DNA of 64,000 nucleotides from Paracoccaceae bacterium (GTDB taxonomy: Bacteria > Pseudomonadota > Alphaproteobacteria > Rhodobacterales > Rhodobacteraceae). Position numbers and translations under genes: made by a program. The stretch covers positions 468 to 64,467 of the forward strand of contig JABSSD010000025.1 in assembly GCA_013214575.1 (NCBI GenBank), written 5' to 3'. Below the pieces are notes generated by a model that had not been told where the DNA came from, made no database searches, and worked only from the letters and a program-made list of their open reading frames with translations. Below are positions 1 through 64,000 of this stretch, piece after piece. Position 1 is the stretch's first letter, and each line of letters starts with the position of its first letter.

Positions 1-515
1 CAGCACCTCACCAGCGACAGTGATACCAGGGCCCAGCCATAGGCAACAGCACCATCGCCACAGGCAAGGCCAACGCAAGGCTACGACAGCCCAGCGCCAA
101 CCGACAACGTCTTCTGTCGCCGACACAAGGTGCTGAAGTCCGGCACCGCCCAGTCTAGCCTGACCAATTCCAGCAGTCTTTCCACAAACCCGGCCGTCTG
201 CCTCAAGGGCAACCCGAACAGCACTTTGACGGTCAGGCAGACTTGTATCGCCGCATCGCTATAGGCTTTCTGCCGCCCCCGCCTACCGGAAGGTTTGGCT
301 TCCCAATCCATTCCAGCGTCAAACCAACCTCTCACACATGTAAACATGTGTGAGAGGTTGGTGGGTCGGCAGCGAGCCACGCCGCTTCAGGGAAAGGTTA
401 TAGTTCGACCAGTTCTTGGTCTTGTAGGTCGTTGGCGTCCAGTTGCTCATGACCGCCAACTACCACGCTGGATTCACGAGATGAATCCTCTCAATTGATT
501 TGTGCAACAATGCCG
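1..515 (-). mobile_element. IS5-family insertion sequence relic; disrupted transposase N-terminal half that appears to run off the left window edge
   Basis: The minus-strand ATG at 450 reads MSNWTPTTYKTKNWSNYNLSLKRRGSL. After a 40-nt hairpin, track ORF 81..380 reads WFDAGMDWEAKPSGRRGRQKAYSDAAIQVCLTVKVLFGLPLRQTAGFVERLLELVRLDWAVPDFSTLCRRQKTL, the conserved N-terminal block of IS5-group DDE transposases as I remember it. The frame is lost again below about 95. Confidence 0.7.
323..362. repeat. 40-nt hairpin (19-bp perfect arms, 2-nt centre) inside the IS5 transposase reading frame
   Basis: accaacctctcacacatgt-aa-acatgtgtgagaggttggt read directly. Removing 34 or 40 nt restores the frame from KRRGSL into DAGMDWEAKP. 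Confidence 0.85.
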
Positions 516-522
516 ATAAACT

Positions 523-1491
523 CTAGAAATCGACTTCGATTGCCACGCCTTTTTCAATAGCCAGGTCAACGACACTTGCCGCGACGGCTAAATCTTGCAG
601 ACCAACACCGGTTCCATCAAACAGCGTGATTTCGTCGGCAGAGGTGCGACCGGAATGGGTGCCATTGATCACGGCGCCAAGCTGGTTCACATCACTTTCT
701 TTGATCAATCCTTCGGCCACGGCATGCTGGGCCTCGCCGATGCTGATGGACTGGGCAACCTCATCCGTAAACACCGTAGCGCGGGCCAAAAGGGCGGACT
801 CGACCTCTTGCTTGCCTTTGGTATCAGTGCCCATACAGGCAATATGCGTGCCCGCTGAAACATGCTCGGACAGCAAAGACGGTGCAAAGGCCGAGGTGAT
901 CGAGATAATCACATCCGCGTCGTGGCCCAGTTGATCCAGCTCGACTGCCTCAAACGGCAGGCCGGCCTCGTTTGCAACTTTTTCAATATTCGGAAGCATC
1001 TCAGGGTGGAAGTTCCAGCCGATGACTTTTTCGAATTCCCGCTGCTCAAGTGCGGCACGCAGCTGGAACGTTGCCTGGTGCCCAGCGCCGATCATACCGA
1101 TGACCTTGGCGTCTTTGCGGGCCAGATGCTTGATCGAAACGGAGGATGCGGCGGCTGTCCGCAATGCGGTCAGAAGGTTGCCGCCGACCATTGCTTTGAC
1201 GCGACCAGTGTCGGGATCAAACAAGAAGACAGTCGACTGGTGATTGATCAGTTGATGCTTTTCCATGTTATTTGGCCAATAGCCGCCGGCCTTCAGGCCA
1301 AGCGCCATGCCCGCCTGATCGAACCCGCCCTTGAAGCCATACAGCGCATCCTCGTGGCCAATGGCTTCGCGGATGACTGCGAAGTTATAGGCATCTTGTG
1401 ATGCCATGGCTGCAAAGACACCTTCGACTGCGTCAAAGGCTGCTGTGCGGGTCATAAGATCTGGGATTTCACGCTCTGGAACGATGATCAT
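523..1491 (-). CDS. bhcD: Ornithine cyclodeaminase/mu-crystallin family reductase; probable iminosuccinate reductase of the beta-hydroxyaspartate cycle
   Basis: 322-aa ORF with Rossmann motif KVIGMIGAGHQA. It is the last gene of a four-gene minus-strand operon whose family content, order and sizes match the published bhcABCD plus divergent IclR (bhcR) cluster. Confidence 0.75.
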   Translation of the reverse strand: MIIVPEREIPDLMTRTAAFDAVEGVFAAMASQDAYNFAVIREAIGHEDALYGFKGGFDQAGMALGLKAGGYWPNNMEKHQLINHQSTVFLFDPDTGRVKAMVGGNLLTALRTAAASSVSIKHLARKDAKVIGMIGAGHQATFQLRAALEQREFEKVIGWNFHPEMLPNIEKVANEAGLPFEAVELDQLGHDADVIISITSAFAPSLLSEHVSAGTHIACMGTDTKGKQEVESALLARATVFTDEVAQSISIGEAQHAVAEGLIKESDVNQLGAVINGTHSGRTSADEITLFDGTGVGLQDLAVAASVVDLAIEKGVAIEVDF

Positions 1492-1562
1492 GTGGAATAC
1501 TTTCCAAAAATAAGAAGGAGGCCGGCACCGCCGACCTCAGGTTGGGCCAGGAAGAAGTGGCC

Positions 1563-2726
1563 TCAGAATGCTTTTCCGCGCGCCGAGACGGGCCAAAGTG
1601 TTTCGACTTTGCCGTTGCGGACACCGACATACCAATCGTGCACGTTACAGGTCGGGTCACAGTGACCGGGAACCAACTTTAGCTTATCATTCACCTTCAG
1701 GACACCGTCCGGGTCGGCGACGACCCCGTGCTCGTCAGAACATTTCAGGTATTCAACATCGGCACGGCCAAAAACAGTTGGCAACCCGCTGTCGACAGAT
1801 TGTGCCTTCAGGCCAGCGTCCACGATGGCTTTGTCGGCTTTCGCGTGGCTCATCACGGTCGTCAGGATGAACAGCGCGTTCTCCCATTCGCCGTCATCGA
1901 TACGCTTGCCGTCCTTATCAAGGATACGGCCATAATCCGCGTCCATAAAGGCATAAGATCCGCACTGAAGCTCGTTATATACGTTCGAGCTGCTCTCAAA
2001 GTAATATGAGCCTGTGCCGCCGCCGCCAACAATATCACAGTCCAGGCCTTGGGCTTTCAGACCGGTGACTGCGTCGCCAACCTGTGCGATCGCCGCGTTC
2101 AGCTTTTCTTCGCGATCCGTGTACAGATCCATGTGTTGCATCGCGCCTTGGTAGGCTTGGATGCCAGCAAATTTCAGGCCGTCCGCTGCGTCGATCAGTT
2201 TTGCAATGTTCACCACGTCTTGTGTCGTGTTCACACCGCAACGACCGGCACCACAATCGATCTCGACCAGAGCTTCAATTTGCGTGCCGTGCCTAACAGC
2301 GGCTTCTGACAAGGATTTGACGTTTTCAGGATCGTCAACACAGACCAAAATGCGTGCGCCCAACTTAGGCATGCGGGCCAAACGGTCGATTTTGACTGGG
2401 TCGGTTACTTGGTTGGACACCATCACATCTTTGATGCCGCCCCGGGCGAAGACTTCCGCCTCGGAGACCTTCTGGCAGCACACACCAATTGCAGCGCCCA
2501 TATCTTGTTGAAGCTTCAGCACGTCCACCGATTTGTGCATTTTGCCGTGGGCGCGGTGACGCATGCCATGCGCTTTTGCGTAGTCGCCCATTTTCCTGAC
2601 ATTGCGCTCCAGCGCGTCCAGATCAAGAATCAGGCAAGGTGTTTGGATGTCAGCCTCGTCCATGCCAGGCAGGGCGGGAACGTCAAAACCTACCTCGAGG
2701 TCGTTGAGATTTACATGCGAGTTCAT
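1563..2726 (-). CDS. bhcC: DSD1/D-threonine-aldolase-type PLP enzyme (alanine racemase N-terminal fold); probable beta-hydroxyaspartate aldolase
   Basis: 387-aa ORF with PLP-lysine context RHRAHGKMHKSVDVLKL and C-terminal motif VPGHCDPT. Position in the bhc-type operon. Confidence 0.75.
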   Translation of the reverse strand: MNSHVNLNDLEVGFDVPALPGMDEADIQTPCLILDLDALERNVRKMGDYAKAHGMRHRAHGKMHKSVDVLKLQQDMGAAIGVCCQKVSEAEVFARGGIKDVMVSNQVTDPVKIDRLARMPKLGARILVCVDDPENVKSLSEAAVRHGTQIEALVEIDCGAGRCGVNTTQDVVNIAKLIDAADGLKFAGIQAYQGAMQHMDLYTDREEKLNAAIAQVGDAVTGLKAQGLDCDIVGGGGTGSYYFESSSNVYNELQCGSYAFMDADYGRILDKDGKRIDDGEWENALFILTTVMSHAKADKAIVDAGLKAQSVDSGLPTVFGRADVEYLKCSDEHGVVADPDGVLKVNDKLKLVPGHCDPTCNVHDWYVGVRNGKVETLWPVSARGKAF

Positions 2727-2740
2727 AGTTTATGCTCCCT

Positions 2741-3691
2741 TTAGTTGAGCCATGGCAGAAGGTCGAGATCGACATTCCCACCAGTGATGATGACGCCGAC
2801 TCGCTTACCCGCGAACCGATCTTTATTTTTGAGGATGGTGGCAAGAGGCACAGCGGAGCTGGCTTCCATAACGATTTTCATCCGTATCCATGTCAGCTTC
2901 ATCGCGGCGATGATTTCTTCTTCGCTTGCGGTAAGAATGTCGGTGACGTGGTTGGACACAAAGTGCCAAGTCAGATCTTTGAGCGGAACCTTCAGCCCAT
3001 CGGCAACCGTCACCGGCGCATCATCTGCGATGATGTGGCCGGCTTTGAAGCTGCGATATGCATCGTCGGCTTGCTCGGGCTCGGCCGCGATAACCTGTGT
3101 TTCAGGCGCAAGGGTCGACAGGGTCAAACAGGTGCCCGATATCATGCCACCGCCGCCGATGGGGGCGACAACCATGTCTAAGCCGTCTGTCTGCTCGATT
3201 AGCTCGCGCGAACATGTGCCTTGGCCTGCAATGACGCGGGGGTCATTATACGGGTGCACGAAGTTGCCGCCGGTTTTGGCGTGGACCTGAGCGAACACCT
3301 CTTCGCGGCTAGACGTGGATGGCTCACATTCAGTGATAATCCCTCCATAGCCAATCACCGCGTCCTTTTTTGCCTGCGGCGCCGTGCGTGGCATGACCAC
3401 GTTGCACGGGATGCCACGACGACCGGCCGCGTAACTCAAAGACAAAGCATGGTTACCGGAGCTGTGGGTGCAGACGCCTTTCTTGGCCTCTTCATCCGAC
3501 AGCCCGAAGACCGCGTTGGACGCCCCGCGCACCTTGAAGGCCGCCGCCTTCTGAAAGTTCTCACACTTGAAGAACAACTGTGCACCAGTCAGCTCGTTCA
3601 GAAAGGACGAGGTCAACACAGGGGTGCGATGAATGTAAGGTTTTACCCGCTCATGGGCGGCCATCATGTCATCAAAGGTTGGAATATACAT
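2741..3691 (-). CDS. bhcB: Serine/threonine dehydratase-family PLP enzyme; probable beta-hydroxyaspartate dehydratase
   Basis: 316-aa ORF with FKCENFQKAAAFKVRGASN (PLP lysine) and a GGGGMISG glycine loop. Position in the bhc-type operon. Confidence 0.75.
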   Translation of the reverse strand: MYIPTFDDMMAAHERVKPYIHRTPVLTSSFLNELTGAQLFFKCENFQKAAAFKVRGASNAVFGLSDEEAKKGVCTHSSGNHALSLSYAAGRRGIPCNVVMPRTAPQAKKDAVIGYGGIITECEPSTSSREEVFAQVHAKTGGNFVHPYNDPRVIAGQGTCSRELIEQTDGLDMVVAPIGGGGMISGTCLTLSTLAPETQVIAAEPEQADDAYRSFKAGHIIADDAPVTVADGLKVPLKDLTWHFVSNHVTDILTASEEEIIAAMKLTWIRMKIVMEASSAVPLATILKNKDRFAGKRVGVIITGGNVDLDLLPWLN

Positions 3692-3721
3692 AAGTTCCGG
3701 TTCCTTCTGTGGTGCCGTGTC

Positions 3722-4900
3722 TTATTGCGCGACTGCGGGGTTGTTACGGTAATAGTCTTGAGCAGCGGCAACGCCAGAGCCCAGCTTCACATCCAGACCC
3801 AGATCAACCATGCACATCTCGGCGGTGGCCAAACCGCTGAGCATCATGACGTCTGTCAGGCTGCCCAGGTGACCGATACGAAACACTTTGCCCGCAACGT
3901 CGCCAAGTCCAACTCCAAAGGCCACGTCATATTTTTCAGCTGCAAGAGTCACAATGTCCGTGGCGTTGAACCCTTCTGGTGTGCAGATCGCGCTGACCGT
4001 GTCAGAATACAGGTCAGGGGACGCCGCGCAAAGCTTTAGCCCCCACGCCGAGACAGCTGCCCGAACACCTTCCGCGATGCGGTGATGGCGTGCAAATACA
4101 GTCTCTAGCCCCTCGTCGAGCAGCATGTCCAAAGACAGCTTCAGCCCGTTCATCAAGCCAACCGGTGGCGTGTAAGGGAATGCGTTGGCGTCATAGCCTT
4201 TTTGCATGTCGCCAATGTCAAAGAAGGTTGTTGGCAGATCCGAGTGCGCAGTGGCCGCGATTGCCTTGCTGGAAAAGCCGATGATGGCCAGGCCTGCTGG
4301 CAACATAAAACCCTTTTGCGAGCCGGTGATGGCGATATCGACGCCCCACTCGTCAAAACGGAAATCCATCGAGGCGATGGAGCTGACACCATCAACATAT
4401 AACATGGCGGGGTGGCCGGCTGCATCCAGCGCTTTGCGGACGGCTGCGATGTCGGATTTTACACCGGTCGCGGTCTCGTTATGGGTGGCCAACACGGCTT
4501 TAATGTCGTGGTTGGTGTCGGCCTTTAGGATTTCCGCGTAACGGCCCGTCGGGATGCCCTCGCCCCAAGGGGTTTCAACAATTTGGACATCTAGGCCGTG
4601 GCGCTGACACATGTCGATCCACCGGTGCGAGAACATGCCATTGCGCGCAGCCAGGACTTTGTCGCCCTTGCTAAGGGTATTGGACAATGCAGTTTCCCAG
4701 CCGCCAGTGCCGGTCGATGGGAAGATGAAAATCTTGGCGTCTGCCGACTTTAGAACCTGCCGAATGCCATCCAAACAAGGGTGCAAGATTTTACCAAAGG
4801 TTGGCGAACGGTGGTCAATGGTCGGCATATAGCAGGCCTGACGGATCGCCTCGGGCATATTGGTGGGGCCAGGAATGAAAACTGGGTTCTGGAAGCTCAC
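3722..4900 (-). CDS. bhcA: Class-V aminotransferase (serine/alanine-glyoxylate type); probable aspartate-glyoxylate aminotransferase
   Basis: 392-aa ORF with ITGSQKGFMLPAGL (SQK PLP-lysine motif). First gene of the operon, divergent from an IclR regulator. Confidence 0.75.
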   Translation of the reverse strand: MSFQNPVFIPGPTNMPEAIRQACYMPTIDHRSPTFGKILHPCLDGIRQVLKSADAKIFIFPSTGTGGWETALSNTLSKGDKVLAARNGMFSHRWIDMCQRHGLDVQIVETPWGEGIPTGRYAEILKADTNHDIKAVLATHNETATGVKSDIAAVRKALDAAGHPAMLYVDGVSSIASMDFRFDEWGVDIAITGSQKGFMLPAGLAIIGFSSKAIAATAHSDLPTTFFDIGDMQKGYDANAFPYTPPVGLMNGLKLSLDMLLDEGLETVFARHHRIAEGVRAAVSAWGLKLCAASPDLYSDTVSAICTPEGFNATDIVTLAAEKYDVAFGVGLGDVAGKVFRIGHLGSLTDVMMLSGLATAEMCMVDLGLDVKLGSGVAAAQDYYRNNPAVAQ

Positions 4901-4959
4901 GGTCGTCTCCTATTACTCGTTACCGCCACAGTACATTTCCGGATCCGGCAGTGATATTT

Positions 4960-4980
4960 TTTTGAAAAAGTTTTTCAAAA
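4960..4980. promoter_or_regulatory. 21-bp perfect palindrome in the bhcA/bhcR divergent promoter; candidate IclR (BhcR) operator
   Basis: ttttgaaaaagtttttcaaaa read directly, flanked by direct copies of ccggcagtg at 4945-4953 and 4982-4990. Confidence 0.5.
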
Positions 4981-5021
4981 GCCGGCAGTGTCAAATAATG
5001 TACTATTGTTATAGGCTTGCA

Positions 5022-5040
5022 TTTTTCATATGATGAAAAA
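5022..5040. promoter_or_regulatory. Second inverted repeat (8-bp arms, 3-nt spacer) in the same intergenic region; candidate operator
   Basis: tttttcat-atg-atgaaaaa read directly. The half-site is related to the 4960-4980 palindrome (TTTTTCA / TGAAAAA). Confidence 0.4.
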
Positions 5041-5068
5041 GTCTTTCACATAGAATAGGATTTATTTT

Positions 5069-5917
5069 GTGGATTCCCAAGATAATGAACACCGACCCAC
5101 ACGAAAACCCCGTGGTCGACCACGGGATTGGCACGACAAGACCGCTCAAAACACGATCAAATCTCTGGATCGCGCAATGGAGGTGTTTGAGTTTCTGAGT
5201 GACACGCAGGGCAAGTCCTTATCCACACTTGCAAGTGACCTTAACCAATCTCCGGCCACCGTTTATCGTATACTGGTAACTCTGGGGGGGCGGGGGTTGG
5301 TTGAATTTGATCAGGTTGATCAGGTCTGGAATATAGGGGCGCGCGCGTTTGTGATAGGATCCCGCTTTCTGCGTCGCACCAGCCTTGTGGAACGCGCCCG
5401 TCCATTCCTGAGGGCGCTGATGGAAGAATCCGGTGAAACCGCCAATATCGGTATAGAGCAAGACGGCCATGTTCTATTTGTCAGCCAAGTCGAGACTCGT
5501 GCTAGTATCCGCGCCTTTTTTCCGCCTGGTACGTTGTCACGGCTTCACGCGTCTGGCATCGGCAAGGCACTATTGGCGGAAATGGATATGCAACGCTTTG
5601 AAAAATTTCTAGCCCGCGCACCGCTTGAAAGTTTCACCGAGTTCACATTGACCGATAGGGACGCGTTGTTGGAGGATCTTCAAGTCACCCGGCAACGGGG
5701 CTATGCCCTTGACGGCGAAGAGCGCAACTTGGGCATGCGATGTATCGCGGCGCCGGTCTTTGATATCCATGGTGAGGCCGTCGCGGGTATTTCTGTGTCC
5801 GGGCCAACCTCACGAGTTGGATTGGACCAGGTTTCCAGATTGGGTCAGTCTGTCTTGGCCGCAGCAGGCAAATTGTCTGCTGCCATAGGCGGTAAGTCTA
5901 AGCAACAGATGCCCTGA
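5069..5917 (+). CDS. bhcR: IclR-family transcriptional regulator
   Basis: 282-aa ORF with a GTG start. N-terminal wHTH (SLDRAMEVFEFLSDTQGKSLSTLASDLNQSPATVYRILVTL) and a C-terminal IclR effector domain. Divergent from the bhcA-type gene. Confidence 0.8.
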   Translation: MDSQDNEHRPTRKPRGRPRDWHDKTAQNTIKSLDRAMEVFEFLSDTQGKSLSTLASDLNQSPATVYRILVTLGGRGLVEFDQVDQVWNIGARAFVIGSRFLRRTSLVERARPFLRALMEESGETANIGIEQDGHVLFVSQVETRASIRAFFPPGTLSRLHASGIGKALLAEMDMQRFEKFLARAPLESFTEFTLTDRDALLEDLQVTRQRGYALDGEERNLGMRCIAAPVFDIHGEAVAGISVSGPTSRVGLDQVSRLGQSVLAAAGKLSAAIGGKSKQQMP

Positions 5918-5945
5918 AACCAGGTTGACGTCTGGGTAACATCGG

Positions 5946-5967
5946 CAGCCAGCTCAATCGCTGGCTG
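5946..5967 (+). terminator. Hairpin downstream of bhcR (8-bp stem)
   Basis: cagccagc-tcaatc-gctggctg. There is no strong T-tract, so this is only terminator-like. Confidence 0.35.
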
Positions 5968-6254
5968 TGTGCTGACTAACCTACAGCCTGATTGTCCGAC
6001 GCGCGGCCACCGATTTCGGTAGTGCCCCAGGGCGTGGTGTAATTTGTTCTCCGGCCGGGTGTTGAGCCGGTATACAGGGCGGCGATTTTCGCCGGATCCA
6101 TGGGCACTACCTTGATCAAATTTCGCGGGATCAGGAAATCGGAAGCGTCACTTCGGATGGGGCCTATGACACGCGCAAATGCTATGATGCGGTTGTTGCC
6201 CGCAATGCCATACCCGTAATCCCGCCCCGTAAAAACGCCAGGATATGGAAGCCC

Positions 6255-6291
6255 CCCTTTCGTGCATGCAAGCATGCACTGTCGGGCGGTG
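6255..6291. repeat. About 37-nt frame-breaking insertion in the IS5 relic, carrying two adjacent palindromes
   Basis: gtgcatgc-aa-gcatgcac (6262-6279) followed by cactgtcgggcggtg. It lies exactly between the WKP and DTP codons that are contiguous in IS5-type transposases. Confidence 0.6.
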
Positions 6292-6402
6292 GACACGCCC
6301 TTGTCTAGGGCGCGAAACGAAGCGGTCAGATCCTCAAAATATCTCGGCCTTGCTTTGTGGCGACACCTGACCGGATGCCACCGCCGAAGCCGCGTCGAAA
6401 CA

Positions 6403-6445
6403 ACCCTCTCGAGACATTGCTGCGCAATACCCTGCCGGGCAGTGG
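6403..6445. repeat. About 40-43-nt frame-breaking insertion in the IS5 relic, carrying the ctgccgggcag palindrome
   Basis: It lies between RSRVET and MHCVKLLG, which are adjacent in IS5-type transposases, and ends in ccctgccgggcagtgg. Confidence 0.55.
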
Positions 6446-6829
6446 ATGCACTGTGTGAAACTGCTGGGGCTGCGCCTCTCTGCGCGAGACTTTGATCGGC
6501 AGGTTGCGGAGATCCAAATCCGTGCCGCGATCCTAAACGGATTAACAGCACTTGGCATAGGCGCCGCGTCCGACCTCGGAGAGAACCATGACCTTGAAGG
6601 ACTGCGCGATCAGGCTCTTGACTATGCCGCGAACAGAGAACTCACGCGGGTGCCATCTGGCAACCTGGCCTCATTCCCGATCCCTGATACTTGTCTGAGG
6701 TGGCATTACCTTTCAAGATTCCTTTTTTATATTTTAAAATCAAACGGATGTGTGAAATATAATAAAAAATTTGATATTTAATATTTTTTGTCTACCTTGG
6801 AGAAACTGGTCATTGAAAAGGAAAGACTG

Positions 6830-7558
6830 ATGTCCCATCGCTGGAAGCTTGGATTGCTGACGCCATCCTCAAACACAATCATGGAGCCTCAGGCAGCTAA
6901 TGTGGTGGCAGAACTATCTGACGTCTCAGTGCATTTTGCCCGCTTTGGAGTGACCGAAATTTCACTGAGTGAATCCGCATTGGGACAGTTCCAATTTGCT
7001 CCGCAACTGCAGGCAGCAGAACTTCTTGCGGATGCAAAATCTGATGTAATCGCCTGGGGCGGAACTTCTGGGGGTTGGGTCGGAATTGACAACGACCACG
7101 AGCTTTGCCGATTGATCACAGAGCGCACAGGCACGCCGGCAACAACATCGACGCTGGCTTTGCTGGAGGCGTTCAAGGCGTTGGGGGTGAGAAAATATGC
7201 ATTGGTGACTCCGTATTTGTCAGACGTGCAGTCCGCCATCGAGACGAACTTCGCAGCCCAGGGGTTTCAGTGCGTTTCGGAACGCCACCTGGAAGACAAG
7301 GGCAATTACTCGTTCTCGGAGTACGACGAAGCGACCATTGAAAGGATGGTGCGCGAGGTTGCGCAGGACAAACCCGAAGCCATTGCCATCTATTGCACCA
7401 ATTTCAACGGAACACGGATCGCCCCCCTGCTCGAGGAGGAGCTGGGGATACCGGTCTTGGACAGCGTCTCATTCACGATTTGGCATGCCATGCTTTTGGC
7501 TGGGTGCGACGCAAGCCGGGTTCGGGGCTGGGGGTGTCTGTTTCAGGAAACTCTGTAA
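6830..7558 (+). CDS. Asp/Glu/hydantoin racemase superfamily protein of the maleate isomerase / arylmalonate decarboxylase type
   Basis: ATG at 6830 is preceded by AGGAAAG; the track ORF starts at a TTG at 6788. Motifs LLTPSSNTIMEP, GGTSGG (Gly where two-Cys isomerases carry the first Cys) and IYCTNFNG (second Cys kept). Confidence 0.7.
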   Translation: MSHRWKLGLLTPSSNTIMEPQAANVVAELSDVSVHFARFGVTEISLSESALGQFQFAPQLQAAELLADAKSDVIAWGGTSGGWVGIDNDHELCRLITERTGTPATTSTLALLEAFKALGVRKYALVTPYLSDVQSAIETNFAAQGFQCVSERHLEDKGNYSFSEYDEATIERMVREVAQDKPEAIAIYCTNFNGTRIAPLLEEELGIPVLDSVSFTIWHAMLLAGCDASRVRGWGCLFQETL

Positions 7559-7643
7559 CTGGCGTCTCTCGCTCGGATCAACCGGTGGTGTTGTGCACCT
7601 TTACAACCCGCCGGTCATTTAAGCTACCATAGTGGAGGAATAC

Positions 7644-8681
7644 ATGAGAAAAACATTATCATTGGCCGCAGCGGCCGCGTTGACGGTAAGCGCTAGCGTC
7701 ACCATGGCGCAGACATATGCGTTCAAGGCGATCGGGCAACCCGTCGCGACCGGACTGATCCAGAAAAACGTGGAACAGCCGTTCTTTGAGAATTTTGCGG
7801 AACGGACCGGTATTGACGCGACGATGGATTACAAGCCCCTCGACGTCACAGGCATCAAAGACACCGAAGAGCTGCGTATTCTGAAATCACGTCTTGTGGA
7901 CATCGTTTCGCTGCGGCTGTCGCAGGTGTCACGGGACGAGCCGACCATTCTGGGTCTGGACCTAGTTGGTCTGAACCCCGACTACGCCACCGGCCGGATT
8001 ACCTCTGCCGCCTACAAGGATAAGGTGGACGCGCAGCTTCAGGCCAAATTCAACACCAAGCTTCTGGGTGTGTGGCCGTTTGGTCCACAGGTGCTGTTCT
8101 GCGAGCCTGAAATTGGCCAACTGAGCGACCTGAAGGGTAAGAAGGTGCGGGTTTATGACCAAAACCTAGCCAACTTCGTGTCGTCAGTCGGGGGCACCCC
8201 GGTTCCCATCGGTTTCCCCGACGTGCATCAGTCGCTCGCCCGCGGTGTGGTTGATTGCGCCATCACCGGACCCAGTTCGGCAAACTCGGCCGGTTGGCCC
8301 GAAGTGACCAACTATATGCTGCCGATCGCATTCCAGCTGGCGATGAATGGCTACGGGATGAACCTGGATGCCTTCAATTCGATGACCCCCGAGGACCAGA
8401 AAAAGCTGGAGGCTGGTTTTGACGCATTGGTCGACGAAATCTGGACCTATTCGGAAGAACTGTTTGACGATGCGGTGCGCTGCAACGTCGGTGCCCAACC
8501 CTGTGAGACCGGTAAGTCCTATGACCTGAAACTGGTTCCGATCACAGATAAGGATCGCGACATCATCGGCAACGCTGTTCAGGAAATCTCGTTCCCGACC
8601 TGGGCTGAAATCTGCGATGCGCAGAATTCAGAGTGTTCCGCAGACTGGAAAGCATCGGTCGGTGTTGCGCTGAACCACTGA
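7644..8681 (+). CDS. dctP: TRAP transporter substrate-binding protein (DctP family)
   Basis: ATG at 7644 follows GGAGGA. Signal peptide MRKTLSLAAAAALTVSASVTMAQ. Followed by DctQ and DctM genes. Confidence 0.85.
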   Translation: MRKTLSLAAAAALTVSASVTMAQTYAFKAIGQPVATGLIQKNVEQPFFENFAERTGIDATMDYKPLDVTGIKDTEELRILKSRLVDIVSLRLSQVSRDEPTILGLDLVGLNPDYATGRITSAAYKDKVDAQLQAKFNTKLLGVWPFGPQVLFCEPEIGQLSDLKGKKVRVYDQNLANFVSSVGGTPVPIGFPDVHQSLARGVVDCAITGPSSANSAGWPEVTNYMLPIAFQLAMNGYGMNLDAFNSMTPEDQKKLEAGFDALVDEIWTYSEELFDDAVRCNVGAQPCETGKSYDLKLVPITDKDRDIIGNAVQEISFPTWAEICDAQNSECSADWKASVGVALNH

Positions 8682-8696
8682 TCCGAAATGACAACG

Positions 8697-8717
8697 ACGG
8701 GGCCGCTTCGGCCCCGT
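8697..8717 (+). terminator. GC-rich hairpin between dctP and dctQ (possible intra-operon attenuator)
   Basis: acggggccg-cttc-ggccccgt read directly. Confidence 0.4.
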
Positions 8718-8757
8718 CAACTGCATCGGTCATACAAACCTACAAGGCGAACAACGA

Positions 8758-9312
8758 ATGAATTTTTTAGCCAATTTGGCCAGTCGGCTATTCGGCGCGT
8801 CCCTGATTGGGCTGTCGATATTTGTCTCAATCGAGACCCTCTCCCGAAAATTGTTCAACTTTTCCTTTGGAGGTGCGGACGAGTTGGGCGGCTATGTTCT
8901 GGCTGTCGGGTCAAGTCTGGCCTTTGTCGTCGCGCTGGTTGATCGCGCCCATATCAGGATCGACGTGTTCCACGCACGCTTCCCTCCCAGATTGCAAGCG
9001 ATCATGGATTGGTTGTCGATCCTGTCGCTCGCCACGCTGGGTGCCTTTATGATCTATGTCGGGCGGATCGTCGTGATTGACACCATCAGCTACGGCAGCA
9101 CGGCACCGACCCCCTGGGCGACACCGCTGATCTATCCGCAGGCCGTGTGGTTTGCGGCGCTGTGCCTGTTTTCATTCTGCGCCACCCTTCTTGCGGTCAA
9201 AGCCACCTATATGGTTGCCACCGGGCGTCTGGATGAACTGTCAGAGCACTTCCACCCCAAGGGCACAAAAGAAGAGCTCGAAGAAGAATTAGGTGATCTG
9301 GAACGCCGCTAA
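8758..9312 (+). CDS. dctQ: TRAP transporter small permease (DctQ)
   Basis: 184-aa hydrophobic ORF with four predicted TM segments, lying between dctP and dctM. Confidence 0.85.
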   Translation: MNFLANLASRLFGASLIGLSIFVSIETLSRKLFNFSFGGADELGGYVLAVGSSLAFVVALVDRAHIRIDVFHARFPPRLQAIMDWLSILSLATLGAFMIYVGRIVVIDTISYGSTAPTPWATPLIYPQAVWFAALCLFSFCATLLAVKATYMVATGRLDELSEHFHPKGTKEELEEELGDLERR

Positions 9313-9368
9313 AGTGTTTTCGGATAAATACAAAATATTGGTGCAACAGCCGCAAACGAGGAAATAAG

Positions 9369-10679
9369 ATGGGAATTGGATCTGTATTTGTAGGCTTCTT
9401 CAGCATGATGGGATTGCTGCTGATGAGCTTCCCGATCGCGGTCATTATGGTCGTGCTCGGTGTTATTGGCGGGGTGATGCTATATGGCATGCCTTTGTTG
9501 AATTCGATGGGCCCGGTGATCTGGGGGGTTCAGAACGAGAACATCCTGACCGCCATTCCGTTGTTCATCCTGCTGGGTGAGCTTCTGCTGAGAAGCGGTA
9601 TTGCCGACAGGATGTACGGAACCCTGGCCCTTTGGCTGGGCCGTCTGCCCGGTGGATTACTGCACACCAACATTGGCTGCTGTGCGCTTTTTGCCGCGAC
9701 GTCCGGATCGTCTGTGGCCACGGCTGCCACGGTTGGCACCGTTGCGCTTCCAGCTTTGGATAGCCGGGGATATAGCGCCCGTCAGTCTTTGGGCTCGCTT
9801 GCGGCGGGTGGCACCTTGGGCATTCTGATCCCGCCAAGTGTGAACCTGCTGATCTATGGCTCTCTGGCCAATGTATCGATCGGGCAGCTGTTTCTCGCCG
9901 GCATCATTCCCGGACTGACCCTGACCTTCCTCTTCATGCTCTATATCGCGTTTGAATCCAAATTTGGCTCCAGTGCCGGATCTGTACAAAAAGAAGAGCT
10001 GGCACCGCTGGATGTACGCCTTCGTTCGCTGGTCCACCTGGTGCCACCGATGATCATTTTTGGGGTTGTCATGGGCTCGATCTACATGGGCATCGCCACC
10101 CCCACGGAATCCGCGGCCTTGGGGGTTGTGACCGCTTTGGCCTTTGCCGCGCGCGAAGGTAAGTTGAGCCTCGAGTTTTTCGACACTTGCTTCCGCCAGA
10201 CCGCCAAGACAACCGGCATGATCCTGTTGATCATCACCGCGGCCTTTATGCTGAACGTCACCTTGGCCCTGGGTGGTATCGCGCAGACGATGACGGCGTG
10301 GGTCGCATCCTTTGGGCTTTCTTCGACGGGGCTCTTGTTGGTGCTGATTGTGTTCTATCTGTTCCTGGGCATGTTCATGGATGTTCTGTCAATGCAGGTC
10401 CTGACCATTCCGGTGGCTTTGCCGATCGTTGCGGCCGTCGGCGTGGATCCGATCTGGTTTGGCATTTTCATCGTGCTGATGTGCGAACTGGGTATGATCA
10501 CACCGCCGGTCGGCATGAACCTTTATGTTGTGCAGGGCGTCAGAAGCGATGGCGGCCCGTTCCGGGACGTCGTTCTGGGCGCCATGCCCTATGCCCTGAT
10601 CATGATCTTGTTCACAATGCTGCTGATCATGATGCCGGACATTGTGTTGTGGCTGCCAGATTCGATGAGTGGGCACTGA
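9369..10679 (+). CDS. dctM: TRAP transporter large permease (DctM)
   Basis: 436-aa polytopic ORF of typical DctM length and composition. Confidence 0.9.
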   Translation: MGIGSVFVGFFSMMGLLLMSFPIAVIMVVLGVIGGVMLYGMPLLNSMGPVIWGVQNENILTAIPLFILLGELLLRSGIADRMYGTLALWLGRLPGGLLHTNIGCCALFAATSGSSVATAATVGTVALPALDSRGYSARQSLGSLAAGGTLGILIPPSVNLLIYGSLANVSIGQLFLAGIIPGLTLTFLFMLYIAFESKFGSSAGSVQKEELAPLDVRLRSLVHLVPPMIIFGVVMGSIYMGIATPTESAALGVVTALAFAAREGKLSLEFFDTCFRQTAKTTGMILLIITAAFMLNVTLALGGIAQTMTAWVASFGLSSTGLLLVLIVFYLFLGMFMDVLSMQVLTIPVALPIVAAVGVDPIWFGIFIVLMCELGMITPPVGMNLYVVQGVRSDGGPFRDVVLGAMPYALIMILFTMLLIMMPDIVLWLPDSMSGH

Positions 10680-10681
10680 CT

Positions 10682-12073
10682 ATGGCACATGATTACTGGA
10701 AACTGGGGGCGGCCGGGTTATCGGCCGCCTACAGCACTGGAGCAGCAACCCCTATTGGGGTTGTCACTGAATTGGCCACGCGCATTGAACGGCTGAACCC
10801 GCAGGTGAACGCCTATGTCAGTATTGCCGACGATCTGCTGGAACAGGCCAGAGACAGTCAAAAGCGCCTAGAAGGCGGTGCTGCCCGGTCAGCTCTGGAA
10901 GGGGTTCCGGTTGCACTCAAGGACAATCTGTCGATGGCTGGATTGCCCGCAGCCTGGGGCGGCGCCTTGTTTTCCGAGACCCGCGAAAATGACGAACTTC
11001 CAGTGCGGCGCCTGCGCGAGGCAGGTGCCATTCTGGTAGGCAAAACCAACTGCCCGGAATTCGCGGTCGAAGGATATACGGCTAACAACACATTCGGCGT
11101 CACACGCAACCCCTGGGATCTGACCTTGACCCCCGGCGGTTCATCGGGCGGCTCGGTGGCCGCTGTCGCTGCCGGTCTAGCACCAGTGGCATTGGGCACT
11201 GACGGAGGTGGATCAATCAGACGGCCCTGCGGCCATACAGGTCTCTATGGTCTCAAACCCACATCAGGATCGGTTCCACGCCACGGTGGCCTGCCTCAGA
11301 TTCTGATGGATTTTGAGGTGGTTGGTCCGATCGCCCGGACTGTGCGGGATCTGCGGCTGCTATACTCAACGATTGCAGGGCCGGATTTGCTGGATGCAAC
11401 ATCCCGTGCCATTGAACCGCGGCGCAACCCAAGTGCCGCACTAAAAATCCTCTATGTTGAACAGTTCGCTGAGAACCCTTGTGATCCGCAGATCGTGGCA
11501 TCGACCCGAGCGCTGGCAAAACAACTTGAGGGAATGGGTCATCAGATCATTCGCGGCGCATTGCCGTTTAACTTGACGGCGCTGGATGCGTTTTGGGGCA
11601 AATTCGCTCAGATCGGTTTGGCCCATATCGCAGCAACTGTGCCGGACATGGCCGATCGGGCCTCGACCCTCTATCTGGACATGGCGCGGCAGGGCGAAGG
11701 CATTCCGGCGCACGCGTTGTTTGCCGCGCTTGAGGCAGTGCGCGATCTGCGTTCGGAGGTGTCGCTTGGGTTTGCTGAGTGGGACGTCATCATGACACCG
11801 TCCGCAGCAGCCCAGCCTTGGCCGGCGGAAATCAGTTTTCCGGATGAAATCAACGGCCAGTCGGTTGGACCACGAGGTCACGCTATCTATACCGGCTGGG
11901 TTAACGCAAGCGGGCATCCCGGCGTTACCGTGCCGGTTCGCCCGGATGCTGCAGGAATGCCTATTGGTATGCAGTTGATCGGTGACCGATTTTCTGAGGA
12001 GATGCTGCTCGACCTTGCATCTCAGATCGAGGCGGAAGGTCCGGGCTGGACCTTTCCGCCGTTTGCGTCCTGA
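10682..12073 (+). CDS. Amidase-signature family amidase
   Basis: ATG at 10682 lies 2 nt after the dctM stop; the track ORF from 10187 is an out-of-frame overlap with dctM. Motifs GGSSGGSVAAVAAG and GTDGGGSIRRP. Confidence 0.85.
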   Translation: MAHDYWKLGAAGLSAAYSTGAATPIGVVTELATRIERLNPQVNAYVSIADDLLEQARDSQKRLEGGAARSALEGVPVALKDNLSMAGLPAAWGGALFSETRENDELPVRRLREAGAILVGKTNCPEFAVEGYTANNTFGVTRNPWDLTLTPGGSSGGSVAAVAAGLAPVALGTDGGGSIRRPCGHTGLYGLKPTSGSVPRHGGLPQILMDFEVVGPIARTVRDLRLLYSTIAGPDLLDATSRAIEPRRNPSAALKILYVEQFAENPCDPQIVASTRALAKQLEGMGHQIIRGALPFNLTALDAFWGKFAQIGLAHIAATVPDMADRASTLYLDMARQGEGIPAHALFAALEAVRDLRSEVSLGFAEWDVIMTPSAAAQPWPAEISFPDEINGQSVGPRGHAIYTGWVNASGHPGVTVPVRPDAAGMPIGMQLIGDRFSEEMLLDLASQIEAEGPGWTFPPFAS

Positions 12074-12077
12074 CAGA

Positions 12078-12848
12078 TCAGAGGGGGAAGTCGATTGCGA
12101 TTTCCCCCAATCCCCTGATCTCACCGCGCACTGGGGTGCCACGCTCGATGTAAGGCAATCCGTTCAGCGATCCGGTGATAACGACATGGCCGGGTTTCAA
12201 CCCGCCGCAATGATCGCCAACCATTTCTGCCAGCGCCCGGAAGCTTTCAAAAGCGTTACCCGCCGGAATAGATGCCATCCCGTCCAGAACAACCTCATCC
12301 CCGAACGACAGGTATGCGTCGACTTCAGGCTGGTCAAAGGCGGCCCAGTCGCGCAATTCCTGCCCCACGACCAGACCACCATTCAGTTGGTTGTCGGCAA
12401 GCCGTAATTGGGGTGAGCAGTCCGGATCGTCTGACAGACGGGTCAGGACAATTTCAATCACCGGCACCATCGCCACACAGGCGCGCAGGTTTTCCAGATA
12501 GTTCTCGGTATTCGGAGCGGGAAGCGGCGAGAGAATTTTGAATCCGATCTCCAGCTCGATCCCTATGAGCTCACCCGGAGGCGTCTGAACGGCCACAGGA
12601 GTCGAATAGGTGTCTTTGCTGTAAATCGGGGCCATGATGTTTGGCTGCCCTGGTTTCCTGGCCACTTTGAACCCCGCGACAGGCGCATATTTTTTCGCCA
12701 GGATCGACTGAACTTGATACGCCTCCTCCCAGCTGAACTGCCCGTCCCGCTCAAGTTCCGACCCCGGCTTGGCGCCGTCGCCACGTGCGTGGTCCAGCTT
12801 TTCTGCAAGCGCATCTACCCGGTTGATTTCACTGTTTCTCATCTGCAT
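12078..12848 (-). CDS. 2-keto-4-pentenoate hydratase / 2-oxohepta-3-ene-1,7-dioate hydratase family (MhpD/HpcG-like)
   Basis: 256-aa ORF with family-like blocks FKVARKPG, IELEIGF and VITGSL. Convergent with the amidase, with a 4-nt gap. Confidence 0.6.
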   Translation of the reverse strand: MQMRNSEINRVDALAEKLDHARGDGAKPGSELERDGQFSWEEAYQVQSILAKKYAPVAGFKVARKPGQPNIMAPIYSKDTYSTPVAVQTPPGELIGIELEIGFKILSPLPAPNTENYLENLRACVAMVPVIEIVLTRLSDDPDCSPQLRLADNQLNGGLVVGQELRDWAAFDQPEVDAYLSFGDEVVLDGMASIPAGNAFESFRALAEMVGDHCGGLKPGHVVITGSLNGLPYIERGTPVRGEIRGLGEIAIDFPL

Positions 12849-13002
12849 TTTGGCCCCGTTTGCGCTGAAAAGCTGCGTCAGCAGCTGCCCTGTTGATTTT
12901 ATATTTTATACGCTACAATCCCTCTGAAACAAACATGAAAGATCGAAATATCCCTCTACTTCATCAGGGGAGAAGGGAATATTTTGGCGTAGGGAGAGCC
13001 AC

Positions 13003-13767
13003 ATGAAAGATAAAGCCAAACCAAGATCACGACGCAAATATGACACCCGTGGGAAACTAATCATTACCCGCGTGTCGCTGCATGAACAAGTTGTCGGTCT
13101 TGTCAGGCAAATGATAGTTTCCGGGGCGCTTCCTGTCGGCGAAAAGATCAGAGTGGGCGAATTGGCACAAGAACTGGATGTCTCGCTGACACCGCTTCGC
13201 GAAGCCCTGAAAGTTCTTGCCGGTGAAAAGCTGGTTGAATTGATGCCCAACAGAGGCGCGCGCGTGGCTGCGATGACGGTCGAAGGTGTTCAGGAACTAT
13301 TCACGGTCATTGCAGGGATCGAAGCCCTGGCGGCCGAACTGGCAGCCGAGCGGATTACCGAGGAGGAAATGGCGGAGATCCAAGCCGAGCACGCTAAGAT
13401 GGCGTTGCATCATCAACGCGGCGAAAGGGACGAGTACTTCAATCTGAACCGCAAAATTCACGACATGATCGTCACCTTTGCCGGAAACGAAACGCTTACT
13501 CAGATCCGGGCCCAACTGAGCATTCAGGCTGAACGCGCTCGCTTCCTGTCGGTAGCGTCGGGAACGCATCGAATGGAGGCCATGAAGGATCATGAAGATT
13601 TGATGGATGCGTTCCACGCCCGTGACTCCAAAAAAGCGCATGAGATCTGGCGGCAACATCTGATTAGCTCTGGCGAAGAAACCTGCCGCATTCTCAGATT
13701 GTGGGAAAACGAACCTGCGGGGGACGATCATATCCCAGGGAAATCTGAACTGAATTCCACAGGCTAA
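13003..13767 (+). CDS. GntR-family regulator (FadR/FCD subfamily)
   Basis: 254-aa ORF with wHTH LHEQVVGLVRQMIVSGALPVGEKIRVGELAQELDVSLTPLREALKVL and a helical FCD-type C-terminus. Confidence 0.85.
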   Translation: MKDKAKPRSRRKYDTRGKLIITRVSLHEQVVGLVRQMIVSGALPVGEKIRVGELAQELDVSLTPLREALKVLAGEKLVELMPNRGARVAAMTVEGVQELFTVIAGIEALAAELAAERITEEEMAEIQAEHAKMALHHQRGERDEYFNLNRKIHDMIVTFAGNETLTQIRAQLSIQAERARFLSVASGTHRMEAMKDHEDLMDAFHARDSKKAHEIWRQHLISSGEETCRILRLWENEPAGDDHIPGKSELNSTG

Positions 13768-13781
13768 GGCTCTAGCTGGAA

Positions 13782-13805
13782 GATGACCGGCGCAGACCGG
13801 TCATC
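13782..13805. terminator. Hairpin between convergent genes (9-bp stem)
   Basis: gatgaccgg-cgcaga-ccggtcatc read directly. Confidence 0.5.
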
Positions 13806-13828
13806 TATTGTGTTTCAGAAATTTTGGC

Positions 13829-15022
13829 TCAGGCCGCGTGGGACAGATCCAGTGGCGGATTTGTTTCCGCCAGATATTCCAAGGCGGTTTGGACGCCACC
13901 AGCCTGATGCGGAACATCGGCCAGTTTCAACCCCATCTCGACGCCTGACAACGTACCTGCCAGCATTAGATCGTTGAAATCACCAAGGTGCCCGATGCGG
14001 AATACCTTGTCGGCGAGACGGCCAAGACCATTGCCCAGAGACATGTTGAGACGCGTGTGGACCACTTTGCGGAAGGCATCCGCAGAATGCCCCTGCGGCA
14101 TCAGAACAGCCGTCAATGCGCCGGAGGAATGCTCGGGTACTTTGCACAGAACTTCCAGACCCCAGCCGCGCACGGCGCGACGCGTGGCTTCGGCGTGGCG
14201 CTGATGCCGTTTGAAGACATTGTCCAGCCCTTCTGCGTGCAACCGATCAAGTGCAGCCACCAATCCATAAAGCAGATTTGTTGAAGGGGTATAGGGGAAA
14301 AATCCGGTCGCATTGGCCGCAATCATTTCGTCCCAGCTCCAGAACGCCCGAGTCAAACCAGCCGTACGGGACGCGTCCCTGGCCTTGGGGCTGATGGCGT
14401 TGAAAGACAGCCCAGGCGGCAGCATCAGACCCTTTTGCGAGCCACCAATGGTGACATCCACGCCCCATTCATCATGTCGGTAGTCGATGGACCCCAGTGA
14501 CGAGATCGTATCCACCATCAACAAGGCGGGGTGACCGGTGGCATCCATCACTGCGCGCAGCTTATCAATCTGCGAGGTGCAACCGGTTGAGGTTTCGTTG
14601 TGAACAACGCAAACCGCCTTGATGATATGTTCGAAATCACGCTCCAGATGGTCTTCGATGGCGGTCAAATCCGCGCCGGTCCGCCAGTCGGTACCGATGA
14701 CTTTAGGCACCAGCCCCAAACGTTTGGCAAGTGTTTCCCACAGCGAAGCAAAATGGCCGGTCTGGCACATCAGAACTGTGTCGCCGGGCGACAGGGTGTT
14801 CACCAGTGCAGCCTCCCAGGCGCCAGTTCCCGATGCCGGATAAATGACCACGTCCTCTTTTGTTTTGAAGATCGTCTTTATCCCGGAAAGCGCCCTCAGT
14901 CCCAGCTCTCCGAATTCCGGACTTCTGTGATCCATGGTTGGCTGATCGATCGCTCGCAGCACATCATCCGGTACATTTGACGGGCCCGGAATTTGAAGAA
15001 AATGTCGGCCAGGTTTGTGCAT
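13829..15022 (-). CDS. Class-V aminotransferase (serine/alanine-glyoxylate or pyruvate type)
   Basis: 397-aa ORF with IGGSQKGLMLPPGL. Paralogous in family to the bhcA-type gene. Confidence 0.85.
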   Translation of the reverse strand: MHKPGRHFLQIPGPSNVPDDVLRAIDQPTMDHRSPEFGELGLRALSGIKTIFKTKEDVVIYPASGTGAWEAALVNTLSPGDTVLMCQTGHFASLWETLAKRLGLVPKVIGTDWRTGADLTAIEDHLERDFEHIIKAVCVVHNETSTGCTSQIDKLRAVMDATGHPALLMVDTISSLGSIDYRHDEWGVDVTIGGSQKGLMLPPGLSFNAISPKARDASRTAGLTRAFWSWDEMIAANATGFFPYTPSTNLLYGLVAALDRLHAEGLDNVFKRHQRHAEATRRAVRGWGLEVLCKVPEHSSGALTAVLMPQGHSADAFRKVVHTRLNMSLGNGLGRLADKVFRIGHLGDFNDLMLAGTLSGVEMGLKLADVPHQAGGVQTALEYLAETNPPLDLSHAA

Positions 15023-15033
15023 TTCATTGCCTT

Positions 15034-15074
15034 ATTTCTGTATTTGTTGGCTATTAATAACACGATACAGAAAT
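15034..15074. promoter_or_regulatory. Perfect 10-bp inverted repeat (21-bp spacer) upstream of the aminotransferase gene; candidate operator
   Basis: atttctgtat ... atacagaaat. There is also a direct repeat taacacgat at 15058 and 15107. Confidence 0.35.
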
Positions 15075-15271
15075 AAAATATTATATCAATAAATTTCTGA
15101 GCAGGGTAACACGATGCCAGATCCATTGAACTGAAACGATTTTCCTGTCTTTCGCGCTGGCTGACGGCTCTGTCCGTTGCCAAAAAGGCATGCACCCGCT
15201 ACCTAGCGCTCGGGGCTAGGCAACGTAGCGCGGCATCATCCCTTCGCAAGGTCATCGCGAAGGGGATTTCA

Positions 15272-16687
15272 TCAGATGAAATCGGAGATTTCGCGTGAAC
15301 AATACGCGCCGTCCCCCTTGGATCCGGTTACCTCGCCATCGACCATGATCGTCTTTCCACGCAGGATAGTCCGGACTGGCCAACCGGTGATTTCCATCCC
15401 CTCATATGGGGTGTAATCTGCGCCGTGGTGCAGATCTTGCTGGCGGATTGTGGCCGTTTTCTCGCGGTCCCAAAGAACCATATCGGCATCGGCTCCGACA
15501 ACTAAGGAGCCCTTGCGCGGGTACAACCCGTACAGTCGTGCCGGATTGGTCGAGGTCAGGGCGACAAACCGTTCAATGGAAATCCGCCCCTTACTGACGC
15601 CTTCTGAGAACAGAATTGGCAATCTGGTTTCGACGCCGGGTATGCCATTGGGAACCCATTTAAAGGACGTCCGGGCATTTGGATTGTCCTTGCCGGTATT
15701 GTTGGGACCTTGAAACTGGAACGGCGCGTGATCGGACGAAAAGATATCAAAGGTCCCGTCCCGCAATCCTTCCCAGATGGCGTCCTGACCGGCCTGATCA
15801 CGCGGCGGCGGAGAGCACACGTATTTCGCGCCTTCGAAATCCATGTTCAACCCCTGCAGGTCATCCTTGGTAAGGGCAATGTACTGCGGACAAGTTTCGG
15901 CAAAGACCCTTAGTCCGCGTTTGCGGGCCCATTGAATTTGCTCCATGGGATCACGCCCCGAAACATGTACGATCACAATGGGAATATCGGTCAGCTGGGC
16001 ATGGCTGATCGCACGATGGGTGGCTTCGCGTTCGGCAATCTCCGAATGCGCCAAGGCATGGTAATACGGTGCGGTCTTGCCACTTTCTTCAAGTTTTCGG
16101 GTCATGTGCTTGATGGCATCATGGCCCTCGGCATGCACCATGACCAAGGCTTTTTCCCTGCGCGCAACTTCGAACACCTCCAGCAGCTGGCTGTCGGTCA
16201 GCATAAGATCGTCATAGGTCATAAAGACTTTGAACGATGTGTACCCATCCTTAACCAGAGCGGGAAGCTCCTGGCCCAGAACTTGCGGTGTCGGGTCGGT
16301 CACAATCAGATGAAACGACACATCCACCAGGCAGTTGCCCTCCGCCTTTTCGTGGTACTCGGTGACGCACTGACGCAGCGACTTGCCCTTTTCCTGCAAC
16401 GCAAAAGGCAGGATCGTGGTGTTACCACCGGCTGCCGCGGAGCGGGTGCCGCTTTCAAAATCATCAGCCATCACGGTCCCGTCGCTGGTGGGTTGCGACA
16501 GATGAACATGCCCATCAACACCGCCCGGCAAAACCATAAGACCTGTGGCATCCACCGTTTCCAGCGCGTTTTCGATGGTCTCGGAAATCTGAACGATTTT
16601 CCCGCCACGCACGCCAATGTCAGCGATAAAGGAGTCGGATGCGGTGACAATTGTGCCGCCCCGGATTGCGAGATCAAGTGGAGTCAT
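15272..16687 (-). CDS. Cyclic amidohydrolase: D-hydantoinase / dihydropyrimidinase / imidase family
   Basis: The ATG at 16687 (MTPLDLAIRGGTIVT) avoids overlap with the upstream GntR gene. Metal-ligand motif GGVDGHVHL and carboxylated-lysine context TSFKVFMTYD. Confidence 0.85.
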   Translation of the reverse strand: MTPLDLAIRGGTIVTASDSFIADIGVRGGKIVQISETIENALETVDATGLMVLPGGVDGHVHLSQPTSDGTVMADDFESGTRSAAAGGNTTILPFALQEKGKSLRQCVTEYHEKAEGNCLVDVSFHLIVTDPTPQVLGQELPALVKDGYTSFKVFMTYDDLMLTDSQLLEVFEVARREKALVMVHAEGHDAIKHMTRKLEESGKTAPYYHALAHSEIAEREATHRAISHAQLTDIPIVIVHVSGRDPMEQIQWARKRGLRVFAETCPQYIALTKDDLQGLNMDFEGAKYVCSPPPRDQAGQDAIWEGLRDGTFDIFSSDHAPFQFQGPNNTGKDNPNARTSFKWVPNGIPGVETRLPILFSEGVSKGRISIERFVALTSTNPARLYGLYPRKGSLVVGADADMVLWDREKTATIRQQDLHHGADYTPYEGMEITGWPVRTILRGKTIMVDGEVTGSKGDGAYCSREISDFI

Positions 16688-16691
16688 ACTA

Positions 16692-17447
16692 TTAGTCCGA
16701 TTTGGAGGGTGGAGAGCTTTCTCCACGGGTTTCCGGCAATGCCCCGGATTGCAAAATCCGGCAGGCTTCAGCGCCTGAATTTAAGAAATGAATGCGCCAA
16801 GCTTGACGCGCCGCTTGGGGGGACTTGTCGCGAAAAGCCGCCATGACATTCTCGTGTTCCTGCATGGCTTCCTCACGACGGTTACCTTGCTGCAATGCAT
16901 GAAACCGAACGCGCCGCGCACGAAGTTCCAATTTAGAGCGCATATGGGTGAGGATGGGATTTCCAGCAAACTCCGCGATCAGATCGTGAATGCCATTGTT
17001 GAGCTCAAAGTAATCGTCAATGGCAGTTGCGTTGTGGCAATCGCGCATTTTTGCGTGCAGTCCCTCAAGCGAATTCAGATTGTCTCTGGACATACGTGCC
17101 GCCGCCAGTTCAGCACCCAGACTTTCGATCTCGGCTGTAACTTCGAACAGAGCACGGGTTCCCTCGACCGTAATGGGGGCAATGCGAGTTGGTCGATTTG
17201 GGGTCAGCTCAACCAACTGCTCTTCGGCCAGGACTTTTAGTGCCTCGCGCATTGGCGTCAGGGAAACATTCAACCGCTCCGCCAGTTCGGAAATGTGCAG
17301 TCGCTCGCCAGGCTCCAGCTGTCCTTTTACAATCAGATCGCGCAGGCGCAGCGCGACTTGCTCATGCAGAGCCAAACGTTGAATGGCAATCTTGCCACGC
17401 TGTAGCCCCTGAACCAGTGTTAAAGACTTGCGTTCTGACTGTGGCAT
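16692..17447 (-). CDS. GntR-family regulator (FCD subfamily)
   Basis: Internal ATG at 17447 (MPQSERKSLTLVQ...). wHTH ALHEQVALRLRDLIVKGQLEPGERLHISELAERLNVSLTPMREALKVL. The longer track ORF would overlap the racemase gene. Confidence 0.8.
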   Translation of the reverse strand: MPQSERKSLTLVQGLQRGKIAIQRLALHEQVALRLRDLIVKGQLEPGERLHISELAERLNVSLTPMREALKVLAEEQLVELTPNRPTRIAPITVEGTRALFEVTAEIESLGAELAAARMSRDNLNSLEGLHAKMRDCHNATAIDDYFELNNGIHDLIAEFAGNPILTHMRSKLELRARRVRFHALQQGNRREEAMQEHENVMAAFRDKSPQAARQAWRIHFLNSGAEACRILQSGALPETRGESSPPSKSD

Positions 17448-17488
17448 CGAGTTTCCGATCTGGCGGTGTTTCCAAGGCGGGTTTGGGT

Positions 17489-18253
17489 TTATGATGAATG
17501 AGACAGCGTGGTTTTGTGCGCAATTCTTGCCGCGAGAGCCGTGGAAAGACCTTTTGAAGGTTTCGCCGCAGGCCGCCGGAAACTGCCGGCGCTGGCAGAG
17601 GCCGGTCGAAGTCTCGCCAAAGTTTCCGCCTGCCCAATGGCCGCCTGGGCGCAATCAACAAGAGGGACGGAAACCCGGTCGCGGACAATCTCGGCAAGTC
17701 CGGCAAGGGGCGCCCCGGCCAAAACAATGGTGTCGGCGCCGCCATCGGCCACAACCGAATTGCACAATTTGATAAGCTGTTCCGATTTCTCTTCCTGTAC
17801 GTCATCAATAGAACTGAATGACCCGTTGAGCATGTGGACACCGGCACAGCGTGCCTCCAAACCATGCCAGGCGACACATTCGTTGTACCAAGGACCCAAG
17901 GCTGCCGCGAAAGTCACAACTGCAAACTTTCCGCCCAGCATGCAGGCTGTCAGCATCCCAGCCTCTGCCAGTCCGACGACAGGAATGTCAAAAAGCTCTC
18001 GTGCGGCCCCCAAACCGGGGTCTCCGAATGCAGCAATGATGGCTGCGTCAAACTCCATATGACGCTCGGCCAAAATTTCTAGCGCCGCCATGCCCCCAAT
18101 AATGGCTTCGGTCCGGGTTGAAATATAGGGAACGCCGTATGACGCGGTGGCCGTTTCCAAAACCGTGTCCGCTGACATAGTCGCCCGGGCTGCATTCGCC
18201 AGGCGCTGAGTGATTCCCTCGGATGTGTTTGGGTTGATCATCAAAATACGCAT
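17489..18253 (-). CDS. Asp/Glu/hydantoin racemase family protein (hydantoin racemase-like)
   Basis: 254-aa ORF with MRILMINPNTS and two Cys-containing blocks (MLTACMLGG, PLVDCAQAA). Confidence 0.75.
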   Translation of the reverse strand: MRILMINPNTSEGITQRLANAARATMSADTVLETATASYGVPYISTRTEAIIGGMAALEILAERHMEFDAAIIAAFGDPGLGAARELFDIPVVGLAEAGMLTACMLGGKFAVVTFAAALGPWYNECVAWHGLEARCAGVHMLNGSFSSIDDVQEEKSEQLIKLCNSVVADGGADTIVLAGAPLAGLAEIVRDRVSVPLVDCAQAAIGQAETLARLRPASASAGSFRRPAAKPSKGLSTALAARIAHKTTLSHSS

Positions 18254-18311
18254 TAGTCTTCCTTGAATTTTGATACAGATGCCCTTGCCGGGCTGGATTT
18301 ATTGGGCAATT

Positions 18312-19592
18312 TCAGTAGCCAAGTGTTCTTGGCAGCCACGTCACGATCGATGGGAAAATCAGACAGAGAACCAGAACCGCATATTGGACGGCGACAAATG
18401 GCCAGACAGCCCGGATCAGTTCAGTCATTGGCACTCGCGTCACACCGCTCATGACAAACAGAACAACCCCGACAGGCGGCGTCATCATACCGATCACCAG
18501 GTTGAAGACGAAGAGGAAGCCAAAGAACAGCGGGTCCACTCCAAAGGTCAGTGCAACCGGCGCAAACAGTGGAACCAGCATGATGTAGGCAGCATTGGAT
18601 TCAATGAACATGCCAACAACAATCAGGATCCCCATGACCAGCAGCAGGAAAATCATCGGGCTGGAGGTGACGTTGACCAGGAAGTCGGCGATTGCGGCAG
18701 GCACCATGTCGATGGTGAACAGGAAGGTCACTCCGGCCGCAAAGGCGATCAGTGCGCCAACCATGGCGGCCCCGACAGCGGCCTTGAAAAGTGCCGGAAA
18801 CAGATCCGAGACCTTCAGCTTTTTGGTGACAAAAAAGCCAATGATGACGGCATATGCCACCGCAATTCCGGCGCCTTCTGTGGCCGTGAACACGCCGCCG
18901 ACAATACCACCGACAACAACAATCGGCATCAGCAGAACAGGCAATGCCCGCCAAGTTTCGCGCAGAGCATTGCGCAGGTCGAACGCGTCACCGGTGAGCT
19001 TAAAGCCTTTGCGATACGACAGCCACGATGCCAGCGCCATGAATGCCAGTGTCAGCATGATGCCCGGCACGACACCCGCCATGAACAAGCCACCAACGGA
19101 CACCGAAGATCCGGCCATCAGCGCGTAAACAATCATCGCATTTGAGGGCGGAATGATCGCACCCAGGTTGGAAGCCGAAGCGACCACGGCGGCGGAGTAA
19201 CCGTCGTCATAGTTCTTCCGCATGGCGGGCACCAAGGTCGAACCCAAGGCCGATGCGGAAGCCACAGCGGCACCGGATACCGCGGCCAACATCATACCGG
19301 CAACAATGGAAACATGCGCCAGGCCGCCATGCAGGCGCCCGACAATAGCATTGGCGAAGTCGATCAACCGCTGCATAATGCCGCCAAGGACCATAAGCTC
19401 GCCTGCGAGCATGAACAGAGGGATCGCCATCAGCGGAAACTTGTTCACCGAATGCATCATACGTTGCGGCAGCACCGTTAGCTCGATATCGCCGACCAGA
19501 AGCCCGCCAAGCGAGGCCAGACCAAGGGCGAAGGCCAGCGGTGTGCCCATCAGTGCCAGGGCGAAGAAAATCAGAATAACTGTCAAAGTCAT
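18312..19592 (-). CDS. dctM: TRAP transporter large permease (DctM)
   Basis: ATG at 19592 overlaps the dctQ stop (ATGA). Polytopic ORF of about 426 aa. Confidence 0.9.
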   Translation of the reverse strand: MTLTVILIFFALALMGTPLAFALGLASLGGLLVGDIELTVLPQRMMHSVNKFPLMAIPLFMLAGELMVLGGIMQRLIDFANAIVGRLHGGLAHVSIVAGMMLAAVSGAAVASASALGSTLVPAMRKNYDDGYSAAVVASASNLGAIIPPSNAMIVYALMAGSSVSVGGLFMAGVVPGIMLTLAFMALASWLSYRKGFKLTGDAFDLRNALRETWRALPVLLMPIVVVGGIVGGVFTATEGAGIAVAYAVIIGFFVTKKLKVSDLFPALFKAAVGAAMVGALIAFAAGVTFLFTIDMVPAAIADFLVNVTSSPMIFLLLVMGILIVVGMFIESNAAYIMLVPLFAPVALTFGVDPLFFGFLFVFNLVIGMMTPPVGVVLFVMSGVTRVPMTELIRAVWPFVAVQYAVLVLCLIFPSIVTWLPRTLGY

Positions 19593-20125
19593 GACATGGT
19601 CTCCTCTGACCAGGTCTCGGAGCCACCCCAAACCAACAATAGCAAATGCAGCGTGCTATGGGCTGCGGCGATCAGAACAGCGATATAGTAAACCGCAGCA
19701 GTCAAGTTGATCGTGGGCATCAGTTCAGGCCAGGAATAGACCGTGACCTGGGCACTGAAATAGAACAGTACCAACATCAAGATACAGCCGAGCGCAGCCG
19801 AAAGGCGGAAAAGCCGCTCTTGCAACGCGGCGGAAAACCGGATGACCAACGCATCAATGCCCACATGAACACCGGCGCGAATACCATGAGGGATTGCCAG
19901 GAACATCGCCCAGACAAAGGCCAGCCGAGCGACTTCGTCCGACCAATCGATGGCACTGGCGAAAGCGTAGCGAAAGACAACTTGTGTCACGACAAGCACT
20001 GTCATTACGGCCATGGCGCAGATAACTAGACCCTTGGACGCTGTATCAACATGTTTCAGCAACGTTTTACATCTGTCAAACATGGGGCCCGCCGAAGCGG
20101 GCCCTTTATTCTGTTGGGTAGTCAT
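19589..20125 (-). CDS. dctQ: TRAP transporter small permease (DctQ)
   Basis: 178-aa hydrophobic ORF whose start overlaps the dctP stop (TAATG). Confidence 0.85.
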   Translation of the reverse strand: MTTQQNKGPASAGPMFDRCKTLLKHVDTASKGLVICAMAVMTVLVVTQVVFRYAFASAIDWSDEVARLAFVWAMFLAIPHGIRAGVHVGIDALVIRFSAALQERLFRLSAALGCILMLVLFYFSAQVTVYSWPELMPTINLTAAVYYIAVLIAAAHSTLHLLLLVWGGSETWSEETMS

Positions 20126-21114
20126 TACTGGCCTGCTTCTAACAGGACGGCATCAATAATATCAGCACCAATGCGGCCTTTCAGGTCCTCAATGACAACG
20201 CTGGAACGCGCGCGCAATTCGGCACGCAATTCGTCCGAAATCGGGGTGAACACCATCCCCGACGCGATCAGAGCACCCTTGGCAGAGGCATCTTCTTCCG
20301 CCGCTTTAGTCCGCTGCCAGGCCACTGCCTCGGCTGCAGCCTCGCGAAGAGCCGCCTTGTTTTCATCGGACAGGCGCTCAAACTTGCGCTTATTCACAAC
20401 TAGCGTGATGTAGTCGAAAAAGTGACTACTGTCGGACAGGTAGGTCTGAACTTCGTTGAACTGGCGGCTTGCAATGATTGCATATGGGTTTTCCTGCCCG
20501 TCCAGTACACCCTGCTGCAGTGCCGAGTATACTTCGGAAATGCCCATCGACACTGGGTTGCCGCCGATGGCTCGGAAGGTTCCGATATGGGTTTCATTCG
20601 GCTGCAGGCGAATTTTCAGACCTTCAAAGTCCTCAATTGTTGCAATCGGGCGGGTGTTGTTGGTCACATTGCGCGATCCAAGCTCCATCCAGCCCAAAGT
20701 CTCAAAGCCCTTAGCTGCCAGTTTTTCGCTCAGCAGGTCGCCCACTGTGCCGTCGATGACCCGAAAGGCCGTTTCGCGGTCCGGATAGGCAAAAGGAAGA
20801 GAAACCGCTTCCAGCTCGGGAACCGTGCGGGACAGATATGCCGTTCCAATCCAGGTGCCGAAAATCACGCCCGAGCGGACCTGGTCGACATTTTCCTTGG
20901 CTCCTCCCAATTGCATTGCCGGGAATGTGGCGACTTCGATATTCCCGCCGGTTTTCTGCGCCACCAGTTCAGCAAACATATCAATAGCTTTGGAACTGGA
21001 ATGCTCAGCAGGGAAATTCCCTCCGATTCTCAGCGTTTCCGCCGACAGGGGTGCTGAAACCAGTGTGATCGCAGCAGCCAAGCTGGCGCAAGTGATCTTG
21101 AAATTCAAAGTCAT
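20125..21114 (-). CDS. dctP: TRAP transporter substrate-binding protein (DctP family)
   Basis: 329-aa ORF with signal peptide MTLNFKITCASLAAAITLVSAPLSA. An AT-rich promoter region lies upstream at 21115-21260. Confidence 0.85.
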   Translation of the reverse strand: MTLNFKITCASLAAAITLVSAPLSAETLRIGGNFPAEHSSSKAIDMFAELVAQKTGGNIEVATFPAMQLGGAKENVDQVRSGVIFGTWIGTAYLSRTVPELEAVSLPFAYPDRETAFRVIDGTVGDLLSEKLAAKGFETLGWMELGSRNVTNNTRPIATIEDFEGLKIRLQPNETHIGTFRAIGGNPVSMGISEVYSALQQGVLDGQENPYAIIASRQFNEVQTYLSDSSHFFDYITLVVNKRKFERLSDENKAALREAAAEAVAWQRTKAAEEDASAKGALIASGMVFTPISDELRAELRARSSVVIEDLKGRIGADIIDAVLLEAGQ

Positions 21115-21261
21115 GGGGCCTCCTCCAAGTGATCATGATGAATATCGTGATGAGCCCAGTATTCAACTTCAGACAAATCTTGCAAGATAATTTTTTGTTT
21201 TTTATTATAAATCAACTAATCAATTGTTTTATATATATATTTTGAGAGAGGATTTGGCGAT

Positions 21262-21552
21262 GGGCGTTTTTTTCCTGTAGCGACGGAGCTATAGTCGGCC
21301 ACGAAACCTGTTGAGCGGTGCAGTCGCGGGCGGCAAAATGCTCGGAACTTTTGCCCCCTTGGATTTCAGCAGGGCGTGTGGATATTTACCGTGGAATCGT
21401 ATTTGAAGTTGTGAGGGGCTCATGTCCAGGATGGTTTGACCGGGCGTGCGTGGTCGGCCGTAACTTTGCAGACTAAGGCGGTGTTGTTCACGGATGTGGG
21501 CCAAAATCACCATGTCGTCACGCTGACCCCTCTCATGCATGTAAACATGCAC
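21262..21552 (-). mobile_element. IS3-family transposase (OrfB) fragment, frameshifted and truncated
   Basis: VILAHIREQHRLSLQSYGRPR in one frame, then FKYDST...STGFVADYSSVAT in another (IS3 OrfB N-terminal region as I remember it). No OrfA and no catalytic core are present. Confidence 0.55.
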
Positions 21553-21564
21553 TGCCGGGCAGTG
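21536..21564. repeat. Double palindrome at the IS3-relic / integrase-relic junction, homologous to the 6262-6291 element
   Basis: tgcatgt-aa-acatgca overlapping cactgcc-g-ggcagtg. About 27 of 32 nt are identical to 6262-6293, with a compensatory change in the first stem. Confidence 0.7.
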
Positions 21565-21565
21565 G

Positions 21566-22030
21566 ATGGCTCATCGGGCGCACCCTCTGGTACGGCTGTA
21601 AAGATGGAAGGAGAGCAATGATCCGCTAGCAGCTTATTCTCGTGAATATACTTGCTCACTGCAGCGCTTAGGACGTCCTTGCCGGTATATCTGGGGAATA
21701 CCTAGTCAGACCGCCCTGCGCCCCGTCTTTCAGCCGATTGCAGTGCATCTCGAACAACCGATAGCGAACTACCCGTCAACGGAATAAATCGAGCTGAGAG
21801 GCCGTTTTTGAGTATCCTGCCGTCGGGCTTGATGTGCATCAATGGAATGTCACCATCGAGATATCGCTGCTGGAGCCCGACGATTTCGCTTGGTCGTGCG
21901 TGTCAATCGCAGGGATATTTTGGCCACGGGTAATCAGCGCCTATTTCTCATGGAAATATTCCACCAAATCGGGGCACAGAAAGGCTTCAAACTGGATTCG
22001 TGTGCAAACCTGCCTAGGGCATCGCATATG
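21566..22030 (-). pseudogene. Tyrosine recombinase (phage-type integrase) relic; C-terminal part with frameshifts and a stop
   Basis: Minus-strand frames read ALIT / ARPSEIVGLQQRYLDGDIPLMHIKPDGRILKNGLSARFIPLTGSSLSVVRDALQSAERRGAGRSD*VFPRYTGKDVLSAAVSKYIHENKLLADHCS. A 29-nt insert (21900-21928) breaks the frame after ALIT. The catalytic RHRY tail is missing. Confidence 0.5.
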
Positions 22031-22291
22031 GCCTATGAGCCATCTAATTGATTGAAAATATTTAAGACTAGTACGTGAATCAATCTCGTGCACACGGATT
22101 TGCAATTCACTGTGTCACCACTTCGCATACTTTCATTCTGATTCGGCTAATGATTTTCACTGATCTCGTTGGATAGATGCCAACGCTATGGTGGTAAGTT
22201 TGAAGAGCGCACGAAATCTTGTCCAGTGGTAGCTATGTGGAAGCCAATCAAAAGCACCAATTTAAAAATTTTATCTAAGCCATTGAAAAAG

Positions 22292-22336
22292 TGGTGAGCC
22301 GTTCCAGGTTCGAACCGGAGACCTACTGATTAATAG
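22292..22336 (-). other. tRNA 3'-half fragment (anticodon-stem 3' strand, T-arm, acceptor, CCA); probable att remnant and not a functional tRNA
   Basis: The reverse complement reads CTATTAA-TCAGT-AGGTC-TCCGG-TTCGAAC-CTGGA-ACGGCTC-A-CCA. The T-loop is canonical, the discriminator is A and the acceptor is GAGCCGT-type, which fits tRNA-Lys or Asn (xUU) best. No matching 5' acceptor or D-arm lies upstream. Confidence 0.55.
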
Positions 22337-22340
22337 ACAG

Positions 22341-22680
22341 ATGGTTGCCGAGAGCGATGCCGCTGGAGCAACCGTTCCGTTGGTATCAATACAGCATGGG
22401 GTGCCAACCAGCCGAAAATATTCTTGGCGAGGTGATGCGCGGTTTCAGCCAAGCGAAGTTGAGACGCTTGGCTTCACGCCTATTGAGGTGCTCGACGCGC
22501 CCAAGCTTAACGACAATGATCACCTGCTGTCCGAGGCACGGATTGAGATCACGATTGAGAATGGGCGCAAGCTGTCCATCAGTAATGGCGTTGATGCGGG
22601 CTTTGTTCTGGAGCCGACGCGGGGACTGGCGGCATGATCCCTATGTCAACGGATGCGAAGATCTGGCTGGCGTTGGTCTC
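22341..22680 (+). mobile_element. IS66-family fragment: 5'-truncated tnpA (Orf1) plus the first ~15 codons of tnpB
   Basis: VAES...ATVPLVSIQHGVPTS..SWRGDAR...ARIEITIENGRKLSISNGVDAGFVLEPTRGLAA*. An overlapping ATGA then starts MIPMSTDAKIWLALV (canonical IS66 TnpB start MIP...WLA), after which homology stops. Confidence 0.6.
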
Positions 22681-22681
22681 A

Positions 22682-23208
22682 AATGTGGTTTCATCTTCGT
22701 AGATGCTGACTGGCTTTTCACCATTGCCACCGCTGTCCTTATTGTCCGATTTCAGCATAAGCCTTGACCCAGGCTTCTCTTCTTGCCGGTAGATGTAATG
22801 GTCGAAGGTGTCTTCAAAGTTATTTGGATGCCCATCTTTGATTAGGATCTTGTCGTATGAAAAAGGCCAAATGATCTGTTCAACGCCGTTAGGTCGCTGA
22901 TAGCGAAAGCGAACTGTGTCATCATCTTGGAAATCAAGTCCTTAGACCAAAGGATGACCGACGAGCACCGTGGCAGCAGAGTCACTGGGTTCGGAACCCG
23001 GTACGAGCTTTGACAGGAATCGACCAACCAGAGTCTCGCGGGAGTCGCGGCTCTTTAGGGCTTGATCCAACAAACGACGAGCAGCCTCTACTTCAGAAGG
23101 AAGACCTTTATCTTTTTGAAATTCAACAATTCTCTCAACAAGCTCTGTTGGGAGGTCGTAAACACGACGCTTTGTAGTTGGTGTTTCGTCCTGCTTGTCG
23201 TCGTCCAT
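22682..23208 (-). pseudogene. Hypothetical gene with a ribbon-helix-helix-like N-terminus, interrupted by one in-frame TAA and 3'-truncated by the IS66 fragment
   Basis: The 88-aa track ORF contains RRVYDLPTELVERIVEFQKDKGLPSEVEAARRLLDQAL. The same frame continues past the TAA at 22942-22944 as GLDFQDDDTVRFRYQRPNGVEQIIWPFSYDKILIKDGHPNNFEDTFDHYIYRQEEKPG... Confidence 0.45.
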
Positions 23209-23274
23209 GGCACCCTCTGATTACCCTCCCCTGTCAGATATATTGTTACATGTCGTGTTGATAAGGCGAAACTG

Positions 23275-23520
23275 GTGTATACATTTGTGTCACATTGGAG
23301 CGCATCAACAAAGGATACACAAGATGAGCCCTTACACTCAGAACAGCGCGCGTCAGTCCGATATGACCCGCGTTGGGCTGATCTGAAATCTGACCTAGTG
23401 GCAGAAGTGGACGCATGGGGTGTTCCGGCTGGGATGAAATCCCGAGTTGATACAATCCGTAAGTTGTTGAAGATCGCTCTCGAAATGGAAGGTAATCCAG
23501 CCGAGGCAGGCCGGTCATGA
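23275..23520 (+). CDS. Small ribbon-helix-helix (CopG-like) protein of the decayed island
   Basis: SVRYDPRWADLKSDLVAEVDAWGVPAGMKSRVDTIRKLLKIAL. The start codon is uncertain and the stop overlaps the next ORF (ATGA). Confidence 0.4.
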   Translation: MYTFVSHWSASTKDTQDEPLHSEQRASVRYDPRWADLKSDLVAEVDAWGVPAGMKSRVDTIRKLLKIALEMEGNPAEAGRS

Positions 23521-23726
23521 ACCTGCCGATGAATATATCGTTCGCTCACCTCCCGGCCACATATGAGGCTGCGAAACCGGCTTTAGCTGAATGTCAGCAG
23601 GCCGACGAGCGCAACGCCTGGTCAGACAAGGCATCGACGCTGGAGTTCTATGCCAGGCTCGCTGAGGATGATGAGCTCGAAAAGATTGCCATGCGCCTCC
23701 GCGGCAGGTCTATCCGACGGATTTAA
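23517..23726 (+). CDS. Small phage/island hypothetical protein, possibly truncated
   Basis: 69-aa ORF AKPALAECQQADERNAWSDKASTLEFYARLAEDDELEKIAMRLRGRSIRR. It resembles small prophage proteins of Rhodobacterales from memory only. Confidence 0.35.
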   Translation: MNLPMNISFAHLPATYEAAKPALAECQQADERNAWSDKASTLEFYARLAEDDELEKIAMRLRGRSIRRI

Positions 23727-23784
23727 TTCGTGACGACTATATCAGACGCGCGTCTGAGTATATGATGAAGCATGGTAGCTGATC

Positions 23785-23997
23785 ATGACTGAAATCGCCC
23801 CCCTCTTGCCAGAATATGCAACGTCAGAAGAGTTGGCGGCACATTTCGGCACGAGTGATCGGTGGGTTCGGAGCAAAGCGCGGGAAATCGGTGCCTGCTG
23901 TATCATGGGCAAAAAGATGATTCATCTGCGGCACCATGTCGAAATGCTCCTGGAGGAACTTCAGCCATGCCAGTTAAACTCTACAAGCGCGGCATGA
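23785..23997 (+). CDS. Small HTH protein, excisionase/AlpA-like
   Basis: 70-aa ORF TSEELAAHFGTSDRWVRSKAREIG, immediately upstream of and overlapping the integrase start. Confidence 0.4.
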   Translation: MTEIAPLLPEYATSEELAAHFGTSDRWVRSKAREIGACCIMGKKMIHLRHHVEMLLEELQPCQLNSTSAA

Positions 23998-24995
23998 TCT
24001 GGCACTACCAGGGCACAGTCGCCAAAAGGCGATTACGAGCAAGTACGGGCACAAGTGACAAAGCAATCGCGCAAAGGATTGCAGCGGAAGCCGAAGCAAA
24101 ACAATGGCAAAGTCATCTCGATGGGCCGGGGGCGAACGTGACATTCTCCCAAGCAACCAGAGAATACATGGAAGCAGAAAAGTCGATGCGGTTCGTTCTG
24201 CCTATCTTGGACTATTGGAAAGATACCCCGATCCGCGAAATCTCGGCAGGTGCAATTAAGCAATCGGCGTTCAAGCTGTACCCGGACGGCAAGCCTGCCA
24301 CCCGAAATCGCCAGGTCATAACTCCGACTGTAGCTATTATTAACCATGTAGCTGAACTTGATTAGTGTAACCCCATCAAGGCGAAGAAATTCAAGGAAGG
24401 TGATCCGAAGCGCAAAAATCCGGTGGACCTAGAATGGGTGGAAGCGTTCGTGAACCAGGCACTTGCTGACGTCCTGCCCCATCTTGCGGCGCTTTGTGTG
24501 TTCATGTTTGGAACCGGTGCGCGGGTAGGTGAAGCCACAGGACTTGTTTGGTGTGACATGGACCTGATGAACGAGACAGTCACAATCAATCAAGGCAAGA
24601 CGGACTCTGTCCGCACTTCCCACATGCAAAGTGCAGTTGTGGTGGCGCTAGCCAATATCGGCGGCAATCGCGACCCCGAGGAAAAAGTGTTCGGATACGC
24701 CGGAACGGGTTCGGTCAGCAAAGTCTGGCGCAACGTAGTGGAACGGGCCGGGATCAAACCATTGAGCGCCCATTCCTGCCGCCACGGCTTTGCAACTATG
24801 ATGTTGCGGGAAGGATATGACGTAAAGACAGTTGCCAAGCTGGGTGGCTGGAAAGACTCCGTGACCGTCTTGAAATACTACGCTCACGCGCTCGATGATC
24901 CGACCGTGACAGACGCTCTTTTTGGCACAAAACCGACACAAGAGGGCAATGATAGTTCGATAACTACCCGTAAACAAACAGGAAAACAAGCATGA
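23966..24995 (+). pseudogene. Tyrosine recombinase/integrase interrupted by a single in-frame TAG (24363-24365)
   Basis: Track ORFs 23862..24365 and 24423..24995 are in the same frame. Read through, they give ...VAIINHVAELD*CNPIKAKKFKEGDPKRKNPVDLEWVEAF...FMFGTGARVGEATGL...HSCRHGFATMMLREGYDVKTVAKLGGWKDSVTVLKYYAH, containing the R..HxxR..Y catalytic set. Confidence 0.75.
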
Positions 24996-24998
24996 CCC

Positions 24999-25022
24999 AC
25001 ACCCTTCGTTGGGGAAGGGTGT
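24999..25022 (+). terminator. Hairpin just after the integrase stop (9-bp stem)
   Basis: acacccttc-gttggg-gaagggtgt read directly. Confidence 0.45.
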
Positions 25023-25344
25023 CCCACCGACAGAGCTAGGGCGCGGCGAGGCGTGCAATAGGGAAAACGACGGAATGCGGCCATCCTTGGATCAATTGCG
25101 ACGCAGAAAGACCACGATCGGAAACATGATGCCACCGACAGACCTCCGGCGATCCCCTTGTGGCTACCCATCTCGGGCTTCAGCCCCGGTCCCATCCGGC
25201 GAGGAAACATGATGCCCCCTTTGTCGGCGAAGTCAGCTGTGACGCCGGTGCCATATCCCTAGCGAGACTGCGGCCAACGGCATTGCAAACAGCCACTGCG
25301 GCGTGGTCTGTGTGGGTAAGGGATTTGCAAGCGGGTGTTTTGGG

Positions 25345-26385
25345 ATGAGCAGACTGGCAATGGTGACCTACTCGGTTGCGCTGATGCTGATGATGGGCTG
25401 GCTACTGACAGTGGGTCAGTCGATTCTCCTGCCTGTTCTGGTGGGGGTCATCGCGGTCTACATCCTGACCACAGCTGCCGAGGCACTGGTGCGGGTGCCG
25501 GTGCTGGGCGCGTTGCCACGCCGCTGGCGTCGGCTTCTGGTCCTACTGGCCTTTACCGCAGCAGTGCTGGTGCTGGCGGCCTTTATCACCTCAAACGCCG
25601 CCGCAATTTCTGGTGCAATCCCGGGATATGCTGAAAACTTTGATGTGTTGCAGGCAAAGTTTGTGACCCTGATCGGGGTACATGAGTTACCCAGCTGGGC
25701 CAATCTGGGCGAGCGAGTGCTGGATCTTATTGATGCCACAACCCTGATGCCAGCGGCGATCGCCACCATCAGCAACGGTGGCACGGTCGTCGTGGCGGCG
25801 GCCTTGTACGCCGTTTTCATCCTCGCCGAGCTGGACAACCTGCCAAACAAGACACGCCGCGCGATGGGCGACCACAAGCAGGCCGAGCACACATTGGAGA
25901 TGGCGCGCCAGATCAACGAAAAAATCGGTGGCTATCTGGCGGCCAAGACGCTGGTCAATGTGATCCTAGCCTTTGTATCTTATGCGATCCTGCTGTTGCT
26001 CGGCATCGAACAGGCGGCCTTCTGGGCCATCCTGATCGGCTTGCTGAACTACATTCCCTATATCGGCTCGATCATTGCGGTGATGTTCCCGGTCACCATG
26101 AGCCTGGTTCAATTCGCCTCGTTCTCACATGCTGCCATAGCGCTGGTGACGCTGATGATACCGCAGCTTTTGGTGGGCTATTACATCGAGCCGAAATTCC
26201 TTGGCCGGTCGGTCAACCTCAGCCCATTTACGGTGCTGTTGTCACTGGCAATCTGGACCGCGCTATGGGGGTTGATGGGGGCGATATTGGCAATTCCACT
26301 GACCGCAATGGTGATGATCATCCTCGCCGAGATCCCCAATACCCGCTTTATCGCCGTGATGATGTCTGAATCGGGCGATCTGTAA
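25345..26385 (+). CDS. AI-2E family transporter (PerM/UPF0118)
   Basis: Polytopic ORF. The ATG at 25345 (MSRLAMVTYSVALML) is preferred over the track GTG at 25303. Typical C-terminal block AILAIPLTAMVMIIL. Confidence 0.8.
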   Translation: MSRLAMVTYSVALMLMMGWLLTVGQSILLPVLVGVIAVYILTTAAEALVRVPVLGALPRRWRRLLVLLAFTAAVLVLAAFITSNAAAISGAIPGYAENFDVLQAKFVTLIGVHELPSWANLGERVLDLIDATTLMPAAIATISNGGTVVVAAALYAVFILAELDNLPNKTRRAMGDHKQAEHTLEMARQINEKIGGYLAAKTLVNVILAFVSYAILLLLGIEQAAFWAILIGLLNYIPYIGSIIAVMFPVTMSLVQFASFSHAAIALVTLMIPQLLVGYYIEPKFLGRSVNLSPFTVLLSLAIWTALWGLMGAILAIPLTAMVMIILAEIPNTRFIAVMMSESGDL

Positions 26386-26466
26386 CGGCGCGCTTGGGGC
26401 TGGCTCCCACCGGCTGGCGTGGCTATTAGGGGCGTAATCGCGCCCGCGCCCATTTGGAGCCAACAG

Positions 26467-27342
26467 ATGTTTACTGTCACCCTTCTTTGCAGTCCTGCCG
26501 CCCCTTCACTGGACCCGGCGCTGGTTGATTCGCTGCGCAACGCCTGGGGCGGCGGCGATGCCATCTGGCTTGCCCCGGACGAGGCGGCCGAGTTTGTGGT
26601 CGACACCCGACCCGACAATCAATGGGGCGTTTGGGCCGACCTGCAGGGCATGGGCGTGGATCTGGCAATCCAACAGACCGCAGGTCGCCGCAAGAAGATG
26701 CTGCTGGCTGATATGGACAGCACCATGATCCAGCAAGAATGCATTGATGAGCTGGCCGAAGAGGCCGGTGTGGGCGCCCGCGTCAAGGACATCACCGCCC
26801 GCGCCATGAATGGCGAGCTGGATTTTGACGGCGCGCTGATCGAACGGGTTGGCCTGCTGAAAGGCCTGCCCGAAAGCGTCATCGCCAAGGTTCTCGACGA
26901 GCGCATCACCCTGATGCCCGGCGGCCCGACTCTGTTGGCGACGATGAAGGCCAACGGCGCCTATGCGGCGCTGGTGTCGGGTGGCTTTACCGCCTTCACC
27001 ACCAAAGTTGCGGCTGAGCTGGGCTTTGACGAAAACCGCGCCAATACGCTGCATGTGGCTGACGGCAAACTGACCGGTGAGGCGGGACGCCCCATACTGG
27101 GACGCCAGGCCAAGGTCGAGGCGCTGGAACAGATCACCGCCAGGCTGGGCATCACCGAGGCGGATGTGCTTGCGGTGGGTGACGGGGCCAATGATCTGGG
27201 CATGTTAAAGCGCGCCGGCGCCGGGGTTGCGCTGCATGCCAAGCCCTCGGTTGCAGCCGAATGTGACATTCGCATCAATCATGGAGACCTGACCGCCCTG
27301 CTGTATGTGCAGGGCTACAGCCGCGACGAATTCAAAGGATAA
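26467..27342 (+). CDS. serB: Phosphoserine phosphatase
   Basis: HAD motifs LLADMDSTMIQQE (DxDxT), SGGF and VGDGANDL. ATG at 26467 (MFTVTLLCSP). Confidence 0.85.
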   Translation: MFTVTLLCSPAAPSLDPALVDSLRNAWGGGDAIWLAPDEAAEFVVDTRPDNQWGVWADLQGMGVDLAIQQTAGRRKKMLLADMDSTMIQQECIDELAEEAGVGARVKDITARAMNGELDFDGALIERVGLLKGLPESVIAKVLDERITLMPGGPTLLATMKANGAYAALVSGGFTAFTTKVAAELGFDENRANTLHVADGKLTGEAGRPILGRQAKVEALEQITARLGITEADVLAVGDGANDLGMLKRAGAGVALHAKPSVAAECDIRINHGDLTALLYVQGYSRDEFKG

Positions 27343-27345
27343 TTA

Positions 27346-28104
27346 ATGCTGGAAGTGGGTTTTGAGACCCTGCTGCTGTTATTGGCGGTGGGATTTGTTG
27401 CGGGGTTCATGGATGCCGTTGCCGGTGGTGGAGGCCTGATCACGGTGCCAATACTGATGTTGGCGGGGGCCAATCCGCTGACGGCACTGGCCACCAATAA
27501 GATCCAGGGCCTGTTCGGCGCGGCCACCGCGACACTGACCTATGCGCGTGGCGGTCATGTCAATCTGCGCCAGCAAGGCGGCTCGGCACTGATTGCCTTT
27601 GCCGCCTCCATCGCCGGGGCGCTGCTGGTTTCGATGCTACCCACCGGTTGGATCCGAATGATCTTGCCTGTGCTGCTGATTGGCATCGCGGTGTTCTTTG
27701 CCACCAAAAAGGGGCTGGGGGACACCGACCGGCATCGGCGGATGACCCCGGTTCTGTTTGCTGCAACCATGGTGCCCCTGTGCGGCGCCTATGACGGGCT
27801 GCTGGGGCCGGGCGCCGGCAGTTTCTACATGATCGCCTTTATCACGATGGCGGGTTACGGCATTCTAAAGGCCACCGCCCACACCAAATTGCTCAACCTT
27901 GCCTCAAATGCCGGCGCCCTGCTGGCCTTTGCCTTTGTGGCAACGCCCTGGTGGATCACCGGGTTGGCGATGGGAGTGGCGCAAATTGCCGGCGCCTATG
28001 CAGGCGCGAAAATGGCCCAAAAACAGGGGGCACGATTGATCAAGCCGCTGCTGGTGGTCACTTCGGTTATCCTGGCGCTGAAACTGCTGTGGGACATGAT
28101 CTGA
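27346..28104 (+). CDS. TauE/SafE (TSUP) family membrane transporter
   Basis: 252-aa polytopic ORF with VAGFMDAVAGGGGLITVPILM. Confidence 0.8.
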   Translation: MLEVGFETLLLLLAVGFVAGFMDAVAGGGGLITVPILMLAGANPLTALATNKIQGLFGAATATLTYARGGHVNLRQQGGSALIAFAASIAGALLVSMLPTGWIRMILPVLLIGIAVFFATKKGLGDTDRHRRMTPVLFAATMVPLCGAYDGLLGPGAGSFYMIAFITMAGYGILKATAHTKLLNLASNAGALLAFAFVATPWWITGLAMGVAQIAGAYAGAKMAQKQGARLIKPLLVVTSVILALKLLWDMI

Positions 28105-28155
28105 CCCGTTCGGGCGACCGCCCCCCCCTCCCCAAAACACTTAACACTTGCCTTA

Positions 28156-28173
28156 ATTAACACATAAGTTAAT
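28156..28173. promoter_or_regulatory. Short inverted repeat upstream of arsR-type gene; candidate operator
   Basis: attaac-N6-gttaat within an AT-rich stretch. Weak evidence. Confidence 0.25.
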
Positions 28174-28182
28174 AATGACATC

Positions 28183-28503
28183 ATGACACCGCTTCTAAAA
28201 TCATTTTCCGCACTGGCTGACGAGGTCCGCATGTCGATTGTGGACCAGCTGATGGACCACGGCGAATTACCGGCGGGGGATCTGGTGCGCGGCTCGGGGC
28301 TCACTGCGCCGGCCATTTCGCGACATCTAAAGGTCCTGCGCGAGGCCGGTTTGATACAGCAGCGCGCCGAGGGCACCCGGCGGCTGTATTCCGCCCGCCC
28401 CGAAGGGCTGCAATTGATCGCCACCTGGACCAAATCAAAGCGCGAATTTTGGGAAACCAGCCTGCACCGGCTAGAGACGGCGCTGATGGAGGACGAAATA
28501 TGA
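28183..28503 (+). CDS. ArsR/SmtB-family transcriptional regulator
   Basis: 106-aa ORF with LADEVRMSIVDQLMDHGELPAGDLVRGSGLTAPAISRHLKVLREAGLI. Confidence 0.85.
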   Translation: MTPLLKSFSALADEVRMSIVDQLMDHGELPAGDLVRGSGLTAPAISRHLKVLREAGLIQQRAEGTRRLYSARPEGLQLIATWTKSKREFWETSLHRLETALMEDEI

Positions 28504-28928
28504 CCGACCTACGGCTGGAACGCGATTTCTCAGTGACCCCCGAACACTTGTTCCATTGGCTGACAACGCCGGAAAAACTGCTGAAATGGTGGGGCCCCGA
28601 GGGCATGCATGTGCCCGAACATGATCTTGACCTCAGCCGCACCGGGCCGTGGTTTTCGATCATGCGCAATGATGAGGGTCAGAACTTCAAAGTCTCAGGC
28701 CAGGTCACCCATGTGGAGGCGCCAAAATCGGTTGGCTTTACCTGGGGCTGGCATGACGACGATGACCAACGCGGCACCGAAAGCCATGTGACCTTTACCG
28801 TGGTCGCCACCGAGGCCGGAGCCCGGCTTTTGATTGATCACCGCGCGCTGGACGACAGCGCGCAAAGCGCCCGGCACGAAGCAGGCTGGACATCCTCCCT
28901 GCGCAAACTGGCGGCAAATATCACCTGA
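28500..28928 (+). CDS. SRPBCC (AHSA1/START-like) domain protein
   Basis: The ATG overlaps the arsR stop (ATGA). FSVTPEHLFHWLTTPEKLLKWWGPEG. ArsR plus SRPBCC is a common pairing. Confidence 0.75.
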   Translation: MTDLRLERDFSVTPEHLFHWLTTPEKLLKWWGPEGMHVPEHDLDLSRTGPWFSIMRNDEGQNFKVSGQVTHVEAPKSVGFTWGWHDDDDQRGTESHVTFTVVATEAGARLLIDHRALDDSAQSARHEAGWTSSLRKLAANIT

Positions 28929-28992
28929 TCACCCCAGTACTTTAACCCGTTACTACTTTAACCCGTTATTTTTTAACACAAGGATACTCGCA

Positions 28993-29307
28993 ATGGCTCA
29001 GTTCATTTTCGCCTATCATGGTGGCAAGAAGCCCGACACTCCCGAAGACGGCGCCAAGGTCATGCAGGCCTGGAAAGACTGGATGGGATCGATGGGAGAC
29101 GCCCTGATCGTTCCGGGCGCACCGGTTGGCATGTCCAAAACCGTCAGTGCCAGTGGTCTTGCGGATGATGGCGGCGCCAACCCACTGTCTGGTTATTCGG
29201 TGGTCGAGGCCGTCAGTATCGATGCCGCCAGCGAAATGGCCAAGGGGTGCCCCATGGTCGTCGATGGCGATGGTTCGGTTGAAGTGGCCGAAATCCTGGA
29301 AATGTAG
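28993..29307 (+). CDS. YciI-like (YCII-related) small protein
   Basis: 104-aa ORF from the ATG at 28993 (MAQFIFAYHGGKKPDTPEDGAKVMQAWKDWM). Confidence 0.6.
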   Translation: MAQFIFAYHGGKKPDTPEDGAKVMQAWKDWMGSMGDALIVPGAPVGMSKTVSASGLADDGGANPLSGYSVVEAVSIDAASEMAKGCPMVVDGDGSVEVAEILEM

Positions 29308-29312
29308 TAACT

Positions 29313-29334
29313 TGCCCGGCCTATTGGCCGGGCA
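29313..29334. terminator. Bidirectional hairpin between convergent genes
   Basis: tgcccggcc-tatt-ggccgggca read directly. Confidence 0.6.
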
Positions 29335-29344
29335 GAACAGACAC

Positions 29345-30343
29345 TCAGAATAGCAATTCAGCAGCAGGCCGCACCGTGCCACAGTTGATACCGCGACGGT
29401 TCAACAGCGGCGCATTCATGTACTTCACCGTCTCAGGATGATTGGCATCCAAAACCCCCAGTGACACCAGAATGGCAGCAATCGCACATTCGCTGGCGCG
29501 GGTCGCACCATCTGCAATTTTCAGGGCGATGCCCATACGTTTCTCTGGAATGATCGCCACAAAGACCGCCTCGGCCCCGGTCTTGATCGCCACCTTGCCA
29601 CCCATGGCGCGCATCAGGTTGGTACAGGCCCTGCCCTCGCCGGCCACCAGATCAGGGTGCTGGGTCATTGCCGCCACCAATTGCTGACCCGCAACCGACG
29701 CCCGGTCCGAACGGTCCGCTGCTGATGCAAACCAGGCCATCGACCGCGCCATGCCGGTGACCGTGGTGGCAAAGTTCGGCGCCGAACATCCATCAATGCC
29801 ATAACAGGGACTATCCTGACCTGTGGTCTCTTCAAACGCCGCCAAACCGGCCTGCTGCACCGGGTGGTCCACCTCGACATACTCCGGACCAGCCCCCATG
29901 TGCTTGGCCAGCGTCAGAAAGCCGGCGTGCTTGCCAGAACAATTGTTATGCACCTGACAGGGGCTGGCATCCGTTTTGATCAGCGCGTTGCGCGCCGGGA
30001 TATCACTGGGCATTTGCGGGCCACAGCGGAAATCACCATCGCTCAGCCCCAGTTGCGACAGCCATGCGTTGACCCGGCTGGTGTGGATTGCAGCCCCATT
30101 GTGCGACGCACAGGCCAAGGCCAGCTGTTCACTGGTCAGGCCAAACTTTTCAGCCGCCCCCGAGGTGATCAACGGCAGCGCCTGGATCATCTTAGAGGAA
30201 CTGCGCGGATAGATCACCGCGTCCGGATCCCCCCAGCTGCGGACCACCTGGCCGCTGTCGTCACAGACAACCGCATGACCCAGATGAAGGCTCTCGAGCA
30301 ACTGCCCACGCCAGATTTCAGCCATCGGAACCGGATTTGTCAT
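29345..30343 (-). CDS. Asparaginase family protein (L-asparaginase II-like, PF06089 type)
   Basis: 332-aa ORF with YPRSSSKMIQALPL, CASHNG and NNCSGKHAGFL. Confidence 0.75.
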   Translation of the reverse strand: MTNPVPMAEIWRGQLLESLHLGHAVVCDDSGQVVRSWGDPDAVIYPRSSSKMIQALPLITSGAAEKFGLTSEQLALACASHNGAAIHTSRVNAWLSQLGLSDGDFRCGPQMPSDIPARNALIKTDASPCQVHNNCSGKHAGFLTLAKHMGAGPEYVEVDHPVQQAGLAAFEETTGQDSPCYGIDGCSAPNFATTVTGMARSMAWFASAADRSDRASVAGQQLVAAMTQHPDLVAGEGRACTNLMRAMGGKVAIKTGAEAVFVAIIPEKRMGIALKIADGATRASECAIAAILVSLGVLDANHPETVKYMNAPLLNRRGINCGTVRPAAELLF

Positions 30344-30512
30344 GCTATTAGCCCTTTTTCTTGGCGATTTCCTGCCAATCGCACTTTCTCCAGTGGTGCT
30401 AATGTCGTTTGTGTGGTTGTGTCAACCTGCGAGAGGAATTGGCCTAGACGGTGGCGAACACTGCAGGTCCTCTGGCGTTATTGAGGTTATGACAGTCTTG
30501 GAGTCGGGACAA

Positions 30513-31049
30513 ATGGCATCGAAATTTGCCCATGCAATCGGGAGCCTGTGTCTGGCCGGTATCATCGCCACCACAGCAAATGCACAACAAGCCCAAAGCA
30601 CCAACCGCGTTGCCGCCAACGTGGACTGGAGTGTGTTTCAGGGAAATGAACCCACTGAATGCTGGGGCGTCTCAGCCCCCAAGGAATCGGTCAACACCCG
30701 CGATGGCCGCGTTGTTGCCGTGCGCCGCAGCCAAATTCAGCTGTTTGTTTTCTACCGCCCCGACGGGGCTGAAAGCGGCCAGCTAACCTTTACCGGCGGC
30801 TATCCATTTGCCCCCGGGTCCACTGTGAACATGAAAATTGGCGAATCCGAGTTCGAGCTGTTCACCGAGGGGGAATGGGCCTGGCCCGCAACTGCAGCCG
30901 ACGATACCAAAATCATCACCGCGATGAAGCGCGGCTCGCAGGCGGTTCTGACCGCACGATCCGCCCGTGGCACCCAGACCCAGGACAGTTTCTCGCTGCT
31001 TGGCTTCACCGCTGCCGTCGAAGACGCTGACAAGCGCTGCGCCAAATAA
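30513..31049 (+). CDS. Invasion-associated locus B (IalB) family periplasmic protein
   Basis: ATG at 30513 with signal peptide MASKFAHAIGSLCLAGIIATTANA and IalB-like blocks WSVF..ECWGVS. Confidence 0.65.
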   Translation: MASKFAHAIGSLCLAGIIATTANAQQAQSTNRVAANVDWSVFQGNEPTECWGVSAPKESVNTRDGRVVAVRRSQIQLFVFYRPDGAESGQLTFTGGYPFAPGSTVNMKIGESEFELFTEGEWAWPATAADDTKIITAMKRGSQAVLTARSARGTQTQDSFSLLGFTAAVEDADKRCAK

Positions 31050-31235
31050 TCCAGCCTTTTTAAAAACCCGGGTACCCTCCTGCATCGCATAGACGCGGGG
31101 GGTTTTGCCGCTGCGGGCAGCCGTTGGCCTTACCAATCCGCGACGGCCAGCAACAATTAAGACCGAATACTTTTGATTTTGGCGAAAACTCCTATATAGA
31201 GCTGCATCCACTCTCTTAGCTCCGAGTCCAAAGCC

Positions 31236-32423
31236 ATGACAGCCGACACACCGATCACCCAAGACGTTTTAACCTTGCCCCGCAAGCTTCCCGAGGGCGG
31301 CAAGATCAATCTTGTCGGCCAGACGCGTGACCAATTGCGGGCGACGCTGATCGACCTTGGCACCCCAGAGAAGAAGGCCAAAATGCGGGTCGGCCAGATC
31401 TGGCAATGGATCTATCAGTGGGGCAAACGCGACTTTGCCGAGATGACCAACCTGTCCAAGGACCTGCGCGCCGACCTGGCCCAGCACTGTGTCATTGAAA
31501 TCCCAGAAGTGATCACCAAACAAGTGTCGACTGACGGCACCCGCAAATATCTGGTTCGCATCGCCGGCGGTCACGAGGTCGAGGTGGTTTATATCCCCGA
31601 AACCGATCGCGGCACCCTGTGCATCTCGTCTCAGGTGGGCTGCACCCTGACCTGTTCGTTCTGTCACACCGGCACCCAGAAACTGGTCCGCAACCTGACA
31701 TCTGCCGAGATCATCGGTCAGGTGATGATGGCACGCGACGATCTGGACGAATGGCCGGTGCCCGGCACCCGCTCGGATGACCGCACCCGGCGGCTGTCCA
31801 ATATCGTGCTGATGGGCATGGGTGAGCCACTGTATAACTTTGACAACGTCCGCGACGCGATGAAGATCGCAATGGACCCCGAAGGCATTCAACTCAGCCG
31901 CCGCCGCATTACCCTGTCGACATCCGGCGTCGTCCCCGAGATTGCCCGCACCGCGCAAGAGATCGGCTGCATGCTGGCGATCTCGTTCCACGCCACCACC
32001 GATGAGGTGCGCGACAAGCTGGTGCCGATCAACAAACGCTGGAACCTGGAGAAATTACTGCAGGCGCTGCGGGACTATCCCCGGGTTGCCAACTCCGAAC
32101 GTATCACCTTTGAATATGTGATGCTGGACCACGTCAATGACAGCAAGGAAGACGCCCATCGTCTGGTCGAACTGATCAAGGGCATCCCGGCCAAGATCAA
32201 CTTGATCCCGTTCAACGAATGGCCCGGTGCCCCCTACAAGCGCAGCTCGGGCAACCGCATCCACGCCTTTGCCGATATCATCCACGAGGCGGGCTATGCC
32301 TCGCCGATCCGTCGTCCGCGCGGCGAGGACATCATGGCGGCCTGTGGTCAGTTGAAATCCGCCACCGAACGCGCCCGCAAAAGCCGCAAGCAGATCGAAG
32401 CCGAGGCGGGAATGAACTCCTGA
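31236..32423 (+). CDS. rlmN: 23S rRNA/tRNA (adenine-C2)-methyltransferase, radical SAM
   Basis: 395-aa ORF with [12 protein letters not shown] (CxxxCxxC) and C-terminal [11 protein letters not shown]. Confidence 0.9.
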
Positions 32424-32477
32424 CTCCTGGCGGCGTCCAGAATACTTAAAACGCTCTGGTTCACCCCTATTTGCGAT

Positions 32478-32526
32478 CCGGCGTTTACGCCGGACAGCGC
32501 CCGACCGCCCCCATGGGCGGGCGCTG
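32478..32526 (+). terminator. Two consecutive GC hairpins downstream of rlmN
   Basis: ccggcg-ttta-cgccgg, then cagcgcccg-N14-cgggcgctg. Confidence 0.4.
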
Positions 32527-32702
32527 CCCTCTACTCGAATGGGCGTCGTTGCAAATTAGGCCAGCACCACTCCAAACACTTTCTTCACGCATGGGGCAGC
32601 CCGCCACATGTTGCCTCAACTTTACCTCAATTCCGGTACAGTTTCGCCATCCTGAACAATCAGTTTCTATTCTGAGGACAATCAATTTAGGAGACCAGAA
32701 AA

Positions 32703-32912
32703 ATGGCACAGGCAGATATTGGCGGCAGCATGATCGAGGATGGCGTTTTGGCTTTGGTCCGCGATGAGCGGGAAAAAGCACTGAGCGCGCGGGAATGGAA
32801 ATTCCGCCTGAGGGGCTACGGATATGCAATCAAAGATGTGCGCGGCGCACAGGTTTTGACCAGCCTGCCCCAGGGCGTTGTGCTGGGCGTGCTGCCAACT
32901 GACATGGCCTAA
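32703..32912 (+). CDS. Small hypothetical protein (69 aa)
   Basis: The ORF is preceded by AGGAGA and shows coding-like composition. No family recognised. Confidence 0.45.
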   Translation: MAQADIGGSMIEDGVLALVRDEREKALSAREWKFRLRGYGYAIKDVRGAQVLTSLPQGVVLGVLPTDMA

Positions 32913-32957
32913 CCCACCCAGCAGATATCTTTGATTATTCCAGACTGCAGCGGCGGA

Positions 32958-33806
32958 TCATTTATCCCGCCCGGGAAGATTATCGCGCGGCGGTGCGGGC
33001 TCCCAGTTTTCAATGAGCTCCATCGCCTCTTGCGCGGTATCGACAAAGCGAAACAGGTCAAGATCCTGATCGGAAATTGTGCCGGCATCGGCCAGCGCAT
33101 CCCAGTTGATGACCTTTTCCCAGAACGCCTTGCCAAACAGCAGGAACGGCACCCGCTCCATCCGGCCCGTCTGGATCAGGGTCAGGCTCTCAAACATTTC
33201 GTCCATGGTGCCAAAACCACCGGGGAACACGCAGATCGCCCGCGCCCGCATCAGGAAATGCATTTTGCGGATGGCAAAATAATGGAAGTTAAAGCTGAGA
33301 TCCGGGGTCACATACTGGTTCGGTGCCTGTTCATGCGGCAACACAATGCTCAACCCAATCGAGACCCCGCCCGCATCCATCGCCCCACGATTGCCGGCCT
33401 CCATCACGCCGGGACCACCGCCGGTGACAATCACATGCTCATGGCCGCCGGTCTCGATCGACTTCAGCGTCATCAAACGGGCGAACTCACGCGCCTCATC
33501 ATAATAATCCGACAGATCCGCCAGGGTTTGAGTGCGCGCCTGATCCTTATGCTCAGGATCCGGAATACGGGCGCCGCCAAACAACACAATAGTGCTTTTG
33601 ATGCCGCGTTCGTCCAGCAACAATTGCGGTTTCAGCAGTTCCAGCTGTAGCCGTACCGGGCGCAGCTCTTCCCGGCAGAGGAAATCTTCATCGGCAAAGG
33701 CCAGGCGATAAGCCGACGAATCACTCTGAGGTGTCGAAGGCACATGTTCAGCCTGATCCCGGTCAGAATGGGCGTCGCGAAATCGGCTGTGGCGGTCATC
33801 ACTCAT
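32958..33806 (-). CDS. LOG-family (TIGR00730) nucleotide 5'-monophosphate nucleosidase
   Basis: Motifs GGGPGVMEA and PGGFGTMDEMFE. Confidence 0.85.
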   Translation of the reverse strand: MSDDRHSRFRDAHSDRDQAEHVPSTPQSDSSAYRLAFADEDFLCREELRPVRLQLELLKPQLLLDERGIKSTIVLFGGARIPDPEHKDQARTQTLADLSDYYDEAREFARLMTLKSIETGGHEHVIVTGGGPGVMEAGNRGAMDAGGVSIGLSIVLPHEQAPNQYVTPDLSFNFHYFAIRKMHFLMRARAICVFPGGFGTMDEMFESLTLIQTGRMERVPFLLFGKAFWEKVINWDALADAGTISDQDLDLFRFVDTAQEAMELIENWEPAPPRDNLPGRDK

Positions 33807-33880
33807 TTTGGGATCCTGCTTGCGTGTTTTATTTCAGCCTATAAGGTCAACCGCCGCAACACTAGGCAAAGGCACGTGAG

Positions 33881-34801
33881 ATGGGTTGGAAAAGCGACAT
33901 TGAGGCCGCTGCGGAGCGGATTAAGGGCCATATCCAGCTCACGCCGGTGATGCAGGTCGATGGATTCGGAACAAACGCCCCGGTTGAACTGAAACTGGAG
34001 CACATGCAGCACACCGGCAGCTTCAAGGCGCGCGGAGCATTCAACACCCTGCTCAGCCAGCAGGTGCCGGCGGCGGGGCTGGTGGCGGCATCCGGCGGCA
34101 ACCACGGTGCTGCGGTGGGATATGCGGCCCATAAGCTGGGGCACCGGGCGCGGATCTACGTCCCCGAAATGGCCGGTCCTGCCAAAATCGCCCTGATCCG
34201 CAACTCGGGCGCAGATCTGCAAGTGGTTTCCGGGGCCTATTCCAATGCCCTTGAACTGGCACAGCTCTACGAAGCCGAGACCGGAGCCATGCAGGTACAC
34301 GCCTATGACGCCGCCGCCACCGTCAGCGGCCAGGGCACATGTTTCGCCGAATGGCAGGCGCAGGGATTACAGGCTGATACTCTGCTGATTGCGGTTGGTG
34401 GCGGGGGCTTGATCGCCGGCGCCATGGCCTGGTTTGACGGCGCCAAAAAGATCGTCGCAGTGGAACCGGAAACCTCCTGTGCCCTGAACGCCGCCCTGCG
34501 GAGCCAACACCCGGTTGATGTCGAGGTCTCGGGCGTTGCCGCCAATGCGCTGGGGGCCAAACGGGTCGGCAATATCTGTTTCAACCTGGCCACATCGCAA
34601 AACACCACATCTGTCACGGTCACAGACAGGGCGATCACTACGGCCCAGAAAGCCCTGTGGATGCAGCATCGGATTCTGGTCGAACCGGCAGGGGCCACCG
34701 CACTGGCAGCGCTGATGTCCGGCGCCTACCGCCCCGCAGCGGATGAACGCGTTGCCGTACTGATTTGTGGCGGCAATATAGCGCCTGATCCGCTGGGATA
34801 G
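33881..34801 (+). CDS. Threonine/serine dehydratase-family PLP enzyme
   Basis: 306-aa ORF with LEHMQHTGSFKARGAFN and GGGGLIAG. Confidence 0.8.
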   Translation: MGWKSDIEAAAERIKGHIQLTPVMQVDGFGTNAPVELKLEHMQHTGSFKARGAFNTLLSQQVPAAGLVAASGGNHGAAVGYAAHKLGHRARIYVPEMAGPAKIALIRNSGADLQVVSGAYSNALELAQLYEAETGAMQVHAYDAAATVSGQGTCFAEWQAQGLQADTLLIAVGGGGLIAGAMAWFDGAKKIVAVEPETSCALNAALRSQHPVDVEVSGVAANALGAKRVGNICFNLATSQNTTSVTVTDRAITTAQKALWMQHRILVEPAGATALAALMSGAYRPAADERVAVLICGGNIAPDPLG

Positions 34802-34839
34802 CTCTTGCAGGCCGCTGGTTAGAATTTTATCTATTATCT

Positions 34840-35439
34840 ATGACAGCCACAATCGCCGATTTCATCTATCACAGCCTCAGCGAACGCATCGTTGCAGGGG
34901 ATCTTCCCGCCGGAGAAAAACTCCGTCAGGATCATATCGCACGGGAGTTCGACACCAGCCACGTGCCAGTGCGTGAGGCCCTGCTGCGGCTCGAGGCACA
35001 TGGGCTGGCGCAGTCCATTCCAAGGCGCGGCACACGGGTCACCGCCCAGGACCCAGGCGAAATCCGAGAAGTCATCGAAATGCGAATCTCTCTCGAGATC
35101 CTCGCCCTTACCCATGCCATCGCAAACCTAAGCCAGCAGGATCTGGATGCAGCCGAAGCAGCCCGCATTGCCTGTGACGCTGCCGATGACATGGCGGCCT
35201 GGGAAAAGCTGAACCGCGGGTTTCACCGGGTGATTCTAACCCCCTGTGCGATGCCACGGCTCCTGGCCGCGATCGACGATCTTCACATTGCCTCTGCCCG
35301 TCATCTGTTCGCCAACTGGCAGCACCGGTGGAGCCGCCGCACAGACAAGGATCACGCCGCAATCGTTCAAGCAATGCTGCGCCGCGATGCCGCAGCGGCC
35401 TGTGAGATTCTGCGTCGTCACCTCCGACGGGTGCGCTGA
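34840..35439 (+). CDS. GntR-family regulator (FCD subfamily)
   Basis: 199-aa ORF with LSERIVAGDLPAGEKLRQDHIAREFDTSHVPVREALLRL. Confidence 0.8.
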   Translation: MTATIADFIYHSLSERIVAGDLPAGEKLRQDHIAREFDTSHVPVREALLRLEAHGLAQSIPRRGTRVTAQDPGEIREVIEMRISLEILALTHAIANLSQQDLDAAEAARIACDAADDMAAWEKLNRGFHRVILTPCAMPRLLAAIDDLHIASARHLFANWQHRWSRRTDKDHAAIVQAMLRRDAAAACEILRRHLRRVR

Positions 35440-35508
35440 TTTTGCGCTGCCTTAATTTTGACAATAGCATTAGCCACTGTAAATGCATGTCAATTCGAGG
35501 CGTTCAAC

Positions 35509-35946
35509 ATGTATTACTTTAATTTCACGATCCCTAACTTTTCTACCTCACAGGTCACAGGTGCTGAAACAGTTCAGCAAACCTGCGAGACAACGCTGAT
35601 AAGCACCCTGCAAACCGGCCTGACGGCAGCGGCATTCACTTGCAGTTCCGTCAAACCAGAAAACCAGATCCCTCAATTTAGGGCCCGGAAAAACGGCACC
35701 ACCTACCATATCGGGGGTCAGTTCAATACTGCGGCAAACGCCTGCAGGGTGATGGTCTTTGTGCAACATAAACGAAGCCTTCCGGAAAAACTGCTCGGGC
35801 TGAACAAAATGGCGCCGCAGAACTACATCGAGAAAACGCTTCGCGAGATGATCAGGGCACTGCCGGATGTCTCCGACCTGCAAGAATCTCAGAGTTTCGG
35901 GGGAATTGAGGTCGAGAATGGCACATTCGTTGAAATCCGGCGATGA
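35509..35946 (+). CDS. Orphan hypothetical ORF; coding status uncertain
   Basis: The only long ORF in a 560-bp gap. GC is visibly lower than in neighbours. No family or RBS recognised. Confidence 0.3.
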   Translation: MYYFNFTIPNFSTSQVTGAETVQQTCETTLISTLQTGLTAAAFTCSSVKPENQIPQFRARKNGTTYHIGGQFNTAANACRVMVFVQHKRSLPEKLLGLNKMAPQNYIEKTLREMIRALPDVSDLQESQSFGGIEVENGTFVEIRR

Positions 35947-36004
35947 CCTGAGCAGAAATTGCCGCTATGAAAGCCCGAACCATTACGTTTTCGGAGCTTA
36001 ACAT

Positions 36005-36832
36005 ATGTCCAACGCCCAGCTGGAAACCGCCATCGAAGCTGCCTGGGAGGTCCGCGATAGCATCACTCCCGCCGCTACCGGAGAGGCCCGTGAGGCCATA
36101 CAAGACACGCTGAATGCGTTGGATTCCGGCAGCCTGCGGGTCGCAGAAAAGCAGGAAAATGGCGATTGGAAGGTCAACCAATGGGCCAAAAAAGCCGTTC
36201 TTCTGGGCTTTCGCATCAAAGATATGGAAATGCAATCTGGCGGCCCACAGGGCAGCGGCTGGTGGGACAAGGTCGACAGCAAATTTAAGGGCTGGGGCGA
36301 AGAGCAATGGAAAGCAGCAGGGTTCCGCGCCGTTCCCAACGCCATCGTTCGCAAATCCGCCTTTGTCGCCCCCGGTGTGGTGCTGATGCCGTCCTTTATT
36401 AACCTAGGCGCCTATGTCGACGAAGGCACCATGGTTGACACCTGGGCCACGGTTGGGTCCTGCGCTCAGATTGGTAAGAACGTTCACCTGTCCGGTGGCG
36501 TTGGTATTGGCGGCGTGCTGGAACCGATGCAGGCCGGCCCAACCATCATCGAAGACAACTGCTTTATCGGCGCCCGTTCAGAAGTCGTCGAAGGCTGCAT
36601 CATCCGCGAAGGTGCAGTGCTTGGCATGGGAGTCTACATCGGCCAGTCCACCAAAATTGTTGACCGCGAAACTGGTGAAGTCATGTACGGAGAAGTGCCG
36701 CCTTACTCGGTGGTTGTGTCCGGCTCAATGCCATCGAAAAATGGTGTCAGCCTGTACTGCGCGGTGATTGTGAAACGCGTTGATGCTAAAACACGCTCCA
36801 AGACTGCCATCAACGAGCTTCTGCGCGACTGA
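36005..36832 (+). CDS. dapD: 2,3,4,5-tetrahydropyridine-2,6-dicarboxylate N-succinyltransferase
   Basis: 275-aa ORF with an N-terminal helical domain and hexapeptide repeats ([38 protein letters not shown]). Confidence 0.9.
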
Positions 36833-36864
36833 TTCACCTCCGGTGGCTGGGGCTTTGCCCCAGA

Positions 36865-36931
36865 CCCCAGGATATTTAAAGCCAGATGAATAAAGGATCC
36901 CGTTTTCATCTGGCCAATAAATATCCTGGGG
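36865..36931. repeat. 67-nt nested palindrome (REP/MITE-like element)
   Basis: Outer arms ccccaggatattt / aaatatcctgggg (13 bp, perfect) and inner arms gccagatgaa / ttcatctggc (10 bp, perfect). Related half-copies lie at 50572-50604 and 21909-21927. Confidence 0.85.
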
Positions 36932-36963
36932 GAGCCGCCAGCATGGCGGCGGGGGCAAAGCCC

Positions 36964-38010
36964 CTACTCGAGATGACCGCTACCAATCACCACCGGTGCG
37001 ATCAATTCCCCATTGCGCACCATTTCGTTAAAAGCCAGCCCTGCTTTTTGGCGATCTCCAAGTCCGATCCAACAATCCCTGAAAGTCGATCCGGTGGTGC
37101 GCCATGTCGAGCCCGTTATGTAGGACCACGATGTCCGGAAACAGCTGTTTCATCTTGGCACCGATTTTGTAGATATCCTCGCGATCACCGGACAGTGCCA
37201 CCCAGCGAAACGGGCCGATGCCACGGCAGAACAGAGATCGAATATAGGCGGGCACAAAGCCAGGAAAATCAAGCGCATATTCAGCCCCTCTTCCAGTGCC
37301 ATCTAGCGGGTATTGGTGCCGTAATCCACGGTTGCAACGCCCATCGCGTAAAACTGGCACTTGGCCTCGACCTGCAGGGTCATCGAGGCCCGGGCTACTT
37401 TCTCCACTGCTTTGGGGTCGGCTTTACGTTTGTCGTCCCGCTCTCCAATGCTCCAACCCTGCGGTAGATGGCCATTGATTGGATCATCGGCCGAGGTTTG
37501 GTCGGCCACTATATTGGGGCACCGGCCACCCGCCTTGGCGCGGCGGTACAGGTCTGAAAAAAATCGGCGGCATTGCCCAGAGACCCCGACGATCTAGCCA
37601 CTGTATTGGCGCTCCAGCGCCACAACCCGGTCCATTTCCATATCGCTGAACAGCCCAGAGAAGTGACGGATGTTCAGGCTTGGATGGGTGCCTGCCCGGT
37701 TGAATGGCGGCGGTAAAATGCTCCGGCCAATGACAGCTGCTGCCTGATCCATGCCACCCACATGCCCCATGCCGAGACCCGCGCCCGATCGCGGTGGCAG
37801 GGCCCTGCCCGATCGCCGGGGCAAAGCTGGGCGACGGGCCCTTTATGAGTGCCGAATACCGGGCCCATGATGGCGCCTTTGACATCGATTCGGTTTCCAG
37901 CGTGCGGATCTCACTGCCGGAAGAGTTGCGGCTGCTAGAGCACCCACCGCCACGCCCAGGTCCTGCACCTGGAGAGTGTCCGATCTTCTGAGTATGAGAA
38001 AATTGACCCC
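36964..38010 (-). pseudogene. hutU: Urocanate hydratase relic; multiple frameshifts, both ends missing
   Basis: Minus-strand pieces read DTLQVQDLGVAVG; GAGLGMGHVGGMDQAAAVIG; [41 protein letters not shown]; [15 protein letters not shown]; [65 protein letters not shown]; [24 protein letters not shown]. They are colinear with urocanase as I remember it ([36 protein letters not shown], FNEMVRxGELKAPxVIGRDHLD). Confidence 0.75.
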
Positions 38011-38030
38011 TGTTTGCAATCTACAGGAGC

Positions 38031-38226
38031 ATGACGGCAATGACGATCTCCAATGAGCTATTGCATCAGCGGCTTGGCGGCGTTGAACGACCCGAGGATT
38101 TACGCGGCGACCAAGCTGATTTACCTGGCGATCCGCAATTTCGAAAAGACGGAAATTTGCGTCAGGGAGAGGGGTGCTACCCGCAATCCGTTCGCTATTG
38201 TTTACCCGGAACGGTTCAACAGATGA
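38031..38226 (+). mobile_element. IS256-family transposase relic with the whole catalytic core deleted
   Basis: N-terminal TISNELLHQRLGGVERPEDLRGDQ joins directly, with a frame change, to C-terminal KLIYLAIRNFEKTEICVRERGATRNPFAIVYPERFNR*. Confidence 0.55.
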
Positions 38227-38264
38227 CCCGTTTCAGCACCATGGGCTGATGGTCACACAGAGAG

Positions 38265-39836
38265 TTACGGTAACGACAGCAGCCGAGTTTCGTGTGACTG
38301 TAATTCTGGGCGCGCAGTCGGGCCATATCCGTTCTGGCCGTCTATCAACTCAAGAATTTCGGCTCGGGTCTCTGCATCAAAAGCATCCAGGGTTTCGGCA
38401 CCGGGATGGTAGCTTTCACTCTCGAGCCCGTTGCCACAGACAATTTCATGCTGATCAAAAAGCAAATGCACATACGTCACTTGGCGGCCATCCGCCTGCA
38501 CCCGAATCGTACTGTCGTTGATCAGATGCTTCGCCTTGACCAATACCTCGGACTGGCCAAATAGAAGATCAGCGCGTTCCGAAGTGATCAGCACCCGATG
38601 ATTGGGAGAGACCGCAATGCAGTCGTGATTGCCAAGTGCCCCAGCCGAAAAGACCACCGGCGCATTGCACCCTTCGGCACAGCGTGAACTGCGTCCAACC
38701 CATCGCAGAGGCTGTGGACCATGGTCTCGGGTTTTAATCAGAGCGCCTATTTCCAGTTCTTCAACGGCCATTGGGCCATTTTCTGTATTGATCAATGTTC
38801 CGGCCACAAAACAAGGCGGGGAGGACACTTCGGTTGTGACATCCACAAATCCAACGTCAGTATTCCCCAAGTCATCCTCAACCGTATAGGAAAACGTGTT
38901 GGTTTCATCCACATCGCTGTCATTGGTGATCGAAAACGTTCCGTCAGCATTCAGCGTCACCACTTCGCCGGTGGCCAGGGTAACCGAATCGCCGGCCGTA
39001 ACCGGCTGGCCATTAATGTGGGTAATCGTCAGGCTGGCCCCTGCAGTGTGAATGTCGTTATCCAGAACATCCAGATCCTCGGACCCATCGCCAGAAATCG
39101 TCACCTCGTCATCAATTGCTATCAATTCAGTCTGAATGGAATCGCCGGCGATCAGGAGATTGGAATCGTAGATACCGTCGCCAGCGTCAGCGATTCCGAT
39201 CTTGATGGTGTTTTCCTGGCCTGGGATCACTGTCGCCTTGAGCGTCAAGGTTACCGTAAAGCCATCCATCTCGGTGTTGTAGGTATCATCGGTTGGCGCA
39301 TTGTCGACATAGAGGTTCTGGTTTGATCCATCATTGATGTTGTCGATCGAAATATCGCCTTCCCCAATGGTCAGTTCAGCCTGCACCCCGTTGACCCAAA
39401 TACCAACTGCGTCATTAAATCCCTCATTTACGTATTCCAGATACTCCTCGGAGGAAAAGGTTATCTGCATGGTCAGGGTCGTGCCTTCGGGCACAAATGT
39501 TGCCTCAAACACTGCGGCGTCATAGGTTCGCACACCGGCAATATCGGTCAGCTCGCTGGTGCCAGCCAAATGGTGGTTTGTAGAGGTCCCGGCCTGGGCA
39601 TTCACATCACCACTGCTGTTGGTGATGTCCTCAGCCCGACCGGTGGAGAGAATAACACCGGTGTCGGAGGGGGTAATATCCCCGGCCACCAGATCCCCAT
39701 CGGTATAAATTCCCGAGGCGGAGGCGGCGCCAGAATAGCTGGCACTAACAATGGAAATGCCATTTCCAAACATGGCATTTGCCATATCCATCGCACTGGC
39801 ACTGATATCAATTGGCAATTCAGACGCGGCGGGCAT
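38265..39836 (-). CDS. Hint-domain protein, paralog 1: choice-of-anchor-L-like N-terminal domain, cadherin-like repeat, C-terminal Hint (bacterial intein-like)
   Basis: 523-aa ORF with no signal peptide. Head motifs GVILSTGRA, ITFSSEEYLEYV, NTEMDGFTVTLTL and IKIGIADAGDGIYDSNLLIAG. Repeat LDVLDNDIH...LTITHINGQ. Hint start PCFVAGTLINTENG (Cys codon 38811-38813) and SPNHRVL block. Confidence 0.85.
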   Translation of the reverse strand: MPAASELPIDISASAMDMANAMFGNGISIVSASYSGAASASGIYTDGDLVAGDITPSDTGVILSTGRAEDITNSSGDVNAQAGTSTNHHLAGTSELTDIAGVRTYDAAVFEATFVPEGTTLTMQITFSSEEYLEYVNEGFNDAVGIWVNGVQAELTIGEGDISIDNINDGSNQNLYVDNAPTDDTYNTEMDGFTVTLTLKATVIPGQENTIKIGIADAGDGIYDSNLLIAGDSIQTELIAIDDEVTISGDGSEDLDVLDNDIHTAGASLTITHINGQPVTAGDSVTLATGEVVTLNADGTFSITNDSDVDETNTFSYTVEDDLGNTDVGFVDVTTEVSSPPCFVAGTLINTENGPMAVEELEIGALIKTRDHGPQPLRWVGRSSRCAEGCNAPVVFSAGALGNHDCIAVSPNHRVLITSERADLLFGQSEVLVKAKHLINDSTIRVQADGRQVTYVHLLFDQHEIVCGNGLESESYHPGAETLDAFDAETRAEILELIDGQNGYGPTARPELQSHETRLLSLP

Positions 39837-39991
39837 GTTTGCTTCCTCGTTAAATGCTATTGGCCATCCTTATTCAATATGAGTTTATAAATGACGAAAT
39901 TTTGGAAATTGGCAGGACTTTTTATCAGTTCTTCGACCCTGCTTCCTGACTCTGGTTGACCGCTGCCCCCGCGCGGGTCTATGGCATCGAC

Positions 39992-40345
39992 ATGGAAAAG
40001 AAGAAAATATCCCGCCAGCAGGTTTACACGCTTGTCGTCCAGATTGGCCGCAAAGAGGGCGATGGCCTGCCCAAAGGCGCCACCGGCGCCGCGCTGATGA
40101 TTTTTGCCTCGGGCATAGATGAGGCCGAAGCGGTGCGCGAAACAGTGGCGATCCTGAAACAGGCGGACACGGCTCCGCTGGATGTCACCGGATATGGCAC
40201 CCTGGCCGAGCGTGAAACCGAAGGTCACGAAATCGAGGCTGAGGAACGTGCTCTGATGCAGCGCGCGCTGGAAGAAAACTCGGTGATTGTGGCCCAGATG
40301 ACGCCGTTTTTTGGCGATGACGAGCCCAGGCTCACGGTTCACTGA
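39992..40345 (+). CDS. Hypothetical protein (117 aa)
   Basis: ATG at 39992 (MEKKKISRQQVYTLVV...), acidic C-terminus, no family recognised. Divergent from paralog 1 and convergent with the channel gene. Confidence 0.5.
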   Translation: MEKKKISRQQVYTLVVQIGRKEGDGLPKGATGAALMIFASGIDEAEAVRETVAILKQADTAPLDVTGYGTLAERETEGHEIEAEERALMQRALEENSVIVAQMTPFFGDDEPRLTVH

Positions 40346-40361
40346 ACATCATACAGACGGC

Positions 40362-41426
40362 CTAGTCGCGCGTCCCAAACCAGCGGCGGTAGATCACATC
40401 ATAGGTTCCATCCTCGCGCAGGGCCAGCAAGGCGCGATTGACATCTTCCACCAGTGGTGAGCCGGCGGGGAAAATGATGCCGTAGTTTTCCTTGAGAAAC
40501 ACAGATCCAACAGTGCGGCCATATCGGTAGCCTTTGTGGGTGGTATAATAACTCAGGATCGGCGCATCAAAGACCACAACCTGAATGTTGCCCACCTCAA
40601 AGGCCTCTTTCAGCGCAGACAGCCCATCATGCCCGCGATAGGCAATCTCGCGCCGGTCAAGAAATCCAGCTGCGGTCGAGCCTTTGATGGTGCCAACGCG
40701 TTTGCCATACAGATCATTGACGGAATTCACCGATCCGGTAATCGCATTGACGGTCATGACCGCAGTGATCTTGGCCACAAACACCGAAACCACAAACAGC
40801 GATGAGACCACCAAAACCACACCAAACATTCGGCCAATTGGCGTGCGCGGCACCCGTTCCTCAAAGCCACCGTTCACCACCAGGTTCAGCGCCCACCAGA
40901 ACGAAGGAAACCAGGCCTCTTTCAACGGTCGGTCGAAATAGGGCTGGGCCCGGCGCTCTAATGCCCACATCAACATACCGCCACCGACCAACAGCACAAA
41001 AGCTATGCCAATGGCCGCCGCCAGATCCCAGGACAACACAGCGTTCAGCAAGGACGGCGTCCGCAGGTCTTCAACCCGAACCATCATCTGCAAACCGCTC
41101 TCAAAAATCGGCTGACTAAAGTCCATTTCGATTTCACGGGCGGCGGTAATGGATATATTGGCAATTGCCAAATCAGCCTCGCCGCCACGCACCAGCCCAA
41201 GCATGTCGGAAAACGCGACAGCCCGGTTGATCTCATAATCCCAGCCCAACCGGTCGGCCAGTTCCGCCAACAGGTCGATGGAGAATCCCGCATCTTGGCC
41301 ATTTTCAACAAATGAAAACGGCGGCCGAGTGACCGTGGCAACAGTCAGTGTCTGCGCGGCCAGGGACTGACCCCAGTTCAACAGCAGAATAAAAAGAGCA
41401 GCAAAAATTCGCAATAAAGGGACCAT
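40362..41426 (-). CDS. Ionotropic-glutamate-receptor-like ligand-gated channel (SBP family-3 lobes split by M1-P-M2)
   Basis: Signal peptide; S1 lobe ([13 protein letters not shown]...[22 protein letters not shown]); [22 protein letters not shown]; pore-loop-like [27 protein letters not shown]; [29 protein letters not shown] (compare iGluR SYTANLAAF); S2 lobe ([16 protein letters not shown]...VVFDAPIL...[11 protein letters not shown]). No TVGYG potassium filter. Confidence 0.75.
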
Positions 41427-41493
41427 TCAGATCATAAAAACACGTAACTTCTGTTTTTAGGCGGAACGCAGCCGCCGCGCAAGTGCGCTGAAT

Positions 41494-42588
41494 TCAGGCG
41501 ATCCGGCGTTCGGCCAATACGGTGGCATCAAAAGACCGCAAAACCGGGTATTTTGAGCGTCCGTGTTCCGGTAGGCCTGATCGGTCCAATTCAGCCAGGA
41601 GACTTGCAGCGAACCGGTTTCGGTCTCGGCGCAGGCGTCCAATAAACAGGCTCTCCACCACCGCGCCGGCGGCCAGCAGGGCGGCATGATCGGGCAACAA
41701 CACTTGCATATAGCGGGTCGTCGGCTTGTCGATCTTGGGCTGAAAGGCTGTATGAGTGGCCAGAAGATGCCGCGCCGGCACCAACACCGACTGCTGGCCA
41801 AATAGGTATTCCACTTCGGATCCTGACAGCACCAGCCGTTGCGACGGGGCGACGTCGATGTCCTGTAACAGGCCAAAATAGGGCGCACGCAACCGGATAG
41901 GCTGGAACGAGCCAGCGGCCGGCACGGACCGTCTCACCACATGCAGCACCGGAACCGTGGTGCCATCACCTGTCAGCACCAGATCGCCCCGCTGCAGTGT
42001 CGACAAAGCCCGGTAGCCCTGCGGTGTGGCAATCGGCGTATGCGCCGCCAGCGATGGCATTGGGCCAACCGGTTCGATCTGATCTGACAGCGCCAGATAT
42101 TGAACATCCGTCGAGACAAACCGAAACGGGCCAGGCTGTAACAGCGCCCTCAGATCCGCCAGGCGCCAGGGTCGCGGCGCCTTCAGCTCGACGATCTGCG
42201 CCTGACCGCCGTCCACCCGCTCCAACGCCAACCGCCCCCAACGCCGCGGCGAATCCCACGAGTAGGTCAGCCGCAACAGGTCAGCCCGGCCCGAATCGGT
42301 TGGGTTCAGGGTCCGATGCTCAACGGTTCCGGACTGCTCCAGAACCAAGTTCAAACCACCGCCCGGGACCGCCCGCAGCGCCAATTTCACCGGCCAATCT
42401 CCATCCTGCGCAAACAACAGCAATGGCTCCGGGCGCTGGCTGTCTGGCAGCCGCATCTCGACCACCAGCGAGCCCCGGACCAACAGGGCATCCGGGTTGC
42501 AGTCCCCTTGTTCAGCGGAAGCACCGGGTTCAATTCCGCCCGCGTCAAATTGATCGAAATTCGAGGATGACACCGCCAGCCAAACCAT
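41494..42588 (-). CDS. Hint-domain protein with substituted catalytic residues (Cys to Ser, block-B His to Gln) and an unknown ~175-aa N-terminal domain
   Basis: The ATG lies 4 nt after the paralog-2 stop. PSLAAHTPIATPQG aligns with PCFVAGTLIRTPYG, and DVAPSQRLVL aligns with RVSPQHRVLV. The C-terminal tail (YPVLRSFDATVLAE) is shared with the paralogs. Confidence 0.75.
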   Translation of the reverse strand: MVWLAVSSSNFDQFDAGGIEPGASAEQGDCNPDALLVRGSLVVEMRLPDSQRPEPLLLFAQDGDWPVKLALRAVPGGGLNLVLEQSGTVEHRTLNPTDSGRADLLRLTYSWDSPRRWGRLALERVDGGQAQIVELKAPRPWRLADLRALLQPGPFRFVSTDVQYLALSDQIEPVGPMPSLAAHTPIATPQGYRALSTLQRGDLVLTGDGTTVPVLHVVRRSVPAAGSFQPIRLRAPYFGLLQDIDVAPSQRLVLSGSEVEYLFGQQSVLVPARHLLATHTAFQPKIDKPTTRYMQVLLPDHAALLAAGAVVESLFIGRLRRDRNRFAASLLAELDRSGLPEHGRSKYPVLRSFDATVLAERRIA

Positions 42589-42592
42589 CAGA

Positions 42593-44164
42593 TCAAGCAG
42601 CCTCGGTTGCGGACAACAGCCGCGCTTCGTATGATTTCAAGGTCGGCCGGGCGGCACCACCGTATCCTTCTCCGGTGGCCGGATCCAGTTCAGGGAACAA
42701 CGCGCAGATCTCATCGACAACCGGCTGTTCCAACAGATTTGTGGTCAGCGGACCCGGCAGGAAACTTTCAGTCTCCAGCCCTTCGGAGAAAATCACCTGA
42801 TGGCGGTCAAACATCAGATGCACATAAGTTACCTCGCCGCCGGGGCTGCGGGTCACCGAGCGGTCATTGAGCAAGTCCTTGGCGGCCACCAGCACCTCGG
42901 CCTCTCCGAACAGCAACTCGGCCAGACTGTCGCGCACCAGAACCCGGTGCTGAGGTGAAACCCGCAAATCACGGTGGGACCCAAAGGTCCCTTTGCGAAT
43001 GTGAATGGGGGCAAAATCGCCTTCGGCCTCGACCAGCCGGGCACCAATCCAGCGGATCGGCTGGGCGCCATCGTCACGGGTCACCACCAGATCACCGGGC
43101 TGCAGATCTTCCACCGCCAATTCACCGTAAGGGGTGCGGATCAGTGTTCCGGCCACAAAACAAGGGATCGAGCTGACGTTGACAAAACCGGTATCACTAT
43201 TGCCACCGTTCGACGCCGTGTAGGTGAAATTGAAGTTCTCGGTGTCACCGTCACCGGTCAATGTCAGGGTGCCATCCGCGTTCAGAAGAACCGTCTGGCC
43301 GGTGTTCAGCGTCACAATTGACCCCGCGGACACCGCGACACCATTCACATGGGTGATGGTCAGCGTGCCGCCGGAATTATCAATGTCATTGGCCAACACG
43401 TCGATGGTCTTGCTGCCGTTTGGATAGAGGTTGGTAGAATCTTCGATCGCGACAAAATCAACCTGCACCGAATCTCCGGCGATCAGGAGATTACTGTCGT
43501 AACTGCTGTCGGACACATCTGCTATGCCGATACGGATGGTGTTTTCCACCCCCGGAATGACATTCATGGTCAGCGTCAGGGTGACCGTCAGCCCGTCCAT
43601 CTCGGTGTTATAGGCATCATTCGAGTTGTCGAGAAACAGGTTTTCATTGGTGGTAGAATTCAGGTTGCCCGGATCAGCATCACCGTTTCCGATCACCAGA
43701 TCGACCTGCACTCCATTGATCCAGACACCCACGAAATCCTGATAAACCGAGTTTTCGAACTCGGGGTATTCCTCGGATGAAAAGATGAATTGCATCGTCA
43801 TTACCCCTGAGTCGGGGATAAAGGTGACGTCTAGATATGAGGCATCATAGGTGTTGGACCCGGCGGCGGCGTTGAAATCGGCATTGTTGTTTTCACCGCT
43901 GGTATTTCGGGATTGGTTGGCGTCTTGGTTCGCCTCACCAGATGAATTGGTATATTCCTTCGCCCGGCCGGTAGACAAGATGACGCCGGTGTCTCCGGGG
44001 GTGGCCCCGGGAGCAATGCTATCGCCATTGGAATAGATCGCCGAGGACCTGCTATCCCCTGTATAGTCGGCGCTGACAACGGTGACACCATCGCCAAAAA
44101 TGGCCTCTGCCATCTGCATGGCACTGGCATTGGTCTGATAAGTAAGCTCTGACGCTGCAACCAT
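42593..44164 (-). CDS. Hint-domain protein, paralog 2: choice-of-anchor-L-like N-terminal domain, cadherin-like repeat, C-terminal Hint
   Basis: 523-aa ORF with no signal peptide. About 57% identity to paralog 1 over the first 70 aa, aligned by eye. Motifs FIFSSEEYPEF, NTEMDGLTVTLTL, IRIGIADVSDSSYDSNLLIAG, IDVLANDID...LTITHVNG, IPCFVAGTLIRTPYG (Cys codon 43160-43162) and SPQHRVL. Confidence 0.85.
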   Translation of the reverse strand: MVAASELTYQTNASAMQMAEAIFGDGVTVVSADYTGDSRSSAIYSNGDSIAPGATPGDTGVILSTGRAKEYTNSSGEANQDANQSRNTSGENNNADFNAAAGSNTYDASYLDVTFIPDSGVMTMQFIFSSEEYPEFENSVYQDFVGVWINGVQVDLVIGNGDADPGNLNSTTNENLFLDNSNDAYNTEMDGLTVTLTLTMNVIPGVENTIRIGIADVSDSSYDSNLLIAGDSVQVDFVAIEDSTNLYPNGSKTIDVLANDIDNSGGTLTITHVNGVAVSAGSIVTLNTGQTVLLNADGTLTLTGDGDTENFNFTYTASNGGNSDTGFVNVSSIPCFVAGTLIRTPYGELAVEDLQPGDLVVTRDDGAQPIRWIGARLVEAEGDFAPIHIRKGTFGSHRDLRVSPQHRVLVRDSLAELLFGEAEVLVAAKDLLNDRSVTRSPGGEVTYVHLMFDRHQVIFSEGLETESFLPGPLTTNLLEQPVVDEICALFPELDPATGEGYGGAARPTLKSYEARLLSATEAA

Positions 44165-44486
44165 GTCTCTGCCTCATTCCTCAATGAGACAAAACATCCG
44201 GCGCGAGGGTTCTCCCCCCGTCACGTTACACGGACCCCGCCTGTTGACGGTGGCTGAAAATGTGGTCCCGCTATTACGGTGACCGCTGTGCTCGGATGCC
44301 CTGCCTCGGGTTATTTATTAACAATTCTTTAACATGTATTACCGCCCGCTGTCATCCGACCAGAAAAATTCACGTCATGTCGCTGCTTTTACGCCACATT
44401 TCCAAGACAGGCTTGCCACTGCACGAATTGCGTCACCTCCAAATTCGCGCTAATCCAAGGCAACCCACATTTGCCGGAGCCCTCTG

Positions 44487-45632
44487 ATGTCCCCAATTGA
44501 CCCTGCCCGCCTCACCGCCGATCTAATCCGCTGCGCCTCGGTTACCCCGGTTGAGGGCGGCGCATTGGTGCTGCTGGAAAAGCAACTGACCGAGGGCGGT
44601 TTCACCTGTTGCCGCGTTGATCGCGGCGGTGTCAGCAATCTGTTTGCCCGCTGGGGTGACAAGGGGCACGCCCGCACATTTGGCTTTAACGGCCATACCG
44701 ATGTGGTGCCGCTGGGGGATGAGGCCGCCTGGACCATGCCGCCGTTTGGCGCCGAGGAGAAAGACGGGTTCATGTATGGCCGTGGCGCCACAGACATGAA
44801 ATCCGGGGTTGCCGCCTTTGTGGCGGCGGCGATTGATTTTGTCGGCGACACCCCTCCCGACGGGGCCGTGATCCTGACCATCACCGGCGACGAAGAAGGC
44901 GATGCCATTGATGGCACCACCGCGCTGCTGGACTATATGGCGGCTGAGGATGAGGCGATGTCAGTCTGTCTGGTTGGCGAGCCTACCTGCCCCGACAGCA
45001 TGGGTGAGATGATCAAGATCGGTCGGCGCGGGTCGATGACCGCCTGGTTTACGGTTACCGGCGTGCAGGGGCACTCGGCCTATCCGCACCGCGCCAACAA
45101 CCCGCTGAACGCCATGGTGCGGCTGATGGATCATCTGGCCAGTCATCAGCTGGATCAGGGCACCGCGCATTTTGATGCCTCAACGCTGGCGGTGGTGACC
45201 ATCGACACCGGCAACAACGCCACCAACGTCATCCCCGCGCAGGCAAATGCGACGGTGAACATCCGCTTTAACGACTCCCATTCCGGCGCCAGCCTGAGCC
45301 AATGGCTGCGCGACGAATCCTCCAAAATCGCCGCTGAGTTTGGCCTTGAAATCGGGGTCAGAATATCGATCTCCGGCGAGAGCTTCATCACCGCCCCCGG
45401 GCCACTGTCAGATCTGGTTTCCGCATCGGTCGAAGCAGAGTGCGGCGTCAAACCCGAACTGTCGACCACTGGCGGCACCTCGGACGCGCGCTTTGTAAAG
45501 AACCACTGCCCGGTGGTGGAATTTGGTCTTGTTGGCCGCACCATGCACCAGGTGGACGAACGGGTAGAAGTCGCACAGATCCACCAGTTAAAGGCAATCT
45601 ACAGCCGTATTCTGACGGATTATTTTGGATGA
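44487..45632 (+). CDS. dapE: Succinyl-diaminopimelate desuccinylase
   Basis: 381-aa M20 peptidase with [24 protein letters not shown] and GTSDARF. Confidence 0.9.
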
Positions 45633-46054
45633 GCTATTCGATCTCGGTCACCAGTGATCACGGCGCCTGTTTTGCATTGCGGCATCAGGTTTTTGTTGTC
45701 GAGCAGGACGTTCCGATCGATGAGGAAATTGACGATCTGGACAAACTCGCGACCCACCTGCTGGCAACGGGTGACGGCGTGCCGACCGGCACTGCCCGAG
45801 TGGTGTATCAAGGCGACACCGCCAAAATTGGCCGGGTTTGTGTGCTGAAATCAGCTCGTGGCACCGGTTTAGGGGCTGACCTGATCAAGGCCGCGGTGCA
45901 AATCGCTGAAGACCAGCCCGGTGTCACCAAGGCCAAGCTGGGCGCACAAACCCACGCCCTGGGGTTTTATGAAAAACTCGGCTTCGCTGCCTTTGGGCCG
46001 GTCTATCTGGATGCCGGGATCGAACATCGCGACATGGTGTTGGATTTTCAGTGA
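45629..46054 (+). CDS. GNAT-family N-acetyltransferase
   Basis: The ATG overlaps the dapE stop (ATGA). [22 protein letters not shown] (acetyl-CoA loop) and FYEKLGF. Confidence 0.8.
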
Positions 46055-46617
46055 AGCCGACGCTGATCATCATGCTGAAGCTGCCGCAACCGGGTCGGGT
46101 GAAAACCAGATTGGGACGGGATCTGGGTATGGTTGCGGCGGCCTGGTGGTCGCGTCACCACGCGACGCGGCTGATCCGCCGCCTGCGTGATCCACGCTGG
46201 CAGATTGTACTGGCGGTGACCCCGGATCGCGCCCTGTCGGCGCGCCTCTGGCCTGCTGACCTGCCCCGGATACCACAAGGGCGCGGCGATCTGGGCCAAC
46301 GGATGGCGCGGCTGCTGGCGGCGATGCCAAGGGGCCCGACCTGTCTGATTGGGGCGGACATTCCCGACATTTCCCGCAGACACATCATCCGCGCCTTTAC
46401 CGCGCTGGGTAATCACGACGCCGCGTTTGGCCCGGCGCTGGATGGCGGCTATTGGCTGGTGGGGCTGAAACACCCGCATCGCCAGCCGCACTGCATCTTC
46501 ACCGATGTCCGCTGGTCCAGTGAACATGCGCTAAGCGACAGCCTGGCCAGTTTGCCCGGATACCGCATTGCTCTGACGGACAGCCTGCGCGACGTGGACA
46601 CAATCGCTGACCTGTAA
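46051..46617 (+). CDS. DUF2064 / TIGR04282-type glycosyltransferase-like protein
   Basis: The GTG overlaps the GNAT stop. [20 protein letters not shown] ... IGADIPDI ... DGGYWLVGL. Confidence 0.7.
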   Translation: MKPTLIIMLKLPQPGRVKTRLGRDLGMVAAAWWSRHHATRLIRRLRDPRWQIVLAVTPDRALSARLWPADLPRIPQGRGDLGQRMARLLAAMPRGPTCLIGADIPDISRRHIIRAFTALGNHDAAFGPALDGGYWLVGLKHPHRQPHCIFTDVRWSSEHALSDSLASLPGYRIALTDSLRDVDTIADL

Positions 46618-46674
46618 AACGAGCTCCTCATATTTCCCAATGACCTTAGCTGCGGACCATGTTAGGCGGGGCCT

Positions 46675-48936
46675 ATGAGCCGTATACCCTCCAAGGCGGA
46701 GATCCTCGACTGGATTTCAGCTAACCCGACCCTCACCTCGAAACGCGACATTGCCAAGGCCTTTGGTATCAAAGGATCTGACCGCATTGACCTGAAGCGG
46801 ATGCTGAAAGAGCTAGAGACCGAAGGCCATCTGGAAAAGCGCAAGAAAAGCTATGGCGACCCGGAACGGTTGCCGCCGGTATCGGTGCTGCTGGTCAGGG
46901 CGCCGGACGGCGATGGCGATCTGTTCGCGCAGCCACTGGAATGGCACGGCGACGGGGTTGAACCCATTGTTCTGATCATGACAGGCGCCAAGGATCCGGC
47001 GCTGGGGGCCGGTGACAAGATTCTGGCCCGGCTGACCCTGGTGCAGGATCAGGACTACAATTACGAGGCCCGGCTGATCCGCCGCATCGGCTCCAATCCA
47101 AAACGGGTGCTGGGCATATTCCGCAAGCGCTCGGAAGGCGGCCGTATTGTGCCGATCGACAAATCGGGCTCCAGTGAATGGATCGTCGCCGATGATGCCA
47201 CCCTTGACGCCCGCGACGGCGAATTGGTTGAGGCAGAACAGGCCGGCCCCAAGGGCCGCATGGGCCTGCCCCGCGCCCGCATCGTTGACCGTCTGGGCGA
47301 TCCCTCCGCGCCCAAGGCAGTGTCGCTGATTGCCATCCACCAACACGGCATTCCCGACAATTTCCCGGATGCGGTGGTGGCCGAGGCCGACAAGGCCCAG
47401 CCGATGGAGCTAAAGGGCCGCACAGACCTGCGTGACATGCCATTGGTCACCATCGACCCTTCGGATGCGCGCGACCACGATGACGCCTGTTATGCCCACG
47501 CCGATGACGACCCCAGTAACCCCGGTGGCCACATCGTCTGGGTCGCCATCGCCGATGTCGCCGCCTATGTGCGCCCCGGCACCGCGCTGGACCGCGAGGC
47601 CCGCAAGCGCGGCAACTCCAGCTATTTCCCCGACCGGGTGGTGCCAATGCTGCCGGATAGCCTGTCCGGTGACCTGTGCTCGCTACACGAAGGGGTGCCG
47701 CGCCCCTGTATCGCCGTGCGCATGCAACTGGATACTGAGGGCAACAAGATCGCGCATCACTTTGAACGCGCCCTGATGCGCTCCGCCGCCTCGCTGCATT
47801 ACGCCGAAGTCCAGGAGGCCATTGATGGCGCGCCAAATGATCGCACCGGTCCGCTGCTCGACACGGTGATCAAGCCGCTCTATGCCGCCTACGCCGCGCT
47901 AAAGACGGCCCGCGCCGCCCGCCAGCCGCTAGAGCTGGACCTGCCCGAGCGCAAGATCATTCTGGATGACAATGGCAAGGTGCGCTCGATCAACTTCCGG
48001 GACCGGCTGGACGCGCACCGGCTGATCGAAGAGTTCATGGTGCTGGCCAATGTCGCCGCCGCCGAAACACTGATCGCCAAACGCGCACCGCAACTGTTCC
48101 GGGTCCACGAAGAGCCCGCGCCCGAGAAACTGGATGCCCTGCGCGAAACGGCGTCCGCCGCGGGGCTGACACTGGCCAAGGGGCAGGTGCTGCAAACCCG
48201 GCATCTGAACGCCCTGCTGAATGCTGCGGCTGGCACCGACGATGCCGAGTTGATCAACATCTCAACCCTGCGCTCGATGACTCAGGCCTATTACGGCATT
48301 GAGAACTTTGGCCACTTTGGCCTGGCGCTGCGCAACTATGCCCATTTCACCTCGCCGATCCGCCGCTATGCCGATCTGATCGTGCACCGGGCGCTGGTCA
48401 CCTCACACGGTTGGGGCAAGGACGGGCTGGACCCGGCTGAGGTCGATCAGCTGGAGCAAACCGCCACCCATATTTCCGAAACCGAGCGGCGCTCGATGAT
48501 GGCCGAGCGCGACACCACCGATCGCTATCTGGCGGCCTTTCTGTCGGAGCGGGTGGGCAATGAATTCACTGGCCGTATCAACGGTATCGCGCGCTTTGGC
48601 GCCTTTGTGAAACTGGATGAGACCGGCGCCGACGGCTTGGTGCCGGTGCGCAGCCTGGGGCGTGAATTCTTCCACTTCGACGCCGATTCAAGCACCCTCA
48701 AGGGCTCAGACACCGGCCTGATCATTGCCATTGGCCAACAGGTAACGGTGCGCCTGACCGAGGCAACACCGGTCACCGGCGGGCTCCAGCTGGAGTTACT
48801 GACCATCGACGACAAACCGCTGCCCCGTGGCGGCAGCCGCAGCCCGGCAGGTCGATCCGGCGGCAAGCGTAAACAGGTCAAGGCCAAGCGCAAGATCGAC
48901 AAGATCAAGCGCAAGTTGGTGCGCAAACGGCACTGA
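46675..48936 (+). CDS. rnr: Ribonuclease R
   Basis: 753-aa ORF with an RNB domain (TIDPSDARDHDDA), an S1 domain (FTGRINGIARFGAFVKL) and a Lys/Arg-rich tail. Confidence 0.9.
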   Translation: MSRIPSKAEILDWISANPTLTSKRDIAKAFGIKGSDRIDLKRMLKELETEGHLEKRKKSYGDPERLPPVSVLLVRAPDGDGDLFAQPLEWHGDGVEPIVLIMTGAKDPALGAGDKILARLTLVQDQDYNYEARLIRRIGSNPKRVLGIFRKRSEGGRIVPIDKSGSSEWIVADDATLDARDGELVEAEQAGPKGRMGLPRARIVDRLGDPSAPKAVSLIAIHQHGIPDNFPDAVVAEADKAQPMELKGRTDLRDMPLVTIDPSDARDHDDACYAHADDDPSNPGGHIVWVAIADVAAYVRPGTALDREARKRGNSSYFPDRVVPMLPDSLSGDLCSLHEGVPRPCIAVRMQLDTEGNKIAHHFERALMRSAASLHYAEVQEAIDGAPNDRTGPLLDTVIKPLYAAYAALKTARAARQPLELDLPERKIILDDNGKVRSINFRDRLDAHRLIEEFMVLANVAAAETLIAKRAPQLFRVHEEPAPEKLDALRETASAAGLTLAKGQVLQTRHLNALLNAAAGTDDAELINISTLRSMTQAYYGIENFGHFGLALRNYAHFTSPIRRYADLIVHRALVTSHGWGKDGLDPAEVDQLEQTATHISETERRSMMAERDTTDRYLAAFLSERVGNEFTGRINGIARFGAFVKLDETGADGLVPVRSLGREFFHFDADSSTLKGSDTGLIIAIGQQVTVRLTEATPVTGGLQLELLTIDDKPLPRGGSRSPAGRSGGKRKQVKAKRKIDKIKRKLVRKRH

Positions 48937-48944
48937 CAGTGTAG

Positions 48945-48964
48945 GGTGCGTGCTTGCACGCACC
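48945..48964 (+). terminator. Hairpin after rnr (8-bp stem)
   Basis: ggtgcgtg-cttg-cacgcacc read directly. Confidence 0.45.
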
Positions 48965-49049
48965 TCTGCTTGCCAGTTCAGCCCGCAATCGGCGCGCGGG
49001 TGATCTGGCCCTTCAACAGAAAGGGATTATCCCTTGGCACGAGAGCCAC

Positions 49050-49125
49050 CGGGCGGCGGATCAGCGCCGGACTGCCCCGCATTCGGGCGGTGGATCAGCG
49101 AGCGGCGGCTCGGAACGGCGGATCC
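49050..49125. repeat. Direct repeats spaced 34 nt apart upstream of the transglycosylase gene
   Basis: cgggcggcggatcagcg (49050) and cgggcggtggatcagcg (49084), plus partial aacggcggatcc (49114). Confidence 0.6.
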
Positions 49126-49207
49126 CCGCAGGCCAGTTGACTGAGCACTTTTGCCAGTGTTGCTTACCGGTTACATTGGCTCTGAGCAGAGTTAAATGAG
49201 GTGCAGA

Positions 49208-50533
49208 ATGCGTGTTTTGGTTATTGCCACGGTTGTGGCTGTTTTGATGGCACCGCTATCCGGTGCCGCTCCGCTGTCACCCTTACGACCTGAGGCGCGA
49301 CCGGAGGCGATTGCTTTGGACCAAGGCGATTATCAAACAGCCGCTGTGGCGGTATTGCGGCCCAGTTCACGGCCTGTTGTCGGGGCGGTTCTGGCGCCGC
49401 AGAAGGTAACCGCAAATCGTGACTTTCAGAGCTGGATCAAGCGGTTTCGCCAGCGTGCATTGGCCCAGGGCATTACCAAAACCACCCTGAACCGTGCCTT
49501 TAAATCAGTGACCTACGACCCCGAGGTCATCCGCCGTGATCAAAATCAGTCGGAATTCACCAAATCGATCTGGGACTATCTTGATAGCGCGGTGTCCGAC
49601 AAAAGGATCAAAAATGGTAAAAAGGCCCTGCGGGCCCAGCGGCGGCGGCTGCAACAGATCGAGGCAACATATGGCGTCGACAAAGAAATCGTGCTGGCCG
49701 TCTGGGGGATGGAGAGCTCCTATGGGAGCTACCGCGGCGACATGGATGTCATCCGCTCGCTGTCGACGCTGGCTTTTGACGGCCGCCGCGGTCGCTTCTT
49801 TGAAAGCCAGTTGATTGCCGCCCTGGAGATCTTGCAGGCAGGCGATGTGCCGGCCCGCAAAATGACCGGAAGCTGGGCCGGAGCCATGGGCCACACCCAG
49901 TTTATCCCGACCTCCTATTTGGCCTATGCGGTGGATTTCACCGGCGACGGGAAGCGCGATATCTGGTCTGACAATCCCAGCGATGCACTGGCCTCAACCG
50001 CGGCCTATCTGGCGCGATTTGGCTGGATCAAGGGACAGCCCTGGGGGGTTGAGGTCAGGCTGCCGCGCGGCTTCGACTATGGTCTGGCCCATCGCAGGAT
50101 TAAAAAGAGCCCGGCGCAATGGGCTGCATTGGGGGTCAGGGGTATCAATGGCCGCCCGGTGCCCAATCACGGGTCCGGTTCGATCTTGCTTCCGGCCGGA
50201 AGCAAGGGTGCGGCCTTTATGGTGTTCAAGAACTTTCAGGTGATTGAACGCTACAATGCCGCCGATGCCTATGTGATTGGTGTCGGCCACCTGAGTGACA
50301 GGATCAAAGGCGGCGGCCCGATCCAACAGCCCTGGCCGCGCGGTGATCGGGACCTGAGCTTTGTGGAGCGGCAGGAGATGCAAAAGCGACTGACCCGTCA
50401 GGGCTTTGATACCGGCGGAGTTGATGGAAAAGTCGGGCCCAACACCAGCGCAGCGGTGCGCGCTTATCAGCTTGCCAATGGTCTGGTTCCGGACGGGCAT
50501 GCCTCGCTTAACCTGTTGAAGGCATTGCGGTAG
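49208..50533 (+). CDS. Lytic murein transglycosylase (MltB/SLT_2 type) with a C-terminal peptidoglycan-binding domain
   Basis: ATG at 49208 follows GAGGTG. Signal peptide MRVLVIATVVAVLMAPLSGAAP, catalytic block VLAVWGMESSYG, and PG_binding_1-like GFDTGGVDGKVGPNTSAAVRAYQ. Confidence 0.85.
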   Translation: MRVLVIATVVAVLMAPLSGAAPLSPLRPEARPEAIALDQGDYQTAAVAVLRPSSRPVVGAVLAPQKVTANRDFQSWIKRFRQRALAQGITKTTLNRAFKSVTYDPEVIRRDQNQSEFTKSIWDYLDSAVSDKRIKNGKKALRAQRRRLQQIEATYGVDKEIVLAVWGMESSYGSYRGDMDVIRSLSTLAFDGRRGRFFESQLIAALEILQAGDVPARKMTGSWAGAMGHTQFIPTSYLAYAVDFTGDGKRDIWSDNPSDALASTAAYLARFGWIKGQPWGVEVRLPRGFDYGLAHRRIKKSPAQWAALGVRGINGRPVPNHGSGSILLPAGSKGAAFMVFKNFQVIERYNAADAYVIGVGHLSDRIKGGGPIQQPWPRGDRDLSFVERQEMQKRLTRQGFDTGGVDGKVGPNTSAAVRAYQLANGLVPDGHASLNLLKALR

Positions 50534-50571
50534 AAAAGGGGCCAGCCCCCTCTTGGCCTTTGGCCAATTCA

Positions 50572-50604
50572 CCCCCGGGATATTTGTCGCCAGATGAAGG
50601 ATCC
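50572..50604. repeat. Half-copy of the GGATATTT...GCCAGATGAA REP-like element
   Basis: cccccgggatatttgtcgccagatgaaggatcc compared with ccccaggatatttaaagccagatgaataaaggatcc at 36865. Confidence 0.7.
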
Positions 50605-50613
50605 AGAATAGAA

Positions 50614-50639
50614 AAGGCCCCGGTGTTTGCCGGGGCCTT
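50614..50639. terminator. Bidirectional hairpin (10-bp stem) between convergent genes
   Basis: aaggccccgg-tgtttg-ccggggcctt, followed by a T-rich stretch. Confidence 0.6.
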
Positions 50640-50661
50640 TGTCTGTTAAAGCGTTTCAGTC

Positions 50662-51837
50662 TTAGCCAGGGGACATACCGCGCAGGCGTTCGGAGCGGCG
50701 CCGCAGCAATTCAAGCGTTGCCAGCAACAGCACGGAAATACCCACCAGGATCGTTGCCACCGCCAAAATCGTCGGAGACAGTTGCTCTCGCAGGCCGATG
50801 AACATCTGCCATGGCAGGGTTTTCTGACCGGCGGAGCCGACAAACATCACCACCACCACCTCGTCGAATGAGGTGATAAAGGCAAACAGCCCGCCGGAAA
50901 CCACGCCCGGCAGAATCAGCGGCATTTGCACCCGGAAGAAGGTGGTGACCGGATCCGCGCCCATATTGGCGGCGGCCCGGGTCAAGGAGCGGTCAAAGCC
51001 CACCAATGTGGCCGTCACCGTGATGATGACAAAGGGAATACCCAATGCGGCATGCGCCATAACCACGCCCATATAGGTGCCTTGCAATCCTATGCGGCTG
51101 TAGAAGAAATACATGCCAGCCGCCGAGATGATCAGCGGTACGATCATTGGCGAAATCAGGATCGCCATGATGGCGCGGCGGAACGGCACATGCGGCTGGC
51201 TGAGGCCAATGGCTGCCAGGGTGCCAAAAGTAACCGACAAGACCGTTGCCATTGGCGCGATCCGAATAGAGTTCCACAGGGCGTCCTGCCAAGCCTGATT
51301 GCCGAAGAAGTCCCTGTAGTGTTTCAGCGAATAGCCGGCCGGATCAAACCGCAGCATCTCGGGCGTGAAGGTAAAGAAATCCTGGGCATTGAAGCTGAGC
51401 GGCATCACCACCAGGATCGGAGTGATCAGGAAGGTGAAGATCGCGCCGCAAATGACCCGGAATGCATAGTGCCACAGCACCTGGCCCGAGGTCAGGTAAG
51501 GCGCCAGATGGGCGCGGTACCGTGAGGTGGCCAGCCAGAAGATGAACCATCCGGCAAACCAGCCAGCCGCGCCGCCAAGCAGTGCCGCAGGCAGGCCTCC
51601 GGTTCCATATCCAGCCACAGCAAAGGCTGCAATCAGCAACCAACGGATTGGTTTCTCCTTGCTCAGCATCGCCGTCAAAGCAAAGCCCAAGGCAGCCATT
51701 ATGGCAGCCCCGATCAATATGCCTAGCAAACCGGATCCTTGAGAGGTGCCGATAAAGAGGCCGAAAAAGGCGCCGGAGGCCGCGGCAGCCGCAGCAACAA
51801 ATCCGGGCGTTTGGTTTTCTACAGGTGTTATTGTCAT
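50662..51837 (-). CDS. ABC transporter permease (PotC/PotI-like) with a ~110-aa Gly/Ala-rich membrane N-terminal extension
   Basis: 391-aa ORF. The C-terminal ~270 aa are a binding-protein-dependent permease (EAA-like LTRAAANMGADPVTTFFRV). The N-terminus has additional glycine-zipper-like TM segments. Confidence 0.85.
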   Translation of the reverse strand: MTITPVENQTPGFVAAAAAASGAFFGLFIGTSQGSGLLGILIGAAIMAALGFALTAMLSKEKPIRWLLIAAFAVAGYGTGGLPAALLGGAAGWFAGWFIFWLATSRYRAHLAPYLTSGQVLWHYAFRVICGAIFTFLITPILVVMPLSFNAQDFFTFTPEMLRFDPAGYSLKHYRDFFGNQAWQDALWNSIRIAPMATVLSVTFGTLAAIGLSQPHVPFRRAIMAILISPMIVPLIISAAGMYFFYSRIGLQGTYMGVVMAHAALGIPFVIITVTATLVGFDRSLTRAAANMGADPVTTFFRVQMPLILPGVVSGGLFAFITSFDEVVVVMFVGSAGQKTLPWQMFIGLREQLSPTILAVATILVGISVLLLATLELLRRRSERLRGMSPG

Positions 51838-51842
51838 CTGTC

Positions 51843-53114
51843 TTATCCCAGCTTCACGTTGTCGATGCCGACAATTTTATCATAAGCCCAGTACAGAATC
51901 AGAACCAGAGCCAACAGAATGGCACCCAGCGCAGCGGCCAGCCCCCAATTCAGCGAGGTGGAAATATGGTAGGCAATCCTGTTGGAGATGAACACGCCCT
52001 TGGTGCCGCCAACCAGCTCCGGGGTGATATAGTAGCCAATCGACAGGATGAACACGAGGATTGAGCCCGCGCCAATACCCGGGACCGACTGCGGGAAGTA
52101 GACTCGCCAGAACGCGGTCCAGTTGGTCGCCCCCAGTGATTTTGCGGCGCGCAGATAGGTCGGCTGGATGGTCTTCATCACCGAATACATTGGCAGGATC
52201 ATGAAGGGCAGCAGAATATGGGTCATCGTCACAATGGTACCGAACTGGTTGTTGATCATCGCCAAGCGGGCATCATCACCAACCAGGCCCAGCCAGACCA
52301 GGGTGTCATTGATCACCCCCTGTTGCTGCAGCATCACCTTCCAGGCGGAGGTGCGCACCAGCAGCGAGGTCCAGAAGGGTAACAGCACCAGGATCATCAG
52401 CATGTTGGAGGTGCGGGCTGGCAGATTGGCCAGGATCCAGGCCACCGGATAGGCCAGAGCAATACAGCTGAGGGTGATCGCCATCGACATGAACATGGTG
52501 CGTTTGAGCAGCAGCCAATAGATTTGCTCGTCCTCTGGGCGCCATTCGGGCCCATCGGCGCCTTTTTTCATGTCCGCCGAATTGAGAAAGTAACCATTGG
52601 TGAATTTTGGTGAATAGGTTTGAATGGTGCTCCAGACATCAGGGTCGCCCCACCCTTTGTGGAGATCAAGGAAACGCGCCTTATAGGGCCCATCGTTTTC
52701 CACATCCCATTTCTTAACCTGGCGGCCCGCCTTGCGAAATAGCGAAGAAATCCCCGGCTTTTCGTAGTTCAGACGCGAGCCAACACGGGTGTGTAGCTTG
52801 GCTTCGGCGGCCATTTTCAGATCGATGGCCAAAGCCGCATAGACCGCCTCATCGGGCGTTTCGCCGCTGGTGGCGTCCCAGGACTTCAGAGCAACAACGG
52901 TGCGTGGCAGCGTCTCAGAAACGATCTGGTTCTCAACCGAGCGGAACAACATGTCGCCAATCGGAAGAATGAAGGTCACTAAAACAAACAGCAGCAGCGG
53001 TGCAATCAACATCAGTGCCCGGATCTTTTGCCTCCGGAGCGCGCGGCTTAAGCTGCGCTTTAGCGGCGTGCCGTCAGCGGCCAGCACTGGGCCGGACTGG
53101 GTTGTGTCGCTCAT
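51843..53114 (-). CDS. ABC transporter permease (PotB/PotH-like) with a long periplasmic loop
   Basis: 423-aa ORF with EAA-like YLRAAKSLGATNWTAFWRVYFP. Confidence 0.85.
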   Translation of the reverse strand: MSDTTQSGPVLAADGTPLKRSLSRALRRQKIRALMLIAPLLLFVLVTFILPIGDMLFRSVENQIVSETLPRTVVALKSWDATSGETPDEAVYAALAIDLKMAAEAKLHTRVGSRLNYEKPGISSLFRKAGRQVKKWDVENDGPYKARFLDLHKGWGDPDVWSTIQTYSPKFTNGYFLNSADMKKGADGPEWRPEDEQIYWLLLKRTMFMSMAITLSCIALAYPVAWILANLPARTSNMLMILVLLPFWTSLLVRTSAWKVMLQQQGVINDTLVWLGLVGDDARLAMINNQFGTIVTMTHILLPFMILPMYSVMKTIQPTYLRAAKSLGATNWTAFWRVYFPQSVPGIGAGSILVFILSIGYYITPELVGGTKGVFISNRIAYHISTSLNWGLAAALGAILLALVLILYWAYDKIVGIDNVKLG

Positions 53115-53202
53115 GTTAGGAGTCCCCGTGAAATCTTTTTGTGGAGAAAAGGCCCGACTACTGAGTGCGCGGGCCTTTTCCCATTTTCAACTCAGGTCGG
53201 AA

Positions 53203-54306
53203 TTACTTGGCCAACCAAGCCTGGAATTTGGCATTCAGATCGTCACGGTTGTCTGCCCACCATTCGTAGTCATAGATGTGGACGTTGGTGGCGTTGGCAG
53301 GATCTGTTGGCATGTGTGGTGCCATATCGATGCCCAATTCTGCGTGCTTACCAACCAGAGGTGCCGAGGAGGCACGAGCCGGACCGTAGGAGATGTACTT
53401 AGCCTGATCAGCCAGACGCTGAGTGTCAGTGGCAAAACGCAGGTAGTCCATTGCGCGGGCTTTGCGCTCAGGGCTCAGGCCTGTTGGAATGATCCAGCCA
53501 TCCAGATCAAAAGACTGCATATCCCACAGCATCGCAATTGGTTGGTTTTGCTCGGCGATGGCCGAGAACAGACGACCGTTATAGGTCGAACCCATCACAA
53601 CTTCACCGTCAGCCAGCAGTTGTGGAGTTTCGGCACCAGCAGACCACCAAACAACATTGTCTTTAATGGTGCCCAGTTTGTCCAAGCCACGTTTCACACC
53701 TTCAGGGGTGCTCAAGACATCATAGATTTCGTCTTTGGCAACGCCGTCGCAGTACAGAGCCCATTCCATGTTGTCGATCGGACGCTTCTGCAGCGACCGC
53801 TTGCCAGGATAAGCGTCCAGATCAAAAATGGCACAAACCGATGTTGGTGGGGTGTCACCAACCAGATCGGTGCGATAGCCAAAGGTGGTCGAATAGACGA
53901 TCTGCGGCACAAAACACTCGGAGACCAGCAGGTCGCCGAAGTCTTCGGAGGCAGGCGTTCCATCAGGAGCAGGAGCCAGATCCGCATCGTGATCGATTTC
54001 TTCAGCCAGACCTTCGTCGCACAGGCGCATTGCGTCAGAGGCAACAACGTCGACAACATCCCAGGTTACGTTGCCGGCTTCGTTCATCGCACGCAGTTTT
54101 GCAACCGCTTCGGCCGAGCTTTCGTCGTTGATGATCTTGACGCCAGTCATGGCGGTATAGGGGTCATGATAGGCGTTCTTCTGCGACGCCGAATACGAAC
54201 CACCCCAGGAAACGATCGTCAATTCATCGGCCATGTCCTGGGCCATTGCCATCGGTGCGCACAGCGCAGTCGAGGCCACCAGAGCAGACAGTTTGGTGAG
54301 TTTCAT
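53203..54306 (-). CDS. ABC transporter substrate-binding protein (PotD/PotF-like, family 1)
   Basis: 367-aa ORF with signal peptide MKLTKLSALVASTALCAPMAMA and LTIVSWGGSY. Confidence 0.85.
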   Translation of the reverse strand: MKLTKLSALVASTALCAPMAMAQDMADELTIVSWGGSYSASQKNAYHDPYTAMTGVKIINDESSAEAVAKLRAMNEAGNVTWDVVDVVASDAMRLCDEGLAEEIDHDADLAPAPDGTPASEDFGDLLVSECFVPQIVYSTTFGYRTDLVGDTPPTSVCAIFDLDAYPGKRSLQKRPIDNMEWALYCDGVAKDEIYDVLSTPEGVKRGLDKLGTIKDNVVWWSAGAETPQLLADGEVVMGSTYNGRLFSAIAEQNQPIAMLWDMQSFDLDGWIIPTGLSPERKARAMDYLRFATDTQRLADQAKYISYGPARASSAPLVGKHAELGIDMAPHMPTDPANATNVHIYDYEWWADNRDDLNAKFQAWLAK

Positions 54307-54386
54307 TTAGGCTCTCCTTGTTAAATCTTCTTGGAATTTTCAATTCCCCCGGTCGTTGTTCGCCGGGGGTAAAGGTCGTGACCGGA

Positions 54387-55487
54387 TCAGGCGTCCAGCG
54401 CGCGGCAGTCGTCTGCCAGCCAGCCGATTTCGATCTCCTGGCCGGGTACCAGACGCTCCTGATCGGGCGCATTACGGGTTTTGACAAAGAAGTCGTCTTT
54501 ACCGGCAACCCGCAAGCGGGTGCGGAAGATATCGCCCATGTAAATGAACTCCATCACTTCCGCTTTCAGCGTATGGGCGCCCTCTGGCATCCGGTCTTTA
54601 TTAAACTCGACCCGCTCAGGGCGGATCGAAACACGGGTGCGCTCGCCGGCCTTTGACACGTTGACCGGCTTGGCGTCGATCAGATCACCGTTGTCCAACT
54701 GAACCAGCGCCGTGCCGCCCTTGATCTCTTTGACCACGCCTTCCAGCGTATTGTTCTCACCGATGAACTGGGCGACGAAACTGTTCTGTGGCTCTTCGTA
54801 CAGCTTATCTGGTGGATCCAACTGCTGAATGCGGCCATCCTCGAACACCGCAACCCGGTCTGACATGGTCAGGGCTTCGGTCTGGTCGTGGGTGACATAG
54901 ACCACGGTAATGCCCAGACGGTGCGCCAGATGGGTGATCTCGAACTGCATCTTCTCGCGCAGCTGCTTATCCAGCGCGCCCAGCGGTTCGTCCATCAGCA
55001 CCAATTCGGGTTCAAACACCAAGGCGCGCGCCAAGGCGATCCGCTGTTGCTGACCACCGGACAGTTGCGACGGACGGCGACCACCAAAGGCCCCCATTTC
55101 CACCATATCCAGCGCCCGCATCACTTTCACTTCGCGATCGGTTTTGCCCATTTTACGCACTTCCAACGGAAAGCTGAGGTTTTCAGCAATCGTCATATGT
55201 GGAAATAGCGCGTAGTTCTGGAACACCATACCGATGCCGCGTTTGTGCGGGGGAATGTTGTTGATAGAAGTGCCGCCAAGACGAATATCGCCGTGGGTTG
55301 CCGTTTCAAAACCGGCGAGCATCATCAAACAGGTGGTCTTCCCGGATCCTGAGGGGCCGAGCATCGTAAGGAACTCGCCCTTGGGCATGGAAAGGTTAAG
55401 GTCTTTGACAACGAGGTTTTCGCCGTCGTAACTTTTTTGAACACGTTCGAATTCTACGAACGCGTCAAGGTTTGACACATCAGCCAA
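54387..55487 (-). CDS. ABC transporter ATP-binding protein (PotA-like)
   Basis: Walker A GPSGSGKTT, signature LSGGQQQR, Walker B LVLMDEP, and a TOBE-like C-terminus. Confidence 0.9.
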   Translation of the reverse strand: MADVSNLDAFVEFERVQKSYDGENLVVKDLNLSMPKGEFLTMLGPSGSGKTTCLMMLAGFETATHGDIRLGGTSINNIPPHKRGIGMVFQNYALFPHMTIAENLSFPLEVRKMGKTDREVKVMRALDMVEMGAFGGRRPSQLSGGQQQRIALARALVFEPELVLMDEPLGALDKQLREKMQFEITHLAHRLGITVVYVTHDQTEALTMSDRVAVFEDGRIQQLDPPDKLYEEPQNSFVAQFIGENNTLEGVVKEIKGGTALVQLDNGDLIDAKPVNVSKAGERTRVSIRPERVEFNKDRMPEGAHTLKAEVMEFIYMGDIFRTRLRVAGKDDFFVKTRNAPDQERLVPGQEIEIGWLADDCRALDA

Positions 55488-55694
55488 AACAAGCTCCCTG
55501 GTTTTTTCGGTGCGGCAGATTGGCTCTGCACTTGTAACCGGTTCATGTAAACATACCTATGCGACAGTATGCAACCGTTTGATCAGAATATTATTCTAGC
55601 CGCTTTTGGTTGTTGCATCGGACGTTTCGCGACAGATATCGGACACAATACGTCTGTTTTTGCGCGTTAATCCAACTTTTGGCTTCCACTGTAC

Positions 55695-55736
55695 AAAAAT
55701 CAGAAAAACGGCCCCACTCAAAAAACGAGTGGGGCC
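55695..55736 (-). terminator. Rho-independent terminator of the aminotransferase gene
   Basis: On the minus strand, ggccccactc-gtttttt-gagtggggcc is followed by gtttttctgattttt. Confidence 0.75.
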
Positions 55737-55789
55737 GAGATGAAATGTTCCAAAAACGACCTATTTGGCGGCCAATGCTCGGATAATAT

Positions 55790-57181
55790 TCAGTCGACGC
55801 TCAGCAGATTCCGCTTTTGCAACTCGGCATAGCATTCATCCAGTGCCTTGCGTGCGCGCGCGATCATCACATCTATTTCCTCTATGGTGATCACCAGCGG
55901 CGGTGAGATAATCATCCGGTCGCCCACATGGCGCATCACCAGGTTGTTGGCAAAACACCGTTCCCGGCACACAAACCCGGCGGTGCCGGCCTCTGCAAAT
56001 GGCGCCCGGCTGTTCTTATTGGGCACCAGCGCAATCGACCCCATCATGCCAACAATCCTGGCCTCACCCACCAGGGGATGGTCGCCCAGCGCTTCCCACT
56101 TTTCCTTAAGATAAGGTCCGGCGACGTCGCGCACATGCGCGACAACGCCCTCTTCTTCCAGGATGCGCAGGTTTTCCAGCGCCACTGCGGCGGCCACTGG
56201 ATGGCCTGAATATGTATAGCCGTGGTTGAATTCACTGGCGCCAATGACCGCGGCGATTTCATCGCTGACAATTGATCCGCCGATCGGCGCATAGCCCGAG
56301 CTAAGCCCCTTGGCGATGGTCATGATGTCAGGGCGGATGCCCATGGTCTCACTGCCAAACCAATTGCCGGTGCGGCCAAAGCCGCAGATCACCTCATCCG
56401 CGATCAGCAGGATTTCATACTTATCGCAGATGCGCTGAATTTCCGGCCAATAGCTGGCTGGCGGTATAATGACCCCACCGGCGCCCTGAACAGGTTCGGC
56501 GATAAAGGCTGCAACGCGATCTTCACCCAGCTCCAAAATCGCCTTTTCCAGCTCTTGGGCCCGCTGCAGACCAAATTCCTCTGGGTCCATATCGCCGCCT
56601 TCGGCCCACCAATACGGCTGCTCAATGTGGTGGATGTCTGGGATTGGCAAGCCGCCCTGGGCATGCATTGCGCTCATCCCGCCCAGCGATCCACTGCCCA
56701 CCGAGGAGCCATGATAGGCGTTGTTGCGACTGATGATTATCGACTTGGTTGGCTTGCCCTTTTCCGACCAGTAATGGCGCACCATGCGGATGTTGGTGTC
56801 ATTCGCCTCGGAGCCAGAACCCGCAAAGAATACATGGTTCAGATCCCCCGGCGCCAGTTCAGCGATCTTTTTGGCCAGCGCGATGACCGGCACATGGGTG
56901 GTCATGAAGAAGGTGTTGTAATAGGGCAGCTCGCGCATTTGGCGGGCGGCCACCTCGGCCAGCTCATCACGCCCATAGCCAATGTTGACGCACCACAGAC
57001 CCGCCATGGCGTCGAGGATTTCGTTGCCTTCGCTGTCGGTCAGGTAGATACCACTGGCCCGCGTGATAATGCGGACACCTTTTTCCGCCAACTCGTCGTT
57101 GGTGGTAAATGGGTGCATGTGATGCGCCGCATCCAGCGCCTGTAGCTCGGCTGTGGGCAAATGATTGGTGATCGCGCTCAT
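55790..57181 (-). CDS. Class-III (omega) aminotransferase, putrescine/beta-alanine-pyruvate type (SpuC-like)
   Basis: 463-aa ORF with FFAGSGSEANDT, LIADEVICGFGRTG and TIAKGLSSGYAPIG (PLP lysine). Confidence 0.85.
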   Translation of the reverse strand: MSAITNHLPTAELQALDAAHHMHPFTTNDELAEKGVRIITRASGIYLTDSEGNEILDAMAGLWCVNIGYGRDELAEVAARQMRELPYYNTFFMTTHVPVIALAKKIAELAPGDLNHVFFAGSGSEANDTNIRMVRHYWSEKGKPTKSIIISRNNAYHGSSVGSGSLGGMSAMHAQGGLPIPDIHHIEQPYWWAEGGDMDPEEFGLQRAQELEKAILELGEDRVAAFIAEPVQGAGGVIIPPASYWPEIQRICDKYEILLIADEVICGFGRTGNWFGSETMGIRPDIMTIAKGLSSGYAPIGGSIVSDEIAAVIGASEFNHGYTYSGHPVAAAVALENLRILEEEGVVAHVRDVAGPYLKEKWEALGDHPLVGEARIVGMMGSIALVPNKNSRAPFAEAGTAGFVCRERCFANNLVMRHVGDRMIISPPLVITIEEIDVMIARARKALDECYAELQKRNLLSVD

Positions 57182-57245
57182 GGGAAGATTCCTAATTCAG
57201 AGGGTTACTCCAAGAATATGATCAAATTCTGCGGTGTCAATCGAA

Positions 57246-57959
57246 TCAGCTAGTGGCGGCCAATCCCTGGCCCACCTGTTCCATGCCCTGCATGACGTCC
57301 CGTTCCATCGCCAGTGCTGCCAGTTCCGGATCGGCCTTTCGCAAGGCCTCTAGGATGTCCTTGTGACGATCCGGGAAGCTCTGGGTGCCGAGACGTCCAC
57401 AGACCACCCGCAGAGACGGGCCAAACCGCAGCCATAATCTGTCCGCCAGATCGGTCAGTATCGGCGCCTTGGCATGCTGGTACAGCGCCGTGTGGAAAGC
57501 ATAGTTCTGGGCGAGGTAACCGGCCACATCACCGGCAGAAATAGCCCGATCCAAAGCGTCATCTATGCGTTCAAGTGCTGCGATATGTTCAACATTGACC
57601 CGCAGAGTTGCCCGCCGTGCTAGCTCGCACTCTATTGTTTTCCTTGCATAACTCAGCTCATCAAGATCCTCAAGGCGCAGCACCGGCACAGAGACCCGGC
57701 GATTGCCCTGAAAGACCAGAGCGCCGTCAGAAATCAGCCGGCGGATCGCTTCGCGCACCGGTGTCATGCCGACGTTCAACGCCTCGGTCAAACCCTGGAT
57801 TGTCACCGCCTGCCCAGGCGCCAGTTCGCCAAACAGAATCTGCCCTCGCAACGTTTGATAAACGGTCTCATGCGCCGGGGCTTTGGCGCCGCCATCCGGC
57901 ACCGGTAGGCTTGCATTGTTGGTGGTAGTCACGTCACCCATTCCTCTTGTTTTTGGCAC
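57246..57959 (-). CDS. GntR-family regulator (FCD subfamily)
   Basis: wHTH VYQTLRGQILFGELAPGQAVTIQGLTEALNVGMTPVREAIRRL. The start may instead be the ATG at 57941. Confidence 0.8.
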   Translation of the reverse strand: MPKTRGMGDVTTTNNASLPVPDGGAKAPAHETVYQTLRGQILFGELAPGQAVTIQGLTEALNVGMTPVREAIRRLISDGALVFQGNRRVSVPVLRLEDLDELSYARKTIECELARRATLRVNVEHIAALERIDDALDRAISAGDVAGYLAQNYAFHTALYQHAKAPILTDLADRLWLRFGPSLRVVCGRLGTQSFPDRHKDILEALRKADPELAALAMERDVMQGMEQVGQGLAATS

Positions 57960-58072
57960 AGCTTTTGTAACGCCGCCGCTGGTCTAAACATAAACACTAT
58001 TGCCGAAAGAGGCAAAACTTGATCAAATCATTTTCAGCCGGGGCTGACACCGGCACGCACAGGGAGATATTC

Positions 58073-59158
58073 ATGACATTTAAAACGATGACACTCACCG
58101 CCATCATTGCGCTGAACAGTGCCGCTGCCATGGCCGAAGAAGTTCGCGTCTACAACTGGTCCGACTATATCGACGAAGAGCTGCTGACCAAGTTCGAAGA
58201 CGAAACCGGCATCAAGCTGATCTACGACGTTTTTGACAGCAACGAGGTTCTGGAAACCAAAATGCTGGCGGGTGGCTCGGGCTATGATGTTGTGGTGCCT
58301 TCGGGGACATTCCTGCAGCGGCAGATAACTGCGGGCGCGTTCCAGCCACTGGATATGTCCAAATTGCCCAATGCCAGCAACATGTGGGACGTGATCGAGG
58401 CGCGCACCGCGCAGTATGATCCCGGCAATACCCATTCGATCAACTACATGTGGGGCACCACCGGCATTGGCATCAACACTGCCAAAGTTGCCGAAGCCCT
58501 GGGTGACGACGCTCCAGTGGGATCGCTGGCACTGGTGTTTGATCCCGCCAACATGGAAAAATTGGCCGCCTGTGGCGTGCATTTTCTGGATGCTCCGGCT
58601 GAGATCATTCCGGCAGCCCTGGCCTACATCGGGGAAGATCCCGACAGCCAGGACCCGGATATCATCGCCAAGGCCGAACCCGTTTTGTCGGCCATTCGCC
58701 CCTATGTGCAAAAATTCCACAGCTCGGAATACATCAACGCGCTGGCCAACGGCGACATCTGCGTGGCGATCGGCTGGTCCGGCGACATCCTGCAGGCTCG
58801 TGACCGCGCTGCTGAGGCCGACAATGGTGTGGTGATTGCCTATAACGCCCCCAGCGAAGGTGCGCTGATGTGGTTTGACCAAATGGCCATTCCCATTGAC
58901 GCCCCCAACCCCGACGCCGCCCACAAGTTCCTGAATTTCATCATGGACGCGGGCAATATGGCGGCCGCATCGAACTACGTCTATTACGCCAATGGCAACA
59001 AGGCGAGCCAGCCAATGCTGGCAGAAGACGTGATCGGCGACCCGGCCATCTACCCGGACGCGGCAACCCTGCAAAACCTGTATACCACCCGCCCCTACTC
59101 GATAAAAACACAGCGCAAGGTCACTCGTATGTGGACCAAGATCAAATCCGGCATCTAA
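58073..59158 (+). CDS. potF: Putrescine/spermidine-binding periplasmic protein
   Basis: ATG at 58073 with signal peptide MTFKTMTLTAIIALNSAAAMA and VRVYNWSDYIDEELLTKFEDETGIKLIYDVFDSNE. Confidence 0.85.
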   Translation: MTFKTMTLTAIIALNSAAAMAEEVRVYNWSDYIDEELLTKFEDETGIKLIYDVFDSNEVLETKMLAGGSGYDVVVPSGTFLQRQITAGAFQPLDMSKLPNASNMWDVIEARTAQYDPGNTHSINYMWGTTGIGINTAKVAEALGDDAPVGSLALVFDPANMEKLAACGVHFLDAPAEIIPAALAYIGEDPDSQDPDIIAKAEPVLSAIRPYVQKFHSSEYINALANGDICVAIGWSGDILQARDRAAEADNGVVIAYNAPSEGALMWFDQMAIPIDAPNPDAAHKFLNFIMDAGNMAAASNYVYYANGNKASQPMLAEDVIGDPAIYPDAATLQNLYTTRPYSIKTQRKVTRMWTKIKSGI

Positions 59159-59269
59159 TCTCTGCCAGATTGGGTGGGACGCGGCATGCGCCCCACCCCA
59201 TGCGCTGCCGCCTCTGGCGATGCAGCCACCTGACATTCGCATGTTTGAAAACACGCAGGGGAGCCCGGC

Positions 59270-60397
59270 TTGACCACTCTTAAATTCGAACCCTGGAATG
59301 ATCCGCAGGAAAAACCGCTGATCCATTTCCAGAACATCACCAAACGGTTTGGCTCTTTTGTCGCCATCGACAATCTGACCATCGATATCTACGAGCGCGA
59401 ATTTTACGCACTTCTGGGTCCGTCTGGTTGTGGCAAAACCACCCTGATGCGCATGCTGGCCGGGTTTGAGACACCAACCGAAGGCACCATTCTGCTGGCC
59501 GGTCAGGACATCGTCTCGGTGCCGCCGAACAAGCGCGCAACCAACATGATGTTCCAATCCTACGCGCTGTTCCCACATCTCTCAATCTGGGAGAATATTG
59601 CCTTTGGCCTGAAACGCCAAGCCATGGCCAAAGCGGACATCAATGACCGTGTCGAAGAAATGCTGCGGCTGACCCGGCTGGAGCAATTCGCCAGGCGCAA
59701 GCCGCATCAGATCTCGGGCGGGCAGCGGCAACGGGTGGCGCTGGCGCGATCCCTGGCCAAGGCGCCAAAACTGCTGCTGCTGGACGAACCCATGGGGGCG
59801 CTCGACAAGAAGCTGCGCCAGGAAACCCAGTTTGAACTGATGGATATCCAGGAAAAAACCGGCACCACCTTTATGATCGTGACTCACGACCAGGAAGAGG
59901 CGATGACAGTGGCCAGCCGGGTGGCGGTGATGGACCACGGCCAGATCATCCAGGTGGCCACGCCAGACCGGATATATGAAACTCCAAATTCTGTCTATGT
60001 TGCTGATTTTATTGGCGATGTGAATATTATCCAAGGCACCACCACAGCCAATGGCAAAGACAGTTACTCGATCGCCTGGGCGGATGCACAGGCGCCATTG
60101 ACCGCCAATTCAAACCAGCCCTTCTCGGACGGCCAAAAATGCCATCTGGCCATTCGTCCGGAAAAAGTTGCAATCACGGCTGACAGGCCCGGAGAGGTGG
60201 CAAATGCGGTGCAGGGCAAGATCCTGGACATTGCCTATCTCGGCAATATTTCCACCTATCATGTCGAGCTGCCAACCGGCGTGGTGATCAAGGCGCAGGC
60301 CGCAAATACCCGGCGAATCTCGCGACGCAGTTACACTTGGGAAGACACTGTCTGGCTGTCCTGGACCGCCACGGCCGGCGTGTTACTGGCCAACTGA
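59270..60397 (+). CDS. potG: Polyamine ABC transporter ATP-binding protein
   Basis: Walker A GPSGCGKTT, signature ISGGQRQR, Walker B LLLLDEP. TTG start as in the track; the start is uncertain. Confidence 0.85.
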   Translation: MTTLKFEPWNDPQEKPLIHFQNITKRFGSFVAIDNLTIDIYEREFYALLGPSGCGKTTLMRMLAGFETPTEGTILLAGQDIVSVPPNKRATNMMFQSYALFPHLSIWENIAFGLKRQAMAKADINDRVEEMLRLTRLEQFARRKPHQISGGQRQRVALARSLAKAPKLLLLDEPMGALDKKLRQETQFELMDIQEKTGTTFMIVTHDQEEAMTVASRVAVMDHGQIIQVATPDRIYETPNSVYVADFIGDVNIIQGTTTANGKDSYSIAWADAQAPLTANSNQPFSDGQKCHLAIRPEKVAITADRPGEVANAVQGKILDIAYLGNISTYHVELPTGVVIKAQAANTRRISRRSYTWEDTVWLSWTATAGVLLAN

Positions 60398-61278
60398 TGC
60401 GCCGTTTCCTCCTGATCGCCCCCCCCTATGCCTGGCTGCTGCTGCTGTTCCTGACACCCTTTGCTATCGTGGTGAAAATCTCGCTGTCGGATATCGCGCT
60501 GGCGATTCCACCCTATGTTCCGAAATTCAGCTGGGATGAAGGGATCTGGGCCTATCTCAACCAGCTTGATTTTGAGAACTTCATCTTCCTGACCCAGGAC
60601 AATCTATACTGGAAGGCCTACCTGAGTTCCTTCAAAATCGCCGCGATCTCAACCGCATTGACGCTGCTGGTCGGCTATCCGATCGCTTATGGCATGACGC
60701 GGGTGCCCTCGGAATGGCGACCAACCCTGATGATGTTGGTGATCCTGCCCTTCTGGACCTCGTTCCTGATCCGGGTCTACGCCTGGATGGGTATTCTCAG
60801 CAACGAAGGCTATTTGAACCAGTTGTTGTTGTGGACCGGCATCATCGACACACCGCTGACCATCCTCAACACCAATACTGCCGTCTATATCGGCATTGTC
60901 TACACCTACCTGCCCTTCATGATCCTACCGATCTATTCCGCACTGGAACGTCTGGACGATTCGCTGATCGAGGCCGCCGAAGACCTGGGCTGTTCGCGGC
61001 TTACTGCTTTCTGGCTGGTGACCATTCCCCTCTCCAAAACAGGCATCATCGCCGGTTGTTTTCTGGTCTTCATCCCGGCACTTGGCGAATTTGTGATCCC
61101 ATCTCTCTTGGGTGGCTCGAACTCGCTGATGATCGGAAAAGTGCTGTGGGAGGAGTTTTTCTCTAACCGGGACTGGCCGGTGGCCAGCGCGGTGGCGGTG
61201 ATCCTGCTGCTCCTCCTGGTGATCCCAATCGTGCTGTTCCAACGCAATCAGCAAAACCAACAAGAGGCAGATCAATGA
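60397..61278 (+). CDS. potH: Polyamine ABC transporter permease
   Basis: The ATG overlaps the potG stop (TGATG). EAA-like LIEAAEDLGCSRLTAFWLVTIP. Confidence 0.85.
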   Translation: MRRFLLIAPPYAWLLLLFLTPFAIVVKISLSDIALAIPPYVPKFSWDEGIWAYLNQLDFENFIFLTQDNLYWKAYLSSFKIAAISTALTLLVGYPIAYGMTRVPSEWRPTLMMLVILPFWTSFLIRVYAWMGILSNEGYLNQLLLWTGIIDTPLTILNTNTAVYIGIVYTYLPFMILPIYSALERLDDSLIEAAEDLGCSRLTAFWLVTIPLSKTGIIAGCFLVFIPALGEFVIPSLLGGSNSLMIGKVLWEEFFSNRDWPVASAVAVILLLLLVIPIVLFQRNQQNQQEADQ

Positions 61279-61354
61279 GTTTTCGTATTGTCTCCGGAAA
61301 ATTCGAATTTTCCGACCCGAATTCTTTGAAGAATTCGGACTGGAGGAGAGCGCA

Positions 61355-62170
61355 ATGAACAAAACCAGCTGGTTCAATGTGGTATCCCTGACACTGGGGT
61401 TTGCCTTTCTCTATATTCCGATGATCATCCTGATTATTTTCAGCTTCAACGAAAGCAAACTGGTCACTGTCTGGGCCGGATTTTCGACCAAGTGGTATGG
61501 CGAACTGATGCAGAACGAGGCCTTTCTCAATGCCGCATGGGTGACCATCAGGGTGGCGGTGTTCTCGTCAACCCTTGCCACGGTTTTGGGAACGATGGCA
61601 GCCTATGTGATGGTACGCGGAGGCCGCTTCCGCGGCCGCACCCTGTTTTCCGGCATGATCTATGCGCCACTGGTGATGCCCGAGGTGATCACCGGCCTGT
61701 CGCTGCTGTTGCTGTTCATCGGCATCGGACTGGACCGTGGCGTGCTGACCATTGTGTTGGCCCATACCACTTTTTCGATGTGCTATGTCTCGGTTGTGGT
61801 GTCTTCGCGGCTGGTCACCTTTGACCGTTCACTGGAAGAGGCCGCGCTGGATCTGGGATGTTCCCCGGCGCAAGCGTTCCGATTGGTGACCCTGCCGATC
61901 ATTGCCCCGGCGGTGATTTCCGGCTGGTTGCTGGCCTTTACCCTGTCGCTGGATGATCTGGTGATCGCATCCTTTACCACCGGCCCCTCTGCAACCACCC
62001 TGCCAATCAAGATTTTCTCGGCAGTCAGGCTGGGGGTCAGCCCCGAAATCAACGCACTATCCACGATCATGATTGCCATTGTCACATTTGGAGTGATCAC
62101 CACATCTCTGGTCACCAAACATCAAATGGTCCGGCAAAAACGCGAAGAGCAAGAAGCGGTGCGCAGCTGA
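61355..62170 (+). CDS. potI: Polyamine ABC transporter permease
   Basis: 271-aa ORF with EAA-like LEEAALDLGCSPAQAFRLVTLP. Confidence 0.85.
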   Translation: MNKTSWFNVVSLTLGFAFLYIPMIILIIFSFNESKLVTVWAGFSTKWYGELMQNEAFLNAAWVTIRVAVFSSTLATVLGTMAAYVMVRGGRFRGRTLFSGMIYAPLVMPEVITGLSLLLLFIGIGLDRGVLTIVLAHTTFSMCYVSVVVSSRLVTFDRSLEEAALDLGCSPAQAFRLVTLPIIAPAVISGWLLAFTLSLDDLVIASFTTGPSATTLPIKIFSAVRLGVSPEINALSTIMIAIVTFGVITTSLVTKHQMVRQKREEQEAVRS

Positions 62171-63489
62171 TGCGGCGCCTTTACTCGGACTATGCCTATG
62201 GTCCTGGTCCGCGCGACAATTGCTGGTGGGACCAGACCATTGCAGAACCCGATTGGCCGGTCCTGACCGGTACCATGGATGCCGATGTGGCAATAATCGG
62301 TGGCGGTTTTACAGGTATTTCCGCCGCTCTGCATCTGGCACAAGCTGGCGCCAGCGTTGTGGTACTGGAGGCCGAATCCCCTGGCTGGGGTGCCTCAGGT
62401 CGCAATGGCGGATTTTGCTGTTTGGGGGGATCAAAGCTGAGCAGCGCGGCGATGCAACGACGATTCGGCGATCAGGCCACCAAAACCTATGAGGCCTCAG
62501 AAGTCGCCGCAGTCTCTTTGGTGCGTGAATTGCTCGATAAATATGGCATCAACGCCGACAGCCATTCGCGCGGCGAAACCCAACTGGCGCATTCACCACG
62601 CGCCATGCAACGCCTCCGCGTCGAAGCCGAAGATATGGCCCGAAACGGCCAGAAGGTCGACCTGCTGGAAGCAGATCAGCTGGCAGAACAGGGGTTGAAT
62701 GGTCCGTTCCACGGGGGTTTGACCACGCCGGTCGGCTTTGGCCTGAACCCTCGCAAGTATTTATTCGGCTTGTGCCGTTCAGCGCAGACAGCGGGCGCCC
62801 AACTGTTTCAACGCAGTGGCGCCGGCCGCATATCGCAGCGCGACGGAAAACATGTGATTGCCACTCCCAACGGGATATTGCGTGTCAGCCAGGTGATCAT
62901 CGCAACCAATGGGTATTCGTCCGAAGACCTGCCATCCTGGCTGGCGGGCCGCTATTTGCCAACCCAGTCCACCGTCATGGTGACGCGGGTTCTCAGCGAA
63001 GATGAGCTGCAAAAGCAAGGCTGGTTCAGCGATCAGATGGCCTATGACAGCCGAAACCTGCTGCATTATTTTCGCCTGATGCCCGACCGCCGGTTCCTGT
63101 TTGGCATGCGTGGCGGACTTTTGTCCTCGGCCCGGTCTGAACAAGCGATCCGCCACAAACTGCGGCGCGATTTTGACCATATGTTCGCCGCATGGAAGGA
63201 CGTCGAAACAACCCATTGCTGGTCCGGCATGGTCTGCCTGGCACGCAATCTGGTGCCTTTTGTCGGCCCCGTACCAGAGGTAAAAGGCATGTTCGCAGGC
63301 CTGTGCTACCACGGAAACGGCGTTGCAATGGGAACCTATGCCGGGCGTTTGTTAAGCGATCTGGTGCTGGGCCAGACATCCGACCTGCCCTATTCCCCGG
63401 CGATCCAGTCGATGCCGCGCTTTCCGCTTGGCCGCTTTCGGCGTTTGCTGATGCCGCCGGCCTATGCCGCGCTTGGGATGATGGACTGA
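62170..63489 (+). CDS. FAD-dependent oxidoreductase (gamma-glutamylputrescine oxidase PuuB-like, DAO family)
   Basis: The ATG overlaps the potI stop. Dinucleotide motif DVAIIGGGFTGISAALHLAQAG. Confidence 0.8.
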   Translation: MRRLYSDYAYGPGPRDNCWWDQTIAEPDWPVLTGTMDADVAIIGGGFTGISAALHLAQAGASVVVLEAESPGWGASGRNGGFCCLGGSKLSSAAMQRRFGDQATKTYEASEVAAVSLVRELLDKYGINADSHSRGETQLAHSPRAMQRLRVEAEDMARNGQKVDLLEADQLAEQGLNGPFHGGLTTPVGFGLNPRKYLFGLCRSAQTAGAQLFQRSGAGRISQRDGKHVIATPNGILRVSQVIIATNGYSSEDLPSWLAGRYLPTQSTVMVTRVLSEDELQKQGWFSDQMAYDSRNLLHYFRLMPDRRFLFGMRGGLLSSARSEQAIRHKLRRDFDHMFAAWKDVETTHCWSGMVCLARNLVPFVGPVPEVKGMFAGLCYHGNGVAMGTYAGRLLSDLVLGQTSDLPYSPAIQSMPRFPLGRFRRLLMPPAYAALGMMD

Positions 63490-64000
63490 AGAGCCTCCAG
63501 TTCCAGCACCATCGCATCGTGATCGCGGTGACGGCCCTGGTTGCCCTGGCCTGACCTCCACAGGCAATAGGCTGCCATGCGCCAATGAAACCAGGGTTTC
63601 AATGCCAGCAATCGCGCCACCACCCTTCGATCCGGATAAGCGCCCAGAAAAGCGTCTTCCTCAAGACGCGTCAGCGGAGTCCCCCGGTACAGCAATTGCA
63701 TCGCTGGAGACAGAAAAAGCGCCAGATCCTCAGCCGGGTCCCCTTGCTGTGGGCATTGCCAGTCAATCAGCGTCAGGGTGCCGGCATGGTCCACCAGATT
63801 ACCGGGAACCGGGTCGCCGTGGATCACCACCGGATTTTCACAAGCGGCGACCTGCCCCGAGGGTGCCAGCCCGCGCAGCGGATTTGAACTGTGACATCGC
63901 GCCAGTATCGCCAATGTTTGTTCAGTTAGCTCGGCGCTGCCATTGCGTCCCTTCGGCAAGCGAAAAAAGCCAGGCTGATCGTGCAAACGCCCCAGCAGCT
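63462..64000 (-). CDS. Phosphotransferase (APH/choline-kinase) family protein; 5' end beyond the window
   Basis: VIHGDPVPGNLV (HxDxxxxN) and LIDWQCPQQGDPAEDLA. The frame stays open to the window edge. Confidence 0.7.
   Translation of the reverse strand, partial: LLGRLHDQPGFFRLPKGRNGSAELTEQTLAILARCHSSNPLRGLAPSGQVAACENPVVIHGDPVPGNLVDHAGTLTLIDWQCPQQGDPAEDLALFLSPAMQLLYRGTPLTRLEEDAFLGAYPDRRVVARLLALKPWFHWRMAAYCLWRSGQGNQGRHRDHDAMVLELEALQSIIPSAA

Follow-up and report, generated by a model that had tools for sequence, protein, structure and literature searches.

Paired Hint_2 proteins with a choice-of-anchor-L head and a dead-Hint operon partner in the Roseobacter group

The primary studies of BIL domains are reportedly those of Amitai et al. 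2003 and Dassa et al. 2004, and we take Pfam Hint_2 to be the 'B-type BIL' of these authors, on the basis of shared features. B-type BIL domains perform an intein-like cleavage of their N-terminal flank and lack the C-terminal motif; this autocleavage and the tie of the domains to secreted and RTX proteins have been established since 2003-2004 (PMC7765530, PMC5874633). In the abundant RTX exoprotein YP_168868 of R. pomeroyi, an intein-like region begins CFVAG and its peptides were undetected (PMC2953401). The earlier note on the DNA analysed here regarded the role of Rhodobacteraceae Hint proteins as unassigned. This held in so far as we found no literature on Roseobacter Hint proteins, but not for the autocleavage and the secreted/RTX link just described.

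Two proteins in the window (the whole 64,000-nt stretch analysed, from a marine Roseobacter) couple an adhesion-like head to a Hint module. P2 (42593..44164, minus strand) consists of a choice_anch_L head, a Big_9 Ig-like domain, Hint_2 and a tail, and its paralogue P1 (38265..39836, minus strand) has the identical domain order. Both are maximal ORFs of 523 aa, matching the equal strand and length given in the earlier note. Its estimate by eye of 55-60% identity was slightly high, as the measured full-length value was 51% (67% similar), but the homology it implied is clear (E 2e-175) and the likeness is far above chance. All component parts of these proteins are already known, and the architecture itself is already annotated by NCBI and Pfam in thousands of proteins. 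Observations that go beyond the earlier note were a co-operonic dead-Hint partner, RTX relatives, strict synteny, variable retention of P1 and a CtrA-type box.

HMM searches returned significant head and Hint matches for both proteins, in line with the earlier note. The head matched NCBIfam choice_anch_L NF038133 (score cutoff 27) at residues 17-233 of P1 (176.8 bits) and 17-232 of P2 (143.9 bits; 43469..44116, minus strand). In the AF2 model, the P2 head is a jelly-roll beta-sandwich whose top PDB fold match was the MAM-Ig module 2c9a, with MAM domains of meprin ranking next. The repeat previously called cadherin-like was recovered as Pfam Big_9 in both proteins (P1 239-334; P2 238-330, 43175..43453, minus strand, E 1.7e-7), with weaker Cadherin_4/5 matches and predicted beta strands at P2 242-331. 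No signal peptide was seen when the P1 and P2 sequences were read by eye, which agrees with the earlier reading. Their N-termini are polar and lie within the head, which begins at residue 2-3, and the in-frame stop just upstream of each ORF leaves no room for a hidden one. No RTX repeats were found in either protein.

We compared the C-terminal slot across relatives of the head, a sample of whose architectures was confirmed with HMMs. Among 104 full-length representatives, 42 lacked a signal peptide and combined the head with RTX repeats, a C-terminal Hint_2 and the same tail; these include the closest relatives of the P1/P2 head, with up to 47 RTX repeats. Nine others were head plus RTX without Hint, several with D/N-hydrophobic T1SS-type termini, and other, more distant heads combined a Sec signal with LPXTG or IPTL-CTERM. 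HMM-confirmed relatives with a Sec signal end in LPXTG, LPxTATN or IPTL-CTERM; in those without one, the C-terminus is either RTX with a T1SS-like ending or Hint_2 with the tail. This bears out the earlier proposal that Hint occupies the anchor slot.

The RTX relatives point to type I secretion. T1SS genes were absent from the conserved neighbourhood of the P2 locus, and none adjoined three plasmid-borne Hint_2-tail genes. The lack of a Sec signal, of RTX repeats and of linked secretion genes, together with a position among the housekeeping genes dapD, dapE and RNase R, would also suit autoprocessing inside the cell, with P1 and P2 never exported and the head and partner domains binding a cytoplasmic ligand. 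We consider this quite unlikely, as all HMM-confirmed contexts of the head (LPXTG, IPTL-CTERM or RTX) are extracellular, folds of the MAM, Ig and LamG types are characteristic of extracellular proteins, and the closest whole-architecture homologues are the RTX-bearing ones.

The Hint domains matched Pfam Hint_2 (PF13403), with E 9.2e-54 for P2 (aa 334-471, 42752..43165, minus strand) and E 1.4e-47 for P1 (aa 341-479, 38400-38816, minus strand). P2 retains an intact catalytic set (C335, S403-x-x-H406, H397, H449, D453 and H455), and its AF2 Hint fold matched BIL 2lwy and inteins (TM 0.57-0.66). The Pro-Cys residues fell where the earlier note had numbered them, with the Cys335 codon (TGT) of P2 at 43160..43162 (minus strand; predicted scissile bond Pro334|Cys335) and the Cys342 codon of P1 at 38811-38813 (minus strand; junction P341-C342), and both SPNH and SPQH block-B motifs occur in the pair. 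In both proteins the Hint domain ends ES(F/Y)xPG without His-Asn, and Asn and the +1 nucleophile are absent.

Mean identity among P2 orthologues was 76% in the Hint, the most conserved part, versus 68% in the head. The junction Cys is present in 83/84 P2 and 17/17 P1 sequences; S403-x-x-H406, H397, H449 and H455 were invariant and D453 was kept in 98% in P2, with the same catalytic positions retained in every aligned P1 sequence. The near-invariant Cys and S-x-x-H make autoprocessing plausible, as the earlier note had suggested. Pro at -1 of Cys335 is 100% conserved in P2, and Pro at this position disfavours the N-S acyl shift of model inteins; P2 may thus be cleaved slowly, conditionally or not at all.

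Behind the Hint lies the conserved ~50-aa tail noted earlier, 52 aa in P2 (aa 472-523, 42596..42751, minus strand) and 44 aa in P1 (38268-38399, minus strand), neither with a toxin domain. The P2 tail shows the pattern E485..F490-P-E-L..G500-Y..R506..L509..E513..L517 and is predicted to form a helix-loop-helix, with helices at 480-489 and 511-522 in an AF2 model whose confidence there is only 54-75. The RTX relatives and some plasmid-encoded proteins carry the same tail behind their Hint_2, and the Hint_2-tail cassette was always found at the extreme C-terminus, across host proteins of widely differing size. T1SS signals are usually less conserved than tails of this type, and a structured functional element would account for the conservation no less well than a secretion signal.

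Since C-terminal toxins of polymorphic toxin systems are set free by Hint domains, and the G+C content of P1 is lower (0.531) and its presence patchy, we considered a polymorphic toxin (PT-HINT), a phage-derived or anti-phage defence element and a mobile intein. All are highly improbable. The tail is short, conserved and not polymorphic, and an immunity-like gene is absent; PHROGs and PADLOC each gave 0 matches; and a homing endonuclease, His-Asn and the +1 nucleophile are lacking, nor does the Hint domain interrupt a conserved host protein. The locus, moreover, shows synteny and vertical conservation across 80 species. We regard these identities as effectively refuted by the short conserved tail, the empty PHROGs and PADLOC results and the synteny.

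The order dapE|P2|partner|…|dapD is kept in 80 Roseobacter-group species, and P2 orthologues (59-97% identical) were found at 83 loci, always with dapE adjacent, making P2 the conserved core copy of the locus. P1 belongs to a separate, widespread orthologue group and has no partner gene of its own; it occupies the dapE-dapD interval at only 16/83 loci and is apparently frameshifted at three (L001, L008 and L062).

The partner gene (41494..42588, minus strand; 364 aa) starts 4 nt downstream of the P2 stop and was found at 75/83 loci. Its product begins with a beta-sandwich of the LamG/ConA type (aa 1-176), followed by a degenerate Hint_2 (aa 178-317, E 1e-31) with Ser179 where Cys is expected, and a tail (aa 318-364) homologous to that of P2. 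Across loci the Cys position is S, T, A or G and never Cys, His406 is replaced by Gln in 93% and D453 by Pro in 90%; with these residues replaced, self-cleavage at that junction is impossible. End-to-end homology of its Hint and tail to the P2 cassette was assigned 99.95% probability by hhalign. The fold matched neurexin LNS, laminin LG and CBM40, and its Hint part matched inteins and BIL2, the best match being the BIL2 domain of Tetrahymena BUBL. A dead-Hint partner in the P2 operon is apparently undescribed so far, and it makes the locus a good test case.

Despite the loss of Cys, the block-B His and D453, the partner's Hint (59% identity) and tail (53%) are more constrained than its N-domain (41%), and its AF2 model is a single compact unit (pLDDT 91.5, pTM 0.89). 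Together with the invariably C-terminal position of the cassette in proteins of very unlike sizes, this would fit a Hint_2-tail module that serves mainly in export, docking or assembly without catalysis, P2 and the partner forming a two-subunit surface complex in which cleavage is incidental, rare or regulatory. This is possible, if on the unlikely side, and the invariance of the catalytic residues of P1 and P2 across genera is difficult to account for if the chemistry goes unused.

A Hedgehog-style transfer, in which the Cys335 thioester is taken by an envelope lipid, glycan, or protein amine or hydroxyl so that the head-Ig part becomes covalently attached through its new C-terminus, appears unlikely to us. 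In such a scheme the tail would correspond to the sterol-recognition (adduct-recognition) region of Hedgehog, with the partner perhaps serving as adaptor or acceptor. The Hint does fill the slot of the sorting and anchor signals of other choice-of-anchor-L proteins, and the conserved tail with its two predicted helices directly follows it, like the Hog SRR. The BUBL BIL2 domain, top fold match of the partner Hint, is reported to conjugate its N-terminal flank to amines. P1 and P2 also keep just the N-terminal half of intein chemistry, as Hedgehog does (PMC7664689). However, heterologously expressed B-type BILs yield cleavage products without an acceptor (PMC7765530, PMC5874633), the AF2 confidence of the tail is low, and the catalytically dead partner conserves the tail to the same degree, which argues against thioester chemistry as its main role.

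We therefore tentatively favour, with a confidence a little short of even, a reading in which P2 (and P1) is an exported, Sec-independent, probably type-I-secreted protein of the adhesin or recognition type, whose B-type BIL cleaves Pro334|Cys335, with the partner assisting through the shared cassette and the operon under CtrA control. P2 would comprise a MAM-like choice-of-anchor-L head, an Ig-like stalk and a processing cassette of ~190 aa, made of the B-type BIL Hint_2 domain and the conserved helix-loop-helix tail. Its export would be independent of Sec and most likely use a type I secretion system, the C-terminus leading and the tail being the secretion signal or part of it. The folded Hint would then carry out the N-to-S acyl shift at Pro334-Cys335 (Pro341-Cys342 in P1), and resolution of the thioester, most simply by water, would part the ~334-aa head-Ig fragment from the Hint-tail. 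The partner probably employs its cassette non-catalytically, in export or docking, and so would act jointly with P2. Export, its route, cleavage in vivo, the role of the partner and CtrA control are all steps that we infer, and experimental or proteomic evidence that P1, P2 or the partner is exported or cleaved was not found in the literature.

The regulatory element is a CtrA-type box, TTAAAGAATTGTTAA (TTAA-N7-TTAA; 44318..44332, minus strand), which lies between the divergent genes dapE and P2, 168 nt ahead of the P2 start and equidistant from dapE. Taking the consensus as used in PMC4046655, a perfect box occurred at -153 to -183 in 31/84 loci (shuffle mean 0.19), and a box matching at least 7/8 positions in 48/84, against 5/84 shuffled sequences and 1/84 coding controls. 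This motif enrichment suggests that the P2 operon is a member of the CtrA regulon (motility, lifestyle switching), although the box could instead serve dapE.

Compared with known systems, P1 and P2 share with B-type BIL proteins the Hint fold, the N-terminal Cys, the block-B (S/T)xxH, the absence of C-terminal His-Asn and of a +1 nucleophile, alphaproteobacterial (Rhodobacter-type) hosts, the association with secreted/RTX-type proteins and the expected N-terminal autocleavage. BILs have been described in hypervariable regions of non-conserved proteins, whereas P2 is a syntenic, conserved orthologue with the Hint as its most conserved domain; unlike them, it is fused to a choice-of-anchor-L head, and its operon also encodes a Hint paralogue that is catalytically dead. 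To our knowledge, a conserved ~50-aa tail is not part of the BIL definition.

Hedgehog Hog likewise has an extracellular N-terminal functional domain, a Cys-initiated Hint opening with Cys-Phe, the N-S acyl shift half of intein chemistry only, and a C-terminal region of ~50-70 aa. It differs in its Gly-Cys-Phe junction (Pro-Cys-Phe in P1/P2), Sec signal, non-bacterial host and, on present evidence, sterol adduct, and a sequence relation between its SRR and the P1/P2 tail is undetectable. Choice-of-anchor L proteins (NF038133 / PF26766) have a homologous head (31-40% identical) and often Ig- or cadherin-like repeats behind it, but bear a signal peptide and a sorting signal for sortase- or exosortase-type enzymes; P1 and P2 lack both and end in Hint_2 and tail.

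Neisseria FrpC-type RTX proteins are reported by Osicka et al. 2004 to contain a self-processing 'clip-and-link' module, which acts by Ca-dependent Asp-Pro cleavage via an anhydride. As proposed for P2, an autocatalytic module in a Sec-independent secreted protein frees an N-terminal fragment, which in FrpC can also be linked covalently; fold and chemistry (anhydride versus Hint thioester) are unrelated, and the analogy is functional only. YP_168868 sets a precedent, being a Roseobacter RTX protein whose secreted form was observed without the BIL region (PMC2953401), although its internal insert with a His-Asn end is A-type-like, unlike P1/P2. Finally, the giants of head, RTX, Hint_2 and tail (700-2,400 aa) share with P1 and P2 a head at residue 1 without a signal peptide (45-55% identical) and the same C-terminal cassette, with a single Big_9 domain replacing the RTX block in P1 and P2.

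P1 (38265-39836) and P2 (42593-44164) are both maximal open reading frames (ORFs) of 523 aa on the minus strand, as the earlier note had proposed, and BLASTP aligned them over their whole length with 51% identity and 67% similarity (E 2e-175). Their supposed choice-of-anchor L head was recovered by NF038133 (cutoff 27 bits), the matches spanning the full-length model at residues 17-233 and scoring 176.8 bits in P1 and 143.9 bits in P2. PF26766 (Choice_anch_L) was also precomputed on all orthologues of both proteins. What had been read as a cadherin-like repeat corresponded to Pfam Big_9, with weaker Cadherin_4/5 matches, at about residues 238-334. This was followed by the expected Hint domain (Hint_2, PF13403; P1 341-479, E 1.4e-47; P2 334-471, E 9.2e-54), which indeed opens with Pro-Cys (P341-C342 in P1 and P334-C335 in P2), and by a tail of 44 aa in P1 and 52 aa in P2. 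Each of these building blocks belongs to a known family, and databases already annotate the architecture; NCBI names the orthologues either 'Hint domain-containing' protein or 'choice-of-anchor L domain-containing' protein, and some are misnamed after the adjoining dapD. The claimed absence of an N-terminal signal peptide also held: judged from the sequence by eye, both N-termini are polar and lie inside the head domain, and an upstream extension of either ORF is impossible. Neither protein matched a sorting-signal HMM in Pfam or NCBIfam, and a hydrophobic N-terminus was likewise absent. An ORF scan of the 64-kb window found no Hint, head or RTX ORFs beyond P1, P2 and a third Hint_2 gene, hereafter the partner.

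Hint domains from 84 P2, 17 P1 and 76 partner sequences were aligned (P2 numbering throughout). Position 335 was Cys in 83/84 P2 and 17/17 P1 sequences. Conservation extended to S403-P-x-H406, the block-B (T/S)xxH motif, in which S403 and H406 were invariant among the aligned P2 and P1 sequences, and to H397, H449, D453 and H455, which were essentially invariant. Cys1, the block-B motif and these companion residues are needed for the first step of intein and Hedgehog chemistry. In P1, P2 and their distant relatives the Hint ends in E466-S467-(F/Y)-x-P-G and has neither His-Asn nor a +1 nucleophile. Because motifs and host taxa agree, Pfam Hint_2 is presumed here to correspond to the 'B-type' class of Amitai/Dassa. 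By its residues, the P1/P2 pattern is that described for B-type bacterial intein-like (BIL) domains, which possess all intein motifs but the C-terminal one and have their N-terminal flank cut in intein fashion (PMC7765530, PMC5874633). In the AF2 model of P2 (pLDDT 74.6), the Hint superposed on the Clostridium thermocellum BIL 2lwy and several inteins (Foldseek, TM 0.57-0.66 by target length). A PDB sequence search with single sequences and family profiles returned only marginal N-terminal Hint matches, 2lwy and gp41-1, and therefore P1 and P2 have no solved close relative. Mean identity in P2 was highest in the Hint (76%), followed by the head (68%), the Ig domain (62%) and the tail (60%). 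Residue -1 was Pro in every P2 sequence aligned. Pro at this position slows the acyl shift in inteins and may hinder P2 cleavage. The 'PCF' start was found in just 16/49 Hint domains of distant head relatives; a -1 Pro is not universal in the wider family.

The partner (41494-42588, minus strand, 364 aa) begins 4 nt past the P2 stop and carries Hint_2 at residues 178-317 (Pfam, E 1e-31). Cys was found in 0/76 partner sequences at the catalytic position, which was occupied by S (35), T (21), A (9), G (9), N (1) or W (1). His406 was replaced by Gln in 93%, H397 by Q or L, and D453 by Pro in 90%, with the fold-marker residues P334, T344, G347, G357, P386, E466-S467 and G471 kept. On these substitutions, the partner is a natural dead-Hint paralogue, predicted to be unable to self-cleave at that junction. 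Its Hint and tail aligned with those of P1/P2 over 184 columns (hhalign, probability 99.95%, E 9e-38). A first MAFFT alignment had hinted that its N-terminal half was a reduced copy of the P2 head/Ig region; this was rejected (hhalign probability 0.3%), and its first 176 aa have no relationship to the P2 head. In the AF2 model (pLDDT 91.5, pTM 0.89), this region is predicted to form a ConA/LamG-type jelly-roll, with fold matches to neurexin LNS, laminin LG, CBM40 and galectin, and the C-terminal half a Hint fold whose top matches were the Tetrahymena BUBL BIL2 domain and inteins. Identity among partners was 59% in the Hint, 53% in the tail and 41% in the N-domain. The degenerate Hint and tail are still the best-conserved part of the protein, and the cassette formed by the two must therefore also have a non-catalytic function. 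That the role of the cassette is mainly non-catalytic, in assembly or export, is an alternative that draws on this partner, and we consider it unlikely; in P2 and P1 the catalytic residues are invariant or nearly so.

The Hint gene set is bordered by dapE (44487-45632) and dapD (36005-36832). In addition to P2, its paralogue P1 and the partner, this interval contains a GluR0-like channel gene (40362-41426, minus strand; SBP_bac_3, Lig_chan-Glu_bd, Lig_chan and Ion_trans_2) and a small conserved ORF (39956-40345, plus strand, opposite to P2). Across a sample of 80 species-level genome loci and 3 others, with P2 in 83/83 by construction, gene order was dapE(-), P2(+), partner(+), the optional channel gene, small ORF(-), the optional P1 and dapD(-). 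The P2 orthologues were syntenic and 59-97% identical; that of the close relative Parasedimentitalea psychrophila had 97% identity. The partner occurred in 75/83 loci and P1 in 16/83, and in the Roseobacter group P2 with its partner therefore constitutes a conserved core pair. As for P1, it is an older paralogue, kept only in some lineages; Ruegeria pomeroyi, a laboratory model species of the group, has a P1 orthologue. Among scored candidates, the orthologue groups comprised 3,642 matches for P2 and 3,285 for P1, at about 520-530 aa with PF26766 and PF13403. Three of the P1 copies look frameshifted or split, with sequencing error possible (L001:14323-15900, L008:12301-13867 and L062:14045-15603), and that of P. 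psychrophila is called as two ORFs of 433 and 80 aa. Together with the absence of P1 from the interval in most species, these frameshifts suggest that P1 is dispensable and that P2 and the partner are retained. G+C was 0.531 in P1, 0.560 in P2 and 0.626 in the partner, and GC3 was 0.574, 0.662 and 0.701, respectively; both measures were clearly higher in the flanking housekeeping genes than in P1. The GC dip at 38-40 kb of the window is due to the low G+C and GC3 of P1.

Read from its listed TTG start the small ORF has 129 aa; the true protein probably starts at MEKKKISRQQVY and has about 115 aa. Across 84 Roseobacter loci its identity was 72-91% in most cases and 59% in one outlier, a stronger conservation than that of P2, and it always lay between the partner or channel gene and dapD. 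It had no match in Pfam, NCBIfam, PHROGs or PADLOC. A 161-aa ORF antisense over it (39857-40342, minus strand) was not conserved. In about one third of related loci, the channel gene separated the partner from the small ORF.

We further surveyed the relatives of the P2 head. A HMMER scan of 1.84 billion representatives returned 5,885 relatives, and of the best 150 of these, the 104 that were full-length were classified by architecture. The most frequent class (42/104) combined an N-terminal head lacking a signal peptide with RTX repeats and a C-terminal Hint_2 and tail, in proteins of 700-2,400 aa with up to 47 GGxGxD copies. Only 6/104 were of the P1/P2 type, without RTX, and 9/104 had a head and RTX without Hint, several with D/N-hydrophobic termini such as ...DAQDFLFV. 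The remainder had a signal peptide-like N-terminus before the head (17/104), an internal head in other arrangements (24/104), or an N-terminal head without a signal peptide in other arrangements (6/104). Sec-type signal peptides precede the head in more distant relatives. When a sample was checked with curated HMMs, choice_anch_L co-occurred with HemolysinCabind and Hint_2 in three proteins (P0251, P0263 and P0288), and with RTX in P0247, whose C-terminus aligned with the end of the PueAB esterase model. Distant heads carried the sorting signals LPXTG (P0340), LPxTATN/LPXTG (P0366) and IPTL-CTERM (P0370). In this HMM-confirmed sample, other choice-of-anchor L heads thus carry anchors in the C-terminal slot that the earlier note had assigned to the Hint domain, which upholds that assignment. 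In the P2 model, the best fold matches of the head plus Ig region were the MAM-Ig module of RPTPmu and meprin MAM domains.

The tail of P2 (residues 472-523) had a conserved pattern (E485, F490-P-E-L, G500-Y, R506, L509, E513 and L517) and two helices predicted by AF2. A P2-type tail also follows Hint_2 in distant RTX relatives, for example '...LFPEL...YPAARxxLKxxEAxxL', and Hint_2 and tail occur together on plasmid-borne proteins of Phaeobacter, Aliiroseovarius, Paracoccus, Sinorhizobium and Acetobacter. From these occurrences, Hint_2 plus tail is one module of about 190 aa. At least 80% of this 190-aa cassette was covered in 93/200 records, and it stood at the extreme C-terminus in 3/3 plasmid regions inspected. 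On the Aliiroseovarius crassostreae plasmid NZ_CP080779.1, a 1,437-aa protein ends in the cassette (L086:5248-9561), and the gene directly downstream (L086:10239-18555) is very large and annotated as SpvB/TcaC N-terminal domain-containing (toxin-complex-like); the cassette is therefore also found on large plasmid-borne proteins, in contexts that may be toxin-related. We regard a toxin, phage, defence or mobile-intein origin of P1/P2 as highly improbable. PHROGs and PADLOC gave no matches, the tail is short and conserved, unlike the variable toxin domain of a polymorphic toxin, and the gene downstream is a Hint paralogue.

RTX repeats are characteristic of type-I-secreted proteins. This family context explains the missing signal peptide of P1/P2 and places the Hint-tail cassette where the type I secretion system (T1SS) signal normally lies. 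No ORF in the window contained two or more GGxGxD repeats and Pfam found no HemolysinCabind in P1, P2 or the partner; the closest head relatives with the same Hint and tail have 5-47 GGxGxD copies. Neither the conserved chromosomal surroundings of the locus nor the flanks of three plasmid-borne Hint_2-tail genes contained ABC/MFP/TolC (T1SS) genes. T1SS substrates unlinked to secretion genes are common. The conservation of the tail is unusually high for a secretion signal, which counts against reading it as one. P1, P2 and the partner were not mentioned in the exoproteome papers searched. An abundant RTX exoprotein of R. pomeroyi DSS-3 (YP_168868, 2,164 aa) contains an internal intein-like region, from ...NNCFVAG to ...RVHN, for which zero peptides were detected in the exoproteome (PMC2953401). 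This precedent offers indirect evidence for BIL processing in secreted Roseobacter proteins. An intracellular role for P1/P2 would fit their lack of a Sec signal; set beside the RTX-bearing relatives, we find it distinctly improbable.

At a distance of 168 nt upstream from P2, the dapE-P2 intergenic region contained a CtrA-type box, TTAA-N7-TTAA (44318-44332); CtrA sites in the Roseobacter group have been predicted with the consensus TTAA-N7-TTAAC (PMC4046655). The perfect box occurred at -153 to -183 in 31/84 loci (shuffle mean 0.19), and at least 7/8 box positions were present in 48/84 loci compared to 5/84 shuffled and 1/84 coding controls. The box is about equidistant from P2 and the divergent dapE, and could serve either gene or both; we infer its assignment to P2. 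No credible Rfam match for a regulatory RNA was found upstream of P2, and a sigma-70 promoter and terminator scan returned fewer sites than in shuffles.

The reading that we tentatively favour, with somewhat less than even confidence in it as a whole, has four parts. P2 would be exported without Sec, probably via a T1SS, and the tail would be the secretion signal or lie within it. Through a Hint thioester at Pro334-Cys335, the protein would be cut into a MAM-like head-Ig fragment of about 334 aa and a Hint-tail fragment. The non-cleaving partner would share the export/docking cassette and act together with P2, and expression of both would be tied to CtrA. Autoprocessing of a secreted head is the behaviour to be expected of the BIL domain class; BIL autocleavage and the link of BIL domains to secreted/RTX proteins date from 2003-2004 (PMC7765530, PMC5874633). 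The Pfam families that are over-represented in marine Rhodobacteraceae with a fast response also include BIL domains (PMC12487129). Searches on Roseobacter Hint proteins, 'choice-of-anchor L' and Hint domain proteins found nothing relevant in the literature searched. Nor did that literature yield a description of a conserved operon of one predicted active and one dead Hint protein, of the 190-aa Hint-tail cassette as a unit, of the core-genome synteny of the P2 locus, of a series from anchors through RTX/T1SS termini to Hint plus tail, or of the CtrA-type box upstream of P2. [quoted passage not shown] It could tell whether a Hint cassette serves to release a protein, to signal its secretion or to anchor it covalently, how choice-of-anchor heads without signal peptides reach the surface, and whether the locus belongs to the CtrA-controlled attachment programme that shapes Roseobacter-alga interactions. 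Should it merely be autoproteolytic adhesin maturation, it would modestly extend known BIL biology.

Compared to known systems, P1 and P2 differ from the usual choice-of-anchor L proteins in lacking both the Sec signal and the sorting signal, a feature of their context rather than of the domain. With Hedgehog Hog, which has a Gly-Cys-Phe junction and a sterol-recognition region that recruits the nucleophile, P2 shares the Hint fold and Cys-Phe; its -1 residue is Pro, not Gly, and a modelled helix-loop-helix tail of ~50 aa follows. A Hedgehog-like transfer of the head to an envelope nucleophile, the second outcome envisaged in the earlier note, is in our judgement improbable. A bolder form of it, with only a slim chance of being right, makes Hint_2 and the helix-loop-helix tail a bacterial Hog counterpart that, besides cutting, would hand over the head-Ig fragment from its thioester at Cys335 to a defined nucleophile of the cell envelope. 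If true, this would be a built-in, enzyme-free 'self-sortase' in place of LPXTG- or exosortase-type anchoring, the dead-Hint/LamG partner would be an adaptor, acceptor or timing factor, and CtrA would switch the system in the swim-to-stick transition of Roseobacters. A canonical class 1-3 intein has His-Asn, a +1 Cys/Ser/Thr and an insertion in a conserved host protein whose flanks are spliced; P1 and P2, in contrast, have no such Asn or +1 nucleophile, and the Hint lies near the C-terminus with a flank of just 44-52 aa. RTX T1SS substrates carry GGxGxD nonapeptide repeats before an uncleaved C-terminal signal, whereas P1 and P2 lack such repeats. A polymorphic toxin with a pre-toxin HINT has a variable C-terminal toxin and an adjacent immunity gene, a pattern not seen at P1/P2. 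With B-type BIL domains, P1 and P2 have in common the Hint fold, Cys1, (T/S)xxH and the lack of a C-terminal His-Asn and +1 nucleophile. The BIL class is further defined by autocatalytic cleavage on the N-terminal side and, in an atypical way, on the C-terminal side. The textbook home of these domains is the variable regions of non-conserved proteins, however, whereas in P2 the Hint is the best-conserved domain (76%).
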